64,000 nt of DNA, taken from positions 4,640,001 through 4,704,000 of the forward strand of contig CBDCJO010000002.1 of the NCBI GenBank assembly GCA_965217865.1, written 5' to 3'. A program made the translations under genes and the position numbers. The DNA is from Candidatus Latescibacterota bacterium. GTDB lineage: Bacteria; Latescibacterota; UBA2968; SICM01. A model generated the notes under the pieces. It ran no database searches, was not told where the DNA came from, and saw only the letters and a program-made list of their open reading frames with translations. Position 1 is the stretch's first letter, and the number at the start of each line of letters is the position of its first letter. This document shows, one piece after another, positions 1 to 64,000 of this stretch.

Positions 1-200
1 GTGGGAATACCATGCTTGTCGTGGAGCATAACGTAGATGTGATTATGAGGGCCGACCGGGTCATCGACCTGGGTCCGGAGGGGGGCGATGGCGGAGGGTA
101 CGTGGTCGCAGAGGGAGATCCTGAAGAGGTCGCGAAGAACCCCGCATCGCACACGGGTCAATACCTAAAAGGCGCGATCGCGGCCGGCAAAAAATTGTGA
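1..200 (+). CDS. uvrA: Excinuclease ABC subunit A, C-terminal end (partial; gene starts before the window)
   Basis: [27 protein letters not shown]...ASHTGQYL is the UvrA C-terminal signature. Confidence 0.9.
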
Positions 201-558
201 TTTGTATTGCGAGATGATTGATAATATATATATTAAATATCAAAAGGCTGTGAAATGGGAAACCGGAGACACCATCCCCGAACACCGACGGAATTCAGGA
301 CTCAGAATCCGGGAGAAGATCAAAACCGTAAGACCGTGAGGCGGAATTCACGTTAATGGGAAAAGTATGATCGTAGGGGAATGGCTTTCCCTGTCCAACC
401 GATGGGGGGGAAGTTAACGCCTCTACGGCTGGCTTAAAGAAAGGAACGATATGATACGGATTGATCTGGGCGGTCTTTACGAAATGGAGCAAGCTGAGAA
501 GGCATAGCGAAAAGAGAACCGCCGAAAGATCACCTCGTTTATCGGGCTGTGTGAAAAG

Positions 559-1083
559 ATGGGGGCGATGGTTCTGGAGCAGCGTGACTGGAATCAGCGT
601 GATTATGTGCACTTCATTGGCGTTTCGTCGAATGTGGTGATCACCATCGGGATTCCGGAAAAATATCTGGGTGTCCAGGCCAGCCAGCTCCGGGAGAAGT
701 TTTCACCCAATGTGGTGGATTACGTTTCCCTTCCCGATCGTCAGACGGTCACGGTGGAGCAGTCGCCCTCCGAGAAACTGGATCTTCACGATGTCGTGAC
801 CTGCAACAAGTGCGGGGAGAAAATCCCTTACGACGGTTATTTCCAGTACTGCGTCCGTTGTGGAGATAACCTGGATACGATCATCAGGGTCTGTCAGTCC
901 TGCAACAACAAGACGGCTTATCATCCGGCATTTCGATTCTGCCCGATCTGCGGAGGCGCTCTAATTCCCAATCTCTTCGAGGGGCCGCCGCTGACTGAGC
1001 TCGATCCCAACGGATTGATCTGGGGCGTTCCACTCAAGGATGAATCTCTGGAGGGGGAAGAGGGGGAAAGGGAGGAGCCGTAA
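559..1083 (+). CDS. Double zinc-ribbon protein; true start may be ATG 451, interrupted by an in-frame TAG at 505-507
   Basis: Four CxxC motifs (CNKC, CVRC, CQSC, CPIC) and an acidic tail; the same frame extends upstream to ATG 451, which has an AAGGA RBS. Confidence 0.7.
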   Translation: MGAMVLEQRDWNQRDYVHFIGVSSNVVITIGIPEKYLGVQASQLREKFSPNVVDYVSLPDRQTVTVEQSPSEKLDLHDVVTCNKCGEKIPYDGYFQYCVRCGDNLDTIIRVCQSCNNKTAYHPAFRFCPICGGALIPNLFEGPPLTELDPNGLIWGVPLKDESLEGEEGEREEP

Positions 1084-1193
1084 AACGGAAAGGCCTTGGA
1101 TCGGAAAAGCCGGGGTTCGTGATTCGTGGATAGGGGATCGGAAAACCCGAAATAACCTTTGACAATTTATCCAATAATTCGCATCGATCATTA

Positions 1194-1400
1194 ACGAATC
1201 ACGAATCACGAATCACGAATCACGAATCACGAATCACGAATCACGAATCACGAATCACGAATCACGAATCACGAATCACGAATCACGAATCACGAATCAC
1301 GAATCACGAATCACGAATCACGAATCACGAATCACGAATCACGAATCACGAATCACGAATCACGAATCACGAATCACGAATCACGAATCACGAATCACGA
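1194..1400. repeat. Perfect tandem heptamer array (ACGAATC)x29.6, copy 1
   Basis: Uninterrupted 7-mer repeat from 1194 to 1400, ending 6 nt from the modC stop codon. Confidence 0.98.
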
Positions 1401-1406
1401 TTTTTT

Positions 1407-2486
1407 CTATTCAACCTCCGGTCCGATGCGAATCGAATGCGTTTTGATTAAACATGATATCGTCTGGTTTACCTCCAGTCCCAGGTCCTCGATCGCCTCC
1501 GGGGTTATCTTTACCGCCAATCGTTTTCCCACATCCACGTAAATCAGCCCCCTTCCCTCCACTTTAGACACTTCCAAAACGCGTCCTTCCAGGGTATTCC
1601 GCACGCTCAACCCCGATGGTACCTCCCGTGAGAGAATGATGTCGTCCGCACGGATGCCGATGAAGATCTTACCCCCGGGTGGACGGTCGCAGTATGGGAT
1701 TTTCAGATTCTGTCCGGCGAAACGAGCGATGCTGACCCCCCCGGTCGCATCTCCGGATATGACTTCCACGGGAAGGACGTTCTCGAACCCGTGGGCTTCC
1801 ACTAAGGGCAGTATGTCCGGGTGGTGAGCGATGTCGAAGAAATCCCCGTGGGCAACCATCTTTCCCTCTTTCAGAACGATGACCTGTCCCGTCAACTCCA
1901 GGATTTCCGCTACGGAGTGGCTGACGTAGAGGACGGGAATACCCAGGTCCGACCGGATGTGGCGGAGGTAGGGTATGATGCGGTCTTTCAAACCCTGATC
2001 CAGGGAGGCCAAAGGTTCGTCCATTAACAACAGACGCGGGGAGGTCAGGAGCGCCCTGCCCATGGCGACACGCTGTCGCTCTCCCACGGAGAGGCTACCC
2101 GAACTTCTATTCAGAAGCGAGCGGAGCTGAAGCAGGTCGACGATCCGGTTGATTTCAAATCGTCGGTTGTCCGGTTTCTGGAGGTGGTATCCGTATCGGA
2201 GGTTCTTTTCGACAGTCAGGTGTGGGAAGAGGAGGTCATCCTGAAAAACATACCCGATCCCTCTTTTCTCGGGGGGAAGATCGATTCCTGATGCTGAAGA
2301 GAAGACAACGTCGTCGTCTATGCGGATTTCCCCCCAGTCCGGTCGGAGGAGTCCGGCTACCAGATCGAGGAGGGTGCTTTTTCCAGAGCCTGACGGTCCG
2401 AAAACCGCGGTCACAGGATAATGGCATACGGCGTCCACGTGGAGAGTGAAATTGGACCGATTGTGTGCCAGCCTGACAGATAGCAT
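1407..2486 (-). CDS. modC: Molybdate ABC transporter ATP-binding protein
   Basis: Walker A GPSGSGKST, LSVGERQR signature, LLMDEP, C-terminal TOBE-like region; adjacent to modB/modA. Confidence 0.93.
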   Translation of the reverse strand: MLSVRLAHNRSNFTLHVDAVCHYPVTAVFGPSGSGKSTLLDLVAGLLRPDWGEIRIDDDVVFSSASGIDLPPEKRGIGYVFQDDLLFPHLTVEKNLRYGYHLQKPDNRRFEINRIVDLLQLRSLLNRSSGSLSVGERQRVAMGRALLTSPRLLLMDEPLASLDQGLKDRIIPYLRHIRSDLGIPVLYVSHSVAEILELTGQVIVLKEGKMVAHGDFFDIAHHPDILPLVEAHGFENVLPVEVISGDATGGVSIARFAGQNLKIPYCDRPPGGKIFIGIRADDIILSREVPSGLSVRNTLEGRVLEVSKVEGRGLIYVDVGKRLAVKITPEAIEDLGLEVNQTISCLIKTHSIRIGPEVE

Positions 2487-2489
2487 CGA

Positions 2490-3176
2490 TTACTTTCTCT
2501 TCGTATAACGGGAGATCCACTCGCCGATCATGAGTGCCCCAAGTGAAAGAGCGATCGAAAACACGGCCAGACGGGCTGCAGCGGTTTCCCCTTCTGGCTG
2601 GTTGAGGTAGGTGAAGATTGCCAGTGGAATGGTTCGCGTCTCTCCGGAGATATTGGAGACGAATGTCATAGTCGCCCCGAATTCCCCCAGGCTTCTTGCA
2701 AAGGTCAGGAGAGAACCGGCCAGGACACCCGGAAAGGCCAGGGGAAGCGTCACTGTGAAGAAAACGCGCAGAGGGCCGGCGCCGAGGGTACGCGCGACTC
2801 GTTCCATCCGGGGATCGATCCCTTCGACGGCCAGACGGACGGCGCGAAGCATCAGCGGAAATCCCACGACTGCCGAGGCCAGTGCGGCCCCCTTCCAGGA
2901 GAATGCGATCTGGAGGCCCAACGAGTCTTCGAGTAGCCTTCCCAGGAACCCCCGCCGGCCGAAGAGGAGCAGGAGGAGATAACCTGTAACGACCGGGGGC
3001 AGGACCAGGGGCAGATGGCACAGTCCGTCGAGGAGGACTTTCCCCCGAAAATCGATCCGGGCGAGAAGCCAACCCAGGAACACACCCGGAGGCAGGCTGA
3101 TCAATACGCAGAAGATCCCGACCCGAACCGAGAGAGCAATGACTTTCCATTCTTCAGGTGTGAGGAGTGACATCAT
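2490..3176 (-). CDS. modB: Molybdate ABC transporter permease
   Basis: LPLVLPPVVTGYLLL and FARSLGEFGAT motifs. Confidence 0.95.
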   Translation of the reverse strand: MMSLLTPEEWKVIALSVRVGIFCVLISLPPGVFLGWLLARIDFRGKVLLDGLCHLPLVLPPVVTGYLLLLLFGRRGFLGRLLEDSLGLQIAFSWKGAALASAVVGFPLMLRAVRLAVEGIDPRMERVARTLGAGPLRVFFTVTLPLAFPGVLAGSLLTFARSLGEFGATMTFVSNISGETRTIPLAIFTYLNQPEGETAAARLAVFSIALSLGALMIGEWISRYTKRK

Positions 3177-3296
3177 AAAGATATTGAGAATTGAAGGTTG
3201 GAGATCGACTTCGGCCCCACCGCCTTCCCGGAATTCAGAATTTAGAATCAGGGAGTCCCTCTACTCCTTTCGACTCCGGACTCGCGACTCCGGATT

Positions 3297-4103
3297 TTAA
3301 TTCTGACTTCTGACTCCGGTATCCTGTTTTAAGAACTCAAACCCTTGCTCTTCAAAAACCTTCCCGGCCTCATCCGATTGAAGCCATTCTATCAACAGGC
3401 GGACGTTTCCTGTATTGCGGTCTTTCACGACAGCCACCGGGTAAACGATCCGGTCGTGAGATTCCGGGCCCAGGGTTGCGATCACGCTTACCTTCGAACT
3501 GATGGCCGCATCCGTGGCATAGATCAACCCCGCGGAACACTCCCCGCGCTCGACGTAAACGAGAGCTGCGCGCACGTCCAGTCCCGGGGCGATCCGTTTC
3601 GAAAGGGGACCCCACCATCCAAACCACCGAAGGGCCTGCTCGGCATAGATTCCGGCCGGAACGTGGGAGGGGTCCCCAATGGCGAGCATGCCCCGAAACG
3701 AGGCAGGAAAGTCGAATCCTTTCCGGGGAACCATCCGGAATTCCTCCCCAACAGGGGCCACGATGACCAGGCCGTTGCCGAGAAGATCGAACCGGGTTCC
3801 CTCCTCGATTCGGCCTTGAGTTTCGAGATAATCCATCCATTCCGGGCTTGCAGAAAAGTAGATGTCGGCCGGGGCCCCATTTTCGATCTGTTTGGCAAGT
3901 GTGGATGAACTGCCGAAGGCGAATTTCAGTTCGAACCCGGCCTGTGCTTCAAACGCCGGGGAGAGATCCTGGAGCACATCCGTCAGGCTTGCGGCTGCGT
4001 AAACCCGCACGGATCGGGCATCGATGTCAAGGGGGAGGATCCATTGGGAGGTGGAGAAGGAGATCAGAACGAGGGTTCGCGTGATGATGGAAAGGTGGCT
4101 CAT
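3297..4103 (-). CDS. modA: Molybdate ABC transporter substrate-binding protein
   Basis: YAAASLTD, GSSSTLAKQIENGAPAD, GDPSHVPAGIYA motifs. Confidence 0.95.
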   Translation of the reverse strand: MSHLSIITRTLVLISFSTSQWILPLDIDARSVRVYAAASLTDVLQDLSPAFEAQAGFELKFAFGSSSTLAKQIENGAPADIYFSASPEWMDYLETQGRIEEGTRFDLLGNGLVIVAPVGEEFRMVPRKGFDFPASFRGMLAIGDPSHVPAGIYAEQALRWFGWWGPLSKRIAPGLDVRAALVYVERGECSAGLIYATDAAISSKVSVIATLGPESHDRIVYPVAVVKDRNTGNVRLLIEWLQSDEAGKVFEEQGFEFLKQDTGVRSQN

Positions 4104-4151
4104 AGAACGGGCAATTATGGAAGTTAGGGGAGCGGAAACGTCGGGAATGAC

Positions 4152-5240
4152 CTATCTCCACGGCACGCTCACGCCCAGTTCGTCCGCCAGATCGGCAAGC
4201 TTCTCCAGATGTTTTTTGTGGATGGGGATGCCCGATTCACCCCAGGCCTGCTTCTTCATCCACTCGATCTCTCCCGGGAGATAGATCCGTTCGACGCCTT
4301 CCGACCTTTTGGACTCCCGTACGGTTCGGATGGTCCGGTCCACTTCTTCGATGAATTCGTCCAGGGAGATGAAGCAAGCGATGTTGATCGCGTAGAAGAA
4401 ATGACTCGCCCTGGCCTGTCCGTGGAACTCCTTCCTGTCCCGATGGCATGTGGAAAGGCCGAAAGGGAGGATACCCCCCATCACGTCCATGATCATCGTC
4501 AGGCAATATCCCTTGACCCCTCCGAAAGGAAAAAGGATGCTCGCTTCGGCTGGGTTGTTTGTCGGGAGGGCATCCTTGTTCAGCGCCCAGTTGTCGGCCA
4601 AGGGGATCCCGTAGAGTTCCATCGTGGTAATCCGCCCCCACGCTGACACTCCGCAGGCCATGTCCAGGACGATCGCAGGCTCCTCCTTCGCGGGGATGGC
4701 ATAGGCCATCGGGTAGTTCCCCAACACACCGGAATTGCCGCCGTAGGGAGCCACCGCGGGGGTGCTGCTGGATACACAGAAACCGATCATCCCGTGTTCC
4801 AAAGTCCGCATTACAAAGTTGGACCCGGCTCCGAAGTGGCTGCTGTTCCGCACACCCACCGCGGCGATACCGGTCTGTCGGGCTTTGTCAACGGCGAGTT
4901 CCATCGCACGGGTTCCTGTCAAGTGCCCGAGCCCACTGCCCCCGTCGACCAGCGCATACGAGGGGCCTTCTTTGACGACCTGAATTTCCGGTTTTGGGTT
5001 CTTACGACCACCCTTTATTTGTGAGATATATGTGGGAAGGAGCCTGGTGCCGTGTGAGAATACCCCCCGAAGATCTGTTTCGACCTGAAGGGCTGACACG
5101 AGGCCTGCATCTTCCGGGGAAAGGCCAACCCTCAGATAGATCTCCACGGCAAGATCCCGCAACTGCTCGGCACGGACAAGCTGTTCATCGGGGCTCGGGA
5201 TTGTGCGAAAGTTCGGATCTGGTGCGGTGTAATCAATCAT
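4152..5240 (-). CDS. Ldh_2 (malate/L-sulfolactate/ureidoglycolate dehydrogenase-type) oxidoreductase
   Basis: DLRGVFSHG, VRNSSHFG, GNYPMAYAIP, LDMA, GGVKGY, IYLPGEIE; start placed at ATG 5240 because the upstream ORF extension runs through repeat DNA. Confidence 0.88.
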   Translation of the reverse strand: MIDYTAPDPNFRTIPSPDEQLVRAEQLRDLAVEIYLRVGLSPEDAGLVSALQVETDLRGVFSHGTRLLPTYISQIKGGRKNPKPEIQVVKEGPSYALVDGGSGLGHLTGTRAMELAVDKARQTGIAAVGVRNSSHFGAGSNFVMRTLEHGMIGFCVSSSTPAVAPYGGNSGVLGNYPMAYAIPAKEEPAIVLDMACGVSAWGRITTMELYGIPLADNWALNKDALPTNNPAEASILFPFGGVKGYCLTMIMDVMGGILPFGLSTCHRDRKEFHGQARASHFFYAINIACFISLDEFIEEVDRTIRTVRESKRSEGVERIYLPGEIEWMKKQAWGESGIPIHKKHLEKLADLADELGVSVPWR

Positions 5241-5413
5241 AACGTGAAAAGGAAAGGGTGAAAAAAGCCGTGGATCGTGGTTCGTGACTCGGGGATCGGA
5301 AAGGCCGTCGATCGTGGATCGTGATTCGAGGATCGAGGATAGGAAAGGCCAATGATCCGAATCCTTCAAAAAAACTTTGACTATTCGTCAAATAATTCGC
5401 ATAGGCGTCATTA

Positions 5414-5673
5414 ACGAATCACGAATCACGAATCACGAATCACGAATCACGAATCACGAATCACGAATCACGAATCACGAATCACGAATCACGAATCACG
5501 AATCACGAATCACGAATCACGAATCACGAATCACGAATCACGAATCACGAATCACGAATCACGAATCACGAATCACGAATCACGAATCACGAATCACGAA
5601 TCACGAATCACGAATCACGAATCACGAATCACGAATCACGAATCACGAATCACGAATCACGAATCACGAATCA
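5414..5673. repeat. Perfect tandem heptamer array (ACGAATC)x37, copy 2
   Basis: Uninterrupted 7-mer repeat; its end supplies the rsgA TGA stop (5671-5673, minus strand). Confidence 0.98.
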
Positions 5674-6654
5674 TGGCCTTTGCCTGATGTTCCGATAACT
5701 CGTGTGCCTGCTCTGATCAACCTGACCCGAAGACACCGCCGCCTTCACGGCACAACCCGGTTCCTCTTCGTGAACGCAGTCGCGGAACCTGCAGGATCCG
5801 ATCAGGGGCCGCATCTCCGGAAAGAGATGGTGCAACTGATTCACGTCGACGTCCCAAAGGCTCATGTCCCGGAGGCCGGGGGTATCCCCCAACAGGCTGA
5901 TCCCTCCCAGGGTGTAGAGCTCTGCGTGAGTGGTGGTGTGGCGGCCGCGACCGGTGGCCTTGTTGATGGACTTGACCCGGCGGCCCAGGCCAGGCTCCAG
6001 GGTGTTTAAGAGCGTCGTCTTACCGGTGCCGGAAGGCCCCAGGAAAACGGCGACCGTTTTCTGGACGGATGCGCGGACAGAATCCACACCGTCCCCATTC
6101 TCAGCACTGATCAGGAGGATCCGGTACCCGATCTTCTCATACAGGCCGACCAACGGAGCCGTGATGGATGGTTCTACGAGGTCGGTTTTGTTTACGCAGA
6201 TCAGGACGGGGATATCTTGAAGTTCACATATGGCCAAAAACCGATCCAGCATCTCCAGGTTCAGGTCGGGTTCCCGAATTGAGAAGACGAGTACGGCCAG
6301 GTCTACGTTTGCGATGAGGGTCTGTTCGAGGGGACGTTTTCCCGCCGCCCTCCGGGAGAACTTGTTCCGGCGGTTTACGACATGGTAGATCATCCCGGTG
6401 CCGTCACCTACATCATCGAATTTTACGAAGTCTCCCACGGCCACAGGGCTGGTTGAACGAATGCCGCGAACCGCCGTAACACGTTTGCGAATGGAGGATG
6501 TGTCCGCGGTGGAATATTCGATCACTTTTCGCAGTTTGCTGGAAACGGAACAATTGATCAGGGCGTCCCCCGAAGAAACGGTATATCGACCGAGGTGCTC
6601 CTGCATGACACGACCGATGGGATGGCCCGAAAGGGTATCGTCCGGAGTATTCAT
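5671..6654 (-). CDS. rsgA: Ribosome small subunit-dependent GTPase A
   Basis: Circularly permuted GTPase motifs NKTD, GPSGTGKTT, GRHTTT, DTPG and zinc site CRFRDCVHEEEPGC. Confidence 0.95.
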   Translation of the reverse strand: MNTPDDTLSGHPIGRVMQEHLGRYTVSSGDALINCSVSSKLRKVIEYSTADTSSIRKRVTAVRGIRSTSPVAVGDFVKFDDVGDGTGMIYHVVNRRNKFSRRAAGKRPLEQTLIANVDLAVLVFSIREPDLNLEMLDRFLAICELQDIPVLICVNKTDLVEPSITAPLVGLYEKIGYRILLISAENGDGVDSVRASVQKTVAVFLGPSGTGKTTLLNTLEPGLGRRVKSINKATGRGRHTTTHAELYTLGGISLLGDTPGLRDMSLWDVDVNQLHHLFPEMRPLIGSCRFRDCVHEEEPGCAVKAAVSSGQVDQSRHTSYRNIRQRP

Positions 6655-6854
6655 TAGAAGGGATATGCAAAATGAAAAATGCAAATTGTAAACTTCAAAT
6701 TTACCGCGCCCAGCTCCCTCAAAGTTACAAAAACCGCGGTTTCAATTTGAGATTTATAATTTGCACTGAAATACTTTTAGTTTGACTCCGGGTCTCCCAA
6801 CTCCGGGACTTGCATTTCTGGATTCGGACTCATGTCTCCTGTGTTCTGCTTTTG

Positions 6855-7940
6855 CTACGGCGTGATCAGATCCACCTTGCTGTCGTCCCCGAGCATAAAC
6901 CGGTAAGCGGCGGGTCGGGCGCGGGTTCGGGTGACTTCCACATTCGTCGCAATCAGCGAATCCTCGATCCTGACTTCCAGGTCGAGGATCCGGCTACGGT
7001 CGAGGACGATAGAATGTTCGATCTCAGATCGGGTGATAGTCACCTGAGTGCCGATGGAGGTGTAGGGTCCGATATAGGTATCCCTGAGGACACAGTCCGG
7101 ACCGATGACGACCGGCCCTCTGACAAAACAGCTGTACAGCTCTGTTTTCTCGCCGATCTCAACGCGTCCACTCATTTTCGACTCGGAATCGATTTTCGCC
7201 GAGGGGTGGACCCGCTGGCCCTCGGGAAGCTCATCGAGCACGATCCGGTTGGCTTCCAGCATCTCGTCTTTCTTCCCCGTATCCAGCCACCAGTCTGTCA
7301 GGATATTGGAACCAACACGCAATTTTCGATCGAGCATCTTCTGAATGGCATCGGTGATTTCCAATTCGCCCCGATTTGAGGGTTGGATTTCGTCGATTGC
7401 GCTGTGGATTACGGGCTTGAACAGATAGACCCCCACAAGGGCGAGATTCGATTTGGGGTTTTGGGGCTTCTCTTCGAGACGGACCACGTGCCCGTCCGAG
7501 TCAAGCTCGGCGACTCCGAATGCAGAGGGATCGTCCACGGCTTTTAATAGGATTAAGGCGTCCAGGTCCTCCCTGGAAAATTTGTCCACCAACTCCCCGA
7601 CGTCGTGTTTGATCAGGTTGTCGCCCAGGTACATGATGAATGGGTCGTCTTTCAGAAAATCCCGGGCTGTTTTGACGGCATGCGCGAGACCAAGCGGGTT
7701 CTCCTGGGGGATATAAGTGACCCGAACACCCCACCGGGACCCGTCTCCCACCGCTTGCCTGACTTCATGTCCGGTCTCACCGATGACGATACCCATATCG
7801 TTGATGCCTGCTCGGGCAATCGCCTCCAGGCCGTAAAACAGGATCGGTTTGTTGGCCACGGGCACAAGCTGCTTGGTACGCGTGTAGGTGATGGGGCGAA
7901 GCCGGGTACCCTTGCCGCCGCAGAGGATGAGAGCCTTCAT
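6855..7940 (-). CDS. rfbA: Glucose-1-phosphate thymidylyltransferase, long form
   Basis: MKALILCGGKGTRLRPITY, LGDN, EEKP, RGELEITDAI, WLDTG and a C-terminal hexapeptide region. Confidence 0.9.
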   Translation of the reverse strand: MKALILCGGKGTRLRPITYTRTKQLVPVANKPILFYGLEAIARAGINDMGIVIGETGHEVRQAVGDGSRWGVRVTYIPQENPLGLAHAVKTARDFLKDDPFIMYLGDNLIKHDVGELVDKFSREDLDALILLKAVDDPSAFGVAELDSDGHVVRLEEKPQNPKSNLALVGVYLFKPVIHSAIDEIQPSNRGELEITDAIQKMLDRKLRVGSNILTDWWLDTGKKDEMLEANRIVLDELPEGQRVHPSAKIDSESKMSGRVEIGEKTELYSCFVRGPVVIGPDCVLRDTYIGPYTSIGTQVTITRSEIEHSIVLDRSRILDLEVRIEDSLIATNVEVTRTRARPAAYRFMLGDDSKVDLITP

Positions 7941-8361
7941 GGAAGAAAATGAAAAATGGAAAGTGAAAAATGTAAATTTTAATTTAGGGACTTCAATTAT
8001 CCCGGGTGAATCAAGGTAGAGGATATATCTGGTGTGGGGATTTGTCAAGGCTAATTCGATTGGCCTGTAGCGGCCCCAGGCCTCCAGCCCCTTCCTCACT
8101 TGTGTTTTCCCATAGGTGATGTTATCTTTATCCGAAATTCAAGGCCCAATTCCGAATCGATCATCAGCCAGTTGAGGTTCATTTTCGATGGCACACCAGA
8201 CAGACGTTTATAGGCGGATTCAGACCTTAATTGCACAGAGCAGTGCGTGGTTTTGGACTGGTGCGTGACCACGGAACTGGAACGCACAGGGCTTTAAGAC
8301 CACCACGTCAGCGATAAGAGCCTCTGGGGCACCTGGATTTGAGGAAACGGCAGGGAAAATA

Positions 8362-9132
8362 ATGAAAAGGGAGATGCAGGGGTCAGGCGTTAGAATTCAG
8401 AATGAAAGACACTTGATTTGGATCTCCTCCTGGTTCCGGACTCCTGGATTCTTGATTCCCACGCTTTTATTTTTCCTGCCTTCGATCGCATCCTCCCAGG
8501 TGATCGACGTCCTCCCGCAGGCCACCGGAGGAGATCTGGAGGGTGTGTGGGTCGCCGACTCTTCCGTTGTTCGGGTTTACGTCCCTCCGGATCTTCCGGA
8601 CCTCAATCTTGTCTTTTCCGGGATGGTCATCGGGCGGTTTACGGTGAACCCCGATAGTACCTATTTCGCTAACTACACCGTTGAAGGTAGCGGTTCAATC
8701 GATCTCCTGGGCAGGAGGTCGTTCGATCTCAACGGCGTGTCTGCGGCGGCCGGACGTTATTCGATCCTCGGGACCGATGTCATGGTTACGGGTTTGGTTG
8801 ATTCCAAATCCGTGGATACCGTGGGCTACAGCGTGGCCGGTGATTCTCTGATGCTCCTGCTTTCATTTCGCGAGTCCTTGCTCGTAAAATTCGGATACAA
8901 TTTCATTCTTCTTCTCCCGTTCAAGAAGACGTCCGTGACGGCCGGTTCTGCGGATTTCGACTCAAACGGACGCGTCGATTTGGATGATTTTTTCGTCTTT
9001 GCAGCGAGCTTCGGCACGGATCGGGACAGCCCGGACTTCGATCTGCGGTTCGACATGAACTCCGATGGCTCGATCGACTTCAATGATTTCTTCATATTCG
9101 CGGAACAGTTTGGACAAGCGAGTGAAACGTGA
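8362..9132 (+). CDS. Secreted protein with C-terminal paired EF-hand/dockerin-like repeats (start uncertain)
   Basis: Hydrophobic signal-like stretch; ADFDSNGRVDLDDFFVF and FDMNSDGSIDFNDFFIF. Confidence 0.75.
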   Translation: MKREMQGSGVRIQNERHLIWISSWFRTPGFLIPTLLFFLPSIASSQVIDVLPQATGGDLEGVWVADSSVVRVYVPPDLPDLNLVFSGMVIGRFTVNPDSTYFANYTVEGSGSIDLLGRRSFDLNGVSAAAGRYSILGTDVMVTGLVDSKSVDTVGYSVAGDSLMLLLSFRESLLVKFGYNFILLLPFKKTSVTAGSADFDSNGRVDLDDFFVFAASFGTDRDSPDFDLRFDMNSDGSIDFNDFFIFAEQFGQASET

Positions 9133-9195
9133 AACGGCAAACGTGAAAAAGGCAGACTGACCTACGAACTCCCCTCCCAAAGAAATATTATCCCT

Positions 9196-10137
9196 GTGAA
9201 AAGGTCAAACGAAAAGAATCTTTCTCAAACGCCTATTTCCCGGATTCGCGAGTGGATCGAGGTTCGTCCGGATGAGGGCCGCCTGACTCTAATGGAAGCC
9301 GATCCCCGAAGAGGCGTGCAGGACCTCGCTCAAAAGACCCGGAGGCGGCTCGCTCGGGCTCAAAAGGAACGAGACCATCAGAAACGGTTGCTCCAGATCG
9401 AAAGCAGGCTCAGAGCGCAGGGGGTCGGATTGATCGCAGGTGTTGACGAGGCGGGAAGGGGGCCGATCGCCGGACCCGTTGTCGCAGCGGCCGTCATCCT
9501 CCCGCCCCACCCCGATCTCCTGGGCCTTGACGATTCCAAGAAATTGCGTCCTGATGTTCGAGAAGTGTTTTTCAACCGTATCCGGGAGCAGGCCCTGGCA
9601 TCCGGGATCGGCATCTCAGATAGCTTTGAAATAGACTGTATCAACATCCTCCAGGCGTCCCTGAAGGCCATGCGAAAAGCCCTGTCCGCCCTCGGGGTGA
9701 TTCCCGACCGTGTCCTTGTCGATGGAAAGCAACTTCCGGGAAGCGGATTGTCCGAGTTGGCCTTCGTAGACGGGGACGCCCGGTCTCTGTCCATCGCGGC
9801 CGCTTCGGTGATCGCAAAGGTGACCCGGGACAGGATGATGTCGGACTACGATCGCGTATATCCGGGTTATGGGTTCGCGGGAAACAAGGGATATGCCAGC
9901 CGCGGCCACCTCAAGGCCGTTCGAGATATGGGGACCTGCCCGATCCACCGAATTTCATTTGGGTCTTTAAGGAAGGACCAGGCGGAAATCGATTTCGAAG
10001 CCGATGAGCCGAAACGGACCGGAGAAAGAGGGAGGAGATCGCCGTATCGGTCCTGGAAAAGAAAGGCTTCGCCATCCTCGAACGGAATTTTCGGGACGGC
10101 GGTGAGATCGACGTCATCGCGACCAAGGGAAGTGTGA
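9196..10137 (+). CDS. rnhB: Ribonuclease HII with N-terminal extension; apparently once fused to YraN (frameshift near 10030)
   Basis: GVDEAGRGPIAGPV, LDDSKKL, SIAAASVIAKVTRD, NKGY, PIHRISF. Confidence 0.93.
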   Translation: MKRSNEKNLSQTPISRIREWIEVRPDEGRLTLMEADPRRGVQDLAQKTRRRLARAQKERDHQKRLLQIESRLRAQGVGLIAGVDEAGRGPIAGPVVAAAVILPPHPDLLGLDDSKKLRPDVREVFFNRIREQALASGIGISDSFEIDCINILQASLKAMRKALSALGVIPDRVLVDGKQLPGSGLSELAFVDGDARSLSIAAASVIAKVTRDRMMSDYDRVYPGYGFAGNKGYASRGHLKAVRDMGTCPIHRISFGSLRKDQAEIDFEADEPKRTGERGRRSPYRSWKRKASPSSNGIFGTAVRSTSSRPREV

Positions 10138-10388
10138 TCTCATTCGTTGAGGTCAAGACGGAAACGGTGGGGGGATTTGGTGATCCAGCCGCCCGAGTGG
10201 ATCATGAGAAGCAAGGCCGACTTGCGAGGACGGCTCAGAAGTTTCTAACGTAGCGAGAGTTCGACGGTCTCGAACCACGCTTCGACGTGATCGCTGTCAG
10301 ATTGAGGGGGAAGGACTTCGAGGCGGATCATATCGAAGGGGCGTTTATGATCCGAAATCGGTTGTTTGACGAGCGGAACGAAGTGTAG
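10010..10388 (+). pseudogene. yraN: YraN/UPF0102 nuclease-like domain, frameshifted from rnhB and interrupted by TAG at 10251
   Basis: Manual translation: KRTGERG/EEIAVSVLEKKGFAILERNFRDGGEIDVIA..FVEVKT..KQGRL..FLT*REF..PRFDVIAV..HIEGAF. Confidence 0.8.
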
Positions 10389-10398
10389 TCGAAGGGGA

Positions 10399-11801
10399 CT
10401 CAGTCACTATGTTAAAAGTAGTTGAGCCTCACTGCTTGAGAGGATATGTTTATTGGAAATCCCGTAGATTCACAATAACTCTCTCTCACAGGAGGCTCAA
10501 GATGGGAAGATATTCGAAACAGGCCTGGAAAGGCAAGTGTCTTTTTATGGTTATCGATCTTCATCGCAAAAGTTGGCACGTGACCATTCGATCCGAAGAT
10601 GGTTTGGTCCTTTTTTCCAACAACATTGGTGGCCGTTGGGAGGACCTGGAGCGATTGTTGTCCCGGTTCTCCGACGCGGGACAGATCTCGGTCGTCTACG
10701 AGGCAGGATATTTTGGGTTTTGGGTATATGATCGGCTGATCGAATATGGGGTAGATGCGCGGGTGACGCCTCCTCATTTGATTCCTCAACGCTCTGGTAG
10801 TCGGGTGAAAAATGATCGTCTGGATAGCGGAAAGTTAGCTGAGTGCCTACAGTCTGGCCAGTTAGAGGCCATATATGTTCCGACTGTGGAAGAGCGTGCG
10901 CATCGGCAAGTGTCCAGGCGTCGTCGTCAGTGCATCGGCAATCGGGTTCGGACTCAAAATCGGATCAAAGCAGAGCTTCGGGTGAATGGGATTGAATTGC
11001 CTCGAGAATCGAGTGGCAAATGGAGCCAGGTCTTTATCGATAAGTTGAGAGCCTTCAGGTTTCAGAATCGGTATCAGCAAGAATGTTTTCAGACCTTGCT
11101 GAATGAATTCGACTTCCAGTCAGAGCAGATCGAAAAGCAGACGAACCTGCTGAAGGAACTTTCAAAAAGCGATGGATATCGGGATCGCGTGGAGATCCTG
11201 ACCTCTACGCCAGGTATCGGTTGGATCAGTGCCATGGAGCTCCTGTTGGAACTGCAGGACGTCGCACGATTTCGAAAGGCTGATCAGTTGGCCGCTTATA
11301 TAGGCTTAACGCCTTCACAATATTCGAGTGGGGAAAACCTCCGGTTTGGACACATCACGCGTCAGGGCAGATCCAGCTTACGGTGCCTGTTGGTTGAGGC
11401 CGCATGGCGAGTCATCAAAAAAGATGGTGCGATGAGAGAAAAGTATGACCGGATCAAAACTCGGGCCGGATCCAAACGAGCTATTGTCGCGATTGCCAGG
11501 ATTCTAATTATTCGGCTCCGAGGGATCCTGATTCGCAAAGAGCCCTATGTGCTGGGACTGGTTTAAGCCTAACGACTGTCCGCACCCTTTTTAAACACCT
11601 CTTTCGATCCGGAGGGAGGAACGGCGTTGTCATCCTTGAAGAGCCTTAGATTACTCCGTGGCTCAGTGTGCCGAATCCTCTCCAAAATCCTCCGGATCGA
11701 TAACTTGTGGCGCTTCGTGTGACCTCGAATAGTAGGCTGGTTGGGTTTGAAAGCGGTGAGGCAACAATCTGTAGATTCCCTTTGACTTTTAACATAGTAG
11801 G
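10399..11801 (+). mobile_element. IS110-family insertion sequence, IS1111-type (outer ends approximate)
   Basis: Perfect 14-bp subterminal IRs ACTATGTTAAAAGT (10406-10419) and ACTTTTAACATAGT (11785-11798); ~220-nt non-coding region 3' of the transposase. Confidence 0.85.
10502..11566 (+). CDS. IS110-family DEDD recombinase/transposase
   Basis: IDLHRK, VYEAG, VKNDRLDS (DEDD residues); GLTPSQYSSGE serine loop; AGGAGG RBS before ATG 10502. Confidence 0.93.
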   Translation: MGRYSKQAWKGKCLFMVIDLHRKSWHVTIRSEDGLVLFSNNIGGRWEDLERLLSRFSDAGQISVVYEAGYFGFWVYDRLIEYGVDARVTPPHLIPQRSGSRVKNDRLDSGKLAECLQSGQLEAIYVPTVEERAHRQVSRRRRQCIGNRVRTQNRIKAELRVNGIELPRESSGKWSQVFIDKLRAFRFQNRYQQECFQTLLNEFDFQSEQIEKQTNLLKELSKSDGYRDRVEILTSTPGIGWISAMELLLELQDVARFRKADQLAAYIGLTPSQYSSGENLRFGHITRQGRSSLRCLLVEAAWRVIKKDGAMREKYDRIKTRAGSKRAIVAIARILIIRLRGILIRKEPYVLGLV

Positions 11802-11840
11802 ATGACATATTTTGGCTAGCGTTATTTCTACACTGAAACC

Positions 11841-12689
11841 ATGAACTTACTCAAAAAGGTAAAAACCGGGTTGAAGTCCCTGGTCAGCAGGGGAATTCCG
11901 GAAAATCTCTGGATCAAGTGTGACCGATGCCATCAGTCCGTTTTCCGAAGGAAGGTGGAACAGGGTAGCGGAACCTGTCCCAACTGCGGGGGGCATTTCC
12001 GGATCGGCCAGAGGGAGTACTTCGAACTCCTTATCGACGGAGGGAGCTTCGAGGAGGTGGCCGGGGAAGTCAAATCCAAGGATTTCCTCAAGTTCAAGGA
12101 CCGGATATCCTATTCAGAACGGCTTAAGCAGATGCGGAAAAAGACCGGTCTTAAAGCGGCGATCTATACGGGGATCGGGCGTATCGATGGGCGTGATGTG
12201 GGGGTCGGGATCCACGAAATCGGGTTTATCGGAGGGAGCCTGGGCTCAGCTGAGGGGGAACGCATCTGCCGGTTGATCAACCGTTGTACACTGGATCGAC
12301 TTCCGCTCGTCCTGGTCTGCAGGTCAGGCGGGGCCCGGATGCAGGAAAGCGCGATGTCCCTGATGCAGATGGCCAAGGTCAGCGCCAAGCTCGCGGGTTT
12401 TTCGCAGGAGGGGTTGCCTTATATCGCGATCCTGTGCGATCCGACTACAGCCGGGGTCACCGCGAGTTACGGAATGCTTGGGGATGTGAACATCGGTGAA
12501 CCGGATGCCCTGATCGGATTTACCGGGGAACGGATCACAGGGAGTTCCGTGAGCCCGGAAGAACAGGAGGAGCTCCGCCGAGCCCAGCGCGCGGAGCTGA
12601 TGTTCAAGAACGGATTCCTTGACATGATCGTCCAGAGGGATGACATGAAAAGGACCGTATCACAGCTGCTGGCGCTTCTTTGCGATTGA
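11841..12689 (+). CDS. accD: Acetyl-CoA carboxylase carboxyltransferase beta subunit
   Basis: LWIKCDRC..CPNC zinc finger, GGSLG, SGGARMQE, SLMQMAK, DPTTAGVTAS. Confidence 0.95.
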   Translation: MNLLKKVKTGLKSLVSRGIPENLWIKCDRCHQSVFRRKVEQGSGTCPNCGGHFRIGQREYFELLIDGGSFEEVAGEVKSKDFLKFKDRISYSERLKQMRKKTGLKAAIYTGIGRIDGRDVGVGIHEIGFIGGSLGSAEGERICRLINRCTLDRLPLVLVCRSGGARMQESAMSLMQMAKVSAKLAGFSQEGLPYIAILCDPTTAGVTASYGMLGDVNIGEPDALIGFTGERITGSSVSPEEQEELRRAQRAELMFKNGFLDMIVQRDDMKRTVSQLLALLCD

Positions 12690-12778
12690 AAGTTTCAGGT
12701 TCGGGTTCAAGGTCCAGGCGAGCAGTGAGGCGCGAGCGGTTGACCTTCACGACTCACATTCCATTGAGAGGAAATGCC

Positions 12779-14119
12779 TTGAAGGGTCTTTTGCAGTTGC
12801 TGGAAGATCGGGAGAAGATCGGCAATCCCCTGCGGGTCGGCCTGATCGGGGCGGGAAAATTCGGATCCATGTTTCTGAGCCAGGCCAGGCGGGTGCCAGG
12901 CCTTCACGTGATGGGGATCGCGGATCTTTCCCTTGAAAAAGCCCGAGAATCGCTCCTGCGGATTGGATGGCAGCAGGAACAATTTTCGGCAAAGGGCTTC
13001 GACCGGGCGCTCAAAACCGGGTCCACCTGTCTGACTGATGACAGCAGTGCCCTGATCAAGGCGGAAGGGTTGGATGTCCTGGTGGAGGCCACGGGCGACC
13101 CTGCCGCAGGAATCCGCCACGCCCTGGCGGCATTTGAATCGGGGAAGCACGTCGTCCAGGTCAGCGTTGAGGCGGACGCGCTGGCAGGATCTCTCCTTGC
13201 CCGAAAGGCTGAAGCCGCGGGCGTGGTCTACAGTATGGCCTACGGTGATCAGCCTGCCTTGATTTGCGAACTGGTCGAGTGGGCCCGCGTCAACGGTTTT
13301 GAGGTCGTGTGCGCGGGTAAGGGCACCAAGTACCTCCCGATCTACAACAGGTCAACACCCGAAAAGGTCTGGGAGCATTATGGCTTCGACAGCGAGGCTG
13401 CCGCAAAGGGGGGGTTAAACCCAAAGATGTTCAACTCGTTTCTGGACGGGACCAAGTCCGCGATTGAAATGGCCGCCGTGGCCAACGCAACGGACCTGGT
13501 TCCCCAGTCCGATGGTTTGGGCTTTCCTCCGTGCAGTGCCAAAGACCTTCCGAACGTCTGCCGGCCTGAAGCAGAAGGCGGCCGGCTTTCGCACAAAGGG
13601 ACGGTCGAGGTGGTGTCCTGCCTGGATCGGGATGGACGCCCGGTCGAACCGGACTTTCGCTGGGGGGTCTATGTGACCTTCGAAGCCCCGAGCGAATATG
13701 TCAAACGCTGCTTTGTCGAATATGGGATGAACACAGATACGACAGGACGCTATGCGGCCATGTACAGACCCTATCACATTGTGGGTCTAGAATTGACTTT
13801 CGGCATCCTTAAAGTGGGTCTACGCGGCGAGGCCACAGGTACGCCTACAGGATTCATTGCGGATGTTGTCGCCCGGGCGAAGCGGGATTTACAGGCCGGG
13901 GAGGTCCTCGACGGGGAAGGCGGGTACAGCGTTTACGGTGTGCTCGCCCGGGCCGAGGAGGCTATGAAGGTTGGAGGGCTGCCGATTGGACTCGCCCGTG
14001 GCGTGAAGTTGAAAAGGGGGATCGTGAAGGATCAGACGGTTCGCTGGTCGGACGTTGAATATGATGAGAAGGATCCCGCGGTGCGATTCCGGAAGGAGAT
14101 GGAAGGGGAAGGGAAATGA
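12779..14119 (+). CDS. Homoserine-dehydrogenase-like NAD(P)-dependent oxidoreductase with C-terminal SAF domain
   Basis: GLIGAGKFG, GDQPALI, NSFLDGTKSAIEMAAVANAT, AKRDLQAGEVLDGEGGY; TTG start after GAGAGG. Confidence 0.85.
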   Translation: MKGLLQLLEDREKIGNPLRVGLIGAGKFGSMFLSQARRVPGLHVMGIADLSLEKARESLLRIGWQQEQFSAKGFDRALKTGSTCLTDDSSALIKAEGLDVLVEATGDPAAGIRHALAAFESGKHVVQVSVEADALAGSLLARKAEAAGVVYSMAYGDQPALICELVEWARVNGFEVVCAGKGTKYLPIYNRSTPEKVWEHYGFDSEAAAKGGLNPKMFNSFLDGTKSAIEMAAVANATDLVPQSDGLGFPPCSAKDLPNVCRPEAEGGRLSHKGTVEVVSCLDRDGRPVEPDFRWGVYVTFEAPSEYVKRCFVEYGMNTDTTGRYAAMYRPYHIVGLELTFGILKVGLRGEATGTPTGFIADVVARAKRDLQAGEVLDGEGGYSVYGVLARAEEAMKVGGLPIGLARGVKLKRGIVKDQTVRWSDVEYDEKDPAVRFRKEMEGEGK

Positions 14120-14197
14120 AAAATGAAAAATAAAAAGTTCAAATTGCAAAATCTAAGGATACAGTGACACAGACGGAACCCGTGTCAGAGCTTAGAC

Positions 14198-14240
14198 CCA
14201 AAAGACAGCCGAGGTGGTTCTCGGCTGTCTTTTGGTTTGG
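14198..14240. terminator. Bidirectional intrinsic terminator between convergent genes
   Basis: Perfect 16-bp stem CCAAAAGACAGCCGAG / CTCGGCTGTCTTTTGG with 6-nt loop. Confidence 0.8.
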
Positions 14241-14244
14241 GCCC

Positions 14245-15456
14245 TCAGGACGCGGAGAGCGATTGGCGGGTTTGGACATCGGAACCCTGTCTTTTGTGAA
14301 GATAAAGCCAAGCCTGAACCCCGAGGGCGAAGAGAATGACGCCGGCTGCGATGAGATAGGGGGAACGAAGCCCGAGATATTCGGCGGCGACCCCTCCGAC
14401 AAGGGGGCCGATAAAAAATCCGCTGCCTATGAGTGCCTCGTGGAAGCCGGTGCTGCGACCTTTCGGGCCTCCCGTGAAAAGGCTGTAAAAGATGCTTGCG
14501 GTAAAGGAGAACCCGGCGAGCACACCGGTGGCGAGGAGGCCAATCGCGAAATCGATGGAGCCGGATCCCAACGCAAGCCAGGCCAAGCCGGCCCCGCCCA
14601 GAAGCTGAGCGGCTGCCAGAGGAGCCAACCGGAACTGCCATCTTTCCGTGCGGGAAACCAGGTAAAATGTGATGAGCATGGCAAGTCCGATAGTGGCCAT
14701 GAGCCGTCCAAGGGAGCCCGGAGGGACGCCAAGATCAGTGGCGAATTTGGGAAAAAGGGACCGGATCGTACCCAAGGCGAAGAAGGTGGCGAAGGTCGCA
14801 ACTCGTGCGATTCGAAGGAAGCGGTCGGTCACCGGGTTGTCCGGTGGAGCCGAATCGGTTGAGGTTGGGCCAATCTCGTGAAATTTTAAATAGAACATGG
14901 AGATGGAGACTATCCCGATCAGGCCGGCGCTGAACAGAAATGGCCATTTCCTGTCAACCCCGTAAAGCGCCCCCCCGATTGCGGGGCCGATCAGGAGGCC
15001 GAATGACCAAGAGACATTGAAAAAGCCGAGAGTCCGCAGGAGTTCCACCCTGGATTTGTGAACTCCCAACCATGCTTGAAGCGGGGCCGAGCAGCCAGAC
15101 TGGAACAGCCGGGTGATGCCGAACAGAACCGCCACGTGGGAGACGCGCGTTGTCCAGATATAGAGGGTGATAGAGAGGGCGATGGCGATGGCGGAAAAGG
15201 AAAAATAGCGCTGATAGCCCAACCGGTCAGAAAGGCGTCCCGAAGCAAGGCAAGCCAGGGTGTAGGTGAGCGAACTGACCGCTCCGATGATGCCCAGGTC
15301 CTGATATGTGGCACCCAGCCACATGGCGAGGAGGGGGATACACAGGCCCATACAGGACATGCTGCAGACCATGACGAAGGCGGCCGTATAGAGATAGGGT
15401 TCTTTTTTCACGGGGCTATTTTTCTTAAAGGAAATCCGACGGCATTCGTAGCCCAC
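14245..15456 (-). CDS. MFS transporter (start may be GTG 15411)
   Basis: About 12 hydrophobic segments; GRLSDRLG MFS motif A. Confidence 0.85.
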   Translation of the reverse strand: MGYECRRISFKKNSPVKKEPYLYTAAFVMVCSMSCMGLCIPLLAMWLGATYQDLGIIGAVSSLTYTLACLASGRLSDRLGYQRYFSFSAIAIALSITLYIWTTRVSHVAVLFGITRLFQSGCSAPLQAWLGVHKSRVELLRTLGFFNVSWSFGLLIGPAIGGALYGVDRKWPFLFSAGLIGIVSISMFYLKFHEIGPTSTDSAPPDNPVTDRFLRIARVATFATFFALGTIRSLFPKFATDLGVPPGSLGRLMATIGLAMLITFYLVSRTERWQFRLAPLAAAQLLGGAGLAWLALGSGSIDFAIGLLATGVLAGFSFTASIFYSLFTGGPKGRSTGFHEALIGSGFFIGPLVGGVAAEYLGLRSPYLIAAGVILFALGVQAWLYLHKRQGSDVQTRQSLSAS

Positions 15457-15477
15457 AATTTTATGGAGAATTCTCTT

Positions 15478-15609
15478 TTATTCAAACTTGATGTTGAACC
15501 TCAGTGAAAGGTACTGGCCCGAGGCGTCCCAAGGGCACTTGTCGTAATAGCCGAAGAAGTGGTGATTGGGACCGATGGTCAGGTTGCGAGCAGGAGGGAA
15601 AGAGCTCAT
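15478..15609 (-). pseudogene. N-terminal remnant of an oligogalacturonate-lyase/TolB-like beta-propeller protein
   Basis: HHFFGYYDKCPWDASGQYL resembles the start of the propeller at 55522 (YYDCCPWNP) but stops after 43 codons. Confidence 0.55.
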
Positions 15610-15718
15610 ATGATGAATCTTTTTGGTTTTGAAATGGACAGAGCGAAAGGGGTTTTCTGCGGTTCGAGGCAAGCCGGATAGGAAAAAAAGGAGGAGTGAG
15701 AGTCGGGCCCCACTTCGG

Positions 15719-16366
15719 TCAGGGCCCAGGAGTGAGTCCGCCGGAATCCGCCATGCGGGTCAGGAGGTCTCTTTCGTTGAGAAAAGGAAGAGAGGAATCC
15801 AGGAAACGGTTGAGCAGACTCTCGGAGTCGAGGTTCGATGTGTCGATCTGCATCTTTTCACTGAGCCAGGATTCGCGGTACTCCCGCTCGAAGCGATCGA
15901 GCACGGTCTGGATATCCCTTCTTTGGACTATGGGGTAATCGTGTGGAGATTGGGACATCCGTCTCTCGATAACCTCAGGACTGGCCGTCAGGAGGACGAG
16001 GAGGGTGTCGGTGGGCATCTCGGTTTCGTATCGCCGGGTTATATCCGGCAATGGCTTTTTCCCCGGATAATAATAAAGGGGGCCATAGACGGCTTCTTCG
16101 ATATGAAATCCCCCAAGGAGGATGTGCTGGAATAGTTTGAGCAACCACACGTGATAGACAACCTGGAAACGCTGGAAGCGTTCCTTCAGGTCCGGGGAGA
16201 GTCCGAGCATCGTTCTCCGGTCCTCTTCGCTCATCATCTGGCGATCGGGGATGGAAAAGTGATCGTCCAGGTGATGCTCGATGCCCTTGACACGGCCCCA
16301 ATCCATGAGACCTTCAATGAGGGTCGTTACTCCGGTGTATTCACAGCCGACGACGATAACGCGCAT
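15719..16366 (-). CDS. Nucleotide-kinase-like P-loop protein with atypical Walker A
   Basis: MRVIVVGCEYTGVTT, LVLLTASPEVIERR, IDTS. Confidence 0.7.
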   Translation of the reverse strand: MRVIVVGCEYTGVTTLIEGLMDWGRVKGIEHHLDDHFSIPDRQMMSEEDRRTMLGLSPDLKERFQRFQVVYHVWLLKLFQHILLGGFHIEEAVYGPLYYYPGKKPLPDITRRYETEMPTDTLLVLLTASPEVIERRMSQSPHDYPIVQRRDIQTVLDRFEREYRESWLSEKMQIDTSNLDSESLLNRFLDSSLPFLNERDLLTRMADSGGLTPGP

Positions 16367-16425
16367 AGGATTTTTACACGTGGACGTAAAACGGCAAACG
16401 TGAGATGGGAGAAACGAATTCCTCT

Positions 16426-18057
16426 TTATTTTGAGAACTCCGTTTCCTCCCGTGTCATCATCTCGAGGACAGCAGGCCGACCGGTTTGCGTGACTTCGAG
16501 GCCGCGCCGGATGGCCGGGACGATCTCATCGATTTTTTCGACCCGTTCACTGTACGCCCCGAGCCCTTCGGCGACGGTGGTATAGTCGCCCGACAGGAAC
16601 TTGGTGCCGTATCGCTCTGTGGCCACGGCGAGATATTTTTCGTACCCGCCCATGGCGCCGTTGTTGAGGATTACGGTCAGGATCGGGATCTTCTCCCGGA
16701 CAGCGGTCTCGAAATCCATACCGGCCATTCCGACCGCGGCGTCCCCCATGATGTTGACCACGGTCTTTTCCGGATCAGCCAGCTTCGCTCCCATCGAAAG
16801 GCCGAGGGAGTAGCCGAGTTGGGTGGACTTTCCCCATCCAAGATAGCCTCTCGGAATGATGGATTCGTAGAAGGGAACGGCCTGGTCCCGGGGGTTGCCG
16901 GAATCGTGGGTCACGATTGCCTTCGACCGGTCAAGGGTGTGCATTAGGTCCCAGATCACCCGGTAGGGGTTGAATGGGACTTCGTCAGAGGTGAGTTTGG
17001 GCATCCATGACGCGAGCCATTTGTCTTTGATTGATTTGAGCTCCTGGGTGAAGCCCCCGTGAACGGGGCCTTCGCTTTTGGCCTGATCTCTCATCTCTTC
17101 GATGATCTGTCTGAGGACGAGCCGGGCGTCCCCCAGGATCGCGTGGTCGATCGGGTATTCGTTGTGCAGGTCGAACTCATTAAGGGTCGTTTGAATCAGT
17201 GTCTTCCCGGGTGGGATGGGCGCGGATAAGAGAGATCTGGAAAAGCTGCAGCCGATTCCCAGGATCAGGTCCGCGCTGTCCAAGAAGTGGCTCGCAGGTC
17301 CGGCCAGGGTGTTTGAGACGGTGCCCGCGGAAAGCGGGTGATCCTCGGGAAACGCACTTTTCCCTGCTATGGTTGTGACGACCGGGGCGCCAAGACTTTC
17401 GGCGAATTCTCGAAGTTCCTCCCAGGCGCAGGCGTAGTGGACACCCTGTCCGACGTGAATCAAAGGGGCCTTCGCAGAAAGCAGGGCGCGGACGGCTTCG
17501 GATACATCTTGCGGGTCTCCCGCGGTCCGGACGGGACGTGCAGGCTTATAGTCGAGGTGATCCTCCGGGAAATCCATCAACGCAAGATCCGTAGGGATAC
17601 CGAGCACCACGGGGCCGGGGGGGCCTGATCTCAGGCGGGTGAAGGCCCTGCGCATGAGTTCCGGTATCCGGTCTGGGGTGTTCAACCGGGATGTCCATTT
17701 CGCGACCCCCCGGTAGTGCTGCTCGACATCGAAGTCCGGATGAGTACCCCACATGTCTAAGGAAGACTGCCCGGGGAGAAACAGGATGGGGGAGGAATCG
17801 GCGAAGGCCTGTGCGACGCCCCCGAAGGCGTTTTCGACCCCCGGGCCCGTTTGAACGGTGCAAACCCCGATCCGGCGGCCGTTCGAAACCCTGGAATAGC
17901 CGTCGGCCATGTTTACCAGGGTCCGCTCTGTCCGCGCGAGGATAGGACGGATCCCGCCCCTCGCCGCGGCATCGATCAGTGAATTGTGAGGAAAGCAAAA
18001 CAGGAATTCGACGCCTTCCCGCTTAAGGATCTCGACGATCGCATCGTCTGTATTCAT
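16426..18057 (-). CDS. Thiamine-pyrophosphate-requiring enzyme (acetolactate synthase-like)
   Basis: ERTLVNMADGYSR, GPGVEN, TPP motif GDAA...LNN. Confidence 0.9.
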   Translation of the reverse strand: MNTDDAIVEILKREGVEFLFCFPHNSLIDAAARGGIRPILARTERTLVNMADGYSRVSNGRRIGVCTVQTGPGVENAFGGVAQAFADSSPILFLPGQSSLDMWGTHPDFDVEQHYRGVAKWTSRLNTPDRIPELMRRAFTRLRSGPPGPVVLGIPTDLALMDFPEDHLDYKPARPVRTAGDPQDVSEAVRALLSAKAPLIHVGQGVHYACAWEELREFAESLGAPVVTTIAGKSAFPEDHPLSAGTVSNTLAGPASHFLDSADLILGIGCSFSRSLLSAPIPPGKTLIQTTLNEFDLHNEYPIDHAILGDARLVLRQIIEEMRDQAKSEGPVHGGFTQELKSIKDKWLASWMPKLTSDEVPFNPYRVIWDLMHTLDRSKAIVTHDSGNPRDQAVPFYESIIPRGYLGWGKSTQLGYSLGLSMGAKLADPEKTVVNIMGDAAVGMAGMDFETAVREKIPILTVILNNGAMGGYEKYLAVATERYGTKFLSGDYTTVAEGLGAYSERVEKIDEIVPAIRRGLEVTQTGRPAVLEMMTREETEFSK

Positions 18058-18073
18058 AGGTCCTCAGGATGCT

Positions 18074-18871
18074 TCATTCGGTACCTGCGAAGGATGATGA
18101 TTCACCCAGTCCCTCGCTTCCCATCGCGGAATATCCGCCATCCACGGGAAGTTCAGCGCCAGTGATGAAACTGGCGTCGTCGCTGCACAAGAATAGTATC
18201 GCCCTTGCAATTTCCCTGGGTTCGCCCAGGCGTCTGAGCATGTGATACCGGCCCCAGACGGGTTCCCACTTTTCACGATCCCCGTTGGCGGCCTTCGCCA
18301 CCTCCGGGGTCCATATCCAGCCTGGGCTGACCGCGTTAACGCGGATCCCGTCCGTCGAGAGGTCCAAGGCCTGGCATTTTGTCATGACGAGGATAGCGCC
18401 TTTAGAGGCATTGTAGGTCCATCGTTGAGGCTGTGCAATATGAGCGGAGATGCTGGCCATGTTGACGATGGCCCCGCCACCGGCCGCACGCATGGGTTCG
18501 TGGCAGGCCTGGACCATGTTTGCATAACCCCGCACATTGACCCCGAGGCTTCTCTCCCAATCGGCCGTGGTGACGTCCAACCCCTTTGCGATGAAGCTGA
18601 CCGCATTGTTGACCAGAAAGTCTATCCGGCCGAATTCCGTCGTCACTTCAGATACGGCATCGCGGCAGGCTTCCGCCTCGGAGACGTCAACCTCGAAAAA
18701 GCGGGCTTGAAGGCCCTGGGCCTGCAGGGTCTTCACGGTCTGCTGGCCCCCGACCTGGTTGATGTCGAATATGGCTACGGCCGAGCCTTCTTCCGAAAAT
18801 TCCCGCGCGGTAGCTGCCCCGATCCCGGAGGCTGCCCCGGTCACGATGGCCACGCGTTCAGACCAGTTCAT
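18074..18871 (-). CDS. SDR family oxidoreductase
   Basis: TGAASGIG, NNA, YNASK, VSPG, VDGG. Confidence 0.92.
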   Translation of the reverse strand: MNWSERVAIVTGAASGIGAATAREFSEEGSAVAIFDINQVGGQQTVKTLQAQGLQARFFEVDVSEAEACRDAVSEVTTEFGRIDFLVNNAVSFIAKGLDVTTADWERSLGVNVRGYANMVQACHEPMRAAGGGAIVNMASISAHIAQPQRWTYNASKGAILVMTKCQALDLSTDGIRVNAVSPGWIWTPEVAKAANGDREKWEPVWGRYHMLRRLGEPREIARAILFLCSDDASFITGAELPVDGGYSAMGSEGLGESSSFAGTE

Positions 18872-18884
18872 TTGAGGCCCCTTT

Positions 18885-19589
18885 TCAAAGTTTGAAAACG
18901 ATTTCGCTCTGGGGGTCCCCTCCGGATTCAAGAGGCCTGATACAATCAGGATTGTCGAAACCGGGAGGGTTCACCTGCATTGATACCTCATAGGCTTCCA
19001 TTTCTTCGTCGGGAGGGGGTTGAAACGAACCCAGGATCTCGGATATGTCTTTCCCGGATGGGTCCAGCCAGAGTTCTTGAGACGTCTGATCGAGTATGGC
19101 AGGCATGCGGTTGTGGATCCGGGACATGAATGCGTTGGGTTCTACGGTGATGATGGTGCACGTGCGAAGGGGAGTGCCGTCAGGAGACGACCATTCATCC
19201 CATAATCCGGCGAAGGCGAACAGGTTCCCGCCGCGAACGCGGATATGGAAGGGTTGTCGCTGGGTGCCTGCTTTTTTCCACTCATAGAAGCCGTCGGCGG
19301 GAATGAGACATCGCTGACGGACCAGGGTATGCTTGAAAGAGGGTTTTTGTGCCAGGGTCTCAGCACGTGCGTTGATCATCCTGTTGCCGATGGCGGGGTC
19401 CTTTGCCCAGAACGGCACAAGCCCCCAACGGTAGCCATCCAGGCGTCGTTTGGCGTCCTGAATCACCACGGCAACTGACTGAGATGGCGCGATGTTATAT
19501 CGCTGCTCGATTGAAAACGAAACCTCCTGAACGCCGAAGTGCGCGAACACCTCTTCCAGGGTGTGATACAGGGTGAATCGACCGCACAT
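18885..19589 (-). CDS. SOS response-associated peptidase (SRAP/YedK/HMCES abasic-site protein)
   Basis: MCGRF N-terminus, YNIAP, WGLVP, INARAET, GFYEW, IHNRMP. Confidence 0.93.
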   Translation of the reverse strand: MCGRFTLYHTLEEVFAHFGVQEVSFSIEQRYNIAPSQSVAVVIQDAKRRLDGYRWGLVPFWAKDPAIGNRMINARAETLAQKPSFKHTLVRQRCLIPADGFYEWKKAGTQRQPFHIRVRGGNLFAFAGLWDEWSSPDGTPLRTCTIITVEPNAFMSRIHNRMPAILDQTSQELWLDPSGKDISEILGSFQPPPDEEMEAYEVSMQVNPPGFDNPDCIRPLESGGDPQSEIVFKL

Positions 19590-19802
19590 CGCGACCTCCC
19601 GAGGAGAAAAAGGAAATCGCATACTACGAACGAACCCATTCCGGTGCAAGGAAAAAAAGGTCCGATCGAGGTGAAGTCTAGGAACGTTGGCAGGGAGGAA
19701 AAAGTGAGTGTGGAAGTGTGGGAAAAACGATCTTTCCCGGAGCGCGGTTTAGAAAATCATCGTGAGGGAGGTTTATTTGTATCCAAGCCGACTCCGTCAA
19801 TA

Positions 19803-20627
19803 TTATTTCTGTAAGATTCCGGCCTCCCCAAGAAATGATTCCATCTCACGCCAGAACGATTTCCAATCCGGGGGACAATCGTTGTGACCGCAGTTGTACG
19901 TCAGGATTCGGCCGCGTTTGGATGCCTTGTGGAGGGCAAGCGCGTGATCGTAAGGAATCAGGCTATCGTGTTTTCCGTGAACGACCAGGACATATCCGGG
20001 ATATGAAGCCACGACCGAAAGGTTATCGAAGGGATCCCGAACGATAAAACCGGGTATCAGAAACCTCGATGCCATGTCTCGAATTCCCGTAAACGTGGAA
20101 AGCAGAACAAGGGCGGCCGAGGGTCGCTCAGCGGCGAGGGCGCAGGCCGCGCCGCCCCCAAGGGACCGTCCGAAAAGCAGGATCCGGGATGCGTCGATGT
20201 CTTCACGGCGGACCAGCTTATCGTATGCCGCGACAAAGGTCTCCCTGATGCTTTCTTCGGATGGCTGCCCATCAGAACGTCCGTAACCCGGATACTCGAC
20301 CAGAAGGATCCCTATGCCCAACCGCAAAAAAGCTTCCAATCCATCCGGCCAGAAATCGATCAACTCCGCATTGCCGTGTGCGAAGATAACGGCCGGGGCG
20401 GGCCCTGATCCCCTATGGGGTGGCAGGAACCAGGATTCAACCTTTCCAAAAGAGGTTTCCACCCAGATCCTCTCGAACCCAGGAATTCGGACGTCGGCGC
20501 TTTCAGGGACGGAAATCTGATAGCTTGGAAAAACAACATAACGCTGCACCAAGAAAAGAAGGGAACAATAGACCAGATAGATCAGGAGGATTCCGGATGA
20601 GATTTGAATGAGCATATGGTGTCTCAT
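19803..20627 (-). CDS. Membrane-anchored alpha/beta hydrolase
   Basis: HGNAE, EYPGYG, GRSLG nucleophile elbow, HGKHD, GHND. Confidence 0.88.
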   Translation of the reverse strand: MRHHMLIQISSGILLIYLVYCSLLFLVQRYVVFPSYQISVPESADVRIPGFERIWVETSFGKVESWFLPPHRGSGPAPAVIFAHGNAELIDFWPDGLEAFLRLGIGILLVEYPGYGRSDGQPSEESIRETFVAAYDKLVRREDIDASRILLFGRSLGGGAACALAAERPSAALVLLSTFTGIRDMASRFLIPGFIVRDPFDNLSVVASYPGYVLVVHGKHDSLIPYDHALALHKASKRGRILTYNCGHNDCPPDWKSFWREMESFLGEAGILQK

Positions 20628-20825
20628 AACTTTGAGGGAAGTGGGTAGTACATTGAAGATTAGGGTTGAAGATAGAATCAAGGTTTAAAAATCAGGAAAG
20701 TTTCCCCGTTAAAATATAGAATCGATTAGATTATGGAGCAAGCAGGGATTCTGAGTCGAACGTCCTGACTCACCGAGCCCATGAAAATCACACAGCCGAG
20801 GGAGTTTCGGAAAAGGGAGGATCAT

Positions 20826-21554
20826 ATGCCGGACGAGGAAGTGATGCTTGCCAAGCTGACGCGCCGGGAGTTTCGTGAGGCCATCGAAGGGGGGATGTTC
20901 CAAACGGGGATCATTCCGGTGGGAAGCAACGAACAGCACCTGGAACATCTGGCGATGGAACACGATATCGTATCCGTGACGCATATTTCAAGGGAGGCTG
21001 CGAAACGGCTCTATCCAAACGTCATCGTCAGCGTGCCGATGGCCATCGGGATCTCGGAGCACCACATGAGCCATAAGGGATCGATAACGGCGAAACCCGG
21101 CCCGTGGCTGAGCGTGCTGTTCGATGGAGCGGAGAGCCTGGTTCGTCACGGGGTGCAGAAGATCCTGGTCCTGAACGGCCACGGTGGAAACGTCGCTCCA
21201 GTGAAAGGAATTATCGATCAGTGGCGGCTCTACTTCAAGATCCAGGCCCCTGAGGTTGACCTTCATTTCTGTTCGTACTGGGACTTGATCCCAAATGAAT
21301 TTTCAGAAAACCATCTGAAGACCAAGCGGATTCCGGGGCACGCGCAGGAGTTCGAGACCGCATTCGCCCTTGCGCTGTTTCCGGAAAATGTCAGACAGGA
21401 TGCGATGCGGGACCAGACGGATCAGGAGCCGACGGCGGCAACCGCGGAGACGGGAAGGCTGTTCGTGGAGGAATCGATCCGACAGGTGGCGGATTATGTG
21501 GCGGGAATGATCGACGGTCGGAACCGCGCCCCGTCGGTGAATCATTTCCCTTGA
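20826..21554 (+). CDS. Creatininase/creatinine amidohydrolase family protein
   Basis: PVGSNEQH, SEHH, NGHGGN, GHAQEFET. Confidence 0.9.
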   Translation: MPDEEVMLAKLTRREFREAIEGGMFQTGIIPVGSNEQHLEHLAMEHDIVSVTHISREAAKRLYPNVIVSVPMAIGISEHHMSHKGSITAKPGPWLSVLFDGAESLVRHGVQKILVLNGHGGNVAPVKGIIDQWRLYFKIQAPEVDLHFCSYWDLIPNEFSENHLKTKRIPGHAQEFETAFALALFPENVRQDAMRDQTDQEPTAATAETGRLFVEESIRQVADYVAGMIDGRNRAPSVNHFP

Positions 21555-21559
21555 TGGTT

Positions 21560-22063
21560 TTACAGAAGTTTCCCGAGACGGATCTCGCCAGGTGCGGTCA
21601 TATTCAGTTTCTCGAAGTTTTCGTTCGATCTTCGAAGTCTTTTGCAGAGGATCTTGACGACGTTAAGCAACACCTTTCGACCGATGTCCTTTTCCCGGAC
21701 AAAGAGGCGGTCGAGATCGTCCTTGTAGATTAGGAACCCCATCACGGCGTCGATGGCGATCACCCTGGCGGACCGTGGGGCCTTCGTAATAAGGCCCATT
21801 TCCCCGACGATGCCCACAGGGGTGATTTGTGCCAACTCGAAGTCCGCGGATGTACGGACTCCTAGAGTCCCCCTCAAAAGGATAAACATCTCTGTGCTCG
21901 ATGAACCGATCTCGTAAACCGTATCTCCGGTGGCATATTGGTGAAGGTAGCAGATGCCGAATACTTTTTGGAGCTCATGTAGCGGGAATCCTGAGAAGAG
22001 CGGAACCTGCCTGAGGCTTTCAAGAATTTTTTCAGATACGTGCGGAAGCTGGTCATCGCTCAT
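21560..22063 (-). CDS. Stand-alone cyclic-nucleotide-binding domain protein
   Basis: VPLFSG, GEMGLI...PRSARV phosphate-binding cassette; no HTH. Confidence 0.85.
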   Translation of the reverse strand: MSDDQLPHVSEKILESLRQVPLFSGFPLHELQKVFGICYLHQYATGDTVYEIGSSSTEMFILLRGTLGVRTSADFELAQITPVGIVGEMGLITKAPRSARVIAIDAVMGFLIYKDDLDRLFVREKDIGRKVLLNVVKILCKRLRRSNENFEKLNMTAPGEIRLGKLL

Positions 22064-22254
22064 AGAGCGGATCCTTGGTTGCTTGACTGTTTATTAGAGA
22101 TGCGGTGCTTCAAAGTGAAAGATGGATATCATACTGGAATCTACAGGCCGATTATCCGGATGTCAAGGGATCGCCAACAAAAGACGCAAAATGTAGGACG
22201 ATAGCATGAAGGGAAGCGGCCTGATATCGATCCCTCTGCGTTGTCCTGGAAGCA

Positions 22255-22824
22255 CTAAGGAGCTCCTCGGCTTTGTCCTTCCGCAATGGCCCCCGCGATC
22301 AGGTGCGCGGTCCGGATGGGCTCGGGAATTTGGCTGTGGACTGAGAAACGGTCAACCACGGCAACAGCTTGTTCCAGCGTCATGCCGACGCGTTGGACAT
22401 ACACGTGTCCGGCAGATTCCATGGGTCCAAGCCTATCGATCAAGTCCCATTTTTTTAATCCCTCCGGGACACGGGTCGTCAGGGCTTCTCGAATGGCTTT
22501 CATATCAGGGATAACCCTGGAAACGACGAGTACAGGAAGCTCGAGCCGTTCGTTCAGATCGAACACGTCCACCACGTTAACCCCCCCCAGTGCGATTCCC
22601 TGAAGCATGATCAACTGTGTATGGGGAGCAAATTTCGATTCAGCGACCAACTTTGAGAGTTGGCGTGCAGCATCAGACCCGTCTGCCTGAATCTCACCGA
22701 TTAATACCCCATCAAATCGCAGGTCCGCAAATACCGCCCCAACGACTTTCACGCTGCCCCGATGCCCGTGGGGAAAGGGTGAATCGTCAAAGCCGATGAT
22801 ATTTGACATGCGCTTAGAAGACAT
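22255..22824 (-). CDS. DUF99 family protein (endonuclease V/dU-like fold)
   Basis: IGFDDSPF, DGSDA, LQGIALGGVNVVD, IPEPIRTAHLIA. Confidence 0.85.
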   Translation of the reverse strand: MSSKRMSNIIGFDDSPFPHGHRGSVKVVGAVFADLRFDGVLIGEIQADGSDAARQLSKLVAESKFAPHTQLIMLQGIALGGVNVVDVFDLNERLELPVLVVSRVIPDMKAIREALTTRVPEGLKKWDLIDRLGPMESAGHVYVQRVGMTLEQAVAVVDRFSVHSQIPEPIRTAHLIAGAIAEGQSRGAP

Positions 22825-22972
22825 GCGTATCAGGGATCAGTTCGGAGGAGACTTTAGAACTATTTGGGAGGGCGAGCGGCAAGCGTTGTGAAAGGGACGA
22901 GGCCCAAAAGCTTGGATTTGAATCTATGGAGGACCGCGAGGAATCGGAATATCCGACGCTTATGTGTTAAGC

Positions 22973-23446
22973 TCAGCTGAAGAAACAGCCTGAGAGGTCT
23001 TTGGGAAGTATGGTTTTCCTGTCTTTGATTACGGAGTGGAGTTGAGCGGGTGTCAGGCCGATGGCATTGGTCAGGTCCGCCCCACCTAGGGAAGCCCCCC
23101 GCAGATTTGCTCCCTGAAGCTTTGCGCCGCGAAGGTCGGCTTTATGAAGTTTTGTCCCGACCATGTCAGCTCCCTGGAGGTCGGCCTCCCGCAGCTTTGC
23201 TCCCGGAAGGTCCGCCTGCTGAAGATCGGCCCATTGCAGATCCGCCTTCTGGAGGTTGGCTCCTTTCAGGTTGGCGTTCTGAAGGCTTGCCCATTGAAGG
23301 TTTGCTTCCGGAAGGTTGGCTTTCTGGAGGTCCGCCTTTCTGAGATCAACCCCCTGGAGATCGGCCCTTTTTCCGTTCTCCCCTTTGGAATCCACCCACT
23401 TCCGATGATCTTCCAGAATCTTGTTAAGTTGACTAGGATTTTTCAT
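22973..23446 (-). CDS. Pentapeptide repeat protein
   Basis: ILEDHRKW leader followed by tandem A(D/N)Lxx repeats. Confidence 0.9.
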   Translation of the reverse strand: MKNPSQLNKILEDHRKWVDSKGENGKRADLQGVDLRKADLQKANLPEANLQWASLQNANLKGANLQKADLQWADLQQADLPGAKLREADLQGADMVGTKLHKADLRGAKLQGANLRGASLGGADLTNAIGLTPAQLHSVIKDRKTILPKDLSGCFFS

Positions 23447-23523
23447 GTCCGACCTTCTTCCTTCTTTCCCGTGTAAAAAAGCCACCTTAGAAGCCGCATG
23501 AATTTGTCATCCCCAATCCGATT

Positions 23524-24894
23524 TTAATAAACCGGAGTTTCTTCAAAGTATTTCTGCACCCGTGCGACAATTGCCCTGGCCGTGTATGGTTTTAGGATAT
23601 AGTCATTGGCCCCTGCCCCGATGGCCTCGATAACGGTTTCACTATCGGTCCGCGCGGTCAGAACGATAATGGGTACCTCCGCCGTGTCGACCCTCCCGCG
23701 AAGTTGCTTCAAGGCGTTGAGCCCCCCCATAACCGGCATCATGATGTCCAGAAGGATCAACCCCGGCCTCCCCGTACGTGCCAGCTTCAGGGCTTCCTCT
23801 CCATTTACCGCTTCCAGGACTTCATATCCCGCCTTTTTGATGACAAAGGACAGCGCCCTCCGGGTAACCATCGAATCTTCTGCGATTAGGACCCGCTTAT
23901 TGGGTTTTCCGGGTGGCGCACTAATGAGGCTGATGCCGCAATCACCGCAGAATTTCCCAAAACCTATTGCCCCGCAGTTAGGGCATTCGTTCAGAGACGG
24001 TTTCAAGGAGATCTTAAATTCGAAGGTGGAGGCGGCATCCTCCATCTTTTCCGGGAGTTCTTCCAGGATGTCTTCGACATAGTTGGAACCCAAACCCAGG
24101 AATCTTTTACCTCGTTCTTCCAGAAGGGGTATTTCCTCCTCCAAGTCATCGTCATAGAGAACGTCTGAGATCAAGTTCGATAGGTTGAGGACCCGAATCA
24201 AATCGGTCTCCGGGGATGGAGGAAGGTCTTTTTCAAACTCAGCAAAGTGATGCTCGCGGATGGTCTCTTCGATGATTGGGGGGAGGTTCCAGTGCCTCGC
24301 GAGGACGGCCCCCACGGCTCCGTGGTCAAGTCCGATCATCTCCCTTTCCACCTTTGCAGGATGGGCCCCGGTGTCTTTCGCGGTATGGATGGCGCCCCCG
24401 TATTCCATTGGGAAATAGTGGGCAAGGAAGAGGCGGCCGATGTCCTGCAAGAGCCCCGCCGTGAACGCGATCCCAGGTATTTCACCACGGAACCGGGCAG
24501 CGATCATCCCGGGGGCCACGGAATTGCAGACCGACTTTTCCCAGAAGAGATCCTGGTCGAAGCCCTTGGCCAAAGGCTTCGAGAAGGTCTCCATTACGGA
24601 AAGGCCGAGGGCAAGAAGCCCCACCTCCTCGTACCCGAGGATGTTGACTGCCTGAAATACTTCTGAGACAGGTTCGGAAAAGTTGTAGAAAGATGAATTG
24701 ATAACCTTGAGGAGGCGGGCGGACAGGGCTTCGTCCTTCGAAATCAGTTTGGTTACTCCAGGGGCGGATCCCCGAGATTCGGATATCATCAACGTGATCT
24801 CACTGGCCGTGGTAGGGAGGGGTGAAAAAACATCCGATGTCTCCAGGATTCTCAAAACATCATTTTCAGTAACCATCGCGCACTCCTGACTCAT
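23524..24894 (-). CDS. HDOD domain - zinc ribbon - response regulator receiver protein
   Basis: ARLLKVINSSFY, AGLLQDIG, DHGAVG..W (HDOD); CPNC..CGDC; AEDS..LLDIMMP..LT..YILKP (REC). Confidence 0.85.
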   Translation of the reverse strand: MSQECAMVTENDVLRILETSDVFSPLPTTASEITLMISESRGSAPGVTKLISKDEALSARLLKVINSSFYNFSEPVSEVFQAVNILGYEEVGLLALGLSVMETFSKPLAKGFDQDLFWEKSVCNSVAPGMIAARFRGEIPGIAFTAGLLQDIGRLFLAHYFPMEYGGAIHTAKDTGAHPAKVEREMIGLDHGAVGAVLARHWNLPPIIEETIREHHFAEFEKDLPPSPETDLIRVLNLSNLISDVLYDDDLEEEIPLLEERGKRFLGLGSNYVEDILEELPEKMEDAASTFEFKISLKPSLNECPNCGAIGFGKFCGDCGISLISAPPGKPNKRVLIAEDSMVTRRALSFVIKKAGYEVLEAVNGEEALKLARTGRPGLILLDIMMPVMGGLNALKQLRGRVDTAEVPIIVLTARTDSETVIEAIGAGANDYILKPYTARAIVARVQKYFEETPVY

Positions 24895-25101
24895 ATTGGG
24901 GATGTTTTATCGATAACGAAATGCTCGGGCGTCGACATCGCAGGTCAAGATCCGGATAAAGGTGAGTATATAAGGAATTGGTGGAGCCAATCGGGGGGAG
25001 AGGTTCATGGCGAATCTGATTCCTGATTGAAAAGGAGGTTGGCTGTTGCCGGGGGAGGCGGTAAGCCGTTTTTGATTTCATCTGTGATAGGTATCACTCT
25101 A

Positions 25102-25118
25102 TGCAATGTGTGTGCCAA
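25102..25118 (-). promoter_or_regulatory. Sigma-54 (-24/-12) promoter facing the HDOD-REC gene
   Basis: Minus strand reads TTGGCACACACATTGCA, matching TGGCAC-N5-TTGC; palindrome GTGATA-gg-TATCAC at 25084-25097. Confidence 0.65.
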
Positions 25119-25413
25119 CCCGGATAAACAAAATATCGGTAAGCTAATGCCCTATAATTGAAAAGCTTATCGAATTACTCTGAGATGATGAAGGACCAAC
25201 CTTCCCAAAGTTAGCAACTGTGAATAGCAATGATTGCTGCACCATCGGATTGACAACCTGAATTCTTTATTTCCCGAAAAGGGTAGTATCACCCTAAAAC
25301 CCTTTTCTCCCGACACGGTAAGGCCGGATTCCCCTTGTTCGATCGGTTTGTTCTGATGATCTTAGTGAGTGTCCGTTGTTGGCCTTTAATGAATCGTCGT
25401 CCGTGTAGAACCC

Positions 25414-25599
25414 ATGAATGTGGAACTCATCAGCGTTGCAGATGCCGCTGCACGGAAGGGTTGTTCGACACAGGCCGTTCGAGACGCGATTGTCATCGGA
25501 AAGATCAAGGGGCGGAAGGTCAGGCGTTCGTATATTGTTCGGGTGGACAAGAATTTTTCCGATTGGAAGCCTGATCCCAGGAATAAATCAGGAGAATGA
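25414..25599 (+). CDS. Small excisionase/MerR-like HTH protein
   Basis: LISVADAAARKGCSTQAVRDAI..GKIKGRKV..YIV pattern; ends 4 nt before the next ATG. Confidence 0.6.
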   Translation: MNVELISVADAAARKGCSTQAVRDAIVIGKIKGRKVRRSYIVRVDKNFSDWKPDPRNKSGE

Positions 25600-25603
25600 T
25601 GCG

Positions 25604-26947
25604 ATGAAAAAAATTGGCCTCTTTTTGGTCATTTGTTGGCTTGTTTCGAATTTCGTATGGGGGAAGGGCTTTTTCGCCGATCCTGGAAAGAATTGGCCTC
25701 AATGGCGCGGCCCTCAAGCAACTGGTGTCGCACCTTTTGGGGACCCGCCGGTCGAATGGAGCGAGACTCGGAACGTCAGGTGGAAAATCGAGATTCCAGG
25801 CAAGGGTCACGCCACCCCGATCGTTTGGGGGGATCGAATCTTTATCCTGACGGCGGTCGAGACGGGTGAGCGAGTCGATATCCCGGAAGAAGCGGAACCG
25901 GTTCGCCGCCGTCGGGGCCCGCCGAAGGTCAAACCGACAAGCGTGATCCGGTTCTCTATCCTCGCCGTCGACCGCCGGACAGGACATATCCTATGGCAAC
26001 GCACCGCACGAGAAGAATTCCCGCACGAAGGCACCCATCCGGCGGGCAGCTGGGCTTCGAATTCACCGGTCACCGATGGTGAGCACGTCTATGCTTATTT
26101 CGGTTCTCGCGGTCTGTATTGCTATGACTTGGAAGGGAATCTTCGATGGGAAAAAGACTTCGGGAAGATGAAGACGAGGATGGGTTTTGGTGAGGGCAGT
26201 TCACCCGTGCTCTACCGGGACAAAATCATCATCAATTGGGATCAGGAGGGACAATCGTTCATCGCTGTCCTTCATAAGAATACGGGGAAGGAAGTCTGGA
26301 GGGTAGATCGGGATGAAAGGACCTCCTGGTCGACACCCCTGGTCCTTCAGCAGAATGGTCAAGATCAGGTCATCACCAGCGCGACAAACCGGGTGCGAAG
26401 TTATGATTTAGCCACAGGAGAAGTGATTTGGGAATGCGGGGGCATGACGCTAAATGTGATTCCTTCTCCGGTATCCGCGGGAGATTTGGTCTATGTGGCG
26501 AGCGGGTTCCGGGGCAATGCCTTACTGGCGATTCGACTGTCAGAGGCCAGGGGCGACATCACGGATTCTGAAGCAATCGTCTGGAAGCATAGCGAAGACA
26601 CACCCTACACACCTTCGCTCCTGCTATACGGTGATGCCTTGTATTTCCTGAAACGGAATAACGGAATCCTCTCCTGTTTTAACGCAAAGACAGGTGACGA
26701 ATTCTTCAGTCGCCAGCGGTTGGATGGGATAGAGGGGGTCTTCGCATCGCCGGTCGGAGCGAGCGATCGCGTGTACATTGTCGGCAGAAACGGGATGTGT
26801 TTGGTGATTAAACGGGGGAGGAGGTATGAAGTGCTGAGTCGGAACACGCTTGATGATAGTTTCACCGCATCACCGGCGATAGCCGGAGATGCATTATACC
26901 TGCGTGGTCACAAAACCCTTTATTGTATCGCAAAGGATAGTCCATAG
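25604..26947 (+). CDS. Secreted PQQ-like beta-propeller repeat protein
   Basis: Signal peptide, NWPQWRGP, repeated TP/SP..G..W motifs; AGGAG RBS. Confidence 0.88.
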   Translation: MKKIGLFLVICWLVSNFVWGKGFFADPGKNWPQWRGPQATGVAPFGDPPVEWSETRNVRWKIEIPGKGHATPIVWGDRIFILTAVETGERVDIPEEAEPVRRRRGPPKVKPTSVIRFSILAVDRRTGHILWQRTAREEFPHEGTHPAGSWASNSPVTDGEHVYAYFGSRGLYCYDLEGNLRWEKDFGKMKTRMGFGEGSSPVLYRDKIIINWDQEGQSFIAVLHKNTGKEVWRVDRDERTSWSTPLVLQQNGQDQVITSATNRVRSYDLATGEVIWECGGMTLNVIPSPVSAGDLVYVASGFRGNALLAIRLSEARGDITDSEAIVWKHSEDTPYTPSLLLYGDALYFLKRNNGILSCFNAKTGDEFFSRQRLDGIEGVFASPVGASDRVYIVGRNGMCLVIKRGRRYEVLSRNTLDDSFTASPAIAGDALYLRGHKTLYCIAKDSP

Positions 26948-27118
26948 AGAGAATGTGCGCAAAGTTTGCTATCTTTTGAATTATTAAAGAGCTAAAGCAA
27001 TTTTTTCTTGAATTTTTTAGATTTATATTATAATAGTTGTAGATAGAATATATGGAACTTTCCTTCTTCGAAAAAAGCCGGATCCACCCCATAACTCCCA
27101 TTATTTCAGGAGGTAGAA

Positions 27119-27632
27119 ATGGAAAAGGTCAAGGTGTGGACTTCTGCGGTCCTTATTCCGGTTCTGTCTATTCTTCAAATGGGCTGCGCCACAATCATGG
27201 GTGGTGGTAATCAAGAGATTAGTTTACATTCCAACCCGGAAGGAGCGACGGTCACCAGCTCAAGGGCCGGCATGGAAGAACAAATGGACTATACCACGCC
27301 GGAGACGGTCGCCTTCGAACGCAAAGGGCACTACATCCTGACGTTCTCGAAAGAGGGTTACGAGACGAAGAAGATCGAGTTGATGAGAAGTATGCGGGGA
27401 TGGATGTTGGTGTGGGACGTTATTTTGGGGGGGGGTCGGTATCGTCATTGATGCCGTCACAGGTGCGTGGTACAGGTTGGAGCCGGAAGAGGTGAATGTG
27501 AACCTGACTAAGCTGTCCTCTGCCGTACCAGGTCCGGATGAGATCAGGATTACTTTGTCCGGCACATCAGACGGTGTCTCGATTACTTCAGATTCGCCTG
27601 TTTCGGTTAAGGTTGATAAAGCTGATCGATGA
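27119..27632 (+). pseudogene. PEGA-domain lipoprotein frameshifted at a G9 run (27427-27435)
   Basis: Lipobox-like MGCATI, SNPEGATV, SKEGYE; with G8 the frame continues VILGGVGIVIDAVTGAWYRL...DKADR to TGA 27630-27632. Confidence 0.75.
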
Positions 27633-27729
27633 TTCTACCTGTTTTTATCTTCAGCAATTGGGCAAACAAGCCGCGTCTGGATTCAGGTGCGGCTTTACTA
27701 TTAGGCATGGAAAAGATGAAAGGTGAACC

Positions 27730-27830
27730 GTAGGGGGCGGGCTTGCACGCCAGCATCACCCAATTGGTCATTTAAATATTCGAAGGGATATGCCCACCAA
27801 GAGTTGTCGGGGGCGGTCACCAACCGACCC
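27730..27830. repeat. Degenerate REP-like doublet
   Basis: GTAGGGGGCGGGC.. and GGGGGCGGTCACCAACCGACCC resemble GTAG-type REP palindromes. Confidence 0.45.
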
Positions 27831-27872
27831 AATGAGTTAAAAGGTACCTGAAAAAACATCAAGGACAGTAAA

Positions 27873-29696
27873 ATGGGGAATCCGATCTATTTCACCGACA
27901 TGGGACAGTGCGAACCCAAGCACGTCCTTTCAACTACCAGCCGGGTCGGCAACTGGTCTTTGTGGGACTACGAGACGGATCCTGACCGGGGGGTCCACCT
28001 GAAAGGCCGAATGATCTATGCGAGCCAAAAAACCGAGTCACCCCCCGTTACGCTTCGTTTGAACCTGAAGGGCCCTCACGCGCTTTTCCTTGCTTTTCAC
28101 TACGGAGGGGATCCCAGAGCCTTTGCCTTGAAGGCAAAGCTCACCAAGGACCGCTGTTTCCACCGGCTGTGCCATCAGCTTGTCACACCCAAGGATCTGG
28201 GTTGGCTCGGGAAGAAGGAACCGTTTCCGGAGCGGATCTTCTCAAGATACGACCTGGTGGAATCCTTCTGGCGCTACGAGGATCTGACGGGACAGGAAAT
28301 CACTTTTGCCCGTCCGAATCCGGGAAGCACGTGGGCGGAAATGAACGCTTCCGTAGCGTGGGTTAAATGCGTGCCGTTGTCGGAGGGGGAGGTTTCTGCC
28401 TTAAAGCGTCTGGAATCGAATGAGAAAACGAAAGTCCTAATGGGTTCGATCGACGGGGGACGGACCTTTTCGTGGCTCCCGGAGTCCCGGGAGGACCTGT
28501 GGGAAGAGATAGAGCCGTTGCGAGATTCGGATGTGGGGATCGTCTGCTATACGGTCGCGCGAACAGATGTCTGTGTGTTCCCGACCCGCGTCGGCACGAT
28601 GCGAACCCGGGAGATGGGATATTACGTACCCTACATGTGGGTTATCGGAGAGGCGATGGAACGCCTGGCATCCCGTGGAATAGACCCCCTCAAGGAGACG
28701 ATCGACTACGCACACGAGTTGGGGGTTAAAATCCTTGCCACAAATCGGCCGGCTGCGCCGCACATGGGTCCTAACCAGGAGGACATGCATAGTCCCTGGT
28801 ATGTGGAGAACACACAGTGGCGCTGCAGACTGGAGGATGGCACCACGCTCCAGCAGATGAGCTTTGCCTTTCCGGAGGTCGCGGAAAAGTTCCTGGGTAT
28901 TTTCACGGAAGCACTGGAACGGGGTGCAGACGGCATCTCCATGATGTGGAATCGGGGATGGCCATGGGTGATGTATGAAGAGCCTGTGGTTGAATCATTC
29001 GCGGCGAGATTTGGTGAAGACCCCAGGAGACTTCCGCGAAACGATTCTCGATGGATGCAGCACAAAGCGGATGTGATGACGGATCGATTCGTCCGGCCCA
29101 TGCGAAAGATTCTGAACGAGTTCGGGGAACGACGGGGTGAGCGTCTCGAGGCCGCTTACTACGTACATAGCCGGCCCGAGGACTGCCTGTATAACGCTCT
29201 GGACGTTGAAAGGTGGGTGGAGGAGGGGCTCGTTGACTATCTGATGGTTCATCGCTCGTGCTGGACAGAATTGGCAAACGGAAAAATAGCTCCTATTTGT
29301 GTTTCCTCGTCCGGAGGGCACCGTTGGATCCCTGACAACGCCACAATCGGAGGCAGTGACGACGCGCTCCCGGTACACGAGACGGTTCCTCTTTTCAAAA
29401 AGCTGACCGAGGGTACGGGGGTGAAGGTTTATGCGGATGTCTATCCCCTGAGAATGCCGGGGGAGACCTATATTGAGCGGGCGAATTTGTACTACGAAAG
29501 CGGCGCAGATGGTCTGATGTACTTTTGTGTGGACCCGAGGACAACCCGAAAGAGCGAATGGATCGCTGCTTCAAAGATGGGGCACCGGGAGCTTCTGAAG
29601 GACTGGCCCCTGGATTTGAGCAGCTATTTCAAGGTCGTACCGCTCAAAAGGATCGCCGGGCTTTCGACGGATCAGAGGTACGATACCACGGGATAG
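27873..29696 (+). CDS. Hypothetical protein with GHL10/DUF187-like TIM-barrel (glycoside-hydrolase-like) domain
   Basis: IDPLKETIDYAHELGVK, SFAFPEV, GADGI, DVERWVEEGLVDY, YYESGADGL; AAGGA RBS. Confidence 0.65.
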   Translation: MGNPIYFTDMGQCEPKHVLSTTSRVGNWSLWDYETDPDRGVHLKGRMIYASQKTESPPVTLRLNLKGPHALFLAFHYGGDPRAFALKAKLTKDRCFHRLCHQLVTPKDLGWLGKKEPFPERIFSRYDLVESFWRYEDLTGQEITFARPNPGSTWAEMNASVAWVKCVPLSEGEVSALKRLESNEKTKVLMGSIDGGRTFSWLPESREDLWEEIEPLRDSDVGIVCYTVARTDVCVFPTRVGTMRTREMGYYVPYMWVIGEAMERLASRGIDPLKETIDYAHELGVKILATNRPAAPHMGPNQEDMHSPWYVENTQWRCRLEDGTTLQQMSFAFPEVAEKFLGIFTEALERGADGISMMWNRGWPWVMYEEPVVESFAARFGEDPRRLPRNDSRWMQHKADVMTDRFVRPMRKILNEFGERRGERLEAAYYVHSRPEDCLYNALDVERWVEEGLVDYLMVHRSCWTELANGKIAPICVSSSGGHRWIPDNATIGGSDDALPVHETVPLFKKLTEGTGVKVYADVYPLRMPGETYIERANLYYESGADGLMYFCVDPRTTRKSEWIAASKMGHRELLKDWPLDLSSYFKVVPLKRIAGLSTDQRYDTTG

Positions 29697-29778
29697 TCGG
29701 GTCGCGAACCGTCTTGAAACACAGGCGATGCGAGCCGTTACCTGCGATCCTCAGGGACGGTTCGCGAACCGCCCCTAT
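29693..29778. repeat. REP-like doublet (REPIN-like)
   Basis: GGGACGGTTCGCGAACCGCCCCTAT palindrome (29754-29778) plus a degenerate partner GGGTCGCGAACCGTC near 29699. Confidence 0.6.
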
Positions 29779-29794
29779 CTCAACGATTACCGGA

Positions 29795-31114
29795 CTATCT
29801 TTTGTTAGTAGATATGTAAACGATGCCCCCGGCCAGGAGGACACCGATCGAGATTACCATGCCGATCGGCTTATTGACCAGGGCATAGGAAACCGAGCTG
29901 TAGAACATGAAGAGACAGCTCACGCAGAAGGCAACCGCTGTTGCAGGATAGGCTGTGATCTTATATGGGCGTGGGGTGAGAGGTTCTCTGTGTCTCAACA
30001 CGAAGACCGACAAGCCGGTGGCCAGAAAGAAGATCCAGATGACGGGCGCTGTGTAGAGGATGGTGTCGATAAATGTACCGGCGGCGATCACGATTACCAG
30101 GCTCAGACAGCCCTGTACAATTAGCGCCCAGAAGGGGGTGCCGAGGCGTTGGTCCCACCGGCCAAGCCTCCGGAATTCCGGATGCTCCCTTCCCATGGCG
30201 TAGGAGATTCGAGCACCCGTAAAGATGAGTCCATTGACGGCCCCGAGGGCGGAAATACAGACGATGATGCCAATGCTTCTTCCGGCCATCTCGGGAAATA
30301 CGGTCGCCACTGCTTCGACGGCAACCGCCTGTGAGGTGGCAAGTCTCGCATAACCCAGCGCATAAAGAAATGCCCCGTTTGCCAGCAGATATAACCCCGT
30401 TACGGAAGCGGTGCCGATCACCAAAGCCCGAACGATGTTCCTGCCCGGATCCTTGATCTCCGCCGCGATGAAGGCCATCTCGTTCCAGCCGCCGAATGTA
30501 AACAGGACAAGAATAAGAGCCAGTTCCAAGCCCCCCGAGGTTATTCCCGTCCCACCGTCCCCTCCGGTCCGTTCAGGTGCGAACAGGCCTGCGGCCACTA
30601 TGGCCAGAAGCCCCACGGCTTTGAGCACGGTCAGGAGGTTCTGCGCCCATTTTCCTTCCTTTACCCCAACGATGTTGATGCCCGTGAGCAGGACAATCGC
30701 AGCCGTGGCATAGAACGGTCCGCTCTTCTCGAAAGGTGCATAGAGCGTCTGGGCATACCTGGCAAACACGAAGGCGACGAGTGCGATATTTCCCGGCCGG
30801 ACAACGGCGAGTTTGGACCAGCCGAAAAGATATCCCATCCAGGCGCCGTATGCACGAGTCAGGTAGACGAAGTCGCCCCCCTGCAGGGGATAGGCTGTCG
30901 CCAGCTCGGCGTAGCACAACGCCCCGGAAAGCGCCAGCAATCCGCCCGCCAGCCAGATGCCCAGGACGCCCGCCCATCCGCCTGCCCCTGAAGCGACGGT
31001 CGGGGCGGTCTCGTAGATGCCCGCCCCGATAATGATCCCAACGATGATGCAGGTGGAATCGAAAAGGGTGAGCTCCCTCGTGGGGACACTCCGAGGTTCG
31101 GAAGGATTGTGCAT
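29795..31114 (-). CDS. APC family amino acid permease
   Basis: VGIIIGAGIY, ALCYAELATAYP..GG, FTFGGWN, ARISYAMGR. Confidence 0.92.
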   Translation of the reverse strand: MHNPSEPRSVPTRELTLFDSTCIIVGIIIGAGIYETAPTVASGAGGWAGVLGIWLAGGLLALSGALCYAELATAYPLQGGDFVYLTRAYGAWMGYLFGWSKLAVVRPGNIALVAFVFARYAQTLYAPFEKSGPFYATAAIVLLTGINIVGVKEGKWAQNLLTVLKAVGLLAIVAAGLFAPERTGGDGGTGITSGGLELALILVLFTFGGWNEMAFIAAEIKDPGRNIVRALVIGTASVTGLYLLANGAFLYALGYARLATSQAVAVEAVATVFPEMAGRSIGIIVCISALGAVNGLIFTGARISYAMGREHPEFRRLGRWDQRLGTPFWALIVQGCLSLVIVIAAGTFIDTILYTAPVIWIFFLATGLSVFVLRHREPLTPRPYKITAYPATAVAFCVSCLFMFYSSVSYALVNKPIGMVISIGVLLAGGIVYISTNKR

Positions 31115-31221
31115 TAAAGGGAAAGTGAGAGAGGTAGTGGGAAGCGATAAGGAAATTTAGTTATCGGGTTGCTTTGTGGCAAGGGACTATCTGTATAAAG
31201 GGTATGAAACCTGGATAAATT

Positions 31222-31253
31222 AAAACGGTCCCGGAGAATCATCTCCGGAACCG
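31222..31253 (-). terminator. Intrinsic terminator of the NHL-repeat gene
   Basis: CGGT-CCGGAGA/TCTCCGG-ACCG stem followed by a T run on the minus strand. Confidence 0.6.
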
Positions 31254-31293
31254 GATTGTATGTCACTGGAATATATAGCTGGTGGGCTACGTC

Positions 31294-33549
31294 CTAAACA
31301 TCCTTTCCGAACGCACCCGCGAAGAGGAAGAAGTCGTCAAAATCGATCTTGCTGTTGCCGTCCAGGTCGAAACGGACGTTATCACCTGTCGGCTCCTGAC
31401 CGAATGCGACTGCAAACAGGAAAAAGTCATCCAGATTCACATTGCCCGACCCGTCGAAATCGGGAGATGTCCCTGCCGCATAAACAACCCCGGACAGGCG
31501 AACAATCGTGGGATCCCCTGCGTTGTGATCGATCAAAAGGCTGGCCGACTTTGTCCCGGAGGATGTCGGAGAAAATATCACCGTGATCGTCTCGGATCCT
31601 CCTGAAGCGATCGTGACCTGTGTCGTCGAGACCTCGTACTCGGAAGCGTGTGTCCCTTCCACGGTGATCGCGGTGATGGAGAGGTCCTCGGTGCCGGGGT
31701 TGGTGATCGTGAACGATCCCTGATCAATTGTCTCCGCCTCCACACCGTCGAACGACACGACATCGGACGGCAGACTGAGGACCGGTCCGCCTTCTGCGAC
31801 AGCGGCCAGGTCGACGGTGAGCTGGTCCCCGGCGTTGTGATCGACGAGCATGGTGATCGACTTATTCCCGATAGCGGCCGGATCGAATGTAATCGTTATG
31901 GTCTCCGATCCCCCGGGTGCGATCGTGACCGCGGTGGGGGAGACGTCGAATTCCGAAACATCGGCTCCCTCCAGGGTGATCGCTGAGACGGACAGATTTG
32001 AGACGCCAGGGTTCGTGATCGTGATCGTCCCCTGAACAGCGTTTTCACCGATCTTGACGGTCTCCAACGACAGGGTGGAGGCCGACAGGCTGATCTCCGG
32101 ACCGCCCTCCACGGCGAACCCGGTCACGTCGATCCCCTTGGACCCGGCATCGGATTCAACAAACAGGACGGCCGACCGGGCCCCTTTTCTGCTGGGGGAA
32201 AAAATCACGGTGACTGTCTCGATGCCGCCGGCGTTGATCGTGGGCAGTGTCTCCTGTCCCTGGTAATCCCTTCTTCCCGCACCGCTGAACGAGAACTCGG
32301 TGAGGGTCAGGGGCCCGGTCCCGATATTATGGACCTCCAGGGTCTGTTCGGAACTCCCCCCGACTCCGGTCGTGTCGAAAGCCAAGGATGTGACCATGAG
32401 GGCAAGGATCCCGTCGGGCCCCACGCGGCGGATGCGGTGATTTTGAGTGTCGGAGAAATAGACGTTTATGCCGTCCGCATCCACGGCCACGTCGTAGGGC
32501 TGATGCAGCTCGGCCTGGTTCGCCTGCCCTCCGTCCCCTGCATATCCACCCCTTACATTCCCATCTGCGTCCTTATCAAATTTTGAACCCGCAATGGTAT
32601 CGATGATCCTGCCTGTGTCCACAATCCGGATGCGGTGATTGAGGGTATCGGCGATGTAAACATTTCCTTTGGAATCAACGGCTAGGCCGAGGGGCGTCCA
32701 CAGGGCTGCTTCGGTAGCTTTGATGCCCGTCCTGAGTTGCGCCCTGTCCCCCCTTCCGCCGGCAAAGGTCGTGATGTTCCCCGTAGCGTCCACATGACGG
32801 ATGAGGTGAGATCTCCCGTCCGCGATGAAGATGTCCTGCCCGTCTATGACGAGGCCTGTCGGTTGGTCCAGCTCGGCCTCTACAGCCGGTCCCCCGTCCC
32901 CGTCTGAACCTCTCTCGCCGTTACCGACCACGGTCGTGATCGTTCCCGAGAACGCGTTCACTTTTCGAATACGGAAATTTTGCCGGTCTGCTATGAAAAC
33001 GCTCCCCGATACATCCACGGCCACATCTCGCGGCCAGAACAGTTCGGCCTCCTTAGCCGGCCCGTTGTCCCCGGAATAAGCACCCTCCCCTCGGACGGAT
33101 GTAGTTCCCAAACCCGCGAAGGTGGTGATGATCCCGTCAGGATCTACGACGCGGACCCGGTTGTTGTTGGTGTCGCCGATGTATATATTCCCTTTTGAAT
33201 CCACGGTCACACTAGTAGGTTGGTTTAAGCCGGCCTCCGTAGCGGGTCCATCATCCCCTGAAAAACCCGTATCTCCGTTTCCGGCGATGGTCTCGATGAC
33301 CCCGTCCAGGCCCACGCGGCGGATCCGCCCGTTATTTGAGTCGGCGATGTAGAGGACCCCCCTTTCATCCAGGAACAGGCCCAGCGGTTCATCTAACTTG
33401 GCCTCGTTGGCCGGACCTCCGTCCCCTGCAAATCCGCCCGTCTCTCGACCTGCAAAGGTCGAGATGTTATCCGTGCCTTCAACAGCGGCAAGATTTCCCG
33501 GAACCTGAAGGCAGAACATACAAACAAAAGCAACGAAGAAACGGCCCAT
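31294..33549 (-). CDS. Secreted NHL-repeat protein with three Ig-like (ASH/choice-of-anchor D-like) domains and a C-terminal dockerin-like EF-hand pair
   Basis: Repeated GDGGPA..A.L..P..YIAD..N.RIR units; TITNPG..L repeats; PDFDGSGNVNLDDFFLF and FDLDGNSKIDFDDFFLF; AGGAGG RBS. Confidence 0.88.
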   Translation of the reverse strand: MGRFFVAFVCMFCLQVPGNLAAVEGTDNISTFAGRETGGFAGDGGPANEAKLDEPLGLFLDERGVLYIADSNNGRIRRVGLDGVIETIAGNGDTGFSGDDGPATEAGLNQPTSVTVDSKGNIYIGDTNNNRVRVVDPDGIITTFAGLGTTSVRGEGAYSGDNGPAKEAELFWPRDVAVDVSGSVFIADRQNFRIRKVNAFSGTITTVVGNGERGSDGDGGPAVEAELDQPTGLVIDGQDIFIADGRSHLIRHVDATGNITTFAGGRGDRAQLRTGIKATEAALWTPLGLAVDSKGNVYIADTLNHRIRIVDTGRIIDTIAGSKFDKDADGNVRGGYAGDGGQANQAELHQPYDVAVDADGINVYFSDTQNHRIRRVGPDGILALMVTSLAFDTTGVGGSSEQTLEVHNIGTGPLTLTEFSFSGAGRRDYQGQETLPTINAGGIETVTVIFSPSRKGARSAVLFVESDAGSKGIDVTGFAVEGGPEISLSASTLSLETVKIGENAVQGTITITNPGVSNLSVSAITLEGADVSEFDVSPTAVTIAPGGSETITITFDPAAIGNKSITMLVDHNAGDQLTVDLAAVAEGGPVLSLPSDVVSFDGVEAETIDQGSFTITNPGTEDLSITAITVEGTHASEYEVSTTQVTIASGGSETITVIFSPTSSGTKSASLLIDHNAGDPTIVRLSGVVYAAGTSPDFDGSGNVNLDDFFLFAVAFGQEPTGDNVRFDLDGNSKIDFDDFFLFAGAFGKDV

Positions 33550-33832
33550 TACGACCCTCCTCCTTTTATGTATATAGTCCATCGTTCCCCGGGACGTGGA
33601 AATTTGACTTAATTTACAAATATATTGAGCGATCTACCGGAAGTCAAGAAATTAAGGGATGTTTGCCTACAAACAGTGCGGTCCCGAAAAACGGGTTTCA
33701 CGAGTTCAATAGGGAAGTGCAACGCTTAGGACAGAATTTTAAGGGTCTGCCGAACATTTCGGTTAATTCCTGTATTTAAAAAAGTTCGCGCAATTATTGT
33801 ATGGAGTTATCAAAAGGATCAGCGAAATAAGC

Positions 33833-33910
33833 TGGTGGGCGGTACTGGATTCGAACCAGTGACCTCCTGCTTGTAAGGCAGGCGCTCTGAACCTGCTGAG
33901 CTAACCGCCC
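33833..33910 (-). tRNA. tRNA-Val (TAC)
   Basis: GGGCGGT acceptor stem, CCTGC-CTTACAA-GCAGG anticodon arm, GGTTCGAATCC T-loop, encoded CCA. Confidence 0.96.
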
Positions 33911-34281
33911 GCGCCGAAAACATAAAGACCGCACCATTCGAAGTCAAGGGGATTATTCCGGATGTAACCAGGGGCAAATCAGCTTGACATTAAAGGCTTT
34001 CTTCATTATTTTGATAGTGTTAATTACACAAAAATCCGCCTGATTAGGATAACTGTATGGCCATTGCACCCTTGAGACAGAATCCGAACCCCGAACAGAT
34101 CGCCGTCAATCTTATCGGACGCACGGTGGCGGATAATAAAGCACCCGGAATCGCCGAATCAGCCAGCGTCATGAACGCCACCCCCAAATTTTTCTCGGCC
34201 GGAACCCCCCCCCCGTCATGTCGAGTGGTTTGGGCCACAATCTGGACGTGAGGGCCTGAGCTCCCAGGCCGCGTCGTCAAT

Positions 34282-35469
34282 TTGATGAACGTCCGATCCT
34301 CCCTCACATACCGAATCAAGTCTCACGCCCGCGAATTGGGCTTCGAACCCGTCGGGGTTGCGCCCGCAAGCCCTCCGGAGCACTGGCCGTTTTACCTGAA
34401 ATGGATCGATCAGGGTTTTGCCGGAGAGATGGGATATCTCCGCCGGAACCATGCACGTCGACGCGATCCGAAATCGATCCTTCCCCGGGCAAAGTCCATA
34501 CTTTGCGTGGGGATGAGCTACAATCACCTCCAGGGTCCGAACCGGAACGGATCCGGATTGCGCGGCCGGATCGCCAAATATGCGCGTGGGGAGGATTATC
34601 ACGATGTCATGAAAACCCGGCTGTTCCGGTTGCTGGACTTTATCAAGACCGAAGGGGGGCCGGACCTGGAGGGCCGGGTCTACGTCGACACGGGGCCGGT
34701 GCTCGAGCGGGATGCGGCTGCGCGAGCCGGGGTGGGGTGGTTCGGAAAGAACACCTGTCTGATCGACAAGCGGGTCGGATCCTGGCTGCTCCTGGGGGAG
34801 ATTATCCTGGACGTCGTGCTCGAATACGATGCGCCCGTCCCGGACCACTGCGGTACCTGCACGCGTTGTATCGATGCCTGCCCGACCGGGGCGCTACCGG
34901 AACCCTATGTCCTGGACTCCAGAAAATGCATCTCCTACCTGACGATCGAGGTCAAGGGGGATATTCCCGTGGAGATGCGTCCAGGTCTGGGGGATTGGGT
35001 CTTCGGATGCGACATCTGTCAGGATGTCTGTCCGTGGAACCACGAAGCGACCACGACGAATGAACCGGCCTTCGCTCCACGAGACGGACTCGACGCCCCG
35101 CAGCTGACCGATCTCCTGGGGATGGATCAGGCCGCCTTCAGCGGGAAATTCAAGGGGAGCCCGGTCAAGCGGGCAAAACGGAAAGGGTTTCTGAGAAACA
35201 CCGCGGTCGCCCTGGGAAATTCCGGGGATCGGCGGGCGGTACCGGCTCTTGTGGAAGCCTTGAAGGACACCGAACCGCTCGTGAGGAGCCATGCGGCGTG
35301 GGCGCTCGGACGGTTGGGGGGCGAGACCGCACGTGAGGCGTTGAAGGAGGCCCTGGGCAGGGAGGCGGACGAAGGGGTGCTTGAGGAAATCGAGTGGGCA
35401 TTTAAAGAAGTCACGAATCGCGGATCCGGGCCCCTGAGTCAAGAGTCCACATCGGACTCTGACCTTTGA
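34282..35469 (+). CDS. queG: tRNA epoxyqueuosine reductase
   Basis: YARGEDYH, VDTGPVLER, GKNT, CGTCTRCIDACPT, CISYLTIE, FGCDICQDVCPWN, HEAT-repeat tail. Confidence 0.95.
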   Translation: MMNVRSSLTYRIKSHARELGFEPVGVAPASPPEHWPFYLKWIDQGFAGEMGYLRRNHARRRDPKSILPRAKSILCVGMSYNHLQGPNRNGSGLRGRIAKYARGEDYHDVMKTRLFRLLDFIKTEGGPDLEGRVYVDTGPVLERDAAARAGVGWFGKNTCLIDKRVGSWLLLGEIILDVVLEYDAPVPDHCGTCTRCIDACPTGALPEPYVLDSRKCISYLTIEVKGDIPVEMRPGLGDWVFGCDICQDVCPWNHEATTTNEPAFAPRDGLDAPQLTDLLGMDQAAFSGKFKGSPVKRAKRKGFLRNTAVALGNSGDRRAVPALVEALKDTEPLVRSHAAWALGRLGGETAREALKEALGREADEGVLEEIEWAFKEVTNRGSGPLSQESTSDSDL

Positions 35470-35498
35470 CCCTGACTCGCGACTCTTAGGGGTTTAAA

Positions 35499-36857
35499 TT
35501 GGTAAAGTCTTTATTAAATATCGAATCTGAAAACCTTGAAGGGGCCTCCCTCCCGAAAAGGCATGTCTACATCGAGACTTACGGGTGCCAGATGAACCTC
35601 TCCGACTCCGAGCTAATGTCCGGGGTTCTCAGGGAAGCGGGTTTTTCGGAGACGGCCCAAGTCGATAAGGCGGATGTCATCCTGGTCAACACCTGTGCAA
35701 TTCGGGAACGAGCTGAGGAGCGGGTGATCGCCCGACTCTCCCAACTTAACGGATACAAGGTCAGACGGCCGGACGTTGTCCTGGGGGTCTGCGGCTGTAT
35801 GTCGAAGCATCTGAGCGAGAAGCTGATAGACAGGGCACCCTATGTCGATCTGGTGGTTGGGCCCGATTCTTATCGAGGACTTCCTGCGCTGATCGGCAAG
35901 GCATCTGGCGAACCCGCCTTCGACCTGCGGATGGACCGGGCGGAAACCTACATAGGCGTAGATCCCGCCCGGAGGGGGGGCGTGAATGCCTGGGTGACGG
36001 TCGAGCGGGGCTGCGACAAGTTTTGCAGCTTCTGTATCGTTCCTTTCGTGCGAGGCCGGGAACGGTGCGTTCCGGCTCAGGAGGTCGTGCGGCAGGTGAA
36101 CAGTCTTGCGGATGAGGGTTATCGTGAGGTGACGCTCCTCGGCCAGACGGTGAACGCATACCGGGACGGTGAGGTTGACTTCGCCAATCTTCTTCGGATG
36201 CTCGCCGGCATCGATGGGATTGAACGCATCAGGTTCACCTCCCCCCACCCGAGCGAGTTCACCCCCGGGTTAATCGATGCGATGGCGGAGGAGCCGAAGG
36301 TCTGCGCGCATATCCACCTGCCGGTCCAGTCCGGTTCGGACCGGATCCTGTCCGCCATGAAGCGGGGCTATGACTCTGGGGAGTATTGCCGGCTTGTGGA
36401 GAAGATTCGCGCGGCCATGCCCGGCGCTGCATTGACCACGGACATCATCGTGGGATTCCCCGGAGAATCGGATGAAGACTTTCAGGAGACGGTGGACCTT
36501 ATGCGGAACGTGCGCTACGATGCAGCGTTCATGTTCATGTATTCCCCCCGGGAGGGGACGACCGCGGAACGGGAGCTCCAGGATGACAGCCCTCGGGATC
36601 TGAAGCGGCAACGCCTCGAGTCGATCGTGGCGCACCAGGAGGAGATCTCGCTGGAGATCAATCGATCGTTCATCGGACGGACCGTTCGGGTTCTGGTGGA
36701 AGGGGAATCGAAACGAGACCCGGACCGGTTTTACGGTAAGTCGGAGGGGTACAAGACGACCATATTCCCCCGCGGGTCCACGCGGGAGAATACGTTCGTG
36801 GATGTCAGCGTGGATCGGGTGACGTCTCATACGCTTTTGGGCATCGTTCGTGGTTGA
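35499..36857 (+). CDS. miaB: tRNA-i6A37 methylthiotransferase
   Basis: TYGCQMN..DSE, NTCAIRE, CDKFCSFC, HLPVQSGS, C-terminal TRAM domain. Confidence 0.95.
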   Translation: MVKSLLNIESENLEGASLPKRHVYIETYGCQMNLSDSELMSGVLREAGFSETAQVDKADVILVNTCAIRERAEERVIARLSQLNGYKVRRPDVVLGVCGCMSKHLSEKLIDRAPYVDLVVGPDSYRGLPALIGKASGEPAFDLRMDRAETYIGVDPARRGGVNAWVTVERGCDKFCSFCIVPFVRGRERCVPAQEVVRQVNSLADEGYREVTLLGQTVNAYRDGEVDFANLLRMLAGIDGIERIRFTSPHPSEFTPGLIDAMAEEPKVCAHIHLPVQSGSDRILSAMKRGYDSGEYCRLVEKIRAAMPGAALTTDIIVGFPGESDEDFQETVDLMRNVRYDAAFMFMYSPREGTTAERELQDDSPRDLKRQRLESIVAHQEEISLEINRSFIGRTVRVLVEGESKRDPDRFYGKSEGYKTTIFPRGSTRENTFVDVSVDRVTSHTLLGIVRG

Positions 36858-36935
36858 AATTGAAGATTGGATATTGAAGATCGTAGGGATCAATAGGACC
36901 ACAGTCAAAGAGATCCAAAGGGCCAAAATAAGGCC

Positions 36936-37880
36936 ATGAAACATCCTATGTCTCAACATCTTACAGCCATGGCCTCAGACGATTTATTAACCCTCGAAAA
37001 CCCGATGAAACGGCAGCGGAAACCGGTATGGCTCAAGGCCAAGGCCCCCGGAAGCCCGGGGTTTCTCGAACTCAAACGACTGGTCGGCGAACTTGAACTG
37101 AACACAGTCTGCGAGAGCGCGATGTGTCCGAACATCGGAGAGTGCTGGGATCGCGGGACGGCGACGTTTATGATCCTGGGGGACATCTGCACGAGGCGCT
37201 GCGGGTTCTGCGCGATCGCCACGGGAAAACCTGAGGGGCTCGACCTCGATGAACCGAAAAGGGTGGGCCAGGCGATTCAGCGTCTGGGCCTGCGGCACGC
37301 GGTTGTCACCTCGGTCAACCGGGATGAGCTGGAAGATGGCGGGGCCTTCATCTTCGCGGAAACGATTCTGAAAATCCGGGAATTCAGCCCCGAGACCAGC
37401 ATCGAGGTGCTGGTCCCGGACTTTCAGGGGGACTGGGACGCCTTGAAGATCGTGATGGACGCCGGGCCCGATATCCTGAATCACAACCTGGAGACGATTC
37501 CCAGACTCTACAGGCTGATGCGTCCTCAGGCCGTGTATGAACGTTCCCTTGAGCTTCTCCGCCGGGCAAAACAATTTGCCGGCGGCACGCCGACCAAGTC
37601 GGGGATCATGATCGGCGCCGGGGAATCGTGGGATGAAGTGATTCAGACAATGGCGGATATCTCGGAGACAGGGTGCGATATCCTCACGATCGGACAGTAC
37701 CTTCAACCCTCCCCGGCACATGTACCTGTCCTGCATTACTACCTGCCTGAGGCGTTCGACCGGTTGAAGTCCCTTGGCCGGGAGATAGGCTTCCGTCACG
37801 TGGAATCGGGGCCGCTGGTGCGGAGTTCCTACTACGCCGAGGAGCAGGTGGTACTTGCGGAAAATCGCGTATCGGCCTAG
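36936..37880 (+). CDS. lipA: Lipoyl synthase
   Basis: [29 protein letters not shown]. Confidence 0.96.
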
Positions 37881-37890
37881 AAAGGGAGGC

Positions 37891-38898
37891 ATGGGCAGAC
37901 ACGACATTATGACGACGATGGTCGGAAGCTATCCGGTTCCAGAGTGGTTGAAGGCCTATCCGTCGATGCAGAACCTGATCGACGCGACGATGGTCGTGTT
38001 CAAAACCCAGGAGCAGAGGGGGCTGGATGTGGTGTCCGACGGGGAGCTCGACCGCTTCGATCTGAATCACCCCGAGACGAACGGGATGATCGATTATTTT
38101 ATCCGTCCTATGTCCGGTATCACGGTCGAAGTCAGCAGGGAGACCCTCAACGAATTCAAACGGGATTCGGGACTTGAATATCGGATCGAGCCGGCCGGCG
38201 TGGTGGAAGGACCGATCGGAGAGGGAACACTCAACCTCCCGAAGGCCTATAACCTTGTTCGGGGATTGACCGGGGCCAGGCTCAAGTTCACGGTGACCGG
38301 ACCCCATATGCTAAGCAAGGTCCTGATGGATCGGTACTATCACGACCGATCGAGGCTGGCCGATGCCATCGCGGATGTGCTTTCCGATCAGGTCGCGGAG
38401 ATCGATGCGGAGGTGGTCCAGCTGGATGAGGCAAATATCCCGGGTTACCCGGAAGAGGGACCTTGGGCCGCCAAAGCGATCAACCGGGTTCTGGACGCTG
38501 TGAAGGGTGAGAAAGCCGTCCACGTCTGCTTCGGAAACTACGGCGGACAGACGGTTCAAAAAGGGGGGTGGGAAGCGCTAGTTCCGTTCCTTTCAGAGCT
38601 TCGAGCCGACCATCTGGTTCTCGAATTCAAACGAAGGGGCATCGAACAGGCCGCATGTCTGAAGGAATTGCCGGAACAGTTGGGCATCGGTCTGGGCGTC
38701 ATCGACATCAAGGACAACAGGATCGAGAGTCCGGATGAAATCGCGGGCGATATCGAAAAGGCGGAAAAGATCCTGGGAAAAGGCCGCATCAAGTACATCC
38801 ATCCCGATTGCGGGTTCTGGATGCTCCAGCGGAGCGTTGCCGACCGGAAAATGCGTGCCCTTGTACAGGGCCGGGATCTCTTCGAAGGCCGAAGTTGA
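37891..38898 (+). CDS. Cobalamin-independent methionine synthase II family protein (single domain)
   Basis: VGSYP, VSDGE, QLDE, HVCFGN, PDCG. Confidence 0.85.
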   Translation: MGRHDIMTTMVGSYPVPEWLKAYPSMQNLIDATMVVFKTQEQRGLDVVSDGELDRFDLNHPETNGMIDYFIRPMSGITVEVSRETLNEFKRDSGLEYRIEPAGVVEGPIGEGTLNLPKAYNLVRGLTGARLKFTVTGPHMLSKVLMDRYYHDRSRLADAIADVLSDQVAEIDAEVVQLDEANIPGYPEEGPWAAKAINRVLDAVKGEKAVHVCFGNYGGQTVQKGGWEALVPFLSELRADHLVLEFKRRGIEQAACLKELPEQLGIGLGVIDIKDNRIESPDEIAGDIEKAEKILGKGRIKYIHPDCGFWMLQRSVADRKMRALVQGRDLFEGRS

Positions 38899-38914
38899 AA
38901 ATTTTCAGGGATAC

Positions 38915-39235
38915 GTGGTCAACGTGAAGGACTTTATCAAGGTGGCCGATGTCGATGAAATCCCTCCGGGCACTGGTAAGGTCGTGACGATACTGGGTCG
39001 GGAGGTCGGACTATTCAACCTTGAGGGGCAGTTTCGCGCCATCGACAACGTGTGTCCGCACACCTACCGGCCGATCGGGGTTGTGGACTTTGATGGGAAG
39101 ATCGTGACCTGTCTCTGGCACGGGCTTAGTTTCGACGTCGAGGACGGTCGGTGTCTCCAGACGACGGAATACTGTGTGGACACCTATCCCGTTCGGGTGG
39201 AAGACGGACAGGTCATGGTGTCCCTTGGCCGCTGA
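38915..39235 (+). CDS. Rieske (2Fe-2S) ferredoxin
   Basis: NVCPH...CLWHG..FD. Confidence 0.88.
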   Translation: MVNVKDFIKVADVDEIPPGTGKVVTILGREVGLFNLEGQFRAIDNVCPHTYRPIGVVDFDGKIVTCLWHGLSFDVEDGRCLQTTEYCVDTYPVRVEDGQVMVSLGR

Positions 39236-39236
39236 G

Positions 39237-39635
39237 ATGGAGACGGTCCGATTGTCCGAGGAGGATGCCTTCTCCCTTCGAGAAGGCATCCGCGAATTTA
39301 ACGAAGGCTATTATTTCGAGGCGCACGATACGCTTGAGGAGGCCTGGCACGGTATTCGGGGTCCCCACCGTGCTTTTTACCACGGTTTAATTCAGATGGC
39401 GACCGGATTCTACCACCTGACCGGGAACAACCTCAAGGGGGCCGAAAGCCAGCTCTCACTGGGTTTAAAAAAGCTCTCCCCGTTTCTTCCCTTCTACCTG
39501 GGGGTTGAAGTCGCCAGACTCGATGAACAGGTGAGGAAGATTCTGAATCACGTTCGGGCGGCACGGTCGGGCCGTATGAGCGGGATTGAAACAGGTCGCC
39601 TTCCTTGCATCCGATTTCGGGAGAAAGATAGCTGA
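39237..39635 (+). CDS. DUF309 domain protein
   Basis: GIREFNEGYYFEAHDTLEEAW...GLIQ. Confidence 0.85.
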   Translation: METVRLSEEDAFSLREGIREFNEGYYFEAHDTLEEAWHGIRGPHRAFYHGLIQMATGFYHLTGNNLKGAESQLSLGLKKLSPFLPFYLGVEVARLDEQVRKILNHVRAARSGRMSGIETGRLPCIRFREKDS

Positions 39636-39755
39636 AGGTGAAAGGAATTCTTTCAATTGACTCAGGAATTCGAGCGGCTGAATTGATGTGATTTGGGAGG
39701 GATGAGACGGGGTGAGCCAAGTCCTCCCCTTCAATCATTTCAGGAGAGGTATCAG

Positions 39756-41024
39756 ATGAGACTTTATCGAGGCACCGTAATCGGCATCGGGTGTGTTGTT
39801 CTTCTGGGCATGTCGCCGAGCACCAGTTCGGGGGGGTCCGAGGATCGCATGCCTGGCAAGGAGGAAAAAGTCACCAAGGGTGACGCCAAGGTGGCCCTCC
39901 GCTCCGCAAGGCTCTACGTCAGACAGAAGCTCTACAAAAGGGCCATCGAGATGCTCGAGATCGCGATCAAGGGAGATCCGAAAAACCCGGCTCCTCATTT
40001 CATGATCGGCGAGATATATGCTGGTATGGACAAAATCGATCTGATGAATTATCACTTCGACCAGGTGATCAGGCTCAACCCCAAAAAATATGGAGAAAAG
40101 GTTAATCATCAGAAGAAGCAGGTGTTTGTCCAGCATTACAACATGGGCCTCCGGGCGATTGAAAAGAAGCGGACCGACCTGGGGATCGAAGAATTATTGA
40201 TTGCGACAAAGATCGATTCCACGAATGTGGACGTCCACAGGACTATGGGATTCGCATACAGTCAGTCGGGTGAGGAGGAAAAGGGGATCGCATCCTTTGA
40301 GAAGGCCGTGGCGCTGGACCCGGGTGACATCCAGACCATTGTAAACCTGGGGATTTCCTACCAGAAACTCGGGAAGTCGAAGGAGGCTCTGGCGTCGTTC
40401 CAGAAGGCGGAGAAAATCGATCCCACAAACATAAACATCGTCACAAACCTGGTTGTCGCTTATCAGAACCTTTCCAGAACAACAACCGACAGCCTGAAGG
40501 CGATCGCGTATAAGGACAGTGTCATGGCGGTGTGCGACCGCGCGATATCGATCGATCCCGACAATCCCCAGCTGGCTGTCACCGCCGGACAGCTCCACCT
40601 GACACGGGCGTTGAGTCTCCAGGGTGCGGAAAAAAAGGATGAGGCTCAGGAATATTTTACGAGCGCGACGAGGCTTCTCGAGATCGCGGTCAAGAACGAT
40701 CCGAATGACGAGTCGTCCGCTTTCAATCTTGCACACTGCTACAATGAATTGGGCAAGCCAAAAAAGGCCATATCGATGTGGCAAAAGGCGGCCGAGATAG
40801 ATCCAACTGATGTCGATACGTGGATGCAGCTCGCTTTCGCCCAGCTCAGGCAGGAGGACACGGACGCGGCGCTTAAGTCATTTCTGAAGATCATCGAGGT
40901 GGATCCCAAAAACGTCCGGGCCCATCAATTTCTATCGAGGCTCTATGCCCAAAGGGACGATGTGGCGAAGGCCAAGGAGTTCTACAACAAGGCCGAGGCA
41001 TTGAAGAGCGGGGGAACGGACTGA
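39756..41024 (+). CDS. Exported tetratricopeptide repeat protein
   Basis: Signal-like N-terminus; many A..F.KA...DP repeats; AGGAG RBS. Confidence 0.88.
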   Translation: MRLYRGTVIGIGCVVLLGMSPSTSSGGSEDRMPGKEEKVTKGDAKVALRSARLYVRQKLYKRAIEMLEIAIKGDPKNPAPHFMIGEIYAGMDKIDLMNYHFDQVIRLNPKKYGEKVNHQKKQVFVQHYNMGLRAIEKKRTDLGIEELLIATKIDSTNVDVHRTMGFAYSQSGEEEKGIASFEKAVALDPGDIQTIVNLGISYQKLGKSKEALASFQKAEKIDPTNINIVTNLVVAYQNLSRTTTDSLKAIAYKDSVMAVCDRAISIDPDNPQLAVTAGQLHLTRALSLQGAEKKDEAQEYFTSATRLLEIAVKNDPNDESSAFNLAHCYNELGKPKKAISMWQKAAEIDPTDVDTWMQLAFAQLRQEDTDAALKSFLKIIEVDPKNVRAHQFLSRLYAQRDDVAKAKEFYNKAEALKSGGTD

Positions 41025-41115
41025 AATGAAATGCGCTTTACGGAGTCTGGAGTCTATCTCCTTCTTAAAAAAGCAAGGTGGACGGACCTTCAGATCTCCT
41101 ATTCCTGCACGGATG

Positions 41116-41147
41116 AAAAGACGAGAGGCGGTTCCTTTCGTCTTTTT
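41116..41147 (+). terminator. Probable intrinsic terminator
   Basis: AAAAGACGA...TCGTCTTTTT hairpin downstream of the TPR gene. Confidence 0.55.
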
Positions 41148-41215
41148 GCATTTAGCGTTTGTTAATGGGCTGTATCTGGCTGAACGTCACGCTGTTTGTT
41201 GAGGATATCTGGATT

Positions 41216-44200
41216 ATGGATAAGCGGTTTACCCAGGAATCGGGGATCGGGATCTTCACCGGGAATGAGATGATTGTAAAGGGGGGGCTGGAGGGACGTG
41301 TGGGGCTGATCACCGGATACCCCGGCTCTCCGGTTGCGGAGGTCTGGGACGCTGCAGGTAGGATTCGGGAGTTGCTGGGGGATCGCGGCATCGTCGTCCA
41401 GATCGCCAACAATGAAGCGCTAGGGGCCGCACGCCTGAATGGAGCGCAGATGGAGCGCATCAGAGCGATGGCGGTCATGAAAAGCGTGGGGGCCCACGTT
41501 GCATCGGACGGTCTTGCAATCGGGAACATGGCGGGAACCGGACCCGGCGGGGCCGCTTTGGCCGTGTTTGGGGACGACACGTGGTCGGAGGGGACCCAGG
41601 TCCCTGCGGATTCTCGGTTTATCTCAAAACATCTCTACATGCCGGTTGTTGAGCCGAGCACTTTCCAGGAGGTCAAGGACTGGATCGAAGTGGCTTTCGA
41701 CCTTTCGGAAAAGACCCGACTTTACGTCGCCTACCTTGTGACTTCCAACCAGGCCGACGGGGGAGGGACGGTGGAGGTCAGGCCGAACCAGTATCCCGAG
41801 GTGACGTTTAAAAACCCCCAAACCCTCGACAGCCGGACCATTCCCGTGGATGACCGGGTGGTGATTCCCCCTCACACGGCGGTCAAAGAGGACGAGGTGC
41901 TTCGAGAGCGGCTCCCGTCTTTCCTGGTCAACGCCAGGGTTTATGGCCTGAATCGAATCCTGTACCCCCCGGAATCCGGCGTGAAGCGGATCGGGTTTGC
42001 GACGAGCAGTCTGGCTTATTCTTATCTGGAACATGCCCTTGAACTGCTGGGCGTGCAGGGAAAGATTCCGATTTTGAAGTTTGGGATCACCTATCCCATA
42101 GATCGGGAGATCCTGCGGGCGTTTTCGGCGCAGGTGGATCGGATCTTTGTCGTGGAAGAGAAGCGCCCGTTTCTTGAAGAACAGGTGAGGGCGGCGCTCC
42201 AGGAGATGCGCCAGTCCGGAGAGGTGGGCCCCTTCGAGGTGTGGGGAAAGAGATTCCCGGATGGATGTCAGGGGTTCCCCGAGAGCAAGGGGATGAACCC
42301 CTCGATCGTCCTCCAGACACTGGCCCCCCTGATATCGGAGCTCGACGATTCCACCGTGCCGGTGGATCGAGAACGGATCTCCCGCGAGGTCGCACTGATC
42401 GAGGCAACTGAGCGATACGACCTTCGGGCAACCACCCGAACCCCTTCGTTCTGCCCGGGTTGTCCTCACCGGGATTCGGCAAGCGTGTTGAAGCGAGTCG
42501 TCACAGATCTGATGGACGAGTCGTATACTCGCAAGCACCACGGGCATGAGGCGATGGACGTCATTTTTCACGGGGATATCGGGTGCTACTCCCTTCTGAA
42601 ATACGAACCGTTCGATCGCCTGATGCACAATCTCTCGGGCATGGGACTCGGGGGCGGAACCGGGGCGGGGATCGACCCCTTCATCACAAACAAACAGGTG
42701 GTGTTCATGGGAGACTCCACGTTCTTCCACACCGGTATGGGGGCCATCTCAGACTCGATCAAGAACAGACAGGATATCACCTATGTGATTTTGGACAATA
42801 AGACGACCGCGATGACAGGACACCAACCGACCCCGGGCGTGGGCGTGGATATTATGGGAAAAGCCACTTTCTCGCAGGACATAGAGCGCGTTGTGCGGGG
42901 AATGGCCGGGGGGGAATCGCAAGAAGGGGCATTTGTCGCCCGGATGAATCCCGCGGATCGCCAGGGATATCGAAAGGTGGTGGAGGATGCGATCTTGAAA
43001 GACGGGGTCAAGGTCATCATCGCCGATAAGGAGTGCGGCATCACCTATCATCGGAGGGTGGGAGCGGAGCGCCGTCGGGTGGCAGCGGAAAAGGGTTTTC
43101 TCCCGGAGGAGCGGCACATCAACATCACGCCCGAGGTGTGCGAGTATTGCCTGGAATGCACCCGGGCGACGGGCTGCAGCGGTTTGACTGTCGAGGAGAC
43201 GCTCTACGGGCCAAAGATCGCCACGGACCTGTCTCTGTGCGTTGCGGACGGGGCGTGTGCCAAAGTGACGGTTGCGCACGGGGACAAGACGTGCCCGTCG
43301 TTCGAGGAGGTCATCGTTCGGCGCACGCGTCCTCCGGAAGTCCGGACGGAAGAGATCGCACTCCGGGACATCCCTGAGCCCGAGATTCGATCTTTCGACG
43401 GGACATGGTACGCTTATGTGGGGGGGGTCGGGGGGATGGGGGTCAATACGGTGTCGGCGATCATCGCGACGGCAGGTGCCAAGCAGGGTTATTCGGTCCA
43501 GTTTACGAATAAAAAAGGGCTGGCCATTCGAAACGGGTCTGTCTACTCACACGTTAGTTTCACCAGAGGCGATCGGGTGATTTCCCAGATAACCCCATAC
43601 GGACATGCGGATCTTCTACTGGGATTGGATATCCTGGAGGCTGTTCGGGGGATCGAACCGACCGGACACGGCAGGATCGCCAGCCCGGAACATACGGCCG
43701 CGGTCGTTGAAACGGGGAAAAGGCCGACGATCCTTACCCTTACGGGAAAGGATGATTTTGATCCCGCCCATCTGGAGACCCTCATCAAACGGCATACGGA
43801 CTCGGATCGCTATTTCGGGATGGATCTCGGGAAGATATCCGAGCGGTTTCTCGGGGATAAAATCTATGCGAACAGCATGCTCCTGGGTGCTGCATACCAG
43901 CGGGGGGCCCTGCCCCTGGAACTTGAGAATATCCGCTGGGCGATTGAACGAAATATCAAAAAAGACCTTGCGAGAAATCTGAAGGCATTCGATATGGGTC
44001 GTATGGCTGCGGAGAAGCCGCACGCCTTTGAAATTCAGGAAGCGGCTCCCGGATTCCAGGATGTGGTGGAGGACAAGCTGAGTCTCCTGGAGCGATCCGG
44101 GGGGAGCAGAGCAGTGGGAGCGTTTCAGGCATTCGTCGCCCAAGCGCGCGGGATGGAGCTTGAGGAAAGCGTGAAGATCGAGTTCGCTCTGGGGGTTTAC

Positions 44201-44830
44201 GATCTTATCCGATGGAAGGGCCCTGATTACGCCCGTTCATATGCGGATCGGGTTCGGAAGGTATACGACCTGGACACCCCCGAATTCCGTTACGCGGTTA
44301 CGGGGTCGGTTATCCGGTATCTGGCAAGAGTGATGGCGTATAAGGATGAAATCTATGTCGCTCAGCTGTTGACCAGCGAGGAGAAGCGGCGCAGGGATCG
44401 TAAGCGATATAACATCGATCCCGACCGCGGAGACAAAATTGCCTACGTGCATCTGACACGACCCCATTTCAAAATTCTCGGGATTGATGTGGTCTTCGAT
44501 CTCAACTCGCGCGATTGGATGTTGAGGATCCTTCGGCGGTTGAAAATTTTGCGGGCCCTTTTGCCGTCCTGGCATCAGGAAGAGAAGGAATACCGGGATT
44601 GGTATATCGGGCTTGTCGATGGATTCTCGTATGAAGATGAAAAACAGTATCGGACGTATTTACGCGTGCTGGGGCTTCCCGAGGGGGTCCGGGGATATCG
44701 GGAGGTGATCTGGGGTAAGATGAAGTCGGCCATGCGGATGGGGGCTTCGCTTCTGAACGGCGAAGCGCCGCGGGGGGATGAGGAATATTTGATGATCGAG
44801 CCGGCCGAAGAGAAAGTACAAAGGGCATGA
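41216..44830 (+). CDS. Indolepyruvate:ferredoxin oxidoreductase-type enzyme, fused alpha/beta subunits
   Basis: GYPGSP, FCPGCPH, GDIGC, GDSTFFH, TTAMTGHQ, Cys cluster, GVGGMGV, MAYKDE. Confidence 0.88.
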   Translation: MDKRFTQESGIGIFTGNEMIVKGGLEGRVGLITGYPGSPVAEVWDAAGRIRELLGDRGIVVQIANNEALGAARLNGAQMERIRAMAVMKSVGAHVASDGLAIGNMAGTGPGGAALAVFGDDTWSEGTQVPADSRFISKHLYMPVVEPSTFQEVKDWIEVAFDLSEKTRLYVAYLVTSNQADGGGTVEVRPNQYPEVTFKNPQTLDSRTIPVDDRVVIPPHTAVKEDEVLRERLPSFLVNARVYGLNRILYPPESGVKRIGFATSSLAYSYLEHALELLGVQGKIPILKFGITYPIDREILRAFSAQVDRIFVVEEKRPFLEEQVRAALQEMRQSGEVGPFEVWGKRFPDGCQGFPESKGMNPSIVLQTLAPLISELDDSTVPVDRERISREVALIEATERYDLRATTRTPSFCPGCPHRDSASVLKRVVTDLMDESYTRKHHGHEAMDVIFHGDIGCYSLLKYEPFDRLMHNLSGMGLGGGTGAGIDPFITNKQVVFMGDSTFFHTGMGAISDSIKNRQDITYVILDNKTTAMTGHQPTPGVGVDIMGKATFSQDIERVVRGMAGGESQEGAFVARMNPADRQGYRKVVEDAILKDGVKVIIADKECGITYHRRVGAERRRVAAEKGFLPEERHINITPEVCEYCLECTRATGCSGLTVEETLYGPKIATDLSLCVADGACAKVTVAHGDKTCPSFEEVIVRRTRPPEVRTEEIALRDIPEPEIRSFDGTWYAYVGGVGGMGVNTVSAIIATAGAKQGYSVQFTNKKGLAIRNGSVYSHVSFTRGDRVISQITPYGHADLLLGLDILEAVRGIEPTGHGRIASPEHTAAVVETGKRPTILTLTGKDDFDPAHLETLIKRHTDSDRYFGMDLGKISERFLGDKIYANSMLLGAAYQRGALPLELENIRWAIERNIKKDLARNLKAFDMGRMAAEKPHAFEIQEAAPGFQDVVEDKLSLLERSGGSRAVGAFQAFVAQARGMELEESVKIEFALGVYDLIRWKGPDYARSYADRVRKVYDLDTPEFRYAVTGSVIRYLARVMAYKDEIYVAQLLTSEEKRRRDRKRYNIDPDRGDKIAYVHLTRPHFKILGIDVVFDLNSRDWMLRILRRLKILRALLPSWHQEEKEYRDWYIGLVDGFSYEDEKQYRTYLRVLGLPEGVRGYREVIWGKMKSAMRMGASLLNGEAPRGDEEYLMIEPAEEKVQRA

Positions 44831-44837
44831 GGCGTCC

Positions 44838-45832
44838 ATGGTCAAAGTCGGACTGATCGGATGCGGCAGCATCGCGCAAAGGGATGGGAACGGGTCCAGG
44901 AAAAGGGTCTTGCGAGGGTGTCTGCCACGTGCGATGCGGAGGCGGTACGGTCGAAAGAGATGGCGGAGCAGTTAGGCTCCGCCGAGGCCTTCGATCGATG
45001 GGAGGCGTTGTTCGAGGAAGATCTGGATGCGGTGGATATCTGTTTGCCCCACCATTTGCATCGGGACGCGATTCTGGCTGCATCCGAAGCGGGTGCGCAC
45101 GTATTGATCGAGAAACCCCTCTGCCTTACGCTTCAAGAGGCCGGGGAGATCAGGAATGTCAGGAAAAGATCCGGGATTTCGATCATGTGTGCGCATAATC
45201 AGATTTTTCACCCGGCGGTGGTTCAAGCCAGAAAGGCGATCGAAGCGGGAAGGATCGGCCGGATATTTTCCGCCCGGACGCTTGACTGTTTTCACATTTC
45301 AAGGACCCAAGAAGAGTGGGGATGGCGGGCAAACCTTTCGACCGCTGGGGGAGGATGCCTGATCGACACGGGTTACCACCCCTCTTACCTTCTGCTTCAC
45401 CTGGTCGGGGAAAAGGCGGAATCCGTGTTCGCCATGAATTGTAATTTCGGCCAGCCTTTGATCGAAGGTGAGGATTCGGCCAACGTCCTCGTGAAATTCC
45501 AGTCAGGAGCCGTTGGAAACATCTTCACGAGCTGGGCGTGGGACCCACCTGGGGCGGGATGGCAGTTCGAGGTGACGGGCGAAAAGGGACAGGTTTACGG
45601 GCGGGGAACTCAGTTTTTTTTCAAGGCCCTCAAGTCAGAACCCGTGGAGGAGATCCTGGACGCTTCCAATGCCTTCGAGGCAGAGATCACCCATTTCGTC
45701 GAGTGCATCGAAAAGGATTCAAAGCCGCTGCAGACTGAAGAGGATGGGATCGAGGTGTTGAAGGTTATTTTGGCCGCATATAAGTCGGACCGGGAGGGAA
45801 GGGTCGTCACGCTTGACGGGGATGAGTCCTGA
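44838..45832 (+). pseudogene. Gfo/Idh/MocA oxidoreductase with a frameshift near 44875
   Basis: MVKVGLIGCGSIA (from ATG 44838) lies in a different frame from the body (ICLPHHLH, LIEKP, GGGCLIDTGYH). Confidence 0.75.
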
Positions 45833-45895
45833 TTCTCACCGGGCCGATTTTTTCAGTTCGATCGAAAATATGCATTCTGTGATTTTAACCCTGTC

Positions 45896-47302
45896 CTAGG
45901 GTTCCGTCGATGCGATGATCGGAAGGTTTGCAGCTTCCCATCCGGCCATCCCTCCCACGAGTTCCGAAACCCCTTCCACCTTTTCCCGTTCCAAAAGGCT
46001 CGCGGCAATCGAGGATCGATAGCCGCTTTCACAGTGGACGACCACCTCCCCCCCAAGAGGGTGCTCACGGATCGCATCCTGAAGGCGATTCAGGGGGATG
46101 TTTGTGCTTCCTTCGATCCTCCTGGACTCCCACTCCTTCCGGGTACGAACATCGATGACCACGGGGGCCTTTTCGGAGCGCAGTTTTGCCGCAAGGTTTA
46201 CCGGCGAGATCCGTTCGGTTCGTTTAACCAGCTCCGGATACGGCTCCAGTGCCTGCATTCCTCCCTCCAAATAGCCCGCCATATTGTCGAAACCGATTCG
46301 ACCCAACCGAACGCCGGCCTCCTCTTCGCGTCCCATTTCGGCGATGACCACAATCCCTTTATCCTGTTCCAGGATCGTACCCGCCCACGTTGCGTATTTT
46401 CCCCCCAGGCCGATGTTGATGCTGTCCGCAAGGTGTGCCCCCTCAAATTCCACGGGGTCCCGGACGTCAAGGAGCACGGCCCCTTCGTCTCTCATTCGAA
46501 GGACTTCCGACAGACCGAGAGGTTTTAAGTTTTTCCGGAGGGTCTGCTCGAGGGTAGGGCGTTCCTTCATGTTCAGAATGGCATCGTATTTAATGTACGA
46601 AGGGGCATCCGGCTGTTCGGCGGTCACGATCCGGATAAAGGCCTCTTTGCTCATCGGCTGGAGGGCATAGTTGTAATGACGTTGCGTTCCAATCGTTGAG
46701 AAAGTGTCCTCGCTCAGATTCTTGCCACACATAGAACCGGCCCCGTGCGCCGGATAAACCAGGGTCTCATCCGGAAGGCCCATGAGTTTCTGGTGAAGCG
46801 AATCGTAGAGCATGCCTCCGAGTTCGGTCGCTGACCAGCCGAGGGATGCCCTCAAGTCGGGCCGGCCGACGTCCCCGATAAAGAGTGTGTCACCCGTGAG
46901 GACCGCGTGGGGTTTGTGAGCGTCCCTTTTGAGGTCGTAAACCAAAATGGATATGGAATCGGGGGAATGCCCCGGTGTCTCGAGTATCTCAAGCCGGACC
47001 TCCCCAAACTCCAGCAGATCCCGATCTCTCATCGGGGTAAACTCGAATTCGGCCTTTGCCCCGGCTCCCAGATGAATCTTTGCGCCGAACCGGTCACGCA
47101 GTTCCAGGTGACCGGCGATAAAGTCCGCGTGGGAGTGGGTCAGGAAGACATGACAAATCTCGAGTCCCCGGCTCTCCGTATCTTTCAGGTACCGATCGAT
47201 ATCCCTCTGGGGATCGACAACCACGGCGGTCCGGGTTCCCTCGTCCGCGATGAGATACGAGGCATGGGCAAGGCAACCGAGATAATATTGCTCCAGGATC
47301 AT
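45896..47302 (-). CDS. MBL-fold persulfide dioxygenase-like protein fused to two rhodanese domains
   Basis: THSHADF, TPGHS, GDTLFIGDVGRPD, PAHGAGS, DVR, HCESGYRS. Confidence 0.9.
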   Translation of the reverse strand: MILEQYYLGCLAHASYLIADEGTRTAVVVDPQRDIDRYLKDTESRGLEICHVFLTHSHADFIAGHLELRDRFGAKIHLGAGAKAEFEFTPMRDRDLLEFGEVRLEILETPGHSPDSISILVYDLKRDAHKPHAVLTGDTLFIGDVGRPDLRASLGWSATELGGMLYDSLHQKLMGLPDETLVYPAHGAGSMCGKNLSEDTFSTIGTQRHYNYALQPMSKEAFIRIVTAEQPDAPSYIKYDAILNMKERPTLEQTLRKNLKPLGLSEVLRMRDEGAVLLDVRDPVEFEGAHLADSINIGLGGKYATWAGTILEQDKGIVVIAEMGREEEAGVRLGRIGFDNMAGYLEGGMQALEPYPELVKRTERISPVNLAAKLRSEKAPVVIDVRTRKEWESRRIEGSTNIPLNRLQDAIREHPLGGEVVVHCESGYRSSIAASLLEREKVEGVSELVGGMAGWEAANLPIIASTEP

Positions 47303-47505
47303 ACGGCCCTCCTTTTGGGTTGCTCCCCTATGACGTTGGAGCGCAATCGTCATAAATCTTATGATTTTATCCCACAAAAATCAAAGAGGATTTTCATAAG
47401 CATGAATTTTCAACCCGCGTCCGTGGTATGGTAATGAGGGCTTGACATCATTCGGGGGTTTTCTATTTTCAAACGTTCTGTGAATTAAGGAACGGTTAAC
47501 TTGCA

Positions 47506-49065
47506 GTGATCCTGGCACAGGATCAAAATACCGATATGATTCCAGAATCAAAAATCCCGAAGCGTCTCCGATTTCTTAAAAATCCTTTCCGCCGGCCTTT
47601 TTTATATATCAAACAACTGCGCAGTAACCCCGAATCCGCGACGTACCTCCTGCCGAGCTTCATCTATCTAAAGGCCATGGGGCTGGTCTATGGGATTGCG
47701 TTCGCCTCTTTCAAAGTCCAGGCACTGGGTCTCATCGGTTCGAGGGGCATCCTGCCGGTTTCGGACTATCTGGAAAGGGTCTACGTGGGGGCCGGGGCAA
47801 AGGGATTCCTGCTGGTACCGACGATATTCTGGCTTCATTCGGACGATTGGTTCATCGGGGCTGTCTGTTTTGCCGGGATCGCCGGGGCAATATGCCTGAT
47901 GCTCGGCGTGGCTCCGAGGCCGATGCTCATCGCTCTATTTGTTCTTTACCTCTCACTCGTGACGGGGGGCCAGAGGTTCACGGCATTCCAGTGGGATGCC
48001 CTTCTCCTGGAGGCGGGATTTCTCGCTATATTTCTATGCCGATCGTCGAAGATATCGATTACCCTGTCCCGGTGGCTCCTCTTCAGGCTGATGTTTCTCT
48101 CCGGGATTGTGAAACTCCTCTCCGGCGATGCGTCCTGGCGAGGACTCACCGCTCTCACCTATCACTATGAAACCCAACCGCTTCCGACTGTGGTGGCGTG
48201 GTACGCCCATCAACTGCCCCTGTGGTTTCATAAAATCTCCGCCTTGTGGATGTTCATTACCGAGCTCATCGTGCCATTCTTTATTTTCGGGGGACGACGT
48301 CTCAAAATGTTTGCCGGGGGGGCGATTGTTTTTCTTCAACTCCTCATTATGCTCACGGGAAATTACACCTTTTTCAACCTCCTCGCAATCGCGCTCTGTG
48401 TGTTCTTGTACGACGACGACTTCTTGAGGTCCGGGCCGATCCGATCGCTTTTTGAGCGGATACAAAAAGGGACGGCCCCCCCTGCTTCTGAAGGTGTGTT
48501 TAAAAAAAGATTGATTCCGGTCGTCGCTCCGGTTATCGTCGCACTCAGTCTGGCTCATATGTGGCAATCCATCTTTCGCACTTCACCCCTGCCGCAGACC
48601 GTGCAGGCTGTCCTTGGAGCCTTTGCCCCGTTTCGGATTGTCAATTCATACGGACTTTTCGCCGTTATGACGACGGTCCGTCCTGAGATTATGGTTGAAG
48701 GATCCCGGGACGGAGAGAAGTGGTCACCTTATGATTTCAGGTACAAACCGGACGAACTTCAGGGATGTCCCCGATGGGTCGCGCCGCACCAGCCCAGGCT
48801 GGATTGGCAGATGTGGTTTGCTGCGTTGAGAACCTATCAAGGCACTCCCTGGTTTGTGAATTTCGTGGGGCGACTCCTTGAAGGCTCGCCCGAAGTCCTG
48901 GGGCTTCTGAAAAACAATCCATTCCCGGATGCTCCGCCAAAATTCATTAGGGCCAGGCTTTATCGTTATGGCTTTACAACCCCAACCGGAGGCACCGGGG
49001 AAACCTGGTGGAAACGGGCGGACATGGGGTTCTACCTTCCCTCCGTAACGCTCACCCCCCCTTAG
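47506..49065 (+). CDS. Lipase maturation factor family membrane protein
   Basis: FQWDALLLEAGF, HYETQPLP, GNYTFFN, APHQPRLDWQMWF. Confidence 0.9.
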   Translation: MILAQDQNTDMIPESKIPKRLRFLKNPFRRPFLYIKQLRSNPESATYLLPSFIYLKAMGLVYGIAFASFKVQALGLIGSRGILPVSDYLERVYVGAGAKGFLLVPTIFWLHSDDWFIGAVCFAGIAGAICLMLGVAPRPMLIALFVLYLSLVTGGQRFTAFQWDALLLEAGFLAIFLCRSSKISITLSRWLLFRLMFLSGIVKLLSGDASWRGLTALTYHYETQPLPTVVAWYAHQLPLWFHKISALWMFITELIVPFFIFGGRRLKMFAGGAIVFLQLLIMLTGNYTFFNLLAIALCVFLYDDDFLRSGPIRSLFERIQKGTAPPASEGVFKKRLIPVVAPVIVALSLAHMWQSIFRTSPLPQTVQAVLGAFAPFRIVNSYGLFAVMTTVRPEIMVEGSRDGEKWSPYDFRYKPDELQGCPRWVAPHQPRLDWQMWFAALRTYQGTPWFVNFVGRLLEGSPEVLGLLKNNPFPDAPPKFIRARLYRYGFTTPTGGTGETWWKRADMGFYLPSVTLTPP

Positions 49066-50591
49066 CAGCCCGTTGAAGAACTACCTTTCAACGCACATAA
49101 ACGGAAAAGACGCCTGGAGTGCGGGTCAGATAAATCAAGGTAAGGAGATTGAGCAGGAGACGCTGATAAGAGGTTAAAAAGGTGACCGAGGGCAGCAAAC
49201 GTGATTGTAGGACGAGCAGTAGACGCTGCAAGGCCTTGGCCAGGTCCTGGAGGGCCTTCGGAGTACCTACGCCCATCACTTTGCGCATGAGCAGAGCCAG
49301 GTTGCAGCCCCCGATGTGGATCAGCAAACGCTTGAGGATATTGCCGCGGTCTCTCAAGTGCAACCTGCGCATGCCACCGGTATCATATGTGTGAGCGATG
49401 GTTCTTTCCACCCGTTCTGCACGACTTCGGCGCAAGGCCTTGCCGCGATCTCCCTTGATCCGGCGTCGATTCGCATATACCGCGGCCTGCTCATCTCGTC
49501 GGCCGTTCCACTTGCGGCGTCCCCGATCCGGTTCTGAAATGTAACTCCGGATGCCGCCTTGCTTCAGACTGGTCAATACATCGTTGCTATGATATCCTTT
49601 GTCCGCAACCACCTCCCGTATACGCTGTCTGTGCAAACGTTTGGCAGCTTTTTCGTCCTTCGCGACCTGCTTGAGATTGAGCGGCGCCTCGAGCAGCGTC
49701 CAGGGCAACGACTCGGTATCTCCTTCATCTGCTCCCGACAACGCCACTGCCACAATGGCATTGGTGTCCAGATCCACCGCGTGCTCCACCTTGTGCGCCA
49801 TGTGCGTGCGACCGTCCTTCATCTTAGCGATCTTGGCATCCGGGTCGTGCGGGTGCTCCCAGTCCTGGTTCGATCCCTTCTTCGGTCGCTTCTTATCGAT
49901 CTTGGACAAGTCCTCGCGGGTAGGCGTTTCAATGCCCGAGGCCTTGGCCAGATTCTCAAGGAATGCCTGGTAGCCTTCACCCGTGTCACGGCGTACAATG
50001 CTGCGCATCGCGGCGTTGGCCTCCAGTGTCGTAGCATCCACGCCCAACGTCTTCCCCTTCACCAGACCCGCTTTGCACAAGACCCTCAGGATCCACTTGA
50101 AAACCGCTTCGTGAACTTCCAAGGGAAGCCGATGCCGGATGCGAGACAGGCTGGAATGATCCGGGGTCTGTTCGTCAAGGGCATACCCCAAAAACCGGCG
50201 CAACGTCAGCGAGTCAGATACACGCCATTCGATCCCACGTTCCGAATCAAGTCCCTCGAAATACCCAATCAAAAGCATCCGAAAATAAACCCCGGGCGGA
50301 ATGCCCTTGCGACCCATATGAGGAGCGTAATACCGCTGGCAAAGCCCCTCGACGAACTCGTCGAAGCCGTTCGCCCCCAATACCTGATTCAGCTTCTCGT
50401 AGAACGGATGACCCGGAGATTTCACCAAAGTGTTCGATGCGATGAACAGGTTTTCCTGTCTCTGTCGTCCTCGTTTTCCCATTGCCATTTGCTCGTCCTC
50501 CCTTCTCAGTTTGAACCTGATATATCATAGGACCAAACCACAAGGAAAGACAACAGTCATCTTGGCATAAACGCACTTTTTCAACAGGCTG
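49066..50591 (-). mobile_element. IS1182/IS5-like DDE insertion sequence, copy A (1526 bp)
   Basis: Terminal IRs CAGCCCGTTGAA / TTCAACAGGCTG flanked on both sides by TTAG. Confidence 0.92.
49088..50488 (-). CDS. DDE transposase (DUF772-type N-terminus)
   Basis: SERGI, TPDHSSLSR, GVDAT, DPDA, VADKGY, R..VER. Confidence 0.92.
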   Translation of the reverse strand: MAMGKRGRQRQENLFIASNTLVKSPGHPFYEKLNQVLGANGFDEFVEGLCQRYYAPHMGRKGIPPGVYFRMLLIGYFEGLDSERGIEWRVSDSLTLRRFLGYALDEQTPDHSSLSRIRHRLPLEVHEAVFKWILRVLCKAGLVKGKTLGVDATTLEANAAMRSIVRRDTGEGYQAFLENLAKASGIETPTREDLSKIDKKRPKKGSNQDWEHPHDPDAKIAKMKDGRTHMAHKVEHAVDLDTNAIVAVALSGADEGDTESLPWTLLEAPLNLKQVAKDEKAAKRLHRQRIREVVADKGYHSNDVLTSLKQGGIRSYISEPDRGRRKWNGRRDEQAAVYANRRRIKGDRGKALRRSRAERVERTIAHTYDTGGMRRLHLRDRGNILKRLLIHIGGCNLALLMRKVMGVGTPKALQDLAKALQRLLLVLQSRLLPSVTFLTSYQRLLLNLLTLIYLTRTPGVFSVYVR

Positions 50592-50598
50592 TTAGGTT

Positions 50599-51309
50599 GT
50601 GGCGCTGATGCGAAATTTTGTTCAACTGGTGGCCAGGGTTCTGTTTCCAATTGCTAGGTTAAGGATCATCGGGCGACTGGTTGGGATTTTTTTTGAATTC
50701 GGAAATTTTGTGCTTCCCGTTAAACGGCTGGTCGACAATGATCGGGTCATCGCGTTTTATCACCCGAAACCGACTTTCCCCCATCACGTCCTGATTGTTC
50801 CGAAGAAAAGGATCCCTACTTTTATGGAACTGATTTCCGACCAAGGGATACCGTATCTGGGGTCTATTTTGATGGCAGCCCGGGACATCATCAAAGGGAA
50901 ACGGTGGGGGATGGCATGGGTTTTAGGGGTCAACGGGGGGCCCCGGCAGGATGTTGAACAGGTCCACTTTCACCTGTACAAGGGGCAGGGATCCCACAGG
51001 AATTATTCTGACCCTTTGCCACCGGACCCCCTTTTTTCAGAAGGCGGATGGTGCTTTTTTTTTCACCCGGACCCGGATTGGGATACCCATCTTCTGGTTT
51101 GCATAACCCAGGACGCTGGCTTTACATCCGGGGATTCAGGACGGATTCGTTCTATCAGAAACGTTTGGGCAAAAGTGGATAAGGTATATTCACTCACTGA
51201 GAGGGGTTATACCGTCTTCGTCCAGAGCGGGAAATCCCCGGACGGGTGCGGTTGGACCTTCCATGTTTTATCTGGTGAGGCCTTGAGGCCCCAGGTTAAA
51301 CCCGAATAA
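50599..51309 (+). CDS. HIT-like protein with variant triad and a degenerate second HIT-like half
   Basis: AFYHPKP..HVLIVPK, NGG..Q.V..VHFHLY; second FFFHPDP..HLLV..FHV. Confidence 0.7.
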   Translation: MALMRNFVQLVARVLFPIARLRIIGRLVGIFFEFGNFVLPVKRLVDNDRVIAFYHPKPTFPHHVLIVPKKRIPTFMELISDQGIPYLGSILMAARDIIKGKRWGMAWVLGVNGGPRQDVEQVHFHLYKGQGSHRNYSDPLPPDPLFSEGGWCFFFHPDPDWDTHLLVCITQDAGFTSGDSGRIRSIRNVWAKVDKVYSLTERGYTVFVQSGKSPDGCGWTFHVLSGEALRPQVKPE

Positions 51310-51440
51310 GCACTCGGCTCGGAACCGGATTATCGCCTTCCCAAAGATTCGGTTCACCCCGGAACCCCTGGAAGATGCCAATCGTTCAAACAGCAAGCGC
51401 ACGATTTCCTTCAATGCTGAATTCTACAGAGGGATATGGA

Positions 51441-51890
51441 ATGCGATTTTTTTGGACCTTATTCGGTCTCGTGTTGCTGGCCGGATGCGCTTCCCGGCCA
51501 CCGGTCATACACAAATTCAAAAGTTTCGAGGACTATCCCGTACCGGATCAAAGGGTATGGGAGGTCGTTGTTCAGCTATTCGACGAATTTGAGTGGCCTA
51601 TAGAAAAGAATGAGGAGACCCGCGGGATCATCGCTTCCGAATGGGTGAGGGACGATCTGGGGGGAGGAGACTATGGACAATCGGGTTTTTCTTCCGTCAT
51701 CCTGAGTGACACCAAACAGATGGTGGTCAACATCAAGGTGAAAATGCAATCGGAGAACCTCACCCGGGTCAGGGTTCACTGCTTTTTTCGTGTGAAATGG
51801 TCCGATGGTAATCGCGAGGCGTGGGGGACTGGCACGTCTCGAGGCGTTGTTGAGAAAAAGATACTCGATTCAATCCACAAAAGGTTTTGA
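51441..51890 (+). CDS. Lipoprotein of unknown function
   Basis: LLAGC lipobox. Confidence 0.7.
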   Translation: MRFFWTLFGLVLLAGCASRPPVIHKFKSFEDYPVPDQRVWEVVVQLFDEFEWPIEKNEETRGIIASEWVRDDLGGGDYGQSGFSSVILSDTKQMVVNIKVKMQSENLTRVRVHCFFRVKWSDGNREAWGTGTSRGVVEKKILDSIHKRF

Positions 51891-51907
51891 GTCCAAAGGA
51901 GTCTCTC

Positions 51908-52327
51908 ATGTTATCCCTGACGCATCCAATTGTCGACATTGCGATCACACCCAGTCGCTTTGAAGCATCTCTGCACTTCTACCATGAATGTCTGGGCCTG
52001 GATATTGTAATGGATCTTAAAATTCCGGAGGATGTGGCAAAAGAGGCCGGGTTGGCCCCCGGATCCTTCCGACAGGTACGCTTAAAAGCTGGGAACACGT
52101 TGATCAAACTGATGGACATCGATTCGCCGCCGCCGAAGCCGGAAGAGGGTTTCAGGGCAGGGGTAAGATGGTTGACATTTTTCGTCGCGAATATCGAGGA
52201 GACAATAGAATTGTTGGAACGGAATGGATTAAAGTTTCTTTCAGACCCAGTAAAGGCCCCCGATGTTGCCGGCGTAGCCTGTGTTCGAGACCCCGACGGG
52301 ATTTTAATCGAGTTTGTTCAGCTTTGA
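51908..52327 (+). CDS. VOC/glyoxalase family protein
   Basis: SLHFYHECLGL...RDPDGILIEF. Confidence 0.85.
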   Translation: MLSLTHPIVDIAITPSRFEASLHFYHECLGLDIVMDLKIPEDVAKEAGLAPGSFRQVRLKAGNTLIKLMDIDSPPPKPEEGFRAGVRWLTFFVANIEETIELLERNGLKFLSDPVKAPDVAGVACVRDPDGILIEFVQL

Positions 52328-52354
52328 TAAAACTGAACCGCCGTGGGAGGCTAG

Positions 52355-53880
52355 CAGCCTGTTGAAAAAGTGCGTTTATGCCAAGATGACTGTTGTCTTT
52401 CCTTGTGGTTTGGTCCTATGATATATCAGGTTCAAACTGAGAAGGGAGGACGAGCAAATGGCAATGGGAAAACGAGGACGACAGAGACAGGAAAACCTGT
52501 TCATCGCATCGAACACTTTGGTGAAATCTCCGGGTCATCCGTTCTACGAGAAGCTGAATCAGGTATTGGGGGCGAACGGCTTCGACGAGTTCGTCGAGGG
52601 GCTTTGCCAGCGGTATTACGCTCCTCATATGGGTCGCAAGGGCATTCCGCCCGGGGTTTATTTTCGGATGCTTTTGATTGGGTATTTCGAGGGACTTGAT
52701 TCGGAACGTGGGATCGAATGGCGTGTATCTGACTCGCTGACGTTGCGCCGGTTTTTGGGGTATGCCCTTGACGAACAGACCCCGGATCATTCCAGCCTGT
52801 CTCGCATCCGGCATCGGCTTCCCTTGGAAGTTCACGAAGCGGTTTTCAAGTGGATCCTGAGGGTCTTGTGCAAAGCGGGTCTGGTGAAGGGGAAGACGTT
52901 GGGCGTGGATGCTACGACACTGGAGGCCAACGCCGCGATGCGCAGCATTGTACGCCGTGACACGGGTGAAGGCTACCAGGCATTCCTTGAGAATCTGGCC
53001 AAGGCCTCGGGCATTGAAACGCCTACCCGCGAGGACTTGTCCAAGATCGATAAGAAGCGACCGAAGAAGGGATCGAACCAGGACTGGGAGCACCCGCACG
53101 ACCCGGATGCCAAGATCGCTAAGATGAAGGACGGTCGCACGCACATGGCGCACAAGGTGGAGCACGCGGTGGATCTGGACACCAATGCCATTGTGGCAGT
53201 GGCGTTGTCGGGAGCAGATGAAGGAGATACCGAGTCGTTGCCCTGGACGCTGCTCGAGGCGCAGCTCAATCTCAAGCAGGTCGCGAAGGACGAAAAAGCT
53301 GCCAAACGTTTGCACAGACAGCGTATACGGGAGGTGGTTGCGGACAAAGGATATCATAGCAACGATGTATTGACCAGTCTGAAGCAAGGCGGCATCCGGA
53401 GTTACATTTCAGAACCGGATCGGGGACGCCGCAAGTGGAACGGCCGACGAGATGAGCAGGCCGCGGTATATGCGAATCGACGCCGGATCAAGGGAGATCG
53501 CGGCAAGGCCTTGCGCCGAAGTCGTGCAGAACGGGTGGAAAGAACCATCGCTCACACATATGATACCGGTGGCATGCGCAGGTTGCACTTGAGAGACCGC
53601 GGCAATATCCTCAAGCGTTTGCTGATCCACATCGGGGGCTGCAACCTGGCTCTGCTCATGCGCAAAGTGATGGGCGTAGGTACTCCGAAGGCCCTCCAGG
53701 ACCTGGCCAAGGCCTTGCAGCGTCTACTGCTCGTCCTACAATCACGTTTGCTGCCCTCGGTCACCTTTTTAACCTCTTATCAGCGTCTCCTGCTCAATCT
53801 CCTTACCTTGATTTATCTGACCCGCACTCCAGGCGTCTTTTCCGTTTATGTGCGTTGAAAGGTAGTTCTTCAACGGGCTG
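52355..53880 (+). mobile_element. IS1182/IS5-like DDE insertion sequence, copy B (1526 bp), inverted relative to copy A
   Basis: Terminal IRs CAGCCTGTTGAA / TTCAACGGGCTG flanked on both sides by CTAG. Confidence 0.92.
52458..53858 (+). CDS. DDE transposase, copy B
   Basis: Identical to copy A except EAQLN vs EAPLN. Confidence 0.92.
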   Translation: MAMGKRGRQRQENLFIASNTLVKSPGHPFYEKLNQVLGANGFDEFVEGLCQRYYAPHMGRKGIPPGVYFRMLLIGYFEGLDSERGIEWRVSDSLTLRRFLGYALDEQTPDHSSLSRIRHRLPLEVHEAVFKWILRVLCKAGLVKGKTLGVDATTLEANAAMRSIVRRDTGEGYQAFLENLAKASGIETPTREDLSKIDKKRPKKGSNQDWEHPHDPDAKIAKMKDGRTHMAHKVEHAVDLDTNAIVAVALSGADEGDTESLPWTLLEAQLNLKQVAKDEKAAKRLHRQRIREVVADKGYHSNDVLTSLKQGGIRSYISEPDRGRRKWNGRRDEQAAVYANRRRIKGDRGKALRRSRAERVERTIAHTYDTGGMRRLHLRDRGNILKRLLIHIGGCNLALLMRKVMGVGTPKALQDLAKALQRLLLVLQSRLLPSVTFLTSYQRLLLNLLTLIYLTRTPGVFSVYVR

Positions 53881-53901
53881 CTAGGGAGCGGCCGGATGTT
53901 T

Positions 53902-54771
53902 TTAACCGAACCCGACGATCAAGGCTATTCCGGCAAACATGACAAGGGAGGCGAACAACCGGGAGGGGCCGTAGGGTTCGCGCAGCAGGAAACTCCCCAT
54001 GACCACCCCGAAAACGATACTCAACTGGCGTATCGCGGTGACGTAACCGACACGTTCGATTCGGAGGGCTTCCAGGGCCAGGAGGTAGCCCAGGAGGGAA
54101 ACGGCGCCGGCCAGGACTATGGCCACTCGGTGGGTTCGCCATTCGGCCAGGATCCGTCCCCGGCGGGAACGGCAGATGTATGGAATGTAGAGAAGGAAGC
54201 TGAGGGCCGAAAAGATATAAAGATAGAGAAAGGGCTCGACCTGTTCCACACCACGATCATCGATGAGTGAATAAGCGGCCACAAGAATCGTGGTTGCCCA
54301 GGCCATTCGGATAGAACGATCGTGCGCTACGGCCAATACGGGCGCAGCGATCTGCTTCCAGGTGAGCCCTCTCAACTGCAGGACATATGCGCCGAGTACG
54401 ACCGTAAATATCCCGATTTTCCCCAAAGAGCTCATGGGATCCCCCCAGACCAGAGATGCCCATAGGAGGATGAAGATCGGGGCGGACCGGGCGATGGGGT
54501 AGACCAGGGACAGGTCTCCCTGGTCATAAGCTTCGGCGAGCGTATAGTAGTAGAGGACGTGTACTGCACCGCTGGCCAGGATGAAGGCCCAACCTGCGGG
54601 AGGGATTTCCATATCCAGGTTTAGGAGAAAGATCGGGAAGAAGAGGACCAGGGCGATCAGACGGTACCAGTAGATGAAGAGCTGTTTGTCGCCTCCCTTT
54701 TTTGTCAGGTACTCCCGGAACGCGTGGAGCATGGCGGAAGCGAGTATCAGGGTTACGGCAAAACGGTCCAA
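53902..54771 (-). CDS. EamA/DMT family transporter
   Basis: AY..GDLSLVYPIARSAP, YSLIDD, about 10 TM segments. Confidence 0.88.
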   Translation of the reverse strand: MDRFAVTLILASAMLHAFREYLTKKGGDKQLFIYWYRLIALVLFFPIFLLNLDMEIPPAGWAFILASGAVHVLYYYTLAEAYDQGDLSLVYPIARSAPIFILLWASLVWGDPMSSLGKIGIFTVVLGAYVLQLRGLTWKQIAAPVLAVAHDRSIRMAWATTILVAAYSLIDDRGVEQVEPFLYLYIFSALSFLLYIPYICRSRRGRILAEWRTHRVAIVLAGAVSLLGYLLALEALRIERVGYVTAIRQLSIVFGVVMGSFLLREPYGPSRLFASLVMFAGIALIVGFG

Positions 54772-54836
54772 GGTTTCCTGCCTTCTTCCGTCGTGATGCT
54801 AAGCGTTTGGGAAGGATCCTAACGGGAGCGTGTTCC

Positions 54837-55522
54837 TTATGGACCATCCATCGGTATAACATAGATCTGCCACGTGCCGGACTGTCCGGAGTTATAGAGG
54901 ACATACCTGCCATCCCAACTCAAGGTCGCGTGAGGATCCGTCCTCATCCCCTCCTCCACCTCTGGCCCCGCCACGAGTTTTTCCACCTTGCCCGTTCCCG
55001 CATCCATCAGATAGAGTCCTCCGGGTCCGTTGGTTATGATTTTGGATCCATCCGGACTGAAAATGGGGTGTCCCCCGAACTTCGATTCCGAAATCATCCG
55101 TTTGTGGCGACCGTCCGCATCGATCAGGTAGACCCGGTTGCCCTCCCGATCGGGGGGTTGGCCGGCGAACAACACGCGCTTTCCGTCGGGATGCCAGGAA
55201 TGGTGGTGCCATCCGGGATCTGAAACAAGACAGGTAAGGCCGGAACCGTCCGCGTGAGTGACCCAGAGGTCCTTGAAGGCTGCCCCGCCGTATGTGCCTC
55301 TGATCCGCATGAGGATCTTCGAGCCATCGGGGCTCCAATTGAAGTTACAGAGGCCTCCGCGGAACTGTAAACAATTTCTCGGGTTACGGGATTCCACGGA
55401 CAACAATCGTAGTAGGCGAGAATGTTGTGAGACACCCCCCCGTGATCTTCTGCGTGGGTCATTTGCCATGAGATCCTGCCGGTTTCCGGGCAGGTCAAAA
55501 CGGTCTTTCCGTGACCTTGCAT
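54837..55522 (-). pseudogene. Oligogalacturonate-lyase/TolB-like beta-propeller, frameshifted or internally deleted
   Basis: N-terminal TCPETGR..WQMT..YYDCCPWNP in one frame; WSPDG/WHPDG/FSPDG/DPH..SWDG repeats in another; junction near 55350. Confidence 0.65.
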
Positions 55523-55546
55523 TTTATCCTCTGTGGAAGGGAAACT

Positions 55547-56629
55547 TCAGCCCCCCCGCTTGACACGGCGTTCGAAAGCCCGAATTTCCCGTCCTCCCTC
55601 GAGAACCCCGATCTCCATGTGGAACTCTCGGACTTCACCCGGTTTGATGTACTGAAGGGTTTTATTTTTTCGGTTCCATGCACGGCCCAGCACGCTGCAA
55701 TTCCCCGGTTCGATTCCCATTACATAGGTTCCGCGGTGGAAGTGCTGCCACTGATTGACGATGGGGATCTCCCTGCAGGGAAATTTCCAGTAGATCCCCA
55801 TCTGCAGCCGATCGTTGATCAGGCCGAGGTTGACGTCCCCACCGGCGTCGGGGATGGGGCGATGTACATAGACATCGTCGTGCGCTTTTTTCTGAGGCCC
55901 CCTGGCGACTTCATAGTCTTCGGGTCCGACCTCCCGGTCTCCCTTCCACTCAGTTGTCTTCCGGCTGTTGATCACCAGTCGTGTGCCCGCATCCAGGATG
56001 GGAAACCCCGGGTTGGTGTGGTAGGCTAACATCAATGGGGAAGGATCAACGCTGAGGTTTTCGATCCGATCGTAAATTCGAAGCCGTTTTTCGCCCAGGA
56101 CGGTGGAAATCTCACGGGTTAGCTCCAGATTCGTGCCGAAGATGACGGCCTCGCGCATCTTGCCTCCCACCTTCACCACATAGTCCTCCCCTTCCCACAA
56201 GCTTTCCGCCACGACCTCCTTGGCTGGGATAAAAGATATCCGGCCGTGGAGGCCGAGTTCCTGGTTTTCCTCCTCCGGATCCACCTCAGGGTGTCCGCAG
56301 AATGTCAACCCGCAGCTGACAACCAGGCCCCCGTAAAAACCCCTGGCCCAACCCCAGCCCTCCGGCTCATAGAAGGCCGGGCCCACATCTCCGGTGTTGC
56401 TGCGAAAACAGAGGGAATGCCCTCGATAGTGGGCGGATGCGATATCAAGGGCCCGTCCGGGGAGGATGGAAAAACAGAGTCCAGAGGCATTGAAGACCTC
56501 GATCAGATCCGCCCCACGTTCATTTCCTTCCACCAGCTCCGCCCGGCGAGCTCCGGCTAACTGGGACATGTCCCCGACAAGGTCCAATAGTCGTTTTTTA
56601 TCGTAATTCCGTCCGAAAAGCCTTGGCAT
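55547..56629 (-). CDS. Aldose-1-epimerase-like protein (DUF4432)
   Basis: ILPGRALDI, CGL...G, LHGRIS, YHTNPG, GIEPG; AGGAGG RBS. Confidence 0.85.
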   Translation of the reverse strand: MPRLFGRNYDKKRLLDLVGDMSQLAGARRAELVEGNERGADLIEVFNASGLCFSILPGRALDIASAHYRGHSLCFRSNTGDVGPAFYEPEGWGWARGFYGGLVVSCGLTFCGHPEVDPEEENQELGLHGRISFIPAKEVVAESLWEGEDYVVKVGGKMREAVIFGTNLELTREISTVLGEKRLRIYDRIENLSVDPSPLMLAYHTNPGFPILDAGTRLVINSRKTTEWKGDREVGPEDYEVARGPQKKAHDDVYVHRPIPDAGGDVNLGLINDRLQMGIYWKFPCREIPIVNQWQHFHRGTYVMGIEPGNCSVLGRAWNRKNKTLQYIKPGEVREFHMEIGVLEGGREIRAFERRVKRGG

Positions 56630-56707
56630 GGGTGCCTCCTTTTAAAAAGCTTCCTTCTTGGATCGTTGGGATCTTTCGACCTGTTGCAGCGTTTCCCCTC
56701 AATTAGT

Positions 56708-56860
56708 TTAAGAGGCAGTCAAAATTTCTTTACGCATAAGTGACAAAATTTTCCCGGTCTTCCCCGAATCGAAGAGTCTAAAAGCTTCCGGAGCTCGGTC
56801 GATCGTGACGCCTTCATATTCTCTCCAGTTGAAGTGGATGAACCAAACATCTGATTTTAA
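56708..56860 (-). pseudogene. Possible C-terminal remnant of a zinc-dependent alcohol dehydrogenase
   Basis: HFNWREYE...APEAFRLFDSGKTGKI resembles MDR C-termini; no N-terminal part is present. Confidence 0.4.
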
Positions 56861-56889
56861 ATAAATCGTTTTGTCACCACTCTCAACTT

Positions 56890-57639
56890 TTAGAAAAGGT
56901 AGCCCGCCAAGAGAGGGGGGAGGATCATCATGGCTGCGTTGTCCCATCCGCACGGGGTGATCCCTTCGATCAGGGCACAGAGAATTCCCAGCAGAGGAAC
57001 CGTGAGGAACGATGTCGCAGAGAATTCTATTGTCGACAAGGAAAAAACCCCTATCGAGATCGCACCCACACACGCGAGAAACACACCAACGGAACCCTCG
57101 TAGCTTCGCGTGGAATGAGCTCCGCTGACCGAGAAGACCTTATAGGTATGTTTCCCAAACCTTGTTCCAACGGGTTCACCGACCGCGTCGCCAAGACCGG
57201 TCACAAGATAACCGATCACGGCCATCTGACCTAAAATGATGTTGCTGGCCAGCCCGCCGATCAGGGTTGCGAAATAAGGCGCAACGATATAGTACGTTCG
57301 ATGAGGAGCGTCCTTTTCCCTGGCGATCGCCTCATAGAAAAAGTTTCCGGGACCTCGCACGACAGCATAAAAGATGACCAGTGTGGTCATCCCACCGAAA
57401 AGGCAGACCCAGGCGGTTCCACCTGCAAGGTGGAGGGTCGCGACGCTTGAAAAAATCAGGATATGGAAGACTTTTCGGGTATAGCCGGTCTTCAGCCCTT
57501 TCCGCTTTTTGAGCCATCCGGAGATGAACAAACAGAGGGTTGCCCACAAAAGCCCCAGTGGACCGCCTATTACAATGGCGTCCCACGTCGGCATGTTATC
57601 TATGAAAAAAGAGATGGACCTTTCTGTGAATAAATCCAT
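56890..57639 (-). CDS. Dolichol/phytol kinase-like (CTP-dependent) membrane protein
   Basis: TRKVFH, GLGDAVGEPVG..FG, RSYEGS, WDN. Confidence 0.8.
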   Translation of the reverse strand: MDLFTERSISFFIDNMPTWDAIVIGGPLGLLWATLCLFISGWLKKRKGLKTGYTRKVFHILIFSSVATLHLAGGTAWVCLFGGMTTLVIFYAVVRGPGNFFYEAIAREKDAPHRTYYIVAPYFATLIGGLASNIILGQMAVIGYLVTGLGDAVGEPVGTRFGKHTYKVFSVSGAHSTRSYEGSVGVFLACVGAISIGVFSLSTIEFSATSFLTVPLLGILCALIEGITPCGWDNAAMMILPPLLAGYLF

Positions 57640-57738
57640 AGCCTGGTCCAGGGATCGGATTCAGGGTTTCTGTTTTCATCGATCTCCTCCTCGCGGAGAG
57701 ATGGGAACTGAAAATTGGAGGACGAGGAAGATGACGGA

Positions 57739-58242
57739 TCAACCCGGCTTCCGATCTATCAACGTTCGGAGCTCGAGGTAGTATTCAAGTTTTCGATCTC
57801 GAGGGATGGGAAGGGCCCGACTGGTGGAAGGGGCGAGGTAAACAGGTACCCCGCTGAGGCCCTCTTCCTGAAGTCCATAGGTACACGGCCGGTTGAGGAT
57901 TACCCCATAGCCGCTCTTACCGTTGAAACAGACGATCCGCGGAAGAGCCTCCCGGATCTTTTCTTTGAGAGCTTGGAAGTTCGTCCGGAATTCTCCCGGG
58001 GATAGGTCTCCGACACCGGGCGTGGATCGTTTGACCATGTCTGTGAGTCCTAGATTGTAGTTGAGAATCAGGGCGTCTTCTTCGGGTTTGAGCCTGCGGT
58101 CTGTGAACCCCGATTCAAAAAGGAAAGGCCAAAACTGGTTTCCCCTTCCGGCATAGTAATGGCCCAGAAGGGCTGACCGGGTCCCGGGATTCAACCCGAC
58201 AAAGACGACATCGAGCCCGGATTTGAGGTAATCGGGGAGCAA
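57739..58242 (-). CDS. mug: Mismatch-specific uracil/thymine DNA glycosylase (start uncertain)
   Basis: LPDYL..LDVVFVGLNPG, HYYAGRGNQFW, LAPSTS. Confidence 0.88.
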   Translation of the reverse strand: MLPDYLKSGLDVVFVGLNPGTRSALLGHYYAGRGNQFWPFLFESGFTDRRLKPEEDALILNYNLGLTDMVKRSTPGVGDLSPGEFRTNFQALKEKIREALPRIVCFNGKSGYGVILNRPCTYGLQEEGLSGVPVYLAPSTSRALPIPRDRKLEYYLELRTLIDRKPG

Positions 58243-58427
58243 TGAACGATCGAAGTGTGGTATCTGTTGGAGGGGATGACTACGGGATTCGCTGCTGTCG
58301 TTTCTTAACCTTGTGCGGGGTTTCACGATCCGGTTGCCCGTAAAATACACCCGCAAATCGCCTGTGTCAATTGACTTTTCCAGTTGATATTACTAAATTT
58401 ATTCGAACTGATCGGATCAACGACTCG

Positions 58428-59171
58428 ATGGGCAATCCCGTAAAACAAAAAGAAGCGTTGGGGACACTGTTTGCGGTGGCCACCCCGATTGGAAATCTCG
58501 AGGATATCACTTATCGTGCTGTTCGCACGTTGAGCCAAGTCGATGCCTTAGCCTGTGAGGATACCCGTTATACACGAAGGATCTTTGAGAGATACCGGAT
58601 CTCCAAACCCGGGAAGGTATTCTCGTATCACGAGCATAACGAAGAAAGAGCCGGCACGCGGATCGTTGGTTTGTTGAGGGATGGTCGTTCGGTGGCGCTG
58701 TGTACGGACAGCGGATTTCCCGGCATTAGCGATCCCGGCTACCGCATCATATCGAAGTGTCTCGATGCCGGAATTCCCGTGGAGGTCATCCCCGGAGGGG
58801 GGGCGGTTTCCGCTGCTCTCCTGAACTCCGGCTTGCCAACATCGAGTTATACCTTCAAAGGATTTCCCCCGAGGAAACCCGGTCCCCAAATCAGGTTTCT
58901 GGAGATGGAGCAAGACATGCCCCACACGATGGTGTTGTTTGAGTCGCCTCATCGTGTCGGGAGATTATTGAGGAATGCGCTTGATGTGCTGGGAAATAGA
59001 AAAGCGGCCGTCTGCATCGAAATGACGAAGAAATTCGAAGAGATTCACAGAGGGTTCCTCGGAGAGCTTTCGGATCGATTTCGAGACACCAAGATCAGGG
59101 GAGAGGTGACGGTGGTCATCGCCGGAAAACACCCCAAATTTATTAAACAGGATGAACCTGATGTTTCTTAG
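58428..59171 (+). CDS. rsmI: 16S rRNA C1402 2'-O-methyltransferase
   Basis: VATPIGNLEDIT.RA, CEDTR, ISDPG, FESPHR, EMTKKFEE. Confidence 0.94.
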   Translation: MGNPVKQKEALGTLFAVATPIGNLEDITYRAVRTLSQVDALACEDTRYTRRIFERYRISKPGKVFSYHEHNEERAGTRIVGLLRDGRSVALCTDSGFPGISDPGYRIISKCLDAGIPVEVIPGGGAVSAALLNSGLPTSSYTFKGFPPRKPGPQIRFLEMEQDMPHTMVLFESPHRVGRLLRNALDVLGNRKAAVCIEMTKKFEEIHRGFLGELSDRFRDTKIRGEVTVVIAGKHPKFIKQDEPDVS

Positions 59172-59225
59172 TGGAAAAAGGAGGCCTTTCGGAGTTCGGT
59201 TTTTGTTGGGCTCTTTGGGATTTTC

Positions 59226-60332
59226 GTGAAGCGGCTTCGGACCAATCATGGCGTTCTTTCCCTCCCGTCCTTTCTACCCGACGCCACCAGGGCGGTCGTA
59301 AAATCCCTGGATGCCTCGGACCTCACCGAATGCGGTGTGAAGGGCCTCGTGGTCAACACGCTGCATCTCTCATCTCACCCTGGAACCTCTTTGATCTCCA
59401 AACAGGGAGGCGTCCATCGGTTCATGGGGTGGGATAACCCCATCATCTCAGACTCGGGGGGATACCAGGTCTATTCCTTAATATCTGAATCTCCGAAGTC
59501 GGGGGGGATCACCAGCAGGGGGTTCACATATCGCCTTGGGGGTGGCGTCAAAAAGGTCCTGACCCCCGAAAACTGCATCCAGAAACAGTGTCAAATCGGA
59601 TCGGATATCCTGGTTTGTCTGGACCATTGTACGCACCCGGACGATCCGAGGGAACTTCAGGAAACGAGCGTCAACAACACGGTCGAATGGGCCCGAAGAT
59701 GCAAGGCGGCGTTTCAGAAGAGGATGGAACAGAACCCTCCCGACGGATCGCCCCCTCTGATTTTTGCTGTCATCCAGGGGGGATCGGATCCCGACTTGAG
59801 GCGTTCTTGCTTTGAGCGGTTGTTGGAGATCGGTTTCGATGGGTACGGATACGGAGGGTGGCCGATCGATTCCAAGGGAAGACTCTTGGATATGCTCGAA
59901 TTCGTTGCGGGATTGATCCCGAACGAGTTTCCGAAACACGCTCTCGGGGTGGGCAAACCCGAAAACCTGGTACGCGCTTTCACGATGGGATATAACCTTT
60001 TCGATTGCGCGATTCCCACCCGCGATGCTCGCCACAAGCGGTTATATGTGTTTAACGAGGGATCGGATAATAAAGATCGGGACCGGGATTCTTTCTTCCA
60101 TCCCTTTTTCATCTCGGATAAGAGATATGTTCGGGATGGTCGGCCCATCGATGAGCGATGCAAATGTGTGTGTTGTCGTCGCTACTCGCGGTCTTATCTC
60201 CACCATCTTTTCAAGATTCGAGATTCCCTTGCACCCCGCCTTGCCACGATGCACAATTTGACCTTTTACACCGATCTGTTAAAAAAACTGGCGAAATCTC
60301 AAAAACCTGAGAGATCAAAACCTCAATTATAA
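59226..60332 (+). CDS. tgt: tRNA-guanine transglycosylase family protein, non-canonical
   Basis: NTLHL, DSGGYQ, LDHC, IQGG, FDC..PTR, CKCVCC..HNL zinc site; FLPDAT and GGWP replace the usual FMPVGT and GGLA/S. Confidence 0.85.
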   Translation: MKRLRTNHGVLSLPSFLPDATRAVVKSLDASDLTECGVKGLVVNTLHLSSHPGTSLISKQGGVHRFMGWDNPIISDSGGYQVYSLISESPKSGGITSRGFTYRLGGGVKKVLTPENCIQKQCQIGSDILVCLDHCTHPDDPRELQETSVNNTVEWARRCKAAFQKRMEQNPPDGSPPLIFAVIQGGSDPDLRRSCFERLLEIGFDGYGYGGWPIDSKGRLLDMLEFVAGLIPNEFPKHALGVGKPENLVRAFTMGYNLFDCAIPTRDARHKRLYVFNEGSDNKDRDRDSFFHPFFISDKRYVRDGRPIDERCKCVCCRRYSRSYLHHLFKIRDSLAPRLATMHNLTFYTDLLKKLAKSQKPERSKPQL

Positions 60333-60337
60333 AACGG

Positions 60338-61189
60338 GTGGATATCTCTTTACGCGCTTCAACCCACAGATCATGTATGGAGCAAAGCGTCCCTCACCAG
60401 ATGGTAAGCGACCTTCGGAGGACCCGAAAATACCGAGAACTATGTGAGGACACGCTTTATCGTGCGGCTTCCTGGGCTCTGATGCGTCACAAAACACCGA
60501 AGGAGGCTCTGAAGGCCGCCAAACGCAAACTTCATCAAGTATACGGGGCCTATTTGAACGGGATCGATTTCGGGAAGTTAGAGGACTGGATCGATAACCT
60601 GTCCTCCTCATCTTCTCAATCCTCCCTTCGAGAAACCTGCCTCCGGATCCTCGATTGCCAGACCTCCACGGCAGAACGGGTCCCAATTCTCGACTCGTGT
60701 TTTTCCGACCTTTTCCGGGAAACGGGTGAGCCGACGAGCATCCTGGACCTGGCGTGTGGGCTTAATCCGTTTGCCTTGCCGTGGATGGGCGTTTCCCCGA
60801 ATATGTCGTATTTCGCCTGGGATGTCGATAAACGGTTGATTTCAGCGACGAACGAATTTTTTATTCGTACGGGTCGGCCTCCCACGGCTGAGTTCCTGGA
60901 CGTCCTGGCCTCACCCCTGGACCTGCGCGTGGACGTGGTTTTCCTTCTCAAGTCGCTCCCCTTTCTGGAACAACAGGAAAAATGGTTCGGTGCCCGGTTG
61001 CTTCGTGAGGCGAACGCCCGGTTTGCGGTGATATCTTTTCCGGCCCGGTCGATCGGAGGGAGAGACAAAGGCATGGTGAGGCACTATGAACGGTTTATGG
61101 AGAAAATGACCGGGGAGCTCGGTTTATCAGTGAGCAAACATGTGTATCCGACGGAAACCTTCTACGCCTGCAACCTCGACGGCCGATAA
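60338..61189 (+). CDS. 16S rRNA m7G1405 methyltransferase homologue (ArmA/Rmt/Sgm/FmrO family)
   Basis: KRKLHQVYGAY, STAER, LDLACGLNP, LLKSLP.LEQQ, VISFP.RSIGGR.KGM...Y. Confidence 0.88.
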   Translation: MDISLRASTHRSCMEQSVPHQMVSDLRRTRKYRELCEDTLYRAASWALMRHKTPKEALKAAKRKLHQVYGAYLNGIDFGKLEDWIDNLSSSSSQSSLRETCLRILDCQTSTAERVPILDSCFSDLFRETGEPTSILDLACGLNPFALPWMGVSPNMSYFAWDVDKRLISATNEFFIRTGRPPTAEFLDVLASPLDLRVDVVFLLKSLPFLEQQEKWFGARLLREANARFAVISFPARSIGGRDKGMVRHYERFMEKMTGELGLSVSKHVYPTETFYACNLDGR

Positions 61190-61277
61190 GCGAGGTTGAC
61201 GGGTAACCGGACCCGGCATTCGCGGGCGATGTCATGGCGTATTGTTAAACCTTCATCCGAAAAGAAAGGGATTGAAT

Positions 61278-62690
61278 ATGCCAACTCAGGATATCTCCTT
61301 CAGGGAAAGTGTAGATCGAATGGCCGGCCGTGCCGCTGCGACTTTGGACTTGCCACCGGGCCTTGCCGAGCAGATCCGGATCTGCAACAATGTCTATCAG
61401 GTCCGCTTCTTTGCGAAGTTACGCGATGGCTATCGAACGTTTACGGGTTGGCGGGCCGTCCACAGCGATCACCGGTTACCTGTGAAAGGAGGCATCCGGT
61501 TTTCCCCGCACGTGGGTCAAGATGAGGTAGAGGCACTGGCCGCTTTGATGTCCTACAAGTGCGCGATCGTGGACGTACCATTCGGCGGTTCCAAGGGAGG
61601 GCTCTGCATAGACCCAAAGGAGTTTCATGAATCCCAGTTGGAAAGGATCACCCGCAGGTTCGCTCAGAAACTCTCGGAAAAGGGATACATCAGTCCCAGC
61701 CTGAACGTGCCCGCTCCGGACATGGGGACGGGGGCAAGGGAGATGGGCTGGATCGTCGATACTTACCAGATGCTTCATCCGGACGACATTAACGCGATCG
61801 CCTGCGTCACCGGAAAGCCTGTGACGCAGGGGGGCATACGGGGTCGGGTCGAGGCGACGGGTCGGGGCGTTCAGTATGGCCTCAGGGAGTTTTTCCGTCA
61901 TCCTGAAGATGTCTCAAGCGCGGGTCTCGAGGGTTCTCTGGAAGGAAAGCGGGTCGTGGTTCAGGGCCTTGGGAATGTGGGCTACCACGCAGCAAAATTC
62001 CTTTCAGAGGAGGACGGCGCGTTGATCGTAGGTATCATCGAACGTGACGGTGCCATCGTGTCCGAAGGGGGGCTTCCGGTGGAGGATGTCGCGGCCTTTA
62101 AAAAAGGACACGGCGGAATCATGGGATATTCAGGCGGGACCTACATCGAGGATGGGAATTCAGTGCTGGAGGCCGAATGTGATATCCTGATCCCGGCCGC
62201 GCTGGAGGGCCAAATCCACTCCGGGAATGCCCCCAGGATCCGGGCCCCCTTGATTGCCGAAGCGGCAAACGGTCCGATCACCTACGAGGCGGACAACTTC
62301 CTCCGGCAACAGGGAAAGGTGATCATTCCGGATGCCTATCTGAATGCAGGAGGTGTGACGGTCTCTTATTTCGAATGGATCAAAAATCTCTCCCACGTCC
62401 GCTTCGGCCGTCTGGACCGGCGGCACGAAGAGGTAAAAGGCAGACAGGTCATCGAAATCATCGAGACGATGGTGGGACGGCCCGTCCCGGAGCATTTGAG
62501 CGCAAAGCTTTGCCAAGGCGCTGATGAACTCGATCTCGTCCGGTCCGGGTTGGACGACACGATGCGACAGGCCTACAACGAAATCCGTGAAACCTACCTC
62601 TCCAACGACGCGGTGCCGGATCTCCGCACGGCCTCGTACGCCATCGCCATTGAAAAAATTGCGCGAAGTTATCTCGAATTGGGGCTTTGA
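61278..62690 (+). CDS. gdhA: Glutamate dehydrogenase (Glu/Leu/Phe/Val dehydrogenase family)
   Basis: KGGIRF, VPFGGSKGG, VPAPDMGT, VTGKP, GLGNVG, EAANGP, NAGGVTVSYFEW. Confidence 0.92.
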   Translation: MPTQDISFRESVDRMAGRAAATLDLPPGLAEQIRICNNVYQVRFFAKLRDGYRTFTGWRAVHSDHRLPVKGGIRFSPHVGQDEVEALAALMSYKCAIVDVPFGGSKGGLCIDPKEFHESQLERITRRFAQKLSEKGYISPSLNVPAPDMGTGAREMGWIVDTYQMLHPDDINAIACVTGKPVTQGGIRGRVEATGRGVQYGLREFFRHPEDVSSAGLEGSLEGKRVVVQGLGNVGYHAAKFLSEEDGALIVGIIERDGAIVSEGGLPVEDVAAFKKGHGGIMGYSGGTYIEDGNSVLEAECDILIPAALEGQIHSGNAPRIRAPLIAEAANGPITYEADNFLRQQGKVIIPDAYLNAGGVTVSYFEWIKNLSHVRFGRLDRRHEEVKGRQVIEIIETMVGRPVPEHLSAKLCQGADELDLVRSGLDDTMRQAYNEIRETYLSNDAVPDLRTASYAIAIEKIARSYLELGL

Positions 62691-62774
62691 TGATGCTTAG
62701 GTGGGGATTGTGCGGAGAACAGGAAGGATATTAATTGAGATCTGAATTCCGTTGTCTCCAGGTTGCTGATGTTT

Positions 62775-63452
62775 CTAATCGTCTTCTTTTTCCCAGAATC
62801 CTATTTTCTCGAACGGGTTTAGAATACTCGAGGTGATATTCAGTATATGCGCTGCTATTCTCTTCAGGTATCGGGCATAGAGCGCGGTTGCAACGGCATC
62901 CGTTGAGTCCATGGAACTATTCGAATTTATCAATTGTATGACGACGTCATCACAAACCTTGGCTATCCAGCTGCTTGAATCCCACAACTCCTCGGCGGCT
63001 TGTTTGTCGGACGATTTAAAGGCCGGGACGATCCCTTCGAATAAGTGCGTGACCCCCTTCTCGATCCTCTGAATATCCTCCTCAAAACGATCGCAAACCA
63101 ATCTTTTGGGATGGGCAACCGCCAGGTCCACGATGTTCTTGGTATAGTCTCCGATTCGTTCGATGTCGATGACAATGCTCGTCAGGATCAGACCTGGAAT
63201 CATGTTCATCCCCCCGGTGATGGCCAGGTGTTTCATGACCTTCCTCCGCACATCCCGCTCATACTCATTCACAGTTTGATCCATCTCATAGATGTTGTCG
63301 ATCTCTCCATCTTCACTTTCTCGGAGGGATTTCACCGATTCCCTGAACATCTGGTACGTGGTGTCAAGCATGGTGTGGGAATTGTTCAGGGCTTGAGTGA
63401 GTGAGTTGTCCGATCTCCAGAGTTCGATCAATTCTTTAAACATATGAATCAC
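62775..63452 (-). CDS. PhoU domain protein
   Basis: DQTVNEYE, DIERIGDY, YLKRIAAH. Confidence 0.85.
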   Translation of the reverse strand: MIHMFKELIELWRSDNSLTQALNNSHTMLDTTYQMFRESVKSLRESEDGEIDNIYEMDQTVNEYERDVRRKVMKHLAITGGMNMIPGLILTSIVIDIERIGDYTKNIVDLAVAHPKRLVCDRFEEDIQRIEKGVTHLFEGIVPAFKSSDKQAAEELWDSSSWIAKVCDDVVIQLINSNSSMDSTDAVATALYARYLKRIAAHILNITSSILNPFEKIGFWEKEDD

Positions 63453-64000
63453 CCCAAGAAATAAATCAAAATGAGTGGTATGAGGAAAAATACAACTCCG
63501 ATGTAGGCCACCGGAATCATTTTAGATCTCAATGACCATTCGGCCAAATTTTGGGAAAGGCGGAGGGGGATTTCCCTGATCCGCCAAATTATGGCGATAC
63601 CGAAAAGGTTGAATAAGAGATGCGCAAAAGCAACGGTGACGGCCGCCTGGGATCCGGTTACGAGAGAGGCCAAGAATGCCGTGATGGTCGTGCCCACGTT
63701 CGACCCGAGCGTAAACGGAAAAATTTGTCGAATAGTTAGGATTCCGGCCCCCGCCAGGGGAATGACAAGAGAGGTGGTGATAGAACTGCTCTGAACCAGC
63801 ACGGTAATGGCGATCCCCAGGAGCATCGCACGGATCGCGTTCTTGAACAAAACGGTGTTAAAGAAGGCTTCGATTTTTCCCAGCACCAGGCCTTTGAGGT
63901 TGACCACGATATAACGGAGGGCAAGGAAAAGAAAAGCAATGGAGATGATCAACATCCAGATGCCAGATCCGGACGTGAGACCTATGATCAGGTTTACGGA
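63449..64000 (-). CDS. Na+/Pi cotransporter family protein, C-terminal part (runs off the window)
   Basis: LVQSSSITTS, LGSNVGTT, AHLLFN. Confidence 0.88.
   Translation of the reverse strand, partial: SVNLIIGLTSGSGIWMLIISIAFLFLALRYIVVNLKGLVLGKIEAFFNTVLFKNAIRAMLLGIAITVLVQSSSITTSLVIPLAGAGILTIRQIFPFTLGSNVGTTITAFLASLVTGSQAAVTVAFAHLLFNLFGIAIIWRIREIPLRLSQNLAEWSLRSKMIPVAYIGVVFFLIPLILIYFLG

Follow-up and report, generated by a model that had tools for sequence, protein, structure and literature searches.

Introduction

Inverted pairs of heptamer arrays have been described for Xanthomonas (Rehm et al., 2015, PMC4692102), and why 7-base repeats are over-represented in bacterial genomes was named as an open question in that study. 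The Xanthomonas GGGAATC arrays resemble the element reported here in that they are intergenic, are built from a related heptamer, often form inverted, convergent pairs near gene ends and occur on either gene strand. They differ in being G-rich quadruplex formers of mostly 4 units without a leading/lagging preference. In addition, a shared core is present here and is not described for the pairs in the accessible part of that paper, and here a single arm is pure, reaches up to 38 units and is oriented along the inferred replichore. The BrickBuilt MITE of Porphyromonas gingivalis (Klein et al., 2015, PMC4596501) is similar to the present element in another respect, because one lineage carries about 20 intergenic copies of it, each a leader followed by a tandem array, and because it has inverted ends and segments that resemble promoters. 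BrickBuilt has a 23-nt unit, a leader, a tail and small terminal inverted repeats, whereas here the unit has 7 nt, a degenerate array serves as inverted partner, a tail is missing, and a target duplication was not detected.

Three further systems share single features. The hmw (ATCTTTC)n repeat of Haemophilus influenzae (Rapun-Araiz et al., 2025, PMC12721329) also combines a perfect heptamer array of varying length with an imperfect complementary arm, but it is described as a single promoter-linked 5′-UTR locus that needs transcription and RNase III, while the present element has 31 dispersed copies in both orientations to transcription. The TAACTGA repeats of marine Beggiatoaceae (MacGregor, 2015, PMC4679880) are likewise abundant intergenic heptamer runs with stop codons on one strand, and many of them end just before start codons; in contrast to the arrays found here they have 2–6 units and are mostly oriented with the downstream gene, and the sections of the paper at hand describe neither a core nor an inverted arm. 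REPINs (Bertels and Rainey, 2011, PMC3116915) are also lineage-specific, non-coding elements with inverted arms that spread within a genome, but according to the text available each of their arms is one conserved palindrome, linked to a RAYT gene, instead of a run of heptamers. Finally, the tandem repeats of Borgs (Schoelmerich et al., 2023, PMC9879509) are, like the arrays studied here, perfect, fast-changing and A-rich with partial terminal units, and slippage has been proposed for them; as far as that text goes, they have independent origins without a shared core or unit. Because all Borg genes lie on one strand per replichore, replication and transcription are inseparable in that case.

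A sequence-only reading of the locus had stated that no described system matches it. This was too strong, since the accessible parts of these sources already describe pairs of inverted heptamer arrays, a MITE that carries a minisatellite and a heptamer array that depends on an RNA hairpin. In the open-access literature, searched without supplements, no core-anchored, replichore-polarised heptamer element was found described, and while inverted heptamer pairs are already known from Xanthomonas, no published report of a replication polarity was found in the accessible texts.

Results

Two copies of the element in the window

The window, i.e., the whole stretch of 64,000 nt from a Candidatus Latescibacterota genome that was analyzed, contains two copies of the element. 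Copy 1 starts on the plus strand with a left arm (1084–1149) of degenerate reverse-complement versions of the heptamer and purine-rich spacer words, which begins directly after the stop codon (1081–1083) of the upstream gene. It is followed by the core (1150–1193, plus strand), which contains an A-rich tract, the hexamer TTGACA at 1159–1164 (35 nt ahead of the array) and a conserved tail with TCATTA at its end, and which is common to 31 copies in the genome. The perfect array (1194–1400, plus strand) consists of 29 ACGAATC units plus 4 nt, i.e., 29.6 units. Its end is separated by 6 nt (1401–1406) from the stop codon (1407–1409) of modC (1407–2486, minus strand; TIGR02142 above cut-off), which belongs to the context. 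The same is true for the upstream gene (559–1083, plus strand), which lies outside the element and is convergent on copy 1. Its ORF encodes a Cys-rich protein of 174 aa with four CxxC pairs, and an NCBIfam scan of this ORF gave no match.

In copy 2, the left arm and a longer 5′ part of the core (5259–5369, plus strand) are located upstream of the start of a minus-strand gene for an Ldh-2-type dehydrogenase (4152–5240). The core (5370–5413, plus strand) carries TTGACT 37 nt ahead of the array, and the perfect array (5414–5673, plus strand) has 37.1 ACGAATC units. Its final three bases are the TGA stop codon (5671–5673) of rsgA (5671–6654, minus strand; TIGR00157 above cut-off), which is again context. 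The junction TCATTA/ACGAATC is identical in both copies, and the number of exact reverse-complement units in the left arm is one in copy 1 and zero in copy 2. The sequence-only reading had therefore been correct about a repeated element of the same architecture, about the common start of the perfect arrays and about the distance of 6 nt between copy 1 and the modC stop.

An Rfam scan of the window yielded only a tRNA, and the two copies were without a match at the gathering threshold. Degenerate heptamer runs of other families are present in further gaps of the window (3180–3320, 6663–6830, 7945–7976 and 14108–14145); they are among 553 such runs genome-wide. The window also contains a 385-aa ORF (10409–11566) with motifs suggestive of an IS110-family transposase.

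A family of 31 copies with one pure arm

The assembly of the genome comprises 6.43 Mb in 2 contigs (C1 and C2) and is 96% complete with 9.3% contamination. A profile was built from 22 cores, and a search of the genome with matches taken at E ≤ 5 retrieved 32 matches, 29 of them at E < 0.001; seven of the ten matches outside the training set had E ≤ 6e-4. Each match is accompanied by a left arm or at least one unit. The 32 matches represent 31 elements because one copy is split by an IS200-like insertion. The layout of the family is a degenerate inverted arm, a core of about 45 nt and a perfect (ACGAATC)n arm with n = 1–38, so that the arms are variable-length runs of 7-nt units inverted around a spacer. 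The genome contains the junction-plus-array pattern 17 times, whereas a reversed control gave no occurrence, and the pattern is thus not due to chance. Perfect ACGAATC arrays of at least 4 units were found 21 times, 20 of them behind a core, and the family has 416 perfect units in total. The prospect that the core might occur nowhere else was not borne out, and the finding of a repeated element stands. The family is non-coding, multi-copy, dispersed and lineage-restricted, as MITE-type elements are.

The right end of the element is defined, as the array ends 3–4 nt into a unit in 24 of the 31 copies. The left end is ragged, the left arms are degenerate, and two copies are devoid of them. The median similarity of the cores is 64%. 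Two copies with identical cores have 31 versus 19 units, another identical pair has 32 versus 28 units, and two copies with cores that are 96–98% alike have 1 versus 28 units, showing that changes in array length outpace mutation of the core. The initial proposal of a dispersed element, one arm of which grows from a fixed core and remains pure, is thus borne out across the family.

One copy (C2:4522805) has an array of 17 pure ACGCACC units followed by one intermediate unit, so that the ancestral-like unit is the distal one. Its left arm does not contain a matching inverted ACGCACC unit. In the family, array length is independent of the number of exact inverted units (rho −0.05, p 0.79). Templating in cis by the left arm was rejected on these two grounds.

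Some loci deviate from the common layout. At C2:776684–776913, 37 nt of core tail plus two units are duplicated, and the distal copy alone has expanded to 18 units. At C1:339735–339818 a perfect array of 12 units has neither a core nor a left arm and begins 6 nt after a TAnnnT hexamer; a promoter test of this array gave no call (poor −35). At C2:3938473–3938537 a perfect 9-unit array of another heptamer family lies behind a degenerate run of that family and is aimed at a start codon.

Runs with a period of 7 are a general trait of the genome. The 553 runs compare with 11–129 runs for periods 5, 6 and 8–11, and in one megabase 73 runs were found in the real versus 1 in the shuffled sequence. 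Among 530 runs of other units, only 5 have at least 5 perfect units and 2 have at least 8, one of the latter being the variant array.

All array lengths were taken from one assembly, and short-read contigs cannot measure long arrays. Such contigs confirmed the flank, left arm and core of copy 1, the best run possibly being the source of the assembly. They stop 5–9 letters beyond the core, which is uninformative about array length because the core is common to many copies. For the copy at C2:783324 the single-unit state (1.4 units) was bridged letter for letter in two runs, one of which is possibly from the study that produced the assembly. In a diverged strain the sequence agrees as far as the single unit at C2:783324, and the contig breaks off 18 letters further on, as would be expected if the array were longer there. 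A strain that is about 98% alike diverges within the left arm of copy 1.

The orientation follows the inferred replication direction

The flanking contexts of the copies were derived from our own gene calling, which yielded 5700 genes and is not curated. All 31 copies are situated at gene ends. Both neighboring genes run in the direction of the array in 12 cases and against it in 10 cases, while 5 copies lie between convergent and 4 between divergent genes. The array is aimed at a downstream gene in 16 copies and against a stop codon in 15 copies, and 7 of the latter 15 have the stop codon within the array. The array length does not differ between start-facing and stop-facing copies (p 0.15). 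It had been suggested that the element forms a stem in the 3′-UTR of minus-strand mRNAs and has a processing or stability role there; with 16 arrays pointing into a gene and 15 against a stop, this cannot be a general role.

In contrast to the transcription context, the orientation relative to the GC skew is strongly biased. The ACGAATC strand is the local G-rich strand for 29 of 31 copies at ±50 kb (p 5e-7), one of which sits at a skew of 0.002, and long arrays (18/19) agree as well as short ones (11/12). Agreement amounts to 25 of 31 copies at ±150 kb and to 28 of 31 when third-position skew is used.

A dif-like site at about 5.42 Mb of C2 coincides with the skew maximum, and dnaA is located half a genome away at 2.24 Mb. 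The GC skew switches near 2.9 Mb, about 0.65 Mb from dnaA, and several skew reversals occur in C2 between 0 and 2.9 Mb. As the switch is nearer to 2.9 Mb than to dnaA, the left part of C2 looks rearranged, and the reversals look like inversions or mis-joins. A dnaA-to-dif model was used, in which the replication direction is inferred and C1 is oriented by its own skew; under this model 26 of 31 copies are leading (p 2e-4). The 5 lagging copies have 1, 1, 2, 3 and 9 units, whereas the remaining 26 have a median of about 13 (one-sided p 0.02). In the clean arm of C2 (2.95–5.42 Mb) the plus strand carries 18 of 19 elements versus 929 of 1731 genes (54%; p 2.4e-4), and when both flanking genes are opposed to the array, 9 of 10 copies are still leading. 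Taken together, the orientation of the element tracks the inferred replication direction and not transcription.

Five other heptamer families of the genome show a strong polarity by local skew, with the purine-rich strand being skew-leading in 338 of 394 runs, and a weak one under the dnaA/dif model (245/394). In tandem gaps of lagging-strand genes the count for six families was 57 of 85 when judged by skew and 50 of 133 under the model, with 95 of 553 runs unassigned.

Folding and the core

The two strands of the array differ in their predicted folding. As RNA, 30 units of the complementary strand reach −71 kcal/mol versus −11 kcal/mol for the ACGAATC strand, while as DNA the values are −12.6 and −10.5 kcal/mol, with a continuous DNA hairpin only on the complementary strand. 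For the variant unit ACGCACC the RNA asymmetry is present, and the DNA asymmetry is absent. Whole elements also fold better on the complementary strand (mean −42 versus −36 kcal/mol). For copy 1 the minus-strand fold is close to that of shuffled sequences (z −1.05), and the plus-strand fold is weaker than theirs (z +3.8). The consensus structure of the core, derived from the 15 of 31 copies that were aligned, is a single stem of 5–6 pairs between the core tail and unit 1, and no compensatory changes were detected in this stem among these copies. A structured RNA was therefore rejected as the role of the core, and the proposed long stem closing over the core is not supported by these folds. A DNA hairpin of the CTG type was likewise rejected as a full explanation, since it is too weak and polarity is seen in the short copies as well.

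In 23 of 31 copies the core contains a TTGAC-like hexamer with an upstream A tract 34–37 nt before the array, which resembles a −35 box. In this genome, 260 of 839 intergenic TTGAC sites have TAnnnT at a spacer of 17. TAnnnT at a spacer of 16–18 nt is absent from all 31 cores, and a promoter scan called none at the two copies in the window. The core was thus rejected as a sigma-70 promoter, because the −10 is absent in every copy.

Candidate enzymes and traces of insertion

As a trace of insertion, a target duplication was searched for by comparing the right-flank prefix with the left 140 nt. The mean match in 29 of 31 copies was 4.31 nt versus 4.33 nt for shuffled pairs, so that no duplication was detected.

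The genome has 19 PF01797 matches, including 13 like-scoring full copies and 5 unscanned fragments. Two of the 19 were scanned, and both failed the REP_Tyr_transpos model (37 and 29 bits versus a cut-off of 80) and passed IS200 (NF033573). Membership in the REPIN/RAYT system was rejected, since the arms are not conserved palindromic REP units and no RAYT-grade protein was among those scanned. At six inspected loci of Y1 transposases, arms of the element family were missing with the exception of one insertion into a core. In this case, an IS200-like tnpA element lies within the core of the copy at C2:5252640–5253303, behind TTCAT and without a visible duplication; three other inspected copies among the 13 like-scoring IS200-like ones likewise follow TTCAT.

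Three reverse transcriptases were found at distances of 12–49 kb from the nearest element. Two of the three were scanned, with UG21 (split) and Drt4 as best matches, and the third is Drt4-like by eye. The UG21 enzyme is split over two overlapping ORFs (L023:1012–2935), and the Drt4-like genes reside in IS-rich islands (L024; C2:814301–815323). Membership in DRT10 was rejected, because the two scanned enzymes are not UG17-class and the 17-unit array with a two-base variant breaks the rule of one template and one unit. Templating of the arrays by a reverse transcriptase was rejected as well, with no fitting enzyme among the two of three that were scanned.

Genes of the GxxExxY type are not present in this genome. 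Four genes encode four-helix-bundle proteins (TIGR02436), a family that presumably resembles the Avd protein of DGRs and the ORFs of 23S rRNA intervening sequences. All four are bracketed by inverted runs of 6–7-mers, as the core is here, but the runs are built from other units. In the relative G001 the same applies to 2 of 4 loci, the other two being uninformative, as the region taken for L241 probably misses the gene and L242 is cut by its contig end. A TIGR02436 gene between arms of the ACGAATC unit was found at none of the four loci of the genome itself and at neither of the two informative loci of G001, and no such locus lies within 18 kb of a core element. Two of the four genes are apparently broken, one by an in-frame TAG and one by a match that is split over two frames (L020, L021/L022), and their arms persist.

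It had been recommended to look for co-occurring genes of these kinds. Reverse transcriptases, four-helix-bundle loci and Y1 genes are indeed present, but no cognate enzyme was found among those tested. This survey covered TIGR02436, Y1 and reverse transcriptase genes, and an autonomous parent of another kind may exist.

Relatives and other genomes

Within the phylum, 3 of 168 genomes contain the array pattern, and all of them belong to the family of this organism. In the two family relatives, whose assemblies are fragmented, the same arms enclose different spacers, and none of the 20 loci viewed exceeds 5 perfect ACGAATC units. By eye, some arm-spacer-arm elements are apparently in frame inside histidine-kinase-like ORFs, one in this genome (L018, about 945–1056) and four in the relative G001 (L056, L057, L067, L078). 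The core tail plus array had no match in the GTDB contigs, a set from which the genome itself is possibly absent. In metagenomes 14 matches to the core were retrieved, none with two or more units and none with a BLAST match of more than 150 nt to this genome.

Arrays of five ACGAATC units alone are far more widespread, with at least 114 loci in many phyla; a strict inverted arm of the same unit is present in the available upstream DNA of only 11 of the 114 foreign arrays listed. A sigma-70-like promoter abuts 16 of the 93 foreign arrays that have enough upstream DNA. In the controls, which overlap and are not composition-matched, such a promoter was called at 20 of 558 upstream positions and in 1 of 86 cases on the opposite side. 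Four foreign loci (L137, L150, L204, L229) share a core of about 70 nt that ends with TATAAT directly before 6–23 ACGAATC units, and the first three of them are from Helicobacteraceae MAGs.

The closed genome of Thermithiobacillus tepidarius DSM 3134 contains 7 arrays. Four of them (L275, L277, L278, L279), with 8–19 units, have a shared GC-rich core behind a degenerate arm. This core is unrelated to the one described above and has no TTGAC-like hexamers. Three of the four core-bearing copies end at most 20 nt from an ATG. With dnaA at position 205, 4 of the 7 arrays are clearly leading and 2 lagging, with 1 borderline case, which does not confirm the polarity in this species.

Discussion

In the way it works, the element is comparable to the inverted heptamer pairs of Xanthomonas, and its layout is that of BrickBuilt. 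It shows no MITE-type target duplication, and its arms, the variant array and the enzymes scanned place it neither among the REPINs nor with DRT10. We consider it somewhat better than an even chance that it is a non-autonomous fold-back element, which would be placed in a fork-linked manner by an enzyme that was not found, and the distal arm of which would then be lengthened in place by slippage in steps of 7 bases.

In the placement step, new copies would be set down with a fixed polarity to the fork, probably on the single-stranded lagging-strand template. One-unit copies are polarised like long ones, and thus the step that makes copies must see the fork direction. IS200/IS605 elements act on the lagging-strand template and are sensitive to the direction of the fork. 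In the growth step, as soon as two or more pure units are present, the local unit would be its own template, and slippage would gain or lose whole units and purge variants. The pure variant array points to the local unit as its own template, which fits slippage, and the fact that it was not templated by its inverted arm argues against a shared template of a reverse transcriptase. Of the two routes of extension that had initially been considered, slippage is therefore likely, while templated iterative synthesis from a shared or a cis template is not supported, given the 17 ACGCACC units without inverted match, the missing correlation with exact inverted units and the classes of the scanned reverse transcriptases. 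In the common orientation, the hairpin-capable strand would be the nascent lagging strand, corresponding to the expansion-prone polarity of CTG/CAG repeats. For CTG/CAG tracts this polarity favors expansion in most systems, while the yeast data are mixed and one result is opposite, according to the part of the source available (PMC3310812). Gene ends would accept the element in both directions; this could be tolerated because one strand provides a TGA stop together with a 3′ tail that folds, while an unfolded leader comes from the opposite strand. Most likely the element is selfish or near-neutral filler with possible effects on the expression of neighboring genes.

Several observations speak against this explanation. 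A mobilising enzyme, a target duplication and an empty site were not found in the searches performed. The asymmetry of the DNA hairpin is small and does not extend to the variant unit, whereas that of the RNA is large. The replication direction is inferred, dnaA and the skew switch disagree, and agreement drops to 25 of 31 copies at ±150 kb. In addition, the polarity is mixed in T. tepidarius, that of the other heptamer families is weak under the dnaA/dif model, and the Xanthomonas pairs have no leading/lagging bias. The array lengths come from a single assembly with 9.3% contamination. The inverted heptamer array of H. influenzae did not vary, which its authors read as evidence against plain slippage, as far as the text available goes (PMC12721329).

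An unlikely but more far-reaching version is a transposase-free class of mobile elements that would be written at the fork with fixed polarity, possibly with the aid of a four-helix-bundle protein. A leader-like core would fix the point of unit addition, the core-proximal unit would be duplicated, and the newest unit would sweep the array; the ancestral-like unit of the variant copy is indeed the distal one. If true, this would be an undescribed enzyme-driven process of repeat writing that is active across many phyla.

The main rival of fork-linked placement and slippage is an RNA-dependent contingency locus of the hmw type, which we also regard as improbable. In this case the transcribed array would pair with the degenerate arm or with itself, and RNase III would cut the duplex, thereby tuning neighboring genes and driving the change in unit number. 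The accessible text (PMC12721329) provides a direct precedent in which a perfect heptamer array pairs with a complementary arm that is imperfect, the complementary strand folds strongly as RNA with both the normal and the variant unit, whole elements also fold better on that strand, and every copy is located at a gene end. However, long arrays are found in every transcription context, without a length difference between start- and stop-facing copies, and the orientation follows the replichore rather than the transcript. Neither covariation of the core among the aligned copies nor a minus-strand fold of copy 1 clearly better than shuffles was observed. With regard to a position in a 5′-UTR behind a promoter, 16 of 31 arrays are aimed into a gene, and the cores have no TAnnnT −10.

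It is rather doubtful that the core was copied as a promoter, one that has since weakened or is read by an alternative sigma factor, and that the array grows from the transcription start, with repeated opening and scrunching leading to out-of-register re-annealing. The distance of the TTGAC-like hexamer and A tract in 23 of 31 copies would place unit 1 at about +1, the excess of sigma-70-like promoters next to foreign arrays points in the same direction, a locus of a family relative (L071) has an 11-of-12 promoter 6 nt before its array, and segments of BrickBuilt act as promoters according to the text at hand (PMC4596501). Yet the organism uses TTGAC-17-TAnnnT, which none of the 31 cores has, the scanner was silent at both window copies, and 15 of 31 copies would fire antisense into a gene end. 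Moreover, the T. tepidarius core is GC-rich and without such hexamers, and the controls for the foreign arrays have the overlap and composition mentioned above.

Very unlikely is a telomerase-like mechanism, in which a reverse transcriptase with an RNA template would add units at the core junction, as DRT10, which makes tandem-repeat DNA (PMC12632851, accessible part), does for free DNA. The fixed start and the purity of the arrays, the occurrence of the same heptamer at the at least 114 loci of many phyla and one 11-nt unit match within 2.5 kb of the third reverse transcriptase would be in accordance with it, but a single template cannot yield a pure ACGCACC array with an intermediate last unit, and the enzymes are of the UG21 and Drt4 classes (two of three scanned, the third Drt4-like by eye) and 12–49 kb away. 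That the assembler inflated elements of truly few units is hardly credible, because, despite the at most 5 perfect units in the two fragmented relatives, lengths range from 1 to 38 within one assembly and differ by replichore side, the variant array is private, a closed genome of another phylum has 19-unit arrays, and the 1.4-unit state of C2:783324 was bridged in two runs (one maybe from the assembly's own study).

If nothing but slippage in inert filler is at work, the significance of the element is modest. However, in contrast to the described cases, this genome separates replication from transcription, since the direction of the element goes with the inferred fork and the genes across it are found in both directions. 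Natural controls are available as well, namely matched cores with 1 versus 28 units, the sweep of a mutant unit and short copies on the lagging side, which together make fork-polar insertion and orientation-dependent expansion directly testable. T. tepidarius DSM 3134, which is culturable and has a closed genome and elements of the same layout, opens these questions to bench work.

Follow-up and report, generated by a model that had tools for sequence, protein, structure and literature searches.

Between the 3′ end of rsgA and the gene for an Ldh2-family dehydrogenase, both on the minus strand, lies a perfect tandem array of the heptamer ACGAATC, inside the window of 64,000 nt analysed here (contig C2:4640001-4704000). 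How does such an array arise, and does it serve the genes beside it? The initial annotation had described it as part of a non-coding element present in two copies, in which a palindrome would bind a dimeric protein and the array would supply the rsgA stop codon and insulate against read-through translation. The features of the locus are collected in Table 1.

Table 1. Features of the two cassette copies in the window and of the genes flanking the array (window positions).
Feature	Position	Strand	Remarks
Copy 1 of the cassette	1087..1400	+	Between convergent genes; arm ~1087-1157, TTGACA 1159-1164, CATCGA 1182-1187, (ACGAATC)x29.6 1194-1400
Ldh2-family (malate/lactate/ureidoglycolate) dehydrogenase	4152..5240	-	Below equivalog cut-offs; downstream of rsgA
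Degenerate 'opening' heptamer arm, imperfect reverse complement of the array	5262..5358	+	5′ limit approximate
A-tract directly upstream of the -35-like hexamer	5368..5374	+	Putative UP-element position, from sequence
Palindrome TTTGAC-N5-GTCAAA (tattc spacer)	5376..5392	.	Full 6-bp form private to this copy
-35-like hexamer TTGACT	5377..5382	+	TTGAC well conserved in 18 aligned cores
-10-position hexamer CATAGG (family consensus CATCGA)	5400..5405	+	17 nt past the -35; degenerate, no T at -7
Perfect (ACGAATC)x37.1 array	5414..5673	+	260 nt; begins in the predicted +1 region
rsgA, ribosome small subunit GTPase	5671..6651	-	TIGR00157 above cut-off; TGA at 5671-5673

The measured length of 37.1 units bears out the 37 perfect units first reported. 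The array starts 8 nt past the -10-position hexamer, a distance that is 6 nt in most copies. In the arm upstream, the units GTGGATC, GTGGTTC, GTGACTC, GGGGATC and GTGATTC are interspersed with GGAAAGGCC at 5298 and 5342, the alternation with GTGGATC/GTGATTC-type units that had been noticed before. Arm and array together are predicted to form a long imperfect hairpin (-80.7 versus -54.1±4.7 kcal/mol for mononucleotide shuffles). A structured RNA was rejected, as arm plus core folded no better than shuffles (z -0.53, 0.08); the array alone was less structured than shuffles (z +4.6), and no Rfam covariance model matched window positions 1000-5800 at E≤1. The plus strand of the array is open in all three frames, and its minus strand carries, as claimed, a stop every 21 nt in each frame. 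The start of the dehydrogenase gene at 5240 was set from relatives. Other short heptamer arms lie at gene junctions of the window (6657-6770, 7941-7997, 9122-9159 and 14108-14150; AAAATGA/AAAATGC and GTGAAAC types), those at 6657-6770 being an inverted pair that overlaps the region upstream of rsgA.

The element is far from a two-copy feature. A core profile search gave 36 hits; dropping three weak ones (E above 1) and merging two split pairs, one divided by a 37-nt junction duplication and one by an IS200 insertion, left 31 cored copies in the genome, which with one coreless array make 32 loci. The cassette consists of a degenerate inverse heptamer arm, an A-tract, TTGACN, 17 nt, CAT(C/A)GA, 6 nt and the array. 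Inspection by eye showed the inverse arm upstream in 29 of the 31 cored copies, and the A-tract region is A-rich in most of the 18 aligned cores. The 21 ACGAATC arrays with at least four units are dispersed and intergenic, in a genome whose most frequent TRF class has period 7 (936 hits). The core was found in neither of two same-family genomes, and the core-plus-array pattern had no match in the genome and metagenome collections searched, which possibly lack the genome's own or very near records. Four perfect ACGAATC units occurred in one of 60 relatives, reaching at most 5.7 units without the cassette core. The candidate methylation sites GAATC, GATTC, ATCGAT and GATC are at expectation genome-wide. 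At C2:776684-776915 a 37-nt tandem duplication of the core end and first array units precedes an 18.9-unit array. Pairs of CGTGGAT...ACGAATC arms also lie in frame inside histidine-kinase genes, at C2:3991027-3991134 and at loci of the same-family genome G001.

Pure-array words in the short contigs of run X1, which may be the source sample, reached a summed contig depth of 17,186-18,101 against 8.27 for flanking unique DNA; the ratio of about 2,100-2,200, which is not a copy number, comes close to the 2,335 pure-array 31-mers in the assembly. Array depth was also very high in runs X2, X6 and X10 from other studies. Among the contig sets of these runs we found no contig that spans a long array.

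The palindrome is present as described, and in degenerate form in copy 1 (1158-1174). Across the family its full 6-bp form occurs in a single core of 30, which rules it out as a family motif, and its left half makes more sense as a -35 box than as half of a site for a dimeric protein. Partial forms are shared by descent, the 5-bp form in 10 of 30 cores and TTGA-N7-TCAA in 13; perfect inverted repeats of at least 6 bp occur in 9 of 32 upstream stretches versus about 2.3 expected from shuffles, in copies that are related by descent and not independent. As to the stop codon, the rsgA TGA does consist of the last three array bases, but historically the stop is ancestral. In both same-family genomes (G001, G002) rsgA ends at the same codon (...ERP*; TGA, TAA) without an ACGAATC array and with the same gene downstream, the adjacent site holding a different inverted heptamer spacer in one and a plain 27-nt spacer in the other. 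The stop is therefore native, and its creation by the array is ruled out. In four other genes the C-terminus is array-encoded (...RDS*). Gene ends within arrays look like passive tolerance of insertions, not function. Insulation against read-through gains little from the family as a whole, with the stop-bearing strand facing a gene 3′ end in 15 of 32 copies.

The core resembles a promoter. Native promoters of the genome are canonical, with the consensus TTGACA-17-TAnnnT: of 1,125 gene-upstream TTG(A/C)C sites, 24% have TAnnnT at exactly 17 nt. The TTGAC of the core matches this -35, while the family -10 position, CATCGA, has no T at -7, where that base is almost invariant. The genome does accept C at -12 (CAT at offset 17 is enriched, z 4.7), but A at -7 occurs in 13 of 235 native TTGAC-17-TA sites. 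The combination CATnGA at spacer 17 was close to zero in the gene-upstream set, ACGAATC copies having been removed beforehand, and the lone such site in a later count of native sites was the cassette copy with a mutant unit described below. Intact core geometry went with longer arrays (one-sided P=0.02, by a crude classifier), some intact copies being short (1.0-1.4 units). Seven group 1-3 sigma genes were identified (RpoD/RpoS-like, region 1.2 present, ~270-300 aa, one truncated). On sequence grounds the core is a candidate weak or alternative-sigma promoter with its +1 at the array start.

The arrays start in the same register in all 22 ACGAATC arrays with at least three units, whereas the point at which they stop is variable: ACG or ACGA closes 21 of 32 copies, and the shortest intact ones finish as core-ACGAATCACG. 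Array lengths span 1 to 38.7 units and differ even behind cores that are identical over 60 nt (32.6 versus 28.4, and 31.6 versus 19.4 units) or 97% identical (1.4 versus 28.6 units). Array length is thus no simple sign of age, and the earlier suggestion that the arrays are younger than the element or continually renewed is upheld, also by one expanded mutant unit: at C2:4522805 the unit ACGCACC is repeated 17.4 times, perfectly and from the same junction, and is followed by a different terminal unit. It is the unit adjacent to the core that gets copied, which indicates growth in place and not from one trans template. The coreless array at C1:339735 (12 units) has an unrelated, canonical TTGTTC-17-TATCTT upstream at the same 6-nt distance. 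Other heptamer runs in the genome were promoter-anchored at 1 of 258 ends and reached at most 9.3 units.

From core to array, 30 of the 32 copies run along the locally G-rich strand (P=2.5e-7). Neither genes (2,800 of 5,419, called with a crude purpose-built caller) nor canonical promoters (301 of 584) are biased towards this strand, and the bias of the copies is independent of the direction of flanking genes, which stand in all four arrangements (13, 10, 5 and 4 copies). A sense gene start follows the array in 17 of 32 copies; the copy at 5414-5673 points into the 3′ end of rsgA. The G-rich strand also carries the ribosomal-protein, rpoC and atp genes, which supports reading it as the leading strand. 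The skew forms a mosaic, however, and the segment with rRNA and dnaA runs counter to it: C2:2.24-2.94 Mb, with dnaA, gyrB and parS at 2.24 Mb and the only 16S gene found at 2.78 Mb on the plus strand, is C-rich on plus, either a recent inversion or a misassembly. With the origin placed at dnaA/parS, 27 of 32 copies are leading and the five lagging ones all have at most 9.4 units (Fisher P=0.022), which is suggestive of shorter arrays on lagging copies; by local skew, length did not differ between the strands (P=0.39, with only two lagging copies).

Short copies are as strand-biased as long ones. Since all opening-type heptamer families of this genome are leading-biased (runs of GATTGAA of 14-18 nt, 44:4), the cassette orientation may stem from the arm and general replication slippage rather than from the core. 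Runs of ACGAATC itself favour the other strand at 11-13 nt (6:24), a preference reversed to 21:1 at 19 nt or more. Abundant purine-rich heptamers (GATTGAA, AAAATGG, AATACAG, GGTCAGA, GTGAGAC, CGTGGAT and others) prefer the G-rich strand, more so with increasing run length.

The promoter-then-array geometry is common across phyla. A scan of GTDB for ten perfect heptamer units gave 70 loci in many phyla, 9-10 of which had too little flanking DNA for a given test; eight metagenome loci were left out of the counts because the search pattern itself had fixed their junction. A TAnnnT wholly outside the array and ending 1-9 nt before it was present at 29 of 61 GTDB loci (21 of 43 organisms) versus 7 of 60 at the other end. 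These -10 boxes cluster near the array start, with 35 hits at -9 to -1 versus 15 at -40 to -10, and a full TTG-N16/18-YAnnnT occurred at 17 of 60 loci; the corresponding figures are 1.8% for shifted anchors and 1 of 60 for the opposite end. At 42 of 60 loci the array is followed within 45 nt by the start of a sense gene (18 of 59 at the other end). A -10 box is missing ahead of half of the GTDB arrays.

Among 301 genomes of one Chloroflexota class, the Anaerolineae, a promoter followed by three units matched six genomes, and the inverse-unit control two, with one hit each. Three of the six carry 10, 9 and 5 arm-promoter-array cassettes, in which a degenerate arm of the opening type precedes TTGACA-16/17-TAnnnT and an array that is pure within each copy but built from different units in different copies; two single matches were repeat look-alikes. 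Two of the three multi-copy genomes (G066, G067) are already among the 70 GTDB loci. Gene direction downstream of these cassettes is ambiguous: of 25 rows, 9 have ORFs in both orientations and 10 lie at contig ends. Thermithiobacillus, a Helicobacteraceae MAG and the Anaerolineae have independent multi-copy promoter-plus-heptamer cassettes, each with cores of its own, and one of these hosts is a cultured type strain.

The closest known parallel is the (ATCTTTC)n repeat of Haemophilus influenzae hmw1A/2A. There, according to the accessible part of the report, the first array base is the mapped transcription start, and change in repeat number needs the promoter and transcription and depends on repeat orientation (PMC12721329). 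The same text presents hmw as a two-locus adhesin switch, with a hairpin within the transcript whose downstream G-rich pairing arm is cut by RNase III (PMC12721329). The cassette, in contrast, is dispersed in about 31 copies beside unrelated genes, 15 of 32 copies point into gene 3′ ends, its pairing arm lies upstream of the predicted +1, and its copies are co-oriented with the G-rich strand. Judged as a sigma70 promoter, the core keeps the -35 and the 17-nt spacing, but its -10 is degenerate; a canonical -10 precedes the array of the coreless copy and arrays in other phyla. The hmw array lies in the 5′ untranslated region of the gene that it controls, whereas a sense gene start follows only the 17 cassette copies counted above. 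By analogy we propose that the cassette works like the hmw repeat, but not as an hmw-type gene switch.

With its long, perfect, dispersed arrays and inverted arm pairs, the cassette belongs to the intergenic heptameric long SSRs. In the sections available to us, these are described as GGGAATC repeats in Xanthomonas (Rehm 2015, PMC4692102) and TAACTGA repeats in Beggiatoaceae, Cyanobacteria and Bacteroidetes (MacGregor 2015, PMC4679880): dispersed intergenic 7-nt units, often in inverted pairs and often just upstream of start codons, with lengths up to 26-43 units. The same sections describe no shared promoter-shaped core or fixed array start (PMC4692102, PMC4679880), and those on Xanthomonas report that GGGAATC repeats favour neither the leading nor the lagging strand (PMC4692102), in contrast to the strand bias of the cassette. 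A full-text literature search, incomplete in coverage so that a prior description is possible, returned no description of a dispersed arm-promoter-heptamer cassette or of cross-phylum anchoring.

A fixed start, expansion of the core-adjacent unit, co-orientation with the G-rich strand and the same layout in other phyla are thus observed. Taken together they make it somewhat more probable than the opposite that the array lengthens in place, one unit at a time, at the predicted transcription start, with RNA polymerase that engages the core as the probable driver. The polymerase would engage this putative weak or alternative-sigma promoter, with +1 at the array start, and the basal ACGAATCACG end (ACG-AATC-ACG, a 3-nt direct repeat) would seed the first 7-nt slip, after which further slips could run away to ~39 units. 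A slip might occur within the open or initiating complex; alternatively, a co-directional replication fork might run into this complex and resume synthesis from the short transcript. Cores and arms would move between heptamer-lined spacers by homology-driven exchange, not through a transposase of their own. In all likelihood the cassette is selfish or neutral, and its overlap with stop codons reflects tolerance rather than purpose.

The main rival to growth at the transcription start is ordinary replication slippage of a heptamer seed beside a passive core. The fixed start would then merely reflect common ancestry of the cores, and promoters would stand ahead of arrays in other genomes because 5′ untranslated regions accept them. 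The rise of strand bias with run length in all abundant heptamer families fits this account, as does the degenerate -10 of the cassette, and polymerase slippage for heptamers was proposed by Mrazek 2007, as cited in the available parts of PMC4692102 and PMC4679880. However, passive slippage sits poorly with other families stopping at 9.3 units when ACGAATC reaches 38.7, with the reversal of the ACGAATC strand preference between 11-13 nt and 19 nt or more, with -10 boxes that peak within 9 nt of the array start, and with a coreless array that shows the same promoter geometry. We regard it as possible, at clearly less than even probability. Alternatively, a reverse transcriptase might add the arrays, either by copying an RNA template in trans as telomerase does (DRT10 type) or by leaving a reiterated tail during retrotransposition. 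This would explain why they are pure, fixed in register and variable at their ends; DRT10 makes tandem-repeat DNA, according to the available portion of PMC12632851, and the genome has three reverse transcriptase genes. Yet its two distinct enzymes score best as UG21 and DRT4, not UG17/DRT10, and the third gene nearly duplicates the second. No array-like run of at least 9 nt lies within 2.5 kb of two of the genes, and an 11-nt match near the third sits inside a neighbouring ORF. A single trans template cannot yield the mutant-unit array, and target-site duplications were not found (P=0.24). Such an origin is improbable.

Slightly less probable still is a host regulatory element, in which a dimeric protein would occupy TTTGAC-N5-GTCAAA and the array would insulate against read-through. 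The TTGA-N7-TCAA form kept in 13 cores, the excess of inverted repeats in copies related by descent, the minus-strand stops in all frames and the four genes ending inside arrays speak for it. They are set against a full palindrome confined to one core, flanking genes that are unrelated and in every arrangement, the ancestral rsgA stop, and a core that was not found in two same-family genomes, as core-plus-array was not found in the genome and metagenome collections. Assembly or polishing error as the source of the long perfect arrays is the least credible reading, and very improbable. The 2-contig assembly is flagged as 9.3% contaminated, but array word depth in independent contig sets agrees with its array content, the mutant-unit array and the 37-nt junction duplication are retained in it, and arrays of at least ten units occur at the 70 GTDB loci, complete genomes among them. 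We take the perfect array to be genuine.

If growth at the transcription start is right, many bacterial 5′ ends would be built-in sites of repeat growth, and cassettes could tune or disturb neighbouring genes. We tentatively raise, as rather doubtful, that selfish promoter cassettes without a transposase form a class found across phyla; they would spread among spacers lined with heptamers, in the direction of replication, and extend their tail at the transcription start through an RNA-dependent step, for example by fork restart from a nascent short transcript. For the excess of long heptamer repeats in many bacteria, polymerase slippage is a proposal only in the available parts of PMC4692102 and PMC4679880; were RNA-dependent growth true, that excess would be a product of transcription initiation and not of polymerase slippage alone. 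New here are the heptamer arrays behind sigma70 -10 boxes across phyla, a recurring layout through which transcription-driven repeat growth would become testable. In this genome the cassette exists in about 30 natural replicates that range from 1 to 39 units, among them one mutant-unit, one IS-split and one coreless promoter copy.

How the cassettes spread was addressed by looking for signs of a mobile element. MITEs and REP-REPIN elements are short, non-coding and multi-copy, with imperfect inverted arms. The cassette shares all of this, but is without a target-site duplication (none in 28 copies; mean repeat 1.64 versus 1.41 shuffled, P=0.24, with fuzzy 5′ ends), a conserved core hairpin or an identified cognate transposase. 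By these tests, and by those on the reverse transcriptases, it does not qualify as a MITE, a REP element or a DRT10 product. No transposase is enclosed by cassette arms in the genome, nor is any other gene specifically (one chance case), and a GxxExxY nuclease was not found in the genome. Comparison with contigs of run X6 hints that arms and cores may be exchanged between spacers, judging from two contigs of this one run. In a contig ~97% identical in the ldh gene, 57 other letters replace 111 of the arm, with eight differences and two gaps over 65 nt of core and array start; at the ftsH-folP copy, another contig aligns from the array start only, and its preceding 142 letters do not align. Neither of these two loci (ldh-rsgA, ftsH-folP) showed an empty insertion site.

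IS200 was ruled out as an autonomous partner, the IS200 in one core being an independent multi-copy element that inserts after TTCA. An active IS200-type tnpA element with this insertion site lies at C2:5252672-5253280, with ~12 further full copies and many short derivatives, including a family of ~230-nt internal deletions. In the window, positions 49055-50595 recur perfectly in inverted orientation at 52351-53891; these 1,541-nt repeats, with 1,755 nt between them, are probably two copies of an insertion sequence. Heptamer-flanked genes for four-helix-bundle proteins (TIGR02436 / 23S rRNA IVP) in the same genome resemble the cassette in having opening and closing arms around a core, but they enclose an ORF of ~120 aa and use other heptamers, whereas the cassette has no ORF. 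The four genes (C2:3991550-3991912, 852880-853230, 5354420-5354780 and 1734285-1734680) differ in the family of the 6- or 7-mers that make up their inverted arms; two of the genes are broken, and in one case an IS3 separates the gene from its closing arm.

Follow-up and report, generated by a model that had tools for sequence, protein, structure and literature searches.

The TGT-like gene described here, found in a window of 64,000 nucleotides (the whole stretch of DNA that was analysed), belongs to a distinct clade of paralogues that is under purifying selection. This paralogous TGT is found almost exclusively together with an Rmt-type methyltransferase, and the two occur together as a two-enzyme unit. 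We tentatively propose, at slightly less than even confidence, that both act sequentially on G1405 of the 16S rRNA, with Rmt forming m7G1405 and the TGT then exchanging this base for preQ1.

Organisation of the locus

The genes and features relevant to the module are the following:

58342..58399, both strands: promoter-like hexamer pairs (consensus match only)
58428..59171, + strand: rsmI, 16S rRNA C1402 2'-O-methyltransferase (TIGR00096 profile match)
59226..60332, + strand: Rmt-coupled TGT paralogue, 368 aa (profile matches, residue alignment)
60377..61189, + strand: Rmt/FmrO-family 16S rRNA m7G1405 methyltransferase-like gene, 270 aa (profile matches)
about 34315..35313, + strand: queG, outside the module, marker of the host queuosine pathway

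The three same-strand genes read by the earlier note are borne out, as all of them are intact on the + strand. The rsmI gene scores above the equivalog profile TIGR00096 (189.5 bits, cut-off 167.9), and the copy at 58428-59171 is the only one that a search of the genome found. The TGT-like gene matches PF01702 (E 1.9e-93) and stays narrowly under the cut-off of TIGR00430 (301.8 bits, cut-off 306.75); with TIGR00449 and PF01702 above cut-off, the barrel fold, Asp102/Asp280 and the Zn site, it belongs to the TGT superfamily. The motifs quoted for it before (FLPDAT, DSGG, LDHC, QG, GGWPIDS, ALGVG, FDC and the zinc site) are all present in the translation. The Rmt/FmrO-like gene lies far above the cut-off of PF07091, the Pfam family FmrO (E 2.6e-38, 132.4 bits, cut-off 27), and under the equivalog cut-off of NF000466 (217.7 bits, cut-off 250). 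The gap of 5 nt that had been reported between the TGT and Rmt genes depends on a GTG start at 60338; since the recorded 270-aa protein begins at ATG 60377 and position 60348 is hit by frame-shifting indels in related strains, the gap is more probably 44 nt and the longer frame from GTG 60338 is probably not used.

In the region that separates rsmI from the divergent uracil-DNA glycosylase-like gene, 3 hexamer pairs were counted against 2.0 +/- 1.4 expected, and promoter and terminator scans at the locus gave no signal above chance. Of 30 bins, an RNA sequencing run, available as contigs only, covered 14, which lie in tgt and rmt; such coverage does not by itself demonstrate transcription.

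The queG gene was confirmed elsewhere in the window, and together with queC, queF, queA and queE elsewhere in the genome it indicates that the host has a queuosine pathway. The separate canonical tgt that the earlier note thought possible is located at C2:2258249-2259331, beside a yajC-like gene, and a second TGT match is present in 79 of 80 genomes carrying the paralogue.

Co-occurrence of the TGT paralogue and Rmt

The linkage between TGT and methyltransferase is conserved, in that it spans many phyla and holds at the genome level too. An Rmt-like gene is present in 147 of 160 related loci, a clustering far beyond chance, and in 135 of the 160 loci examined it lies directly downstream of the TGT gene or is fused to it. 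Fusion proteins include two of the TGT-FmrO type (L017, 663 aa; P0364, 628 aa) and one RsmI-TGT protein (P0382), with rsmI being a frequent, non-constant member of the module (70/160 loci). Where the genes are unlinked, Rmt is accompanied by a TGT elsewhere in the genome in 2/2 cases, and the TGT by an Rmt in 4/5. In the sample of the host phylum both are found in an identical set of 13 out of 121 genomes, and in that of the Chloroflexota in an identical set of 22 out of 101, so that neither gene is an orphan in any of the 35 carriers among these 222 genomes. Together with the separate canonical tgt, this conserved linkage supports the earlier suggestion that a paralogous TGT is tied to the methyltransferase.

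Neighbouring genes move together whatever their function. One could hence imagine a redundant Tgt copy that rides in an RNA-modification operon and shares no substrate with its neighbour, for whose joint transfer adjacency alone would suffice and which would agree with the name tgt given by RefSeq and in the accessible parts of PMC9311965 and PMC3904158. We regard this as very improbable, however, since the co-occurrence survives the unlinking of the genes, fusion proteins exist, the novel residues are invariant and a second TGT lineage independently adjoins an FmrO-like gene.

The pair is patchily distributed and shows hints of having been transferred jointly (partial rank correlation 0.50), which would also suit a restriction-like pair, in which the TGT acts as a glycosylase or poison on unmethylated G1405 and Rmt provides protection; the invariant Asp45 at the floor of the ribose-34 pocket could then favour hydrolysis. 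However, protective methylases usually survive as orphans, whereas neither phylum sample contained an orphan Rmt, and the pocket appears worse for plain guanine. As the gene context is moreover of a housekeeping type and a search of viral contigs found no relatives, this explanation seems extremely improbable.

The TGT paralogue as a distinct clade

A phylogeny of the GGWP-type TGTs, as proposed in the earlier note, places the paralogues in a clade apart from canonical Tgt (stem 1.01, SH 98); all trees are FastTree trees only, without bootstrap and with long-branch warnings. Across 12 close pairs of the paralogue, dN/dS ranges from 0.07 to 0.34. Residues were counted in 194 paralogues and 36 canonical Tgt using Z. 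mobilis numbering. The catalytic Asp102 (193/194) and Asp280 (194/194) are retained, as are Cys158 (193/194), Asp156, Gln203, Gly230, Arg286, Arg289 and the Zn ligands. The canonical GGL[AS]VGE peptide switch is absent and GGWP is found instead (193-194/194), with Trp231 (canonical Leu231) in 193 and Pro232 in all 194 paralogues, a position at which canonical enzymes most commonly have Ser (24), Ala (6), Gly (4) or Cys (2). Glu235, present in 36/36 canonical enzymes, is variable among the paralogues, and Asp45 (194/194) replaces the Val45 of 34/36 canonical copies, the residue described in the accessible part of PMC5395182 as the floor of the ribose-34 pocket.

Asp267 is mostly Asn in the paralogue. 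An idea that C1404-G1405-U1406 mimics U33-G34-U35, with the Asn reading C, was built on the role of Asp267; it was dropped, as position 267 is Asp in just 24 of the 36 canonical copies and a literature search on that role gave no result.

The paralogue has a 14-aa insert and lacks the last helix, the tail beyond the Zn His having a median length of 19 aa compared to 40 aa in canonical enzymes, and the dimer residues Phe92, Tyr330, His333 and Asp/Glu339 are largely retained. The dimer residues and the Tgt-like fold (TM 0.86-0.87) would be in line with preQ1, or a relative, being put at another guanine, either of rRNA or of a tRNA or other RNA that canonical Tgt does not serve, with co-selection of Rmt because both tune decoding. 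The usual TGT substrate is an unmodified loop G, which also speaks for such a target, as does queA directly upstream at 2 loci. This looser link should, however, permit orphans, of which the 35 carriers held none, nearly all carriers have a canonical Tgt already, and the last helix has been lost, so that we consider it rather unlikely.

Neighbouring genes

Among the neighbours at 161 loci are the rRNA methyltransferases RsmF (13), RsmH (5) and RsmE (4) and, in addition, QueE (9), QueD (3), QueA (3) and YhhQ/Vut (5). These neighbours modify C1402, C1407 or U1498 as decoding-site methyltransferases or provide preQ1. Most loci have no que gene nearby, those that do come from about five lineages, and a full operon of the order queE-queD-queC-rsmI-tgt-rmt-queF is a single case, all of which counts against the proposed mechanism. 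This operon contains the sole true queC of its genome (G071), and no further case was found among 300 other genomes of the class, G071 being the sole carrier among 301. Since QueC is not rare in this class (33/151), a que operon may just be the place where the module happened to insert.

The Rmt-like partner

The closest structure to the Rmt-like protein is Sgm (E 5e-43), followed by RmtC. Ten of the 12 residues essential in RmtC are identical (K20, Y21, K47, H54, Y60, K204, R241, M245) or changed basic-for-basic (R50 to K, K236 to R), while R211 is Gln, as in most members of this Rmt branch, and R39, shifted by one position in the alignment, was left unscored. Two private changes of this strain, His95Gln and Cys196Phe, fall on near-invariant positions, and the copy may hence be weakened. 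In an Actinomycetota sample searched for producer-type FmrO genes, 2 of 401 genomes scored above the cut-off, namely the centre genome and one with a divergent copy. Predictions of a complex between TGT and Rmt scored 0.44, 0.00 and 0.00 and are uninformative in either direction.

A possible sequential action on G1405

Rmt enzymes flip G1405 out before methylating it, and base exchange by TGTs proceeds via a covalent Asp280 intermediate, with the insertion of preQ1 being practically irreversible, as known from homologues. In the proposed sequence, Rmt would first methylate N7 of 16S rRNA G1405, whereupon the TGT paralogue would excise 7-methylguanine from position 1405 and put in preQ1, leaving a chemically stable 7-deaza base. 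Of the individual parts, helix 44 rather than tRNA is probably the RNA target, preQ1 is somewhat more likely than not to be the incoming base, and the outgoing base would be m7G.

According to the accessible part of PMC3660597, the Ala232 amide contacts guanine N7 through water, Glu235 takes part in the peptide switch, and a Cys158Val exchange lowers the affinity for preQ1 and leaves that for guanine unaffected. Canonical Tgt relies on a flip of Leu231-Ala232 under Glu235 control, since guanine presents an acceptor at N7 and preQ1 an amine donor; a Pro232 without NH donor, combined with the loss of Glu235, would fit two bases that both carry a cationic 7-substituent. This pocket argument is based on a sequence alignment, and Trp231 has no assigned role in it, which speaks against the mechanism. 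The changed pocket had earlier been read as a departure from preQ1. However, with Cys158 retained and que genes nearby, preQ1 is more plausibly the base brought in, and it is the outgoing base and the RNA that would differ.

Known TGTs require a loop substrate. In the mature 30S subunit, by contrast, G1405 is base-paired and buried (PMC10054953, in the part accessible), which makes access by the TGT hard to explain and counts against the mechanism.

A writer and an eraser, with the TGT taking out m7G1405 and restoring guanine, would make the resistance methylation reversible and relieve the block of RsmI/RsmF. It would account both for how strictly the two genes co-occur and for their clustering with RsmI, RsmF and RsmH, Pro232 is compatible with m7G as outgoing base, and drug-selected plasmid Rmt genes are mostly without TGT. 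That m7G1405 impedes RsmI and carries a fitness cost (accessible part of PMC3923132) points the same way. We nevertheless find it unlikely, as incoming guanine should be disfavoured once the NH donor is lost, Cys158 is retained, and neither the adjacent que genes nor the que operon would be accounted for.

A methyl-preQ1 occurs in phage DNA. The order could be reversed, with preQ1 first placed at G1405 by the TGT and its exocyclic amine then methylated by the Rmt-like enzyme, which would explain mutual dependence and que neighbours equally well. Such an order is improbable, since in the FastTree tree RmtG, RmtD1, RmtB2 and RmtE2, which carry the annotation of G1405-N7 methyltransferases, fall within the TGT-paired partners, the N7-positioning Y60 and K204 are conserved, and guanine as outgoing base is poorly compatible with Pro232.

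Relation to clinical rmt genes and significance

The same TGT branch adjoins clinical rmtG, rmtD1, rmtB2 and rmtE2. The plasmid ORF, known as 'tgt' or 'putative tRNA ribosyltransferase', shares 46-51% identity with the paralogue, has Asp45 and GGWP in the 3 full-length copies aligned, and stands in the order rsmH-tgt-rmtG-partial rsmI; it differs in having been published as plain tgt, unseparated from canonical Tgt, and the accessible parts of PMC9311965 and PMC3904158 mention the adjacency and give no function. A functional description of the branch was not found in the literature searched (main texts, with few subscription journals). As 1591 plasmid records hold an Rmt and the branch makes up 15 of 50 TGT matches among the matches listed, Rmt enzymes can do without the TGT, which counts against the proposed mechanism. 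It is possible, if doubtful, that the m7G1405 of aminoglycoside resistance is a mere activated intermediate in native hosts, where a dedicated transglycosylase swaps in preQ1, so that clinical rmt would be the captured first half and 7-deazaguanine an rRNA base.

This offers a testable answer both to the native role of Rmt-type methyltransferases in bacteria that are not aminoglycoside producers and do not encounter these drugs in the clinic, and to the origin of clinical rmt genes. If true, a TGT would act on ribosomal RNA, its base swap would be a new mode of rRNA modification, and the outcome would be either a base-exchange demethylase or a 7-deazaguanine located in the decoding site; bacterial RNA erasers are called rare in a 2026 review (PMC13602947, accessible part). 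At least one carrier, Ornatilinea apprima (L056), is in culture, so that native rRNA can be directly analysed. Regardless of mechanism, a whole TGT branch is mislabelled as a queuosine enzyme in databases.

Comparison with known enzymes

With bacterial Tgt (EC 2.4.2.29; Z. mobilis, E. coli) the paralogue shares barrel and Zn subdomain (Foldseek TM as above, 34% identity); it differs by Val45Asp, Trp231-Pro232, the lost Glu235 and the mostly Asn 267, and in being additional to the canonical copy and tied to Rmt. Its partner belongs with Rmt/ArmA/Sgm (PF07091, NF000466) in mostly retaining the residues by which RmtC docks, distorts helix 44 and catalyses methylation, whereas the gene is chromosomal, from environmental hosts, without producer context and TGT-paired. 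The archaeosine TGT TgtA and the DNA-modifying DpdA provide a precedent for TGT folds that have been turned to a different site or a different nucleic acid, and His258 and Leu260, found in most paralogues, presumably resemble DpdA/TgtA motifs. The paralogue nevertheless scores far under both cut-offs (TIGR00432 for TgtA, 93.8 against 350; DpdA, 18.8 against 200), and we know of no Rmt-type partner of either enzyme.

A second, archaeal-type TGT branch is also paired with an FmrO-like gene. It was found in the centre genome only in samples of 251 and 301 genomes, no plasmid copy was found, and it keeps an archaeal-style GSLVP pocket, an observation against a shared pocket logic. The TGT-FmrO pairing appears to have arisen twice.

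The module and its genomic setting

Three features of the window form the module, and two transposase-like ORFs lie upstream of it:

58428-59171, + strand: rsmI, above the TIGR00096 cut-off
59226-60332, + strand: TGT-like ORF, 301.8 bits against TIGR00430, slightly below the cut-off of 306.75
60377-61189, + strand: Rmt-like gene, a Pfam FmrO match with 217.7 bits against NF000466 (cut-off 250)
49088-50488 and 52458-53858, inverted relative to each other: two near-identical 466-aa transposase-like ORFs

The three module genes of the earlier note are intact, and all the motifs that it quoted for the TGT-like ORF were found. Its 5-nt spacing between the TGT and Rmt genes, on the other hand, probably has to be revised: since the protein on record has 270 aa and related strains carry frame-shifting indels at 60348, ATG 60377 is the likeliest start of the Rmt-like gene, which makes the gap 44 nt. 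The G+C content of the three genes (52-55%) is near-equal to that of the window (55%). A Mug-type uracil-DNA glycosylase gene (57739-58356, minus strand) is divergent from rsmI and was not seen to recur as a neighbour in related loci. The transposase-like ORFs bracket, in a composite-transposon-like arrangement, three small genes that we take to be HIT-like, lipoprotein-like and glyoxalase-like.

A profile search returned two PF01702 genes in the host genome. The other one adjoins a yajC-like gene, is 34% identical to the paralogue and carries Val45 and Glu235 (Z. mobilis numbering throughout); it is the separate canonical tgt previously suspected, and the queuosine pathway deduced from queG is borne out by queA, queC, queE and queF. 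Among 80 carriers of the paralogue taken from GTDB, 79 have two or more PF01702 matches, some being fragments at contig ends; the lone exception is a draft (G032) in which the paralogue is the only TGT found. In a FastTree phylogeny of 123 proteins, the GGWP-type TGTs form a branch of their own: the 84 paralogues lie on one side of it (support 98, stem 1.01), and the 36 canonical and three archaeal-type TGTs on the other. The window TGT is not part of the queuosine Tgt equivalog. The host genome (G000) also has two tandem QueC copies (C1:23722-25143 and C1:21500-22048) adjoining QueF, and the canonical Tgt of the genome with locus L001 (1477-2637) reads GGTGVGE in place of GGL[AS]VGE, a feature common to one related genome.

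An altered base pocket

Residues were compared between 194 paralogues from the loci, near-duplicates included, and 36 canonical copies (35 from carrier genomes and the host's own). Asp156, Asp280, Arg286 and Arg289 are kept in all 194 paralogues, Asp102 and Cys158 in 193 each, Gln203 in 192 and the zinc ligands in 186-193. Position 45 has changed from Val to Asp (194/194), 231 from Leu to Trp (193/194), 232 from Ala/Ser to Pro (194/194) and 267 from Asp to Asn (139/194), while Glu235, present in 36/36 canonical copies, is unconserved. The paralogue further has a 14-residue insert relative to canonical Tgt and a shorter tail beyond the zinc His (median 19 versus 40 aa), and thus lacks the last helix. 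An AlphaFold model (pLDDT 90.6) aligns to Z. mobilis Tgt with a TM score of 0.86-0.87, and dN/dS is 0.07-0.34 in 12 close pairs. With the catalytic residues kept, the pocket changes fixed, a Tgt-like model and low dN/dS, the paralogue looks like an active enzyme with a fixed new specificity; that it would serve as a glycosylase poison is highly improbable. One profile match to the paralogue (G167 C1:2219857-2220915, locus L168) contains one TAA, which is either a genuine stop close to an end or a break.

In canonical Tgt, according to the parts of PMC3660597 available, the Ala232 amide binds guanine N7 via water, the Leu231/Ala232 bond flips, together with Glu235, to give preQ1 a carbonyl, and Cys158Val lowers the affinity for preQ1 and leaves that for guanine unaffected; the floor of the ribose-34 pocket is Val45 (PMC5395182, in part). 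The pockets tabulated in the accessible text of PMC11570991 are GGLAVG and GG[LS][AS]G, GGWP not being among them. Because a proline at 232 offers N7 no donor, we infer that the paralogue has lost the peptide switch and retained the preQ1 determinant.

Linkage to the methyltransferase

Pattern scans gave at least 540 GTDB relatives and at least 534 from metagenomes, and the best 80 of each were taken (160 loci). Of these, 147 have an Rmt-like gene, which in 135 either immediately follows the TGT or is fused to it; among the 13 remaining loci, six offer less than 500 nt of sequence beyond the TGT. RsmI is found in 70. Hosts among the GTDB matches listed include Latescibacterota, Gemmatimonadota, Chloroflexota, Bacillota, Ignavibacteriales, Bacteroidia, Planctomycetota, Acidobacteriota, Armatimonadota, Nitrospiraceae, Spirochaetales and one actinobacterium. 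To go the other way, from Rmt to TGT, two evenly drawn phylum samples were used, each with one known positive genome, at a paralogue threshold of E 1e-105, chosen after canonical copies had been seen at about 1e-78. FmrO scores above cut-off in 13 of the 121 genomes from the host phylum, and the identical 13 have the paralogue, directly upstream in every case; in Chloroflexota both genes occur in the identical 22 of 101 genomes, within 1.5 kb in 20. No p-value is attached to these counts, since related genomes are not independent. The conserved linkage that the earlier note had set as a check extends over most of the best loci, both samples and many phyla.

The two genomes with an unlinked Rmt both have the TGT paralogue elsewhere. 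Where it is the TGT that is unlinked (five genomes), an Rmt is found elsewhere in four, and the fifth is a 2.9-Mb draft. TGT-FmrO fusions (locus L017, protein P0364) and an RsmI-TGT fusion (P0382) also occur. Tree distances over 35 genomes correlate at 0.58 for TGT and Rmt, 0.46 for TGT and canonical Tgt and 0.34 for Rmt and canonical Tgt (partial value 0.50), which fits unit-wise transfer, though this is expected of any adjacent genes. Adjacency would suit a TGT merely carried along with the operon, a reading that we consider very improbable beside the unlinked pairs. The paralogue represents a genuine and conserved TGT subfamily that is new and tied to Rmt, and the literature searched describes no function for it.

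Two neighbour themes recur in 161 loci, namely decoding-site methyltransferases (RsmI, RsmF in 13, RsmH in 5, RsmE in 4) and 7-deazaguanine genes (QueE in 9, mostly one Latescibacterota/Gemmatimonadota context, QueD in 3, QueA in 3, the YhhQ/Vut transporter in 5). A Thermoflexus locus reads yhhQ-rsmI-tgt-rmt-rmt-rsmF-rsmE, and a Solirubrobacteraceae genome has the following operon:

L273 4101-9341, minus strand: queE-queD-queC-rsmI-tgt-rmt-queF

Each of its que genes exceeds its own NCBIfam cut-off, and it holds the sole true queC of that genome, which is alone in carrying the module in a set of 301 genomes from its class; as 33 of 151 genomes of the class have QueC and the operon is a single case, its weight calls for caution. 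The canonical Tgt encoded in the operon's genome is unusual for its GGSLG pocket.

The nearest structures to the Rmt-like protein (METHYLTRANSFERASE) are Sgm and RmtC. Compared with the RmtC mutational table seen in PMC10054953 (in part), it keeps K20, Y21, K43, K47, H54, Y60, S107, D160, K204, R241 and M245 and has basic residues at R50 and K236; the R211 position is Gln in 28 of 34 Rmt-like proteins. RmtG, RmtD1, RmtB2 and RmtE2 group with Bacillota members in the Rmt tree. Given the residues kept and the nesting of clinical Rmts, it probably methylates N7 of G1405 in its native hosts. The window copy (60377-61189) may be weakened, since it has private His95Gln and Cys196Phe changes at near-invariant positions, both absent from a 91%-identical sibling. 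One sibling record stops early, at 171 aa. In 20 of the 160 best loci (L056, L057, L072, L019, L020, L043 and others) the module comes with a second Rmt-like paralogue, which mostly forms a separate branch (15 rows, support 97). In the genome of locus L252, the single 16S gene has G1405 unaltered and an A-U in place of the C-G pair at 1409-1491 (E. coli numbering).

Discussion

The strict two-way co-occurrence suggests either a single pathway with a single product, or a writer that is costly in the absence of its remover. The second option, in which the TGT would erase m7G1405, can draw on the fitness cost of ArmA, which hampers RsmI (PMC3923132, in part); we regard an eraser as unlikely. On clinical plasmids, the TGT branch precedes rmtG (in the order rsmH-tgt-rmtG-partial rsmI), rmtD1, rmtB2 (with one intervening gene) and rmtE2 (as a copy without its 5' part); 15 of the 50 listed among 69 plasmid TGT matches belong to it, against 1591 plasmid records carrying an Rmt, so Rmt functions without the TGT partner in clinical settings. 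The available text of PMC9311965 and PMC3904158 mentions a plasmid tgt beside rmt and gives no function; no functional account of this branch was found in the literature searched, which took in main texts, few of them from subscription journals.

From our point of view, it is possible, and we propose it tentatively from the sequences, that Rmt methylates G1405 and the TGT then swaps m7G for preQ1. The methyltransferase partner would indicate the target, the pocket would suggest m7G as the leaving and preQ1 as the entering base, each with a cationic 7-substituent, so that the peptide switch would be unneeded, and the que neighbours would supply the incoming base. As far as PMC8136771 was available, inserted preQ1 is not displaceable by guanine, and preQ1 in 16S rRNA appears there as speculation from an older study. 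The reverse order, with the TGT acting first and the Rmt-like enzyme second, seems quite improbable. The main gap of the swap at G1405 is TGT access, as this base is paired and buried and is shifted by about 18 A by RmtC (PMC10054953, in part). Rmt might present G1405 to the TGT, as the fusions would permit, or the TGT might act ahead of helix 44 closure. Action on another guanine or another RNA is rather unlikely, though to be taken seriously. If confirmed, a swap at G1405 would be a categorically new pathway.

A second pairing speaks for a genuine biochemical link of the TGT and FmrO folds. In three genomes (one actinomycete, one Aminicenantes MAG and one Acidobacteriota MAG) an archaeosine-type TGT (TIGR00432 E 1e-67 to 1e-69, under cut-off) has a divergent FmrO-like gene immediately downstream:

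L249 6450-8376: archaeosine-type TGT and divergent FmrO-like gene
L230 4006-6012: the same pair
L231 2981-4981: the same pair

In the actinomycete, the pair belongs to a cluster that also holds carbamoyltransferase- and polyketide-like genes; preQ0 genes were seen at none of the three loci. This TGT has at least 472 relatives, some named Micromonospora, Actinokineospora and Nocardia. Its pocket is unlike that of the GGWP paralogue, however, and its chemistry may therefore differ as well.
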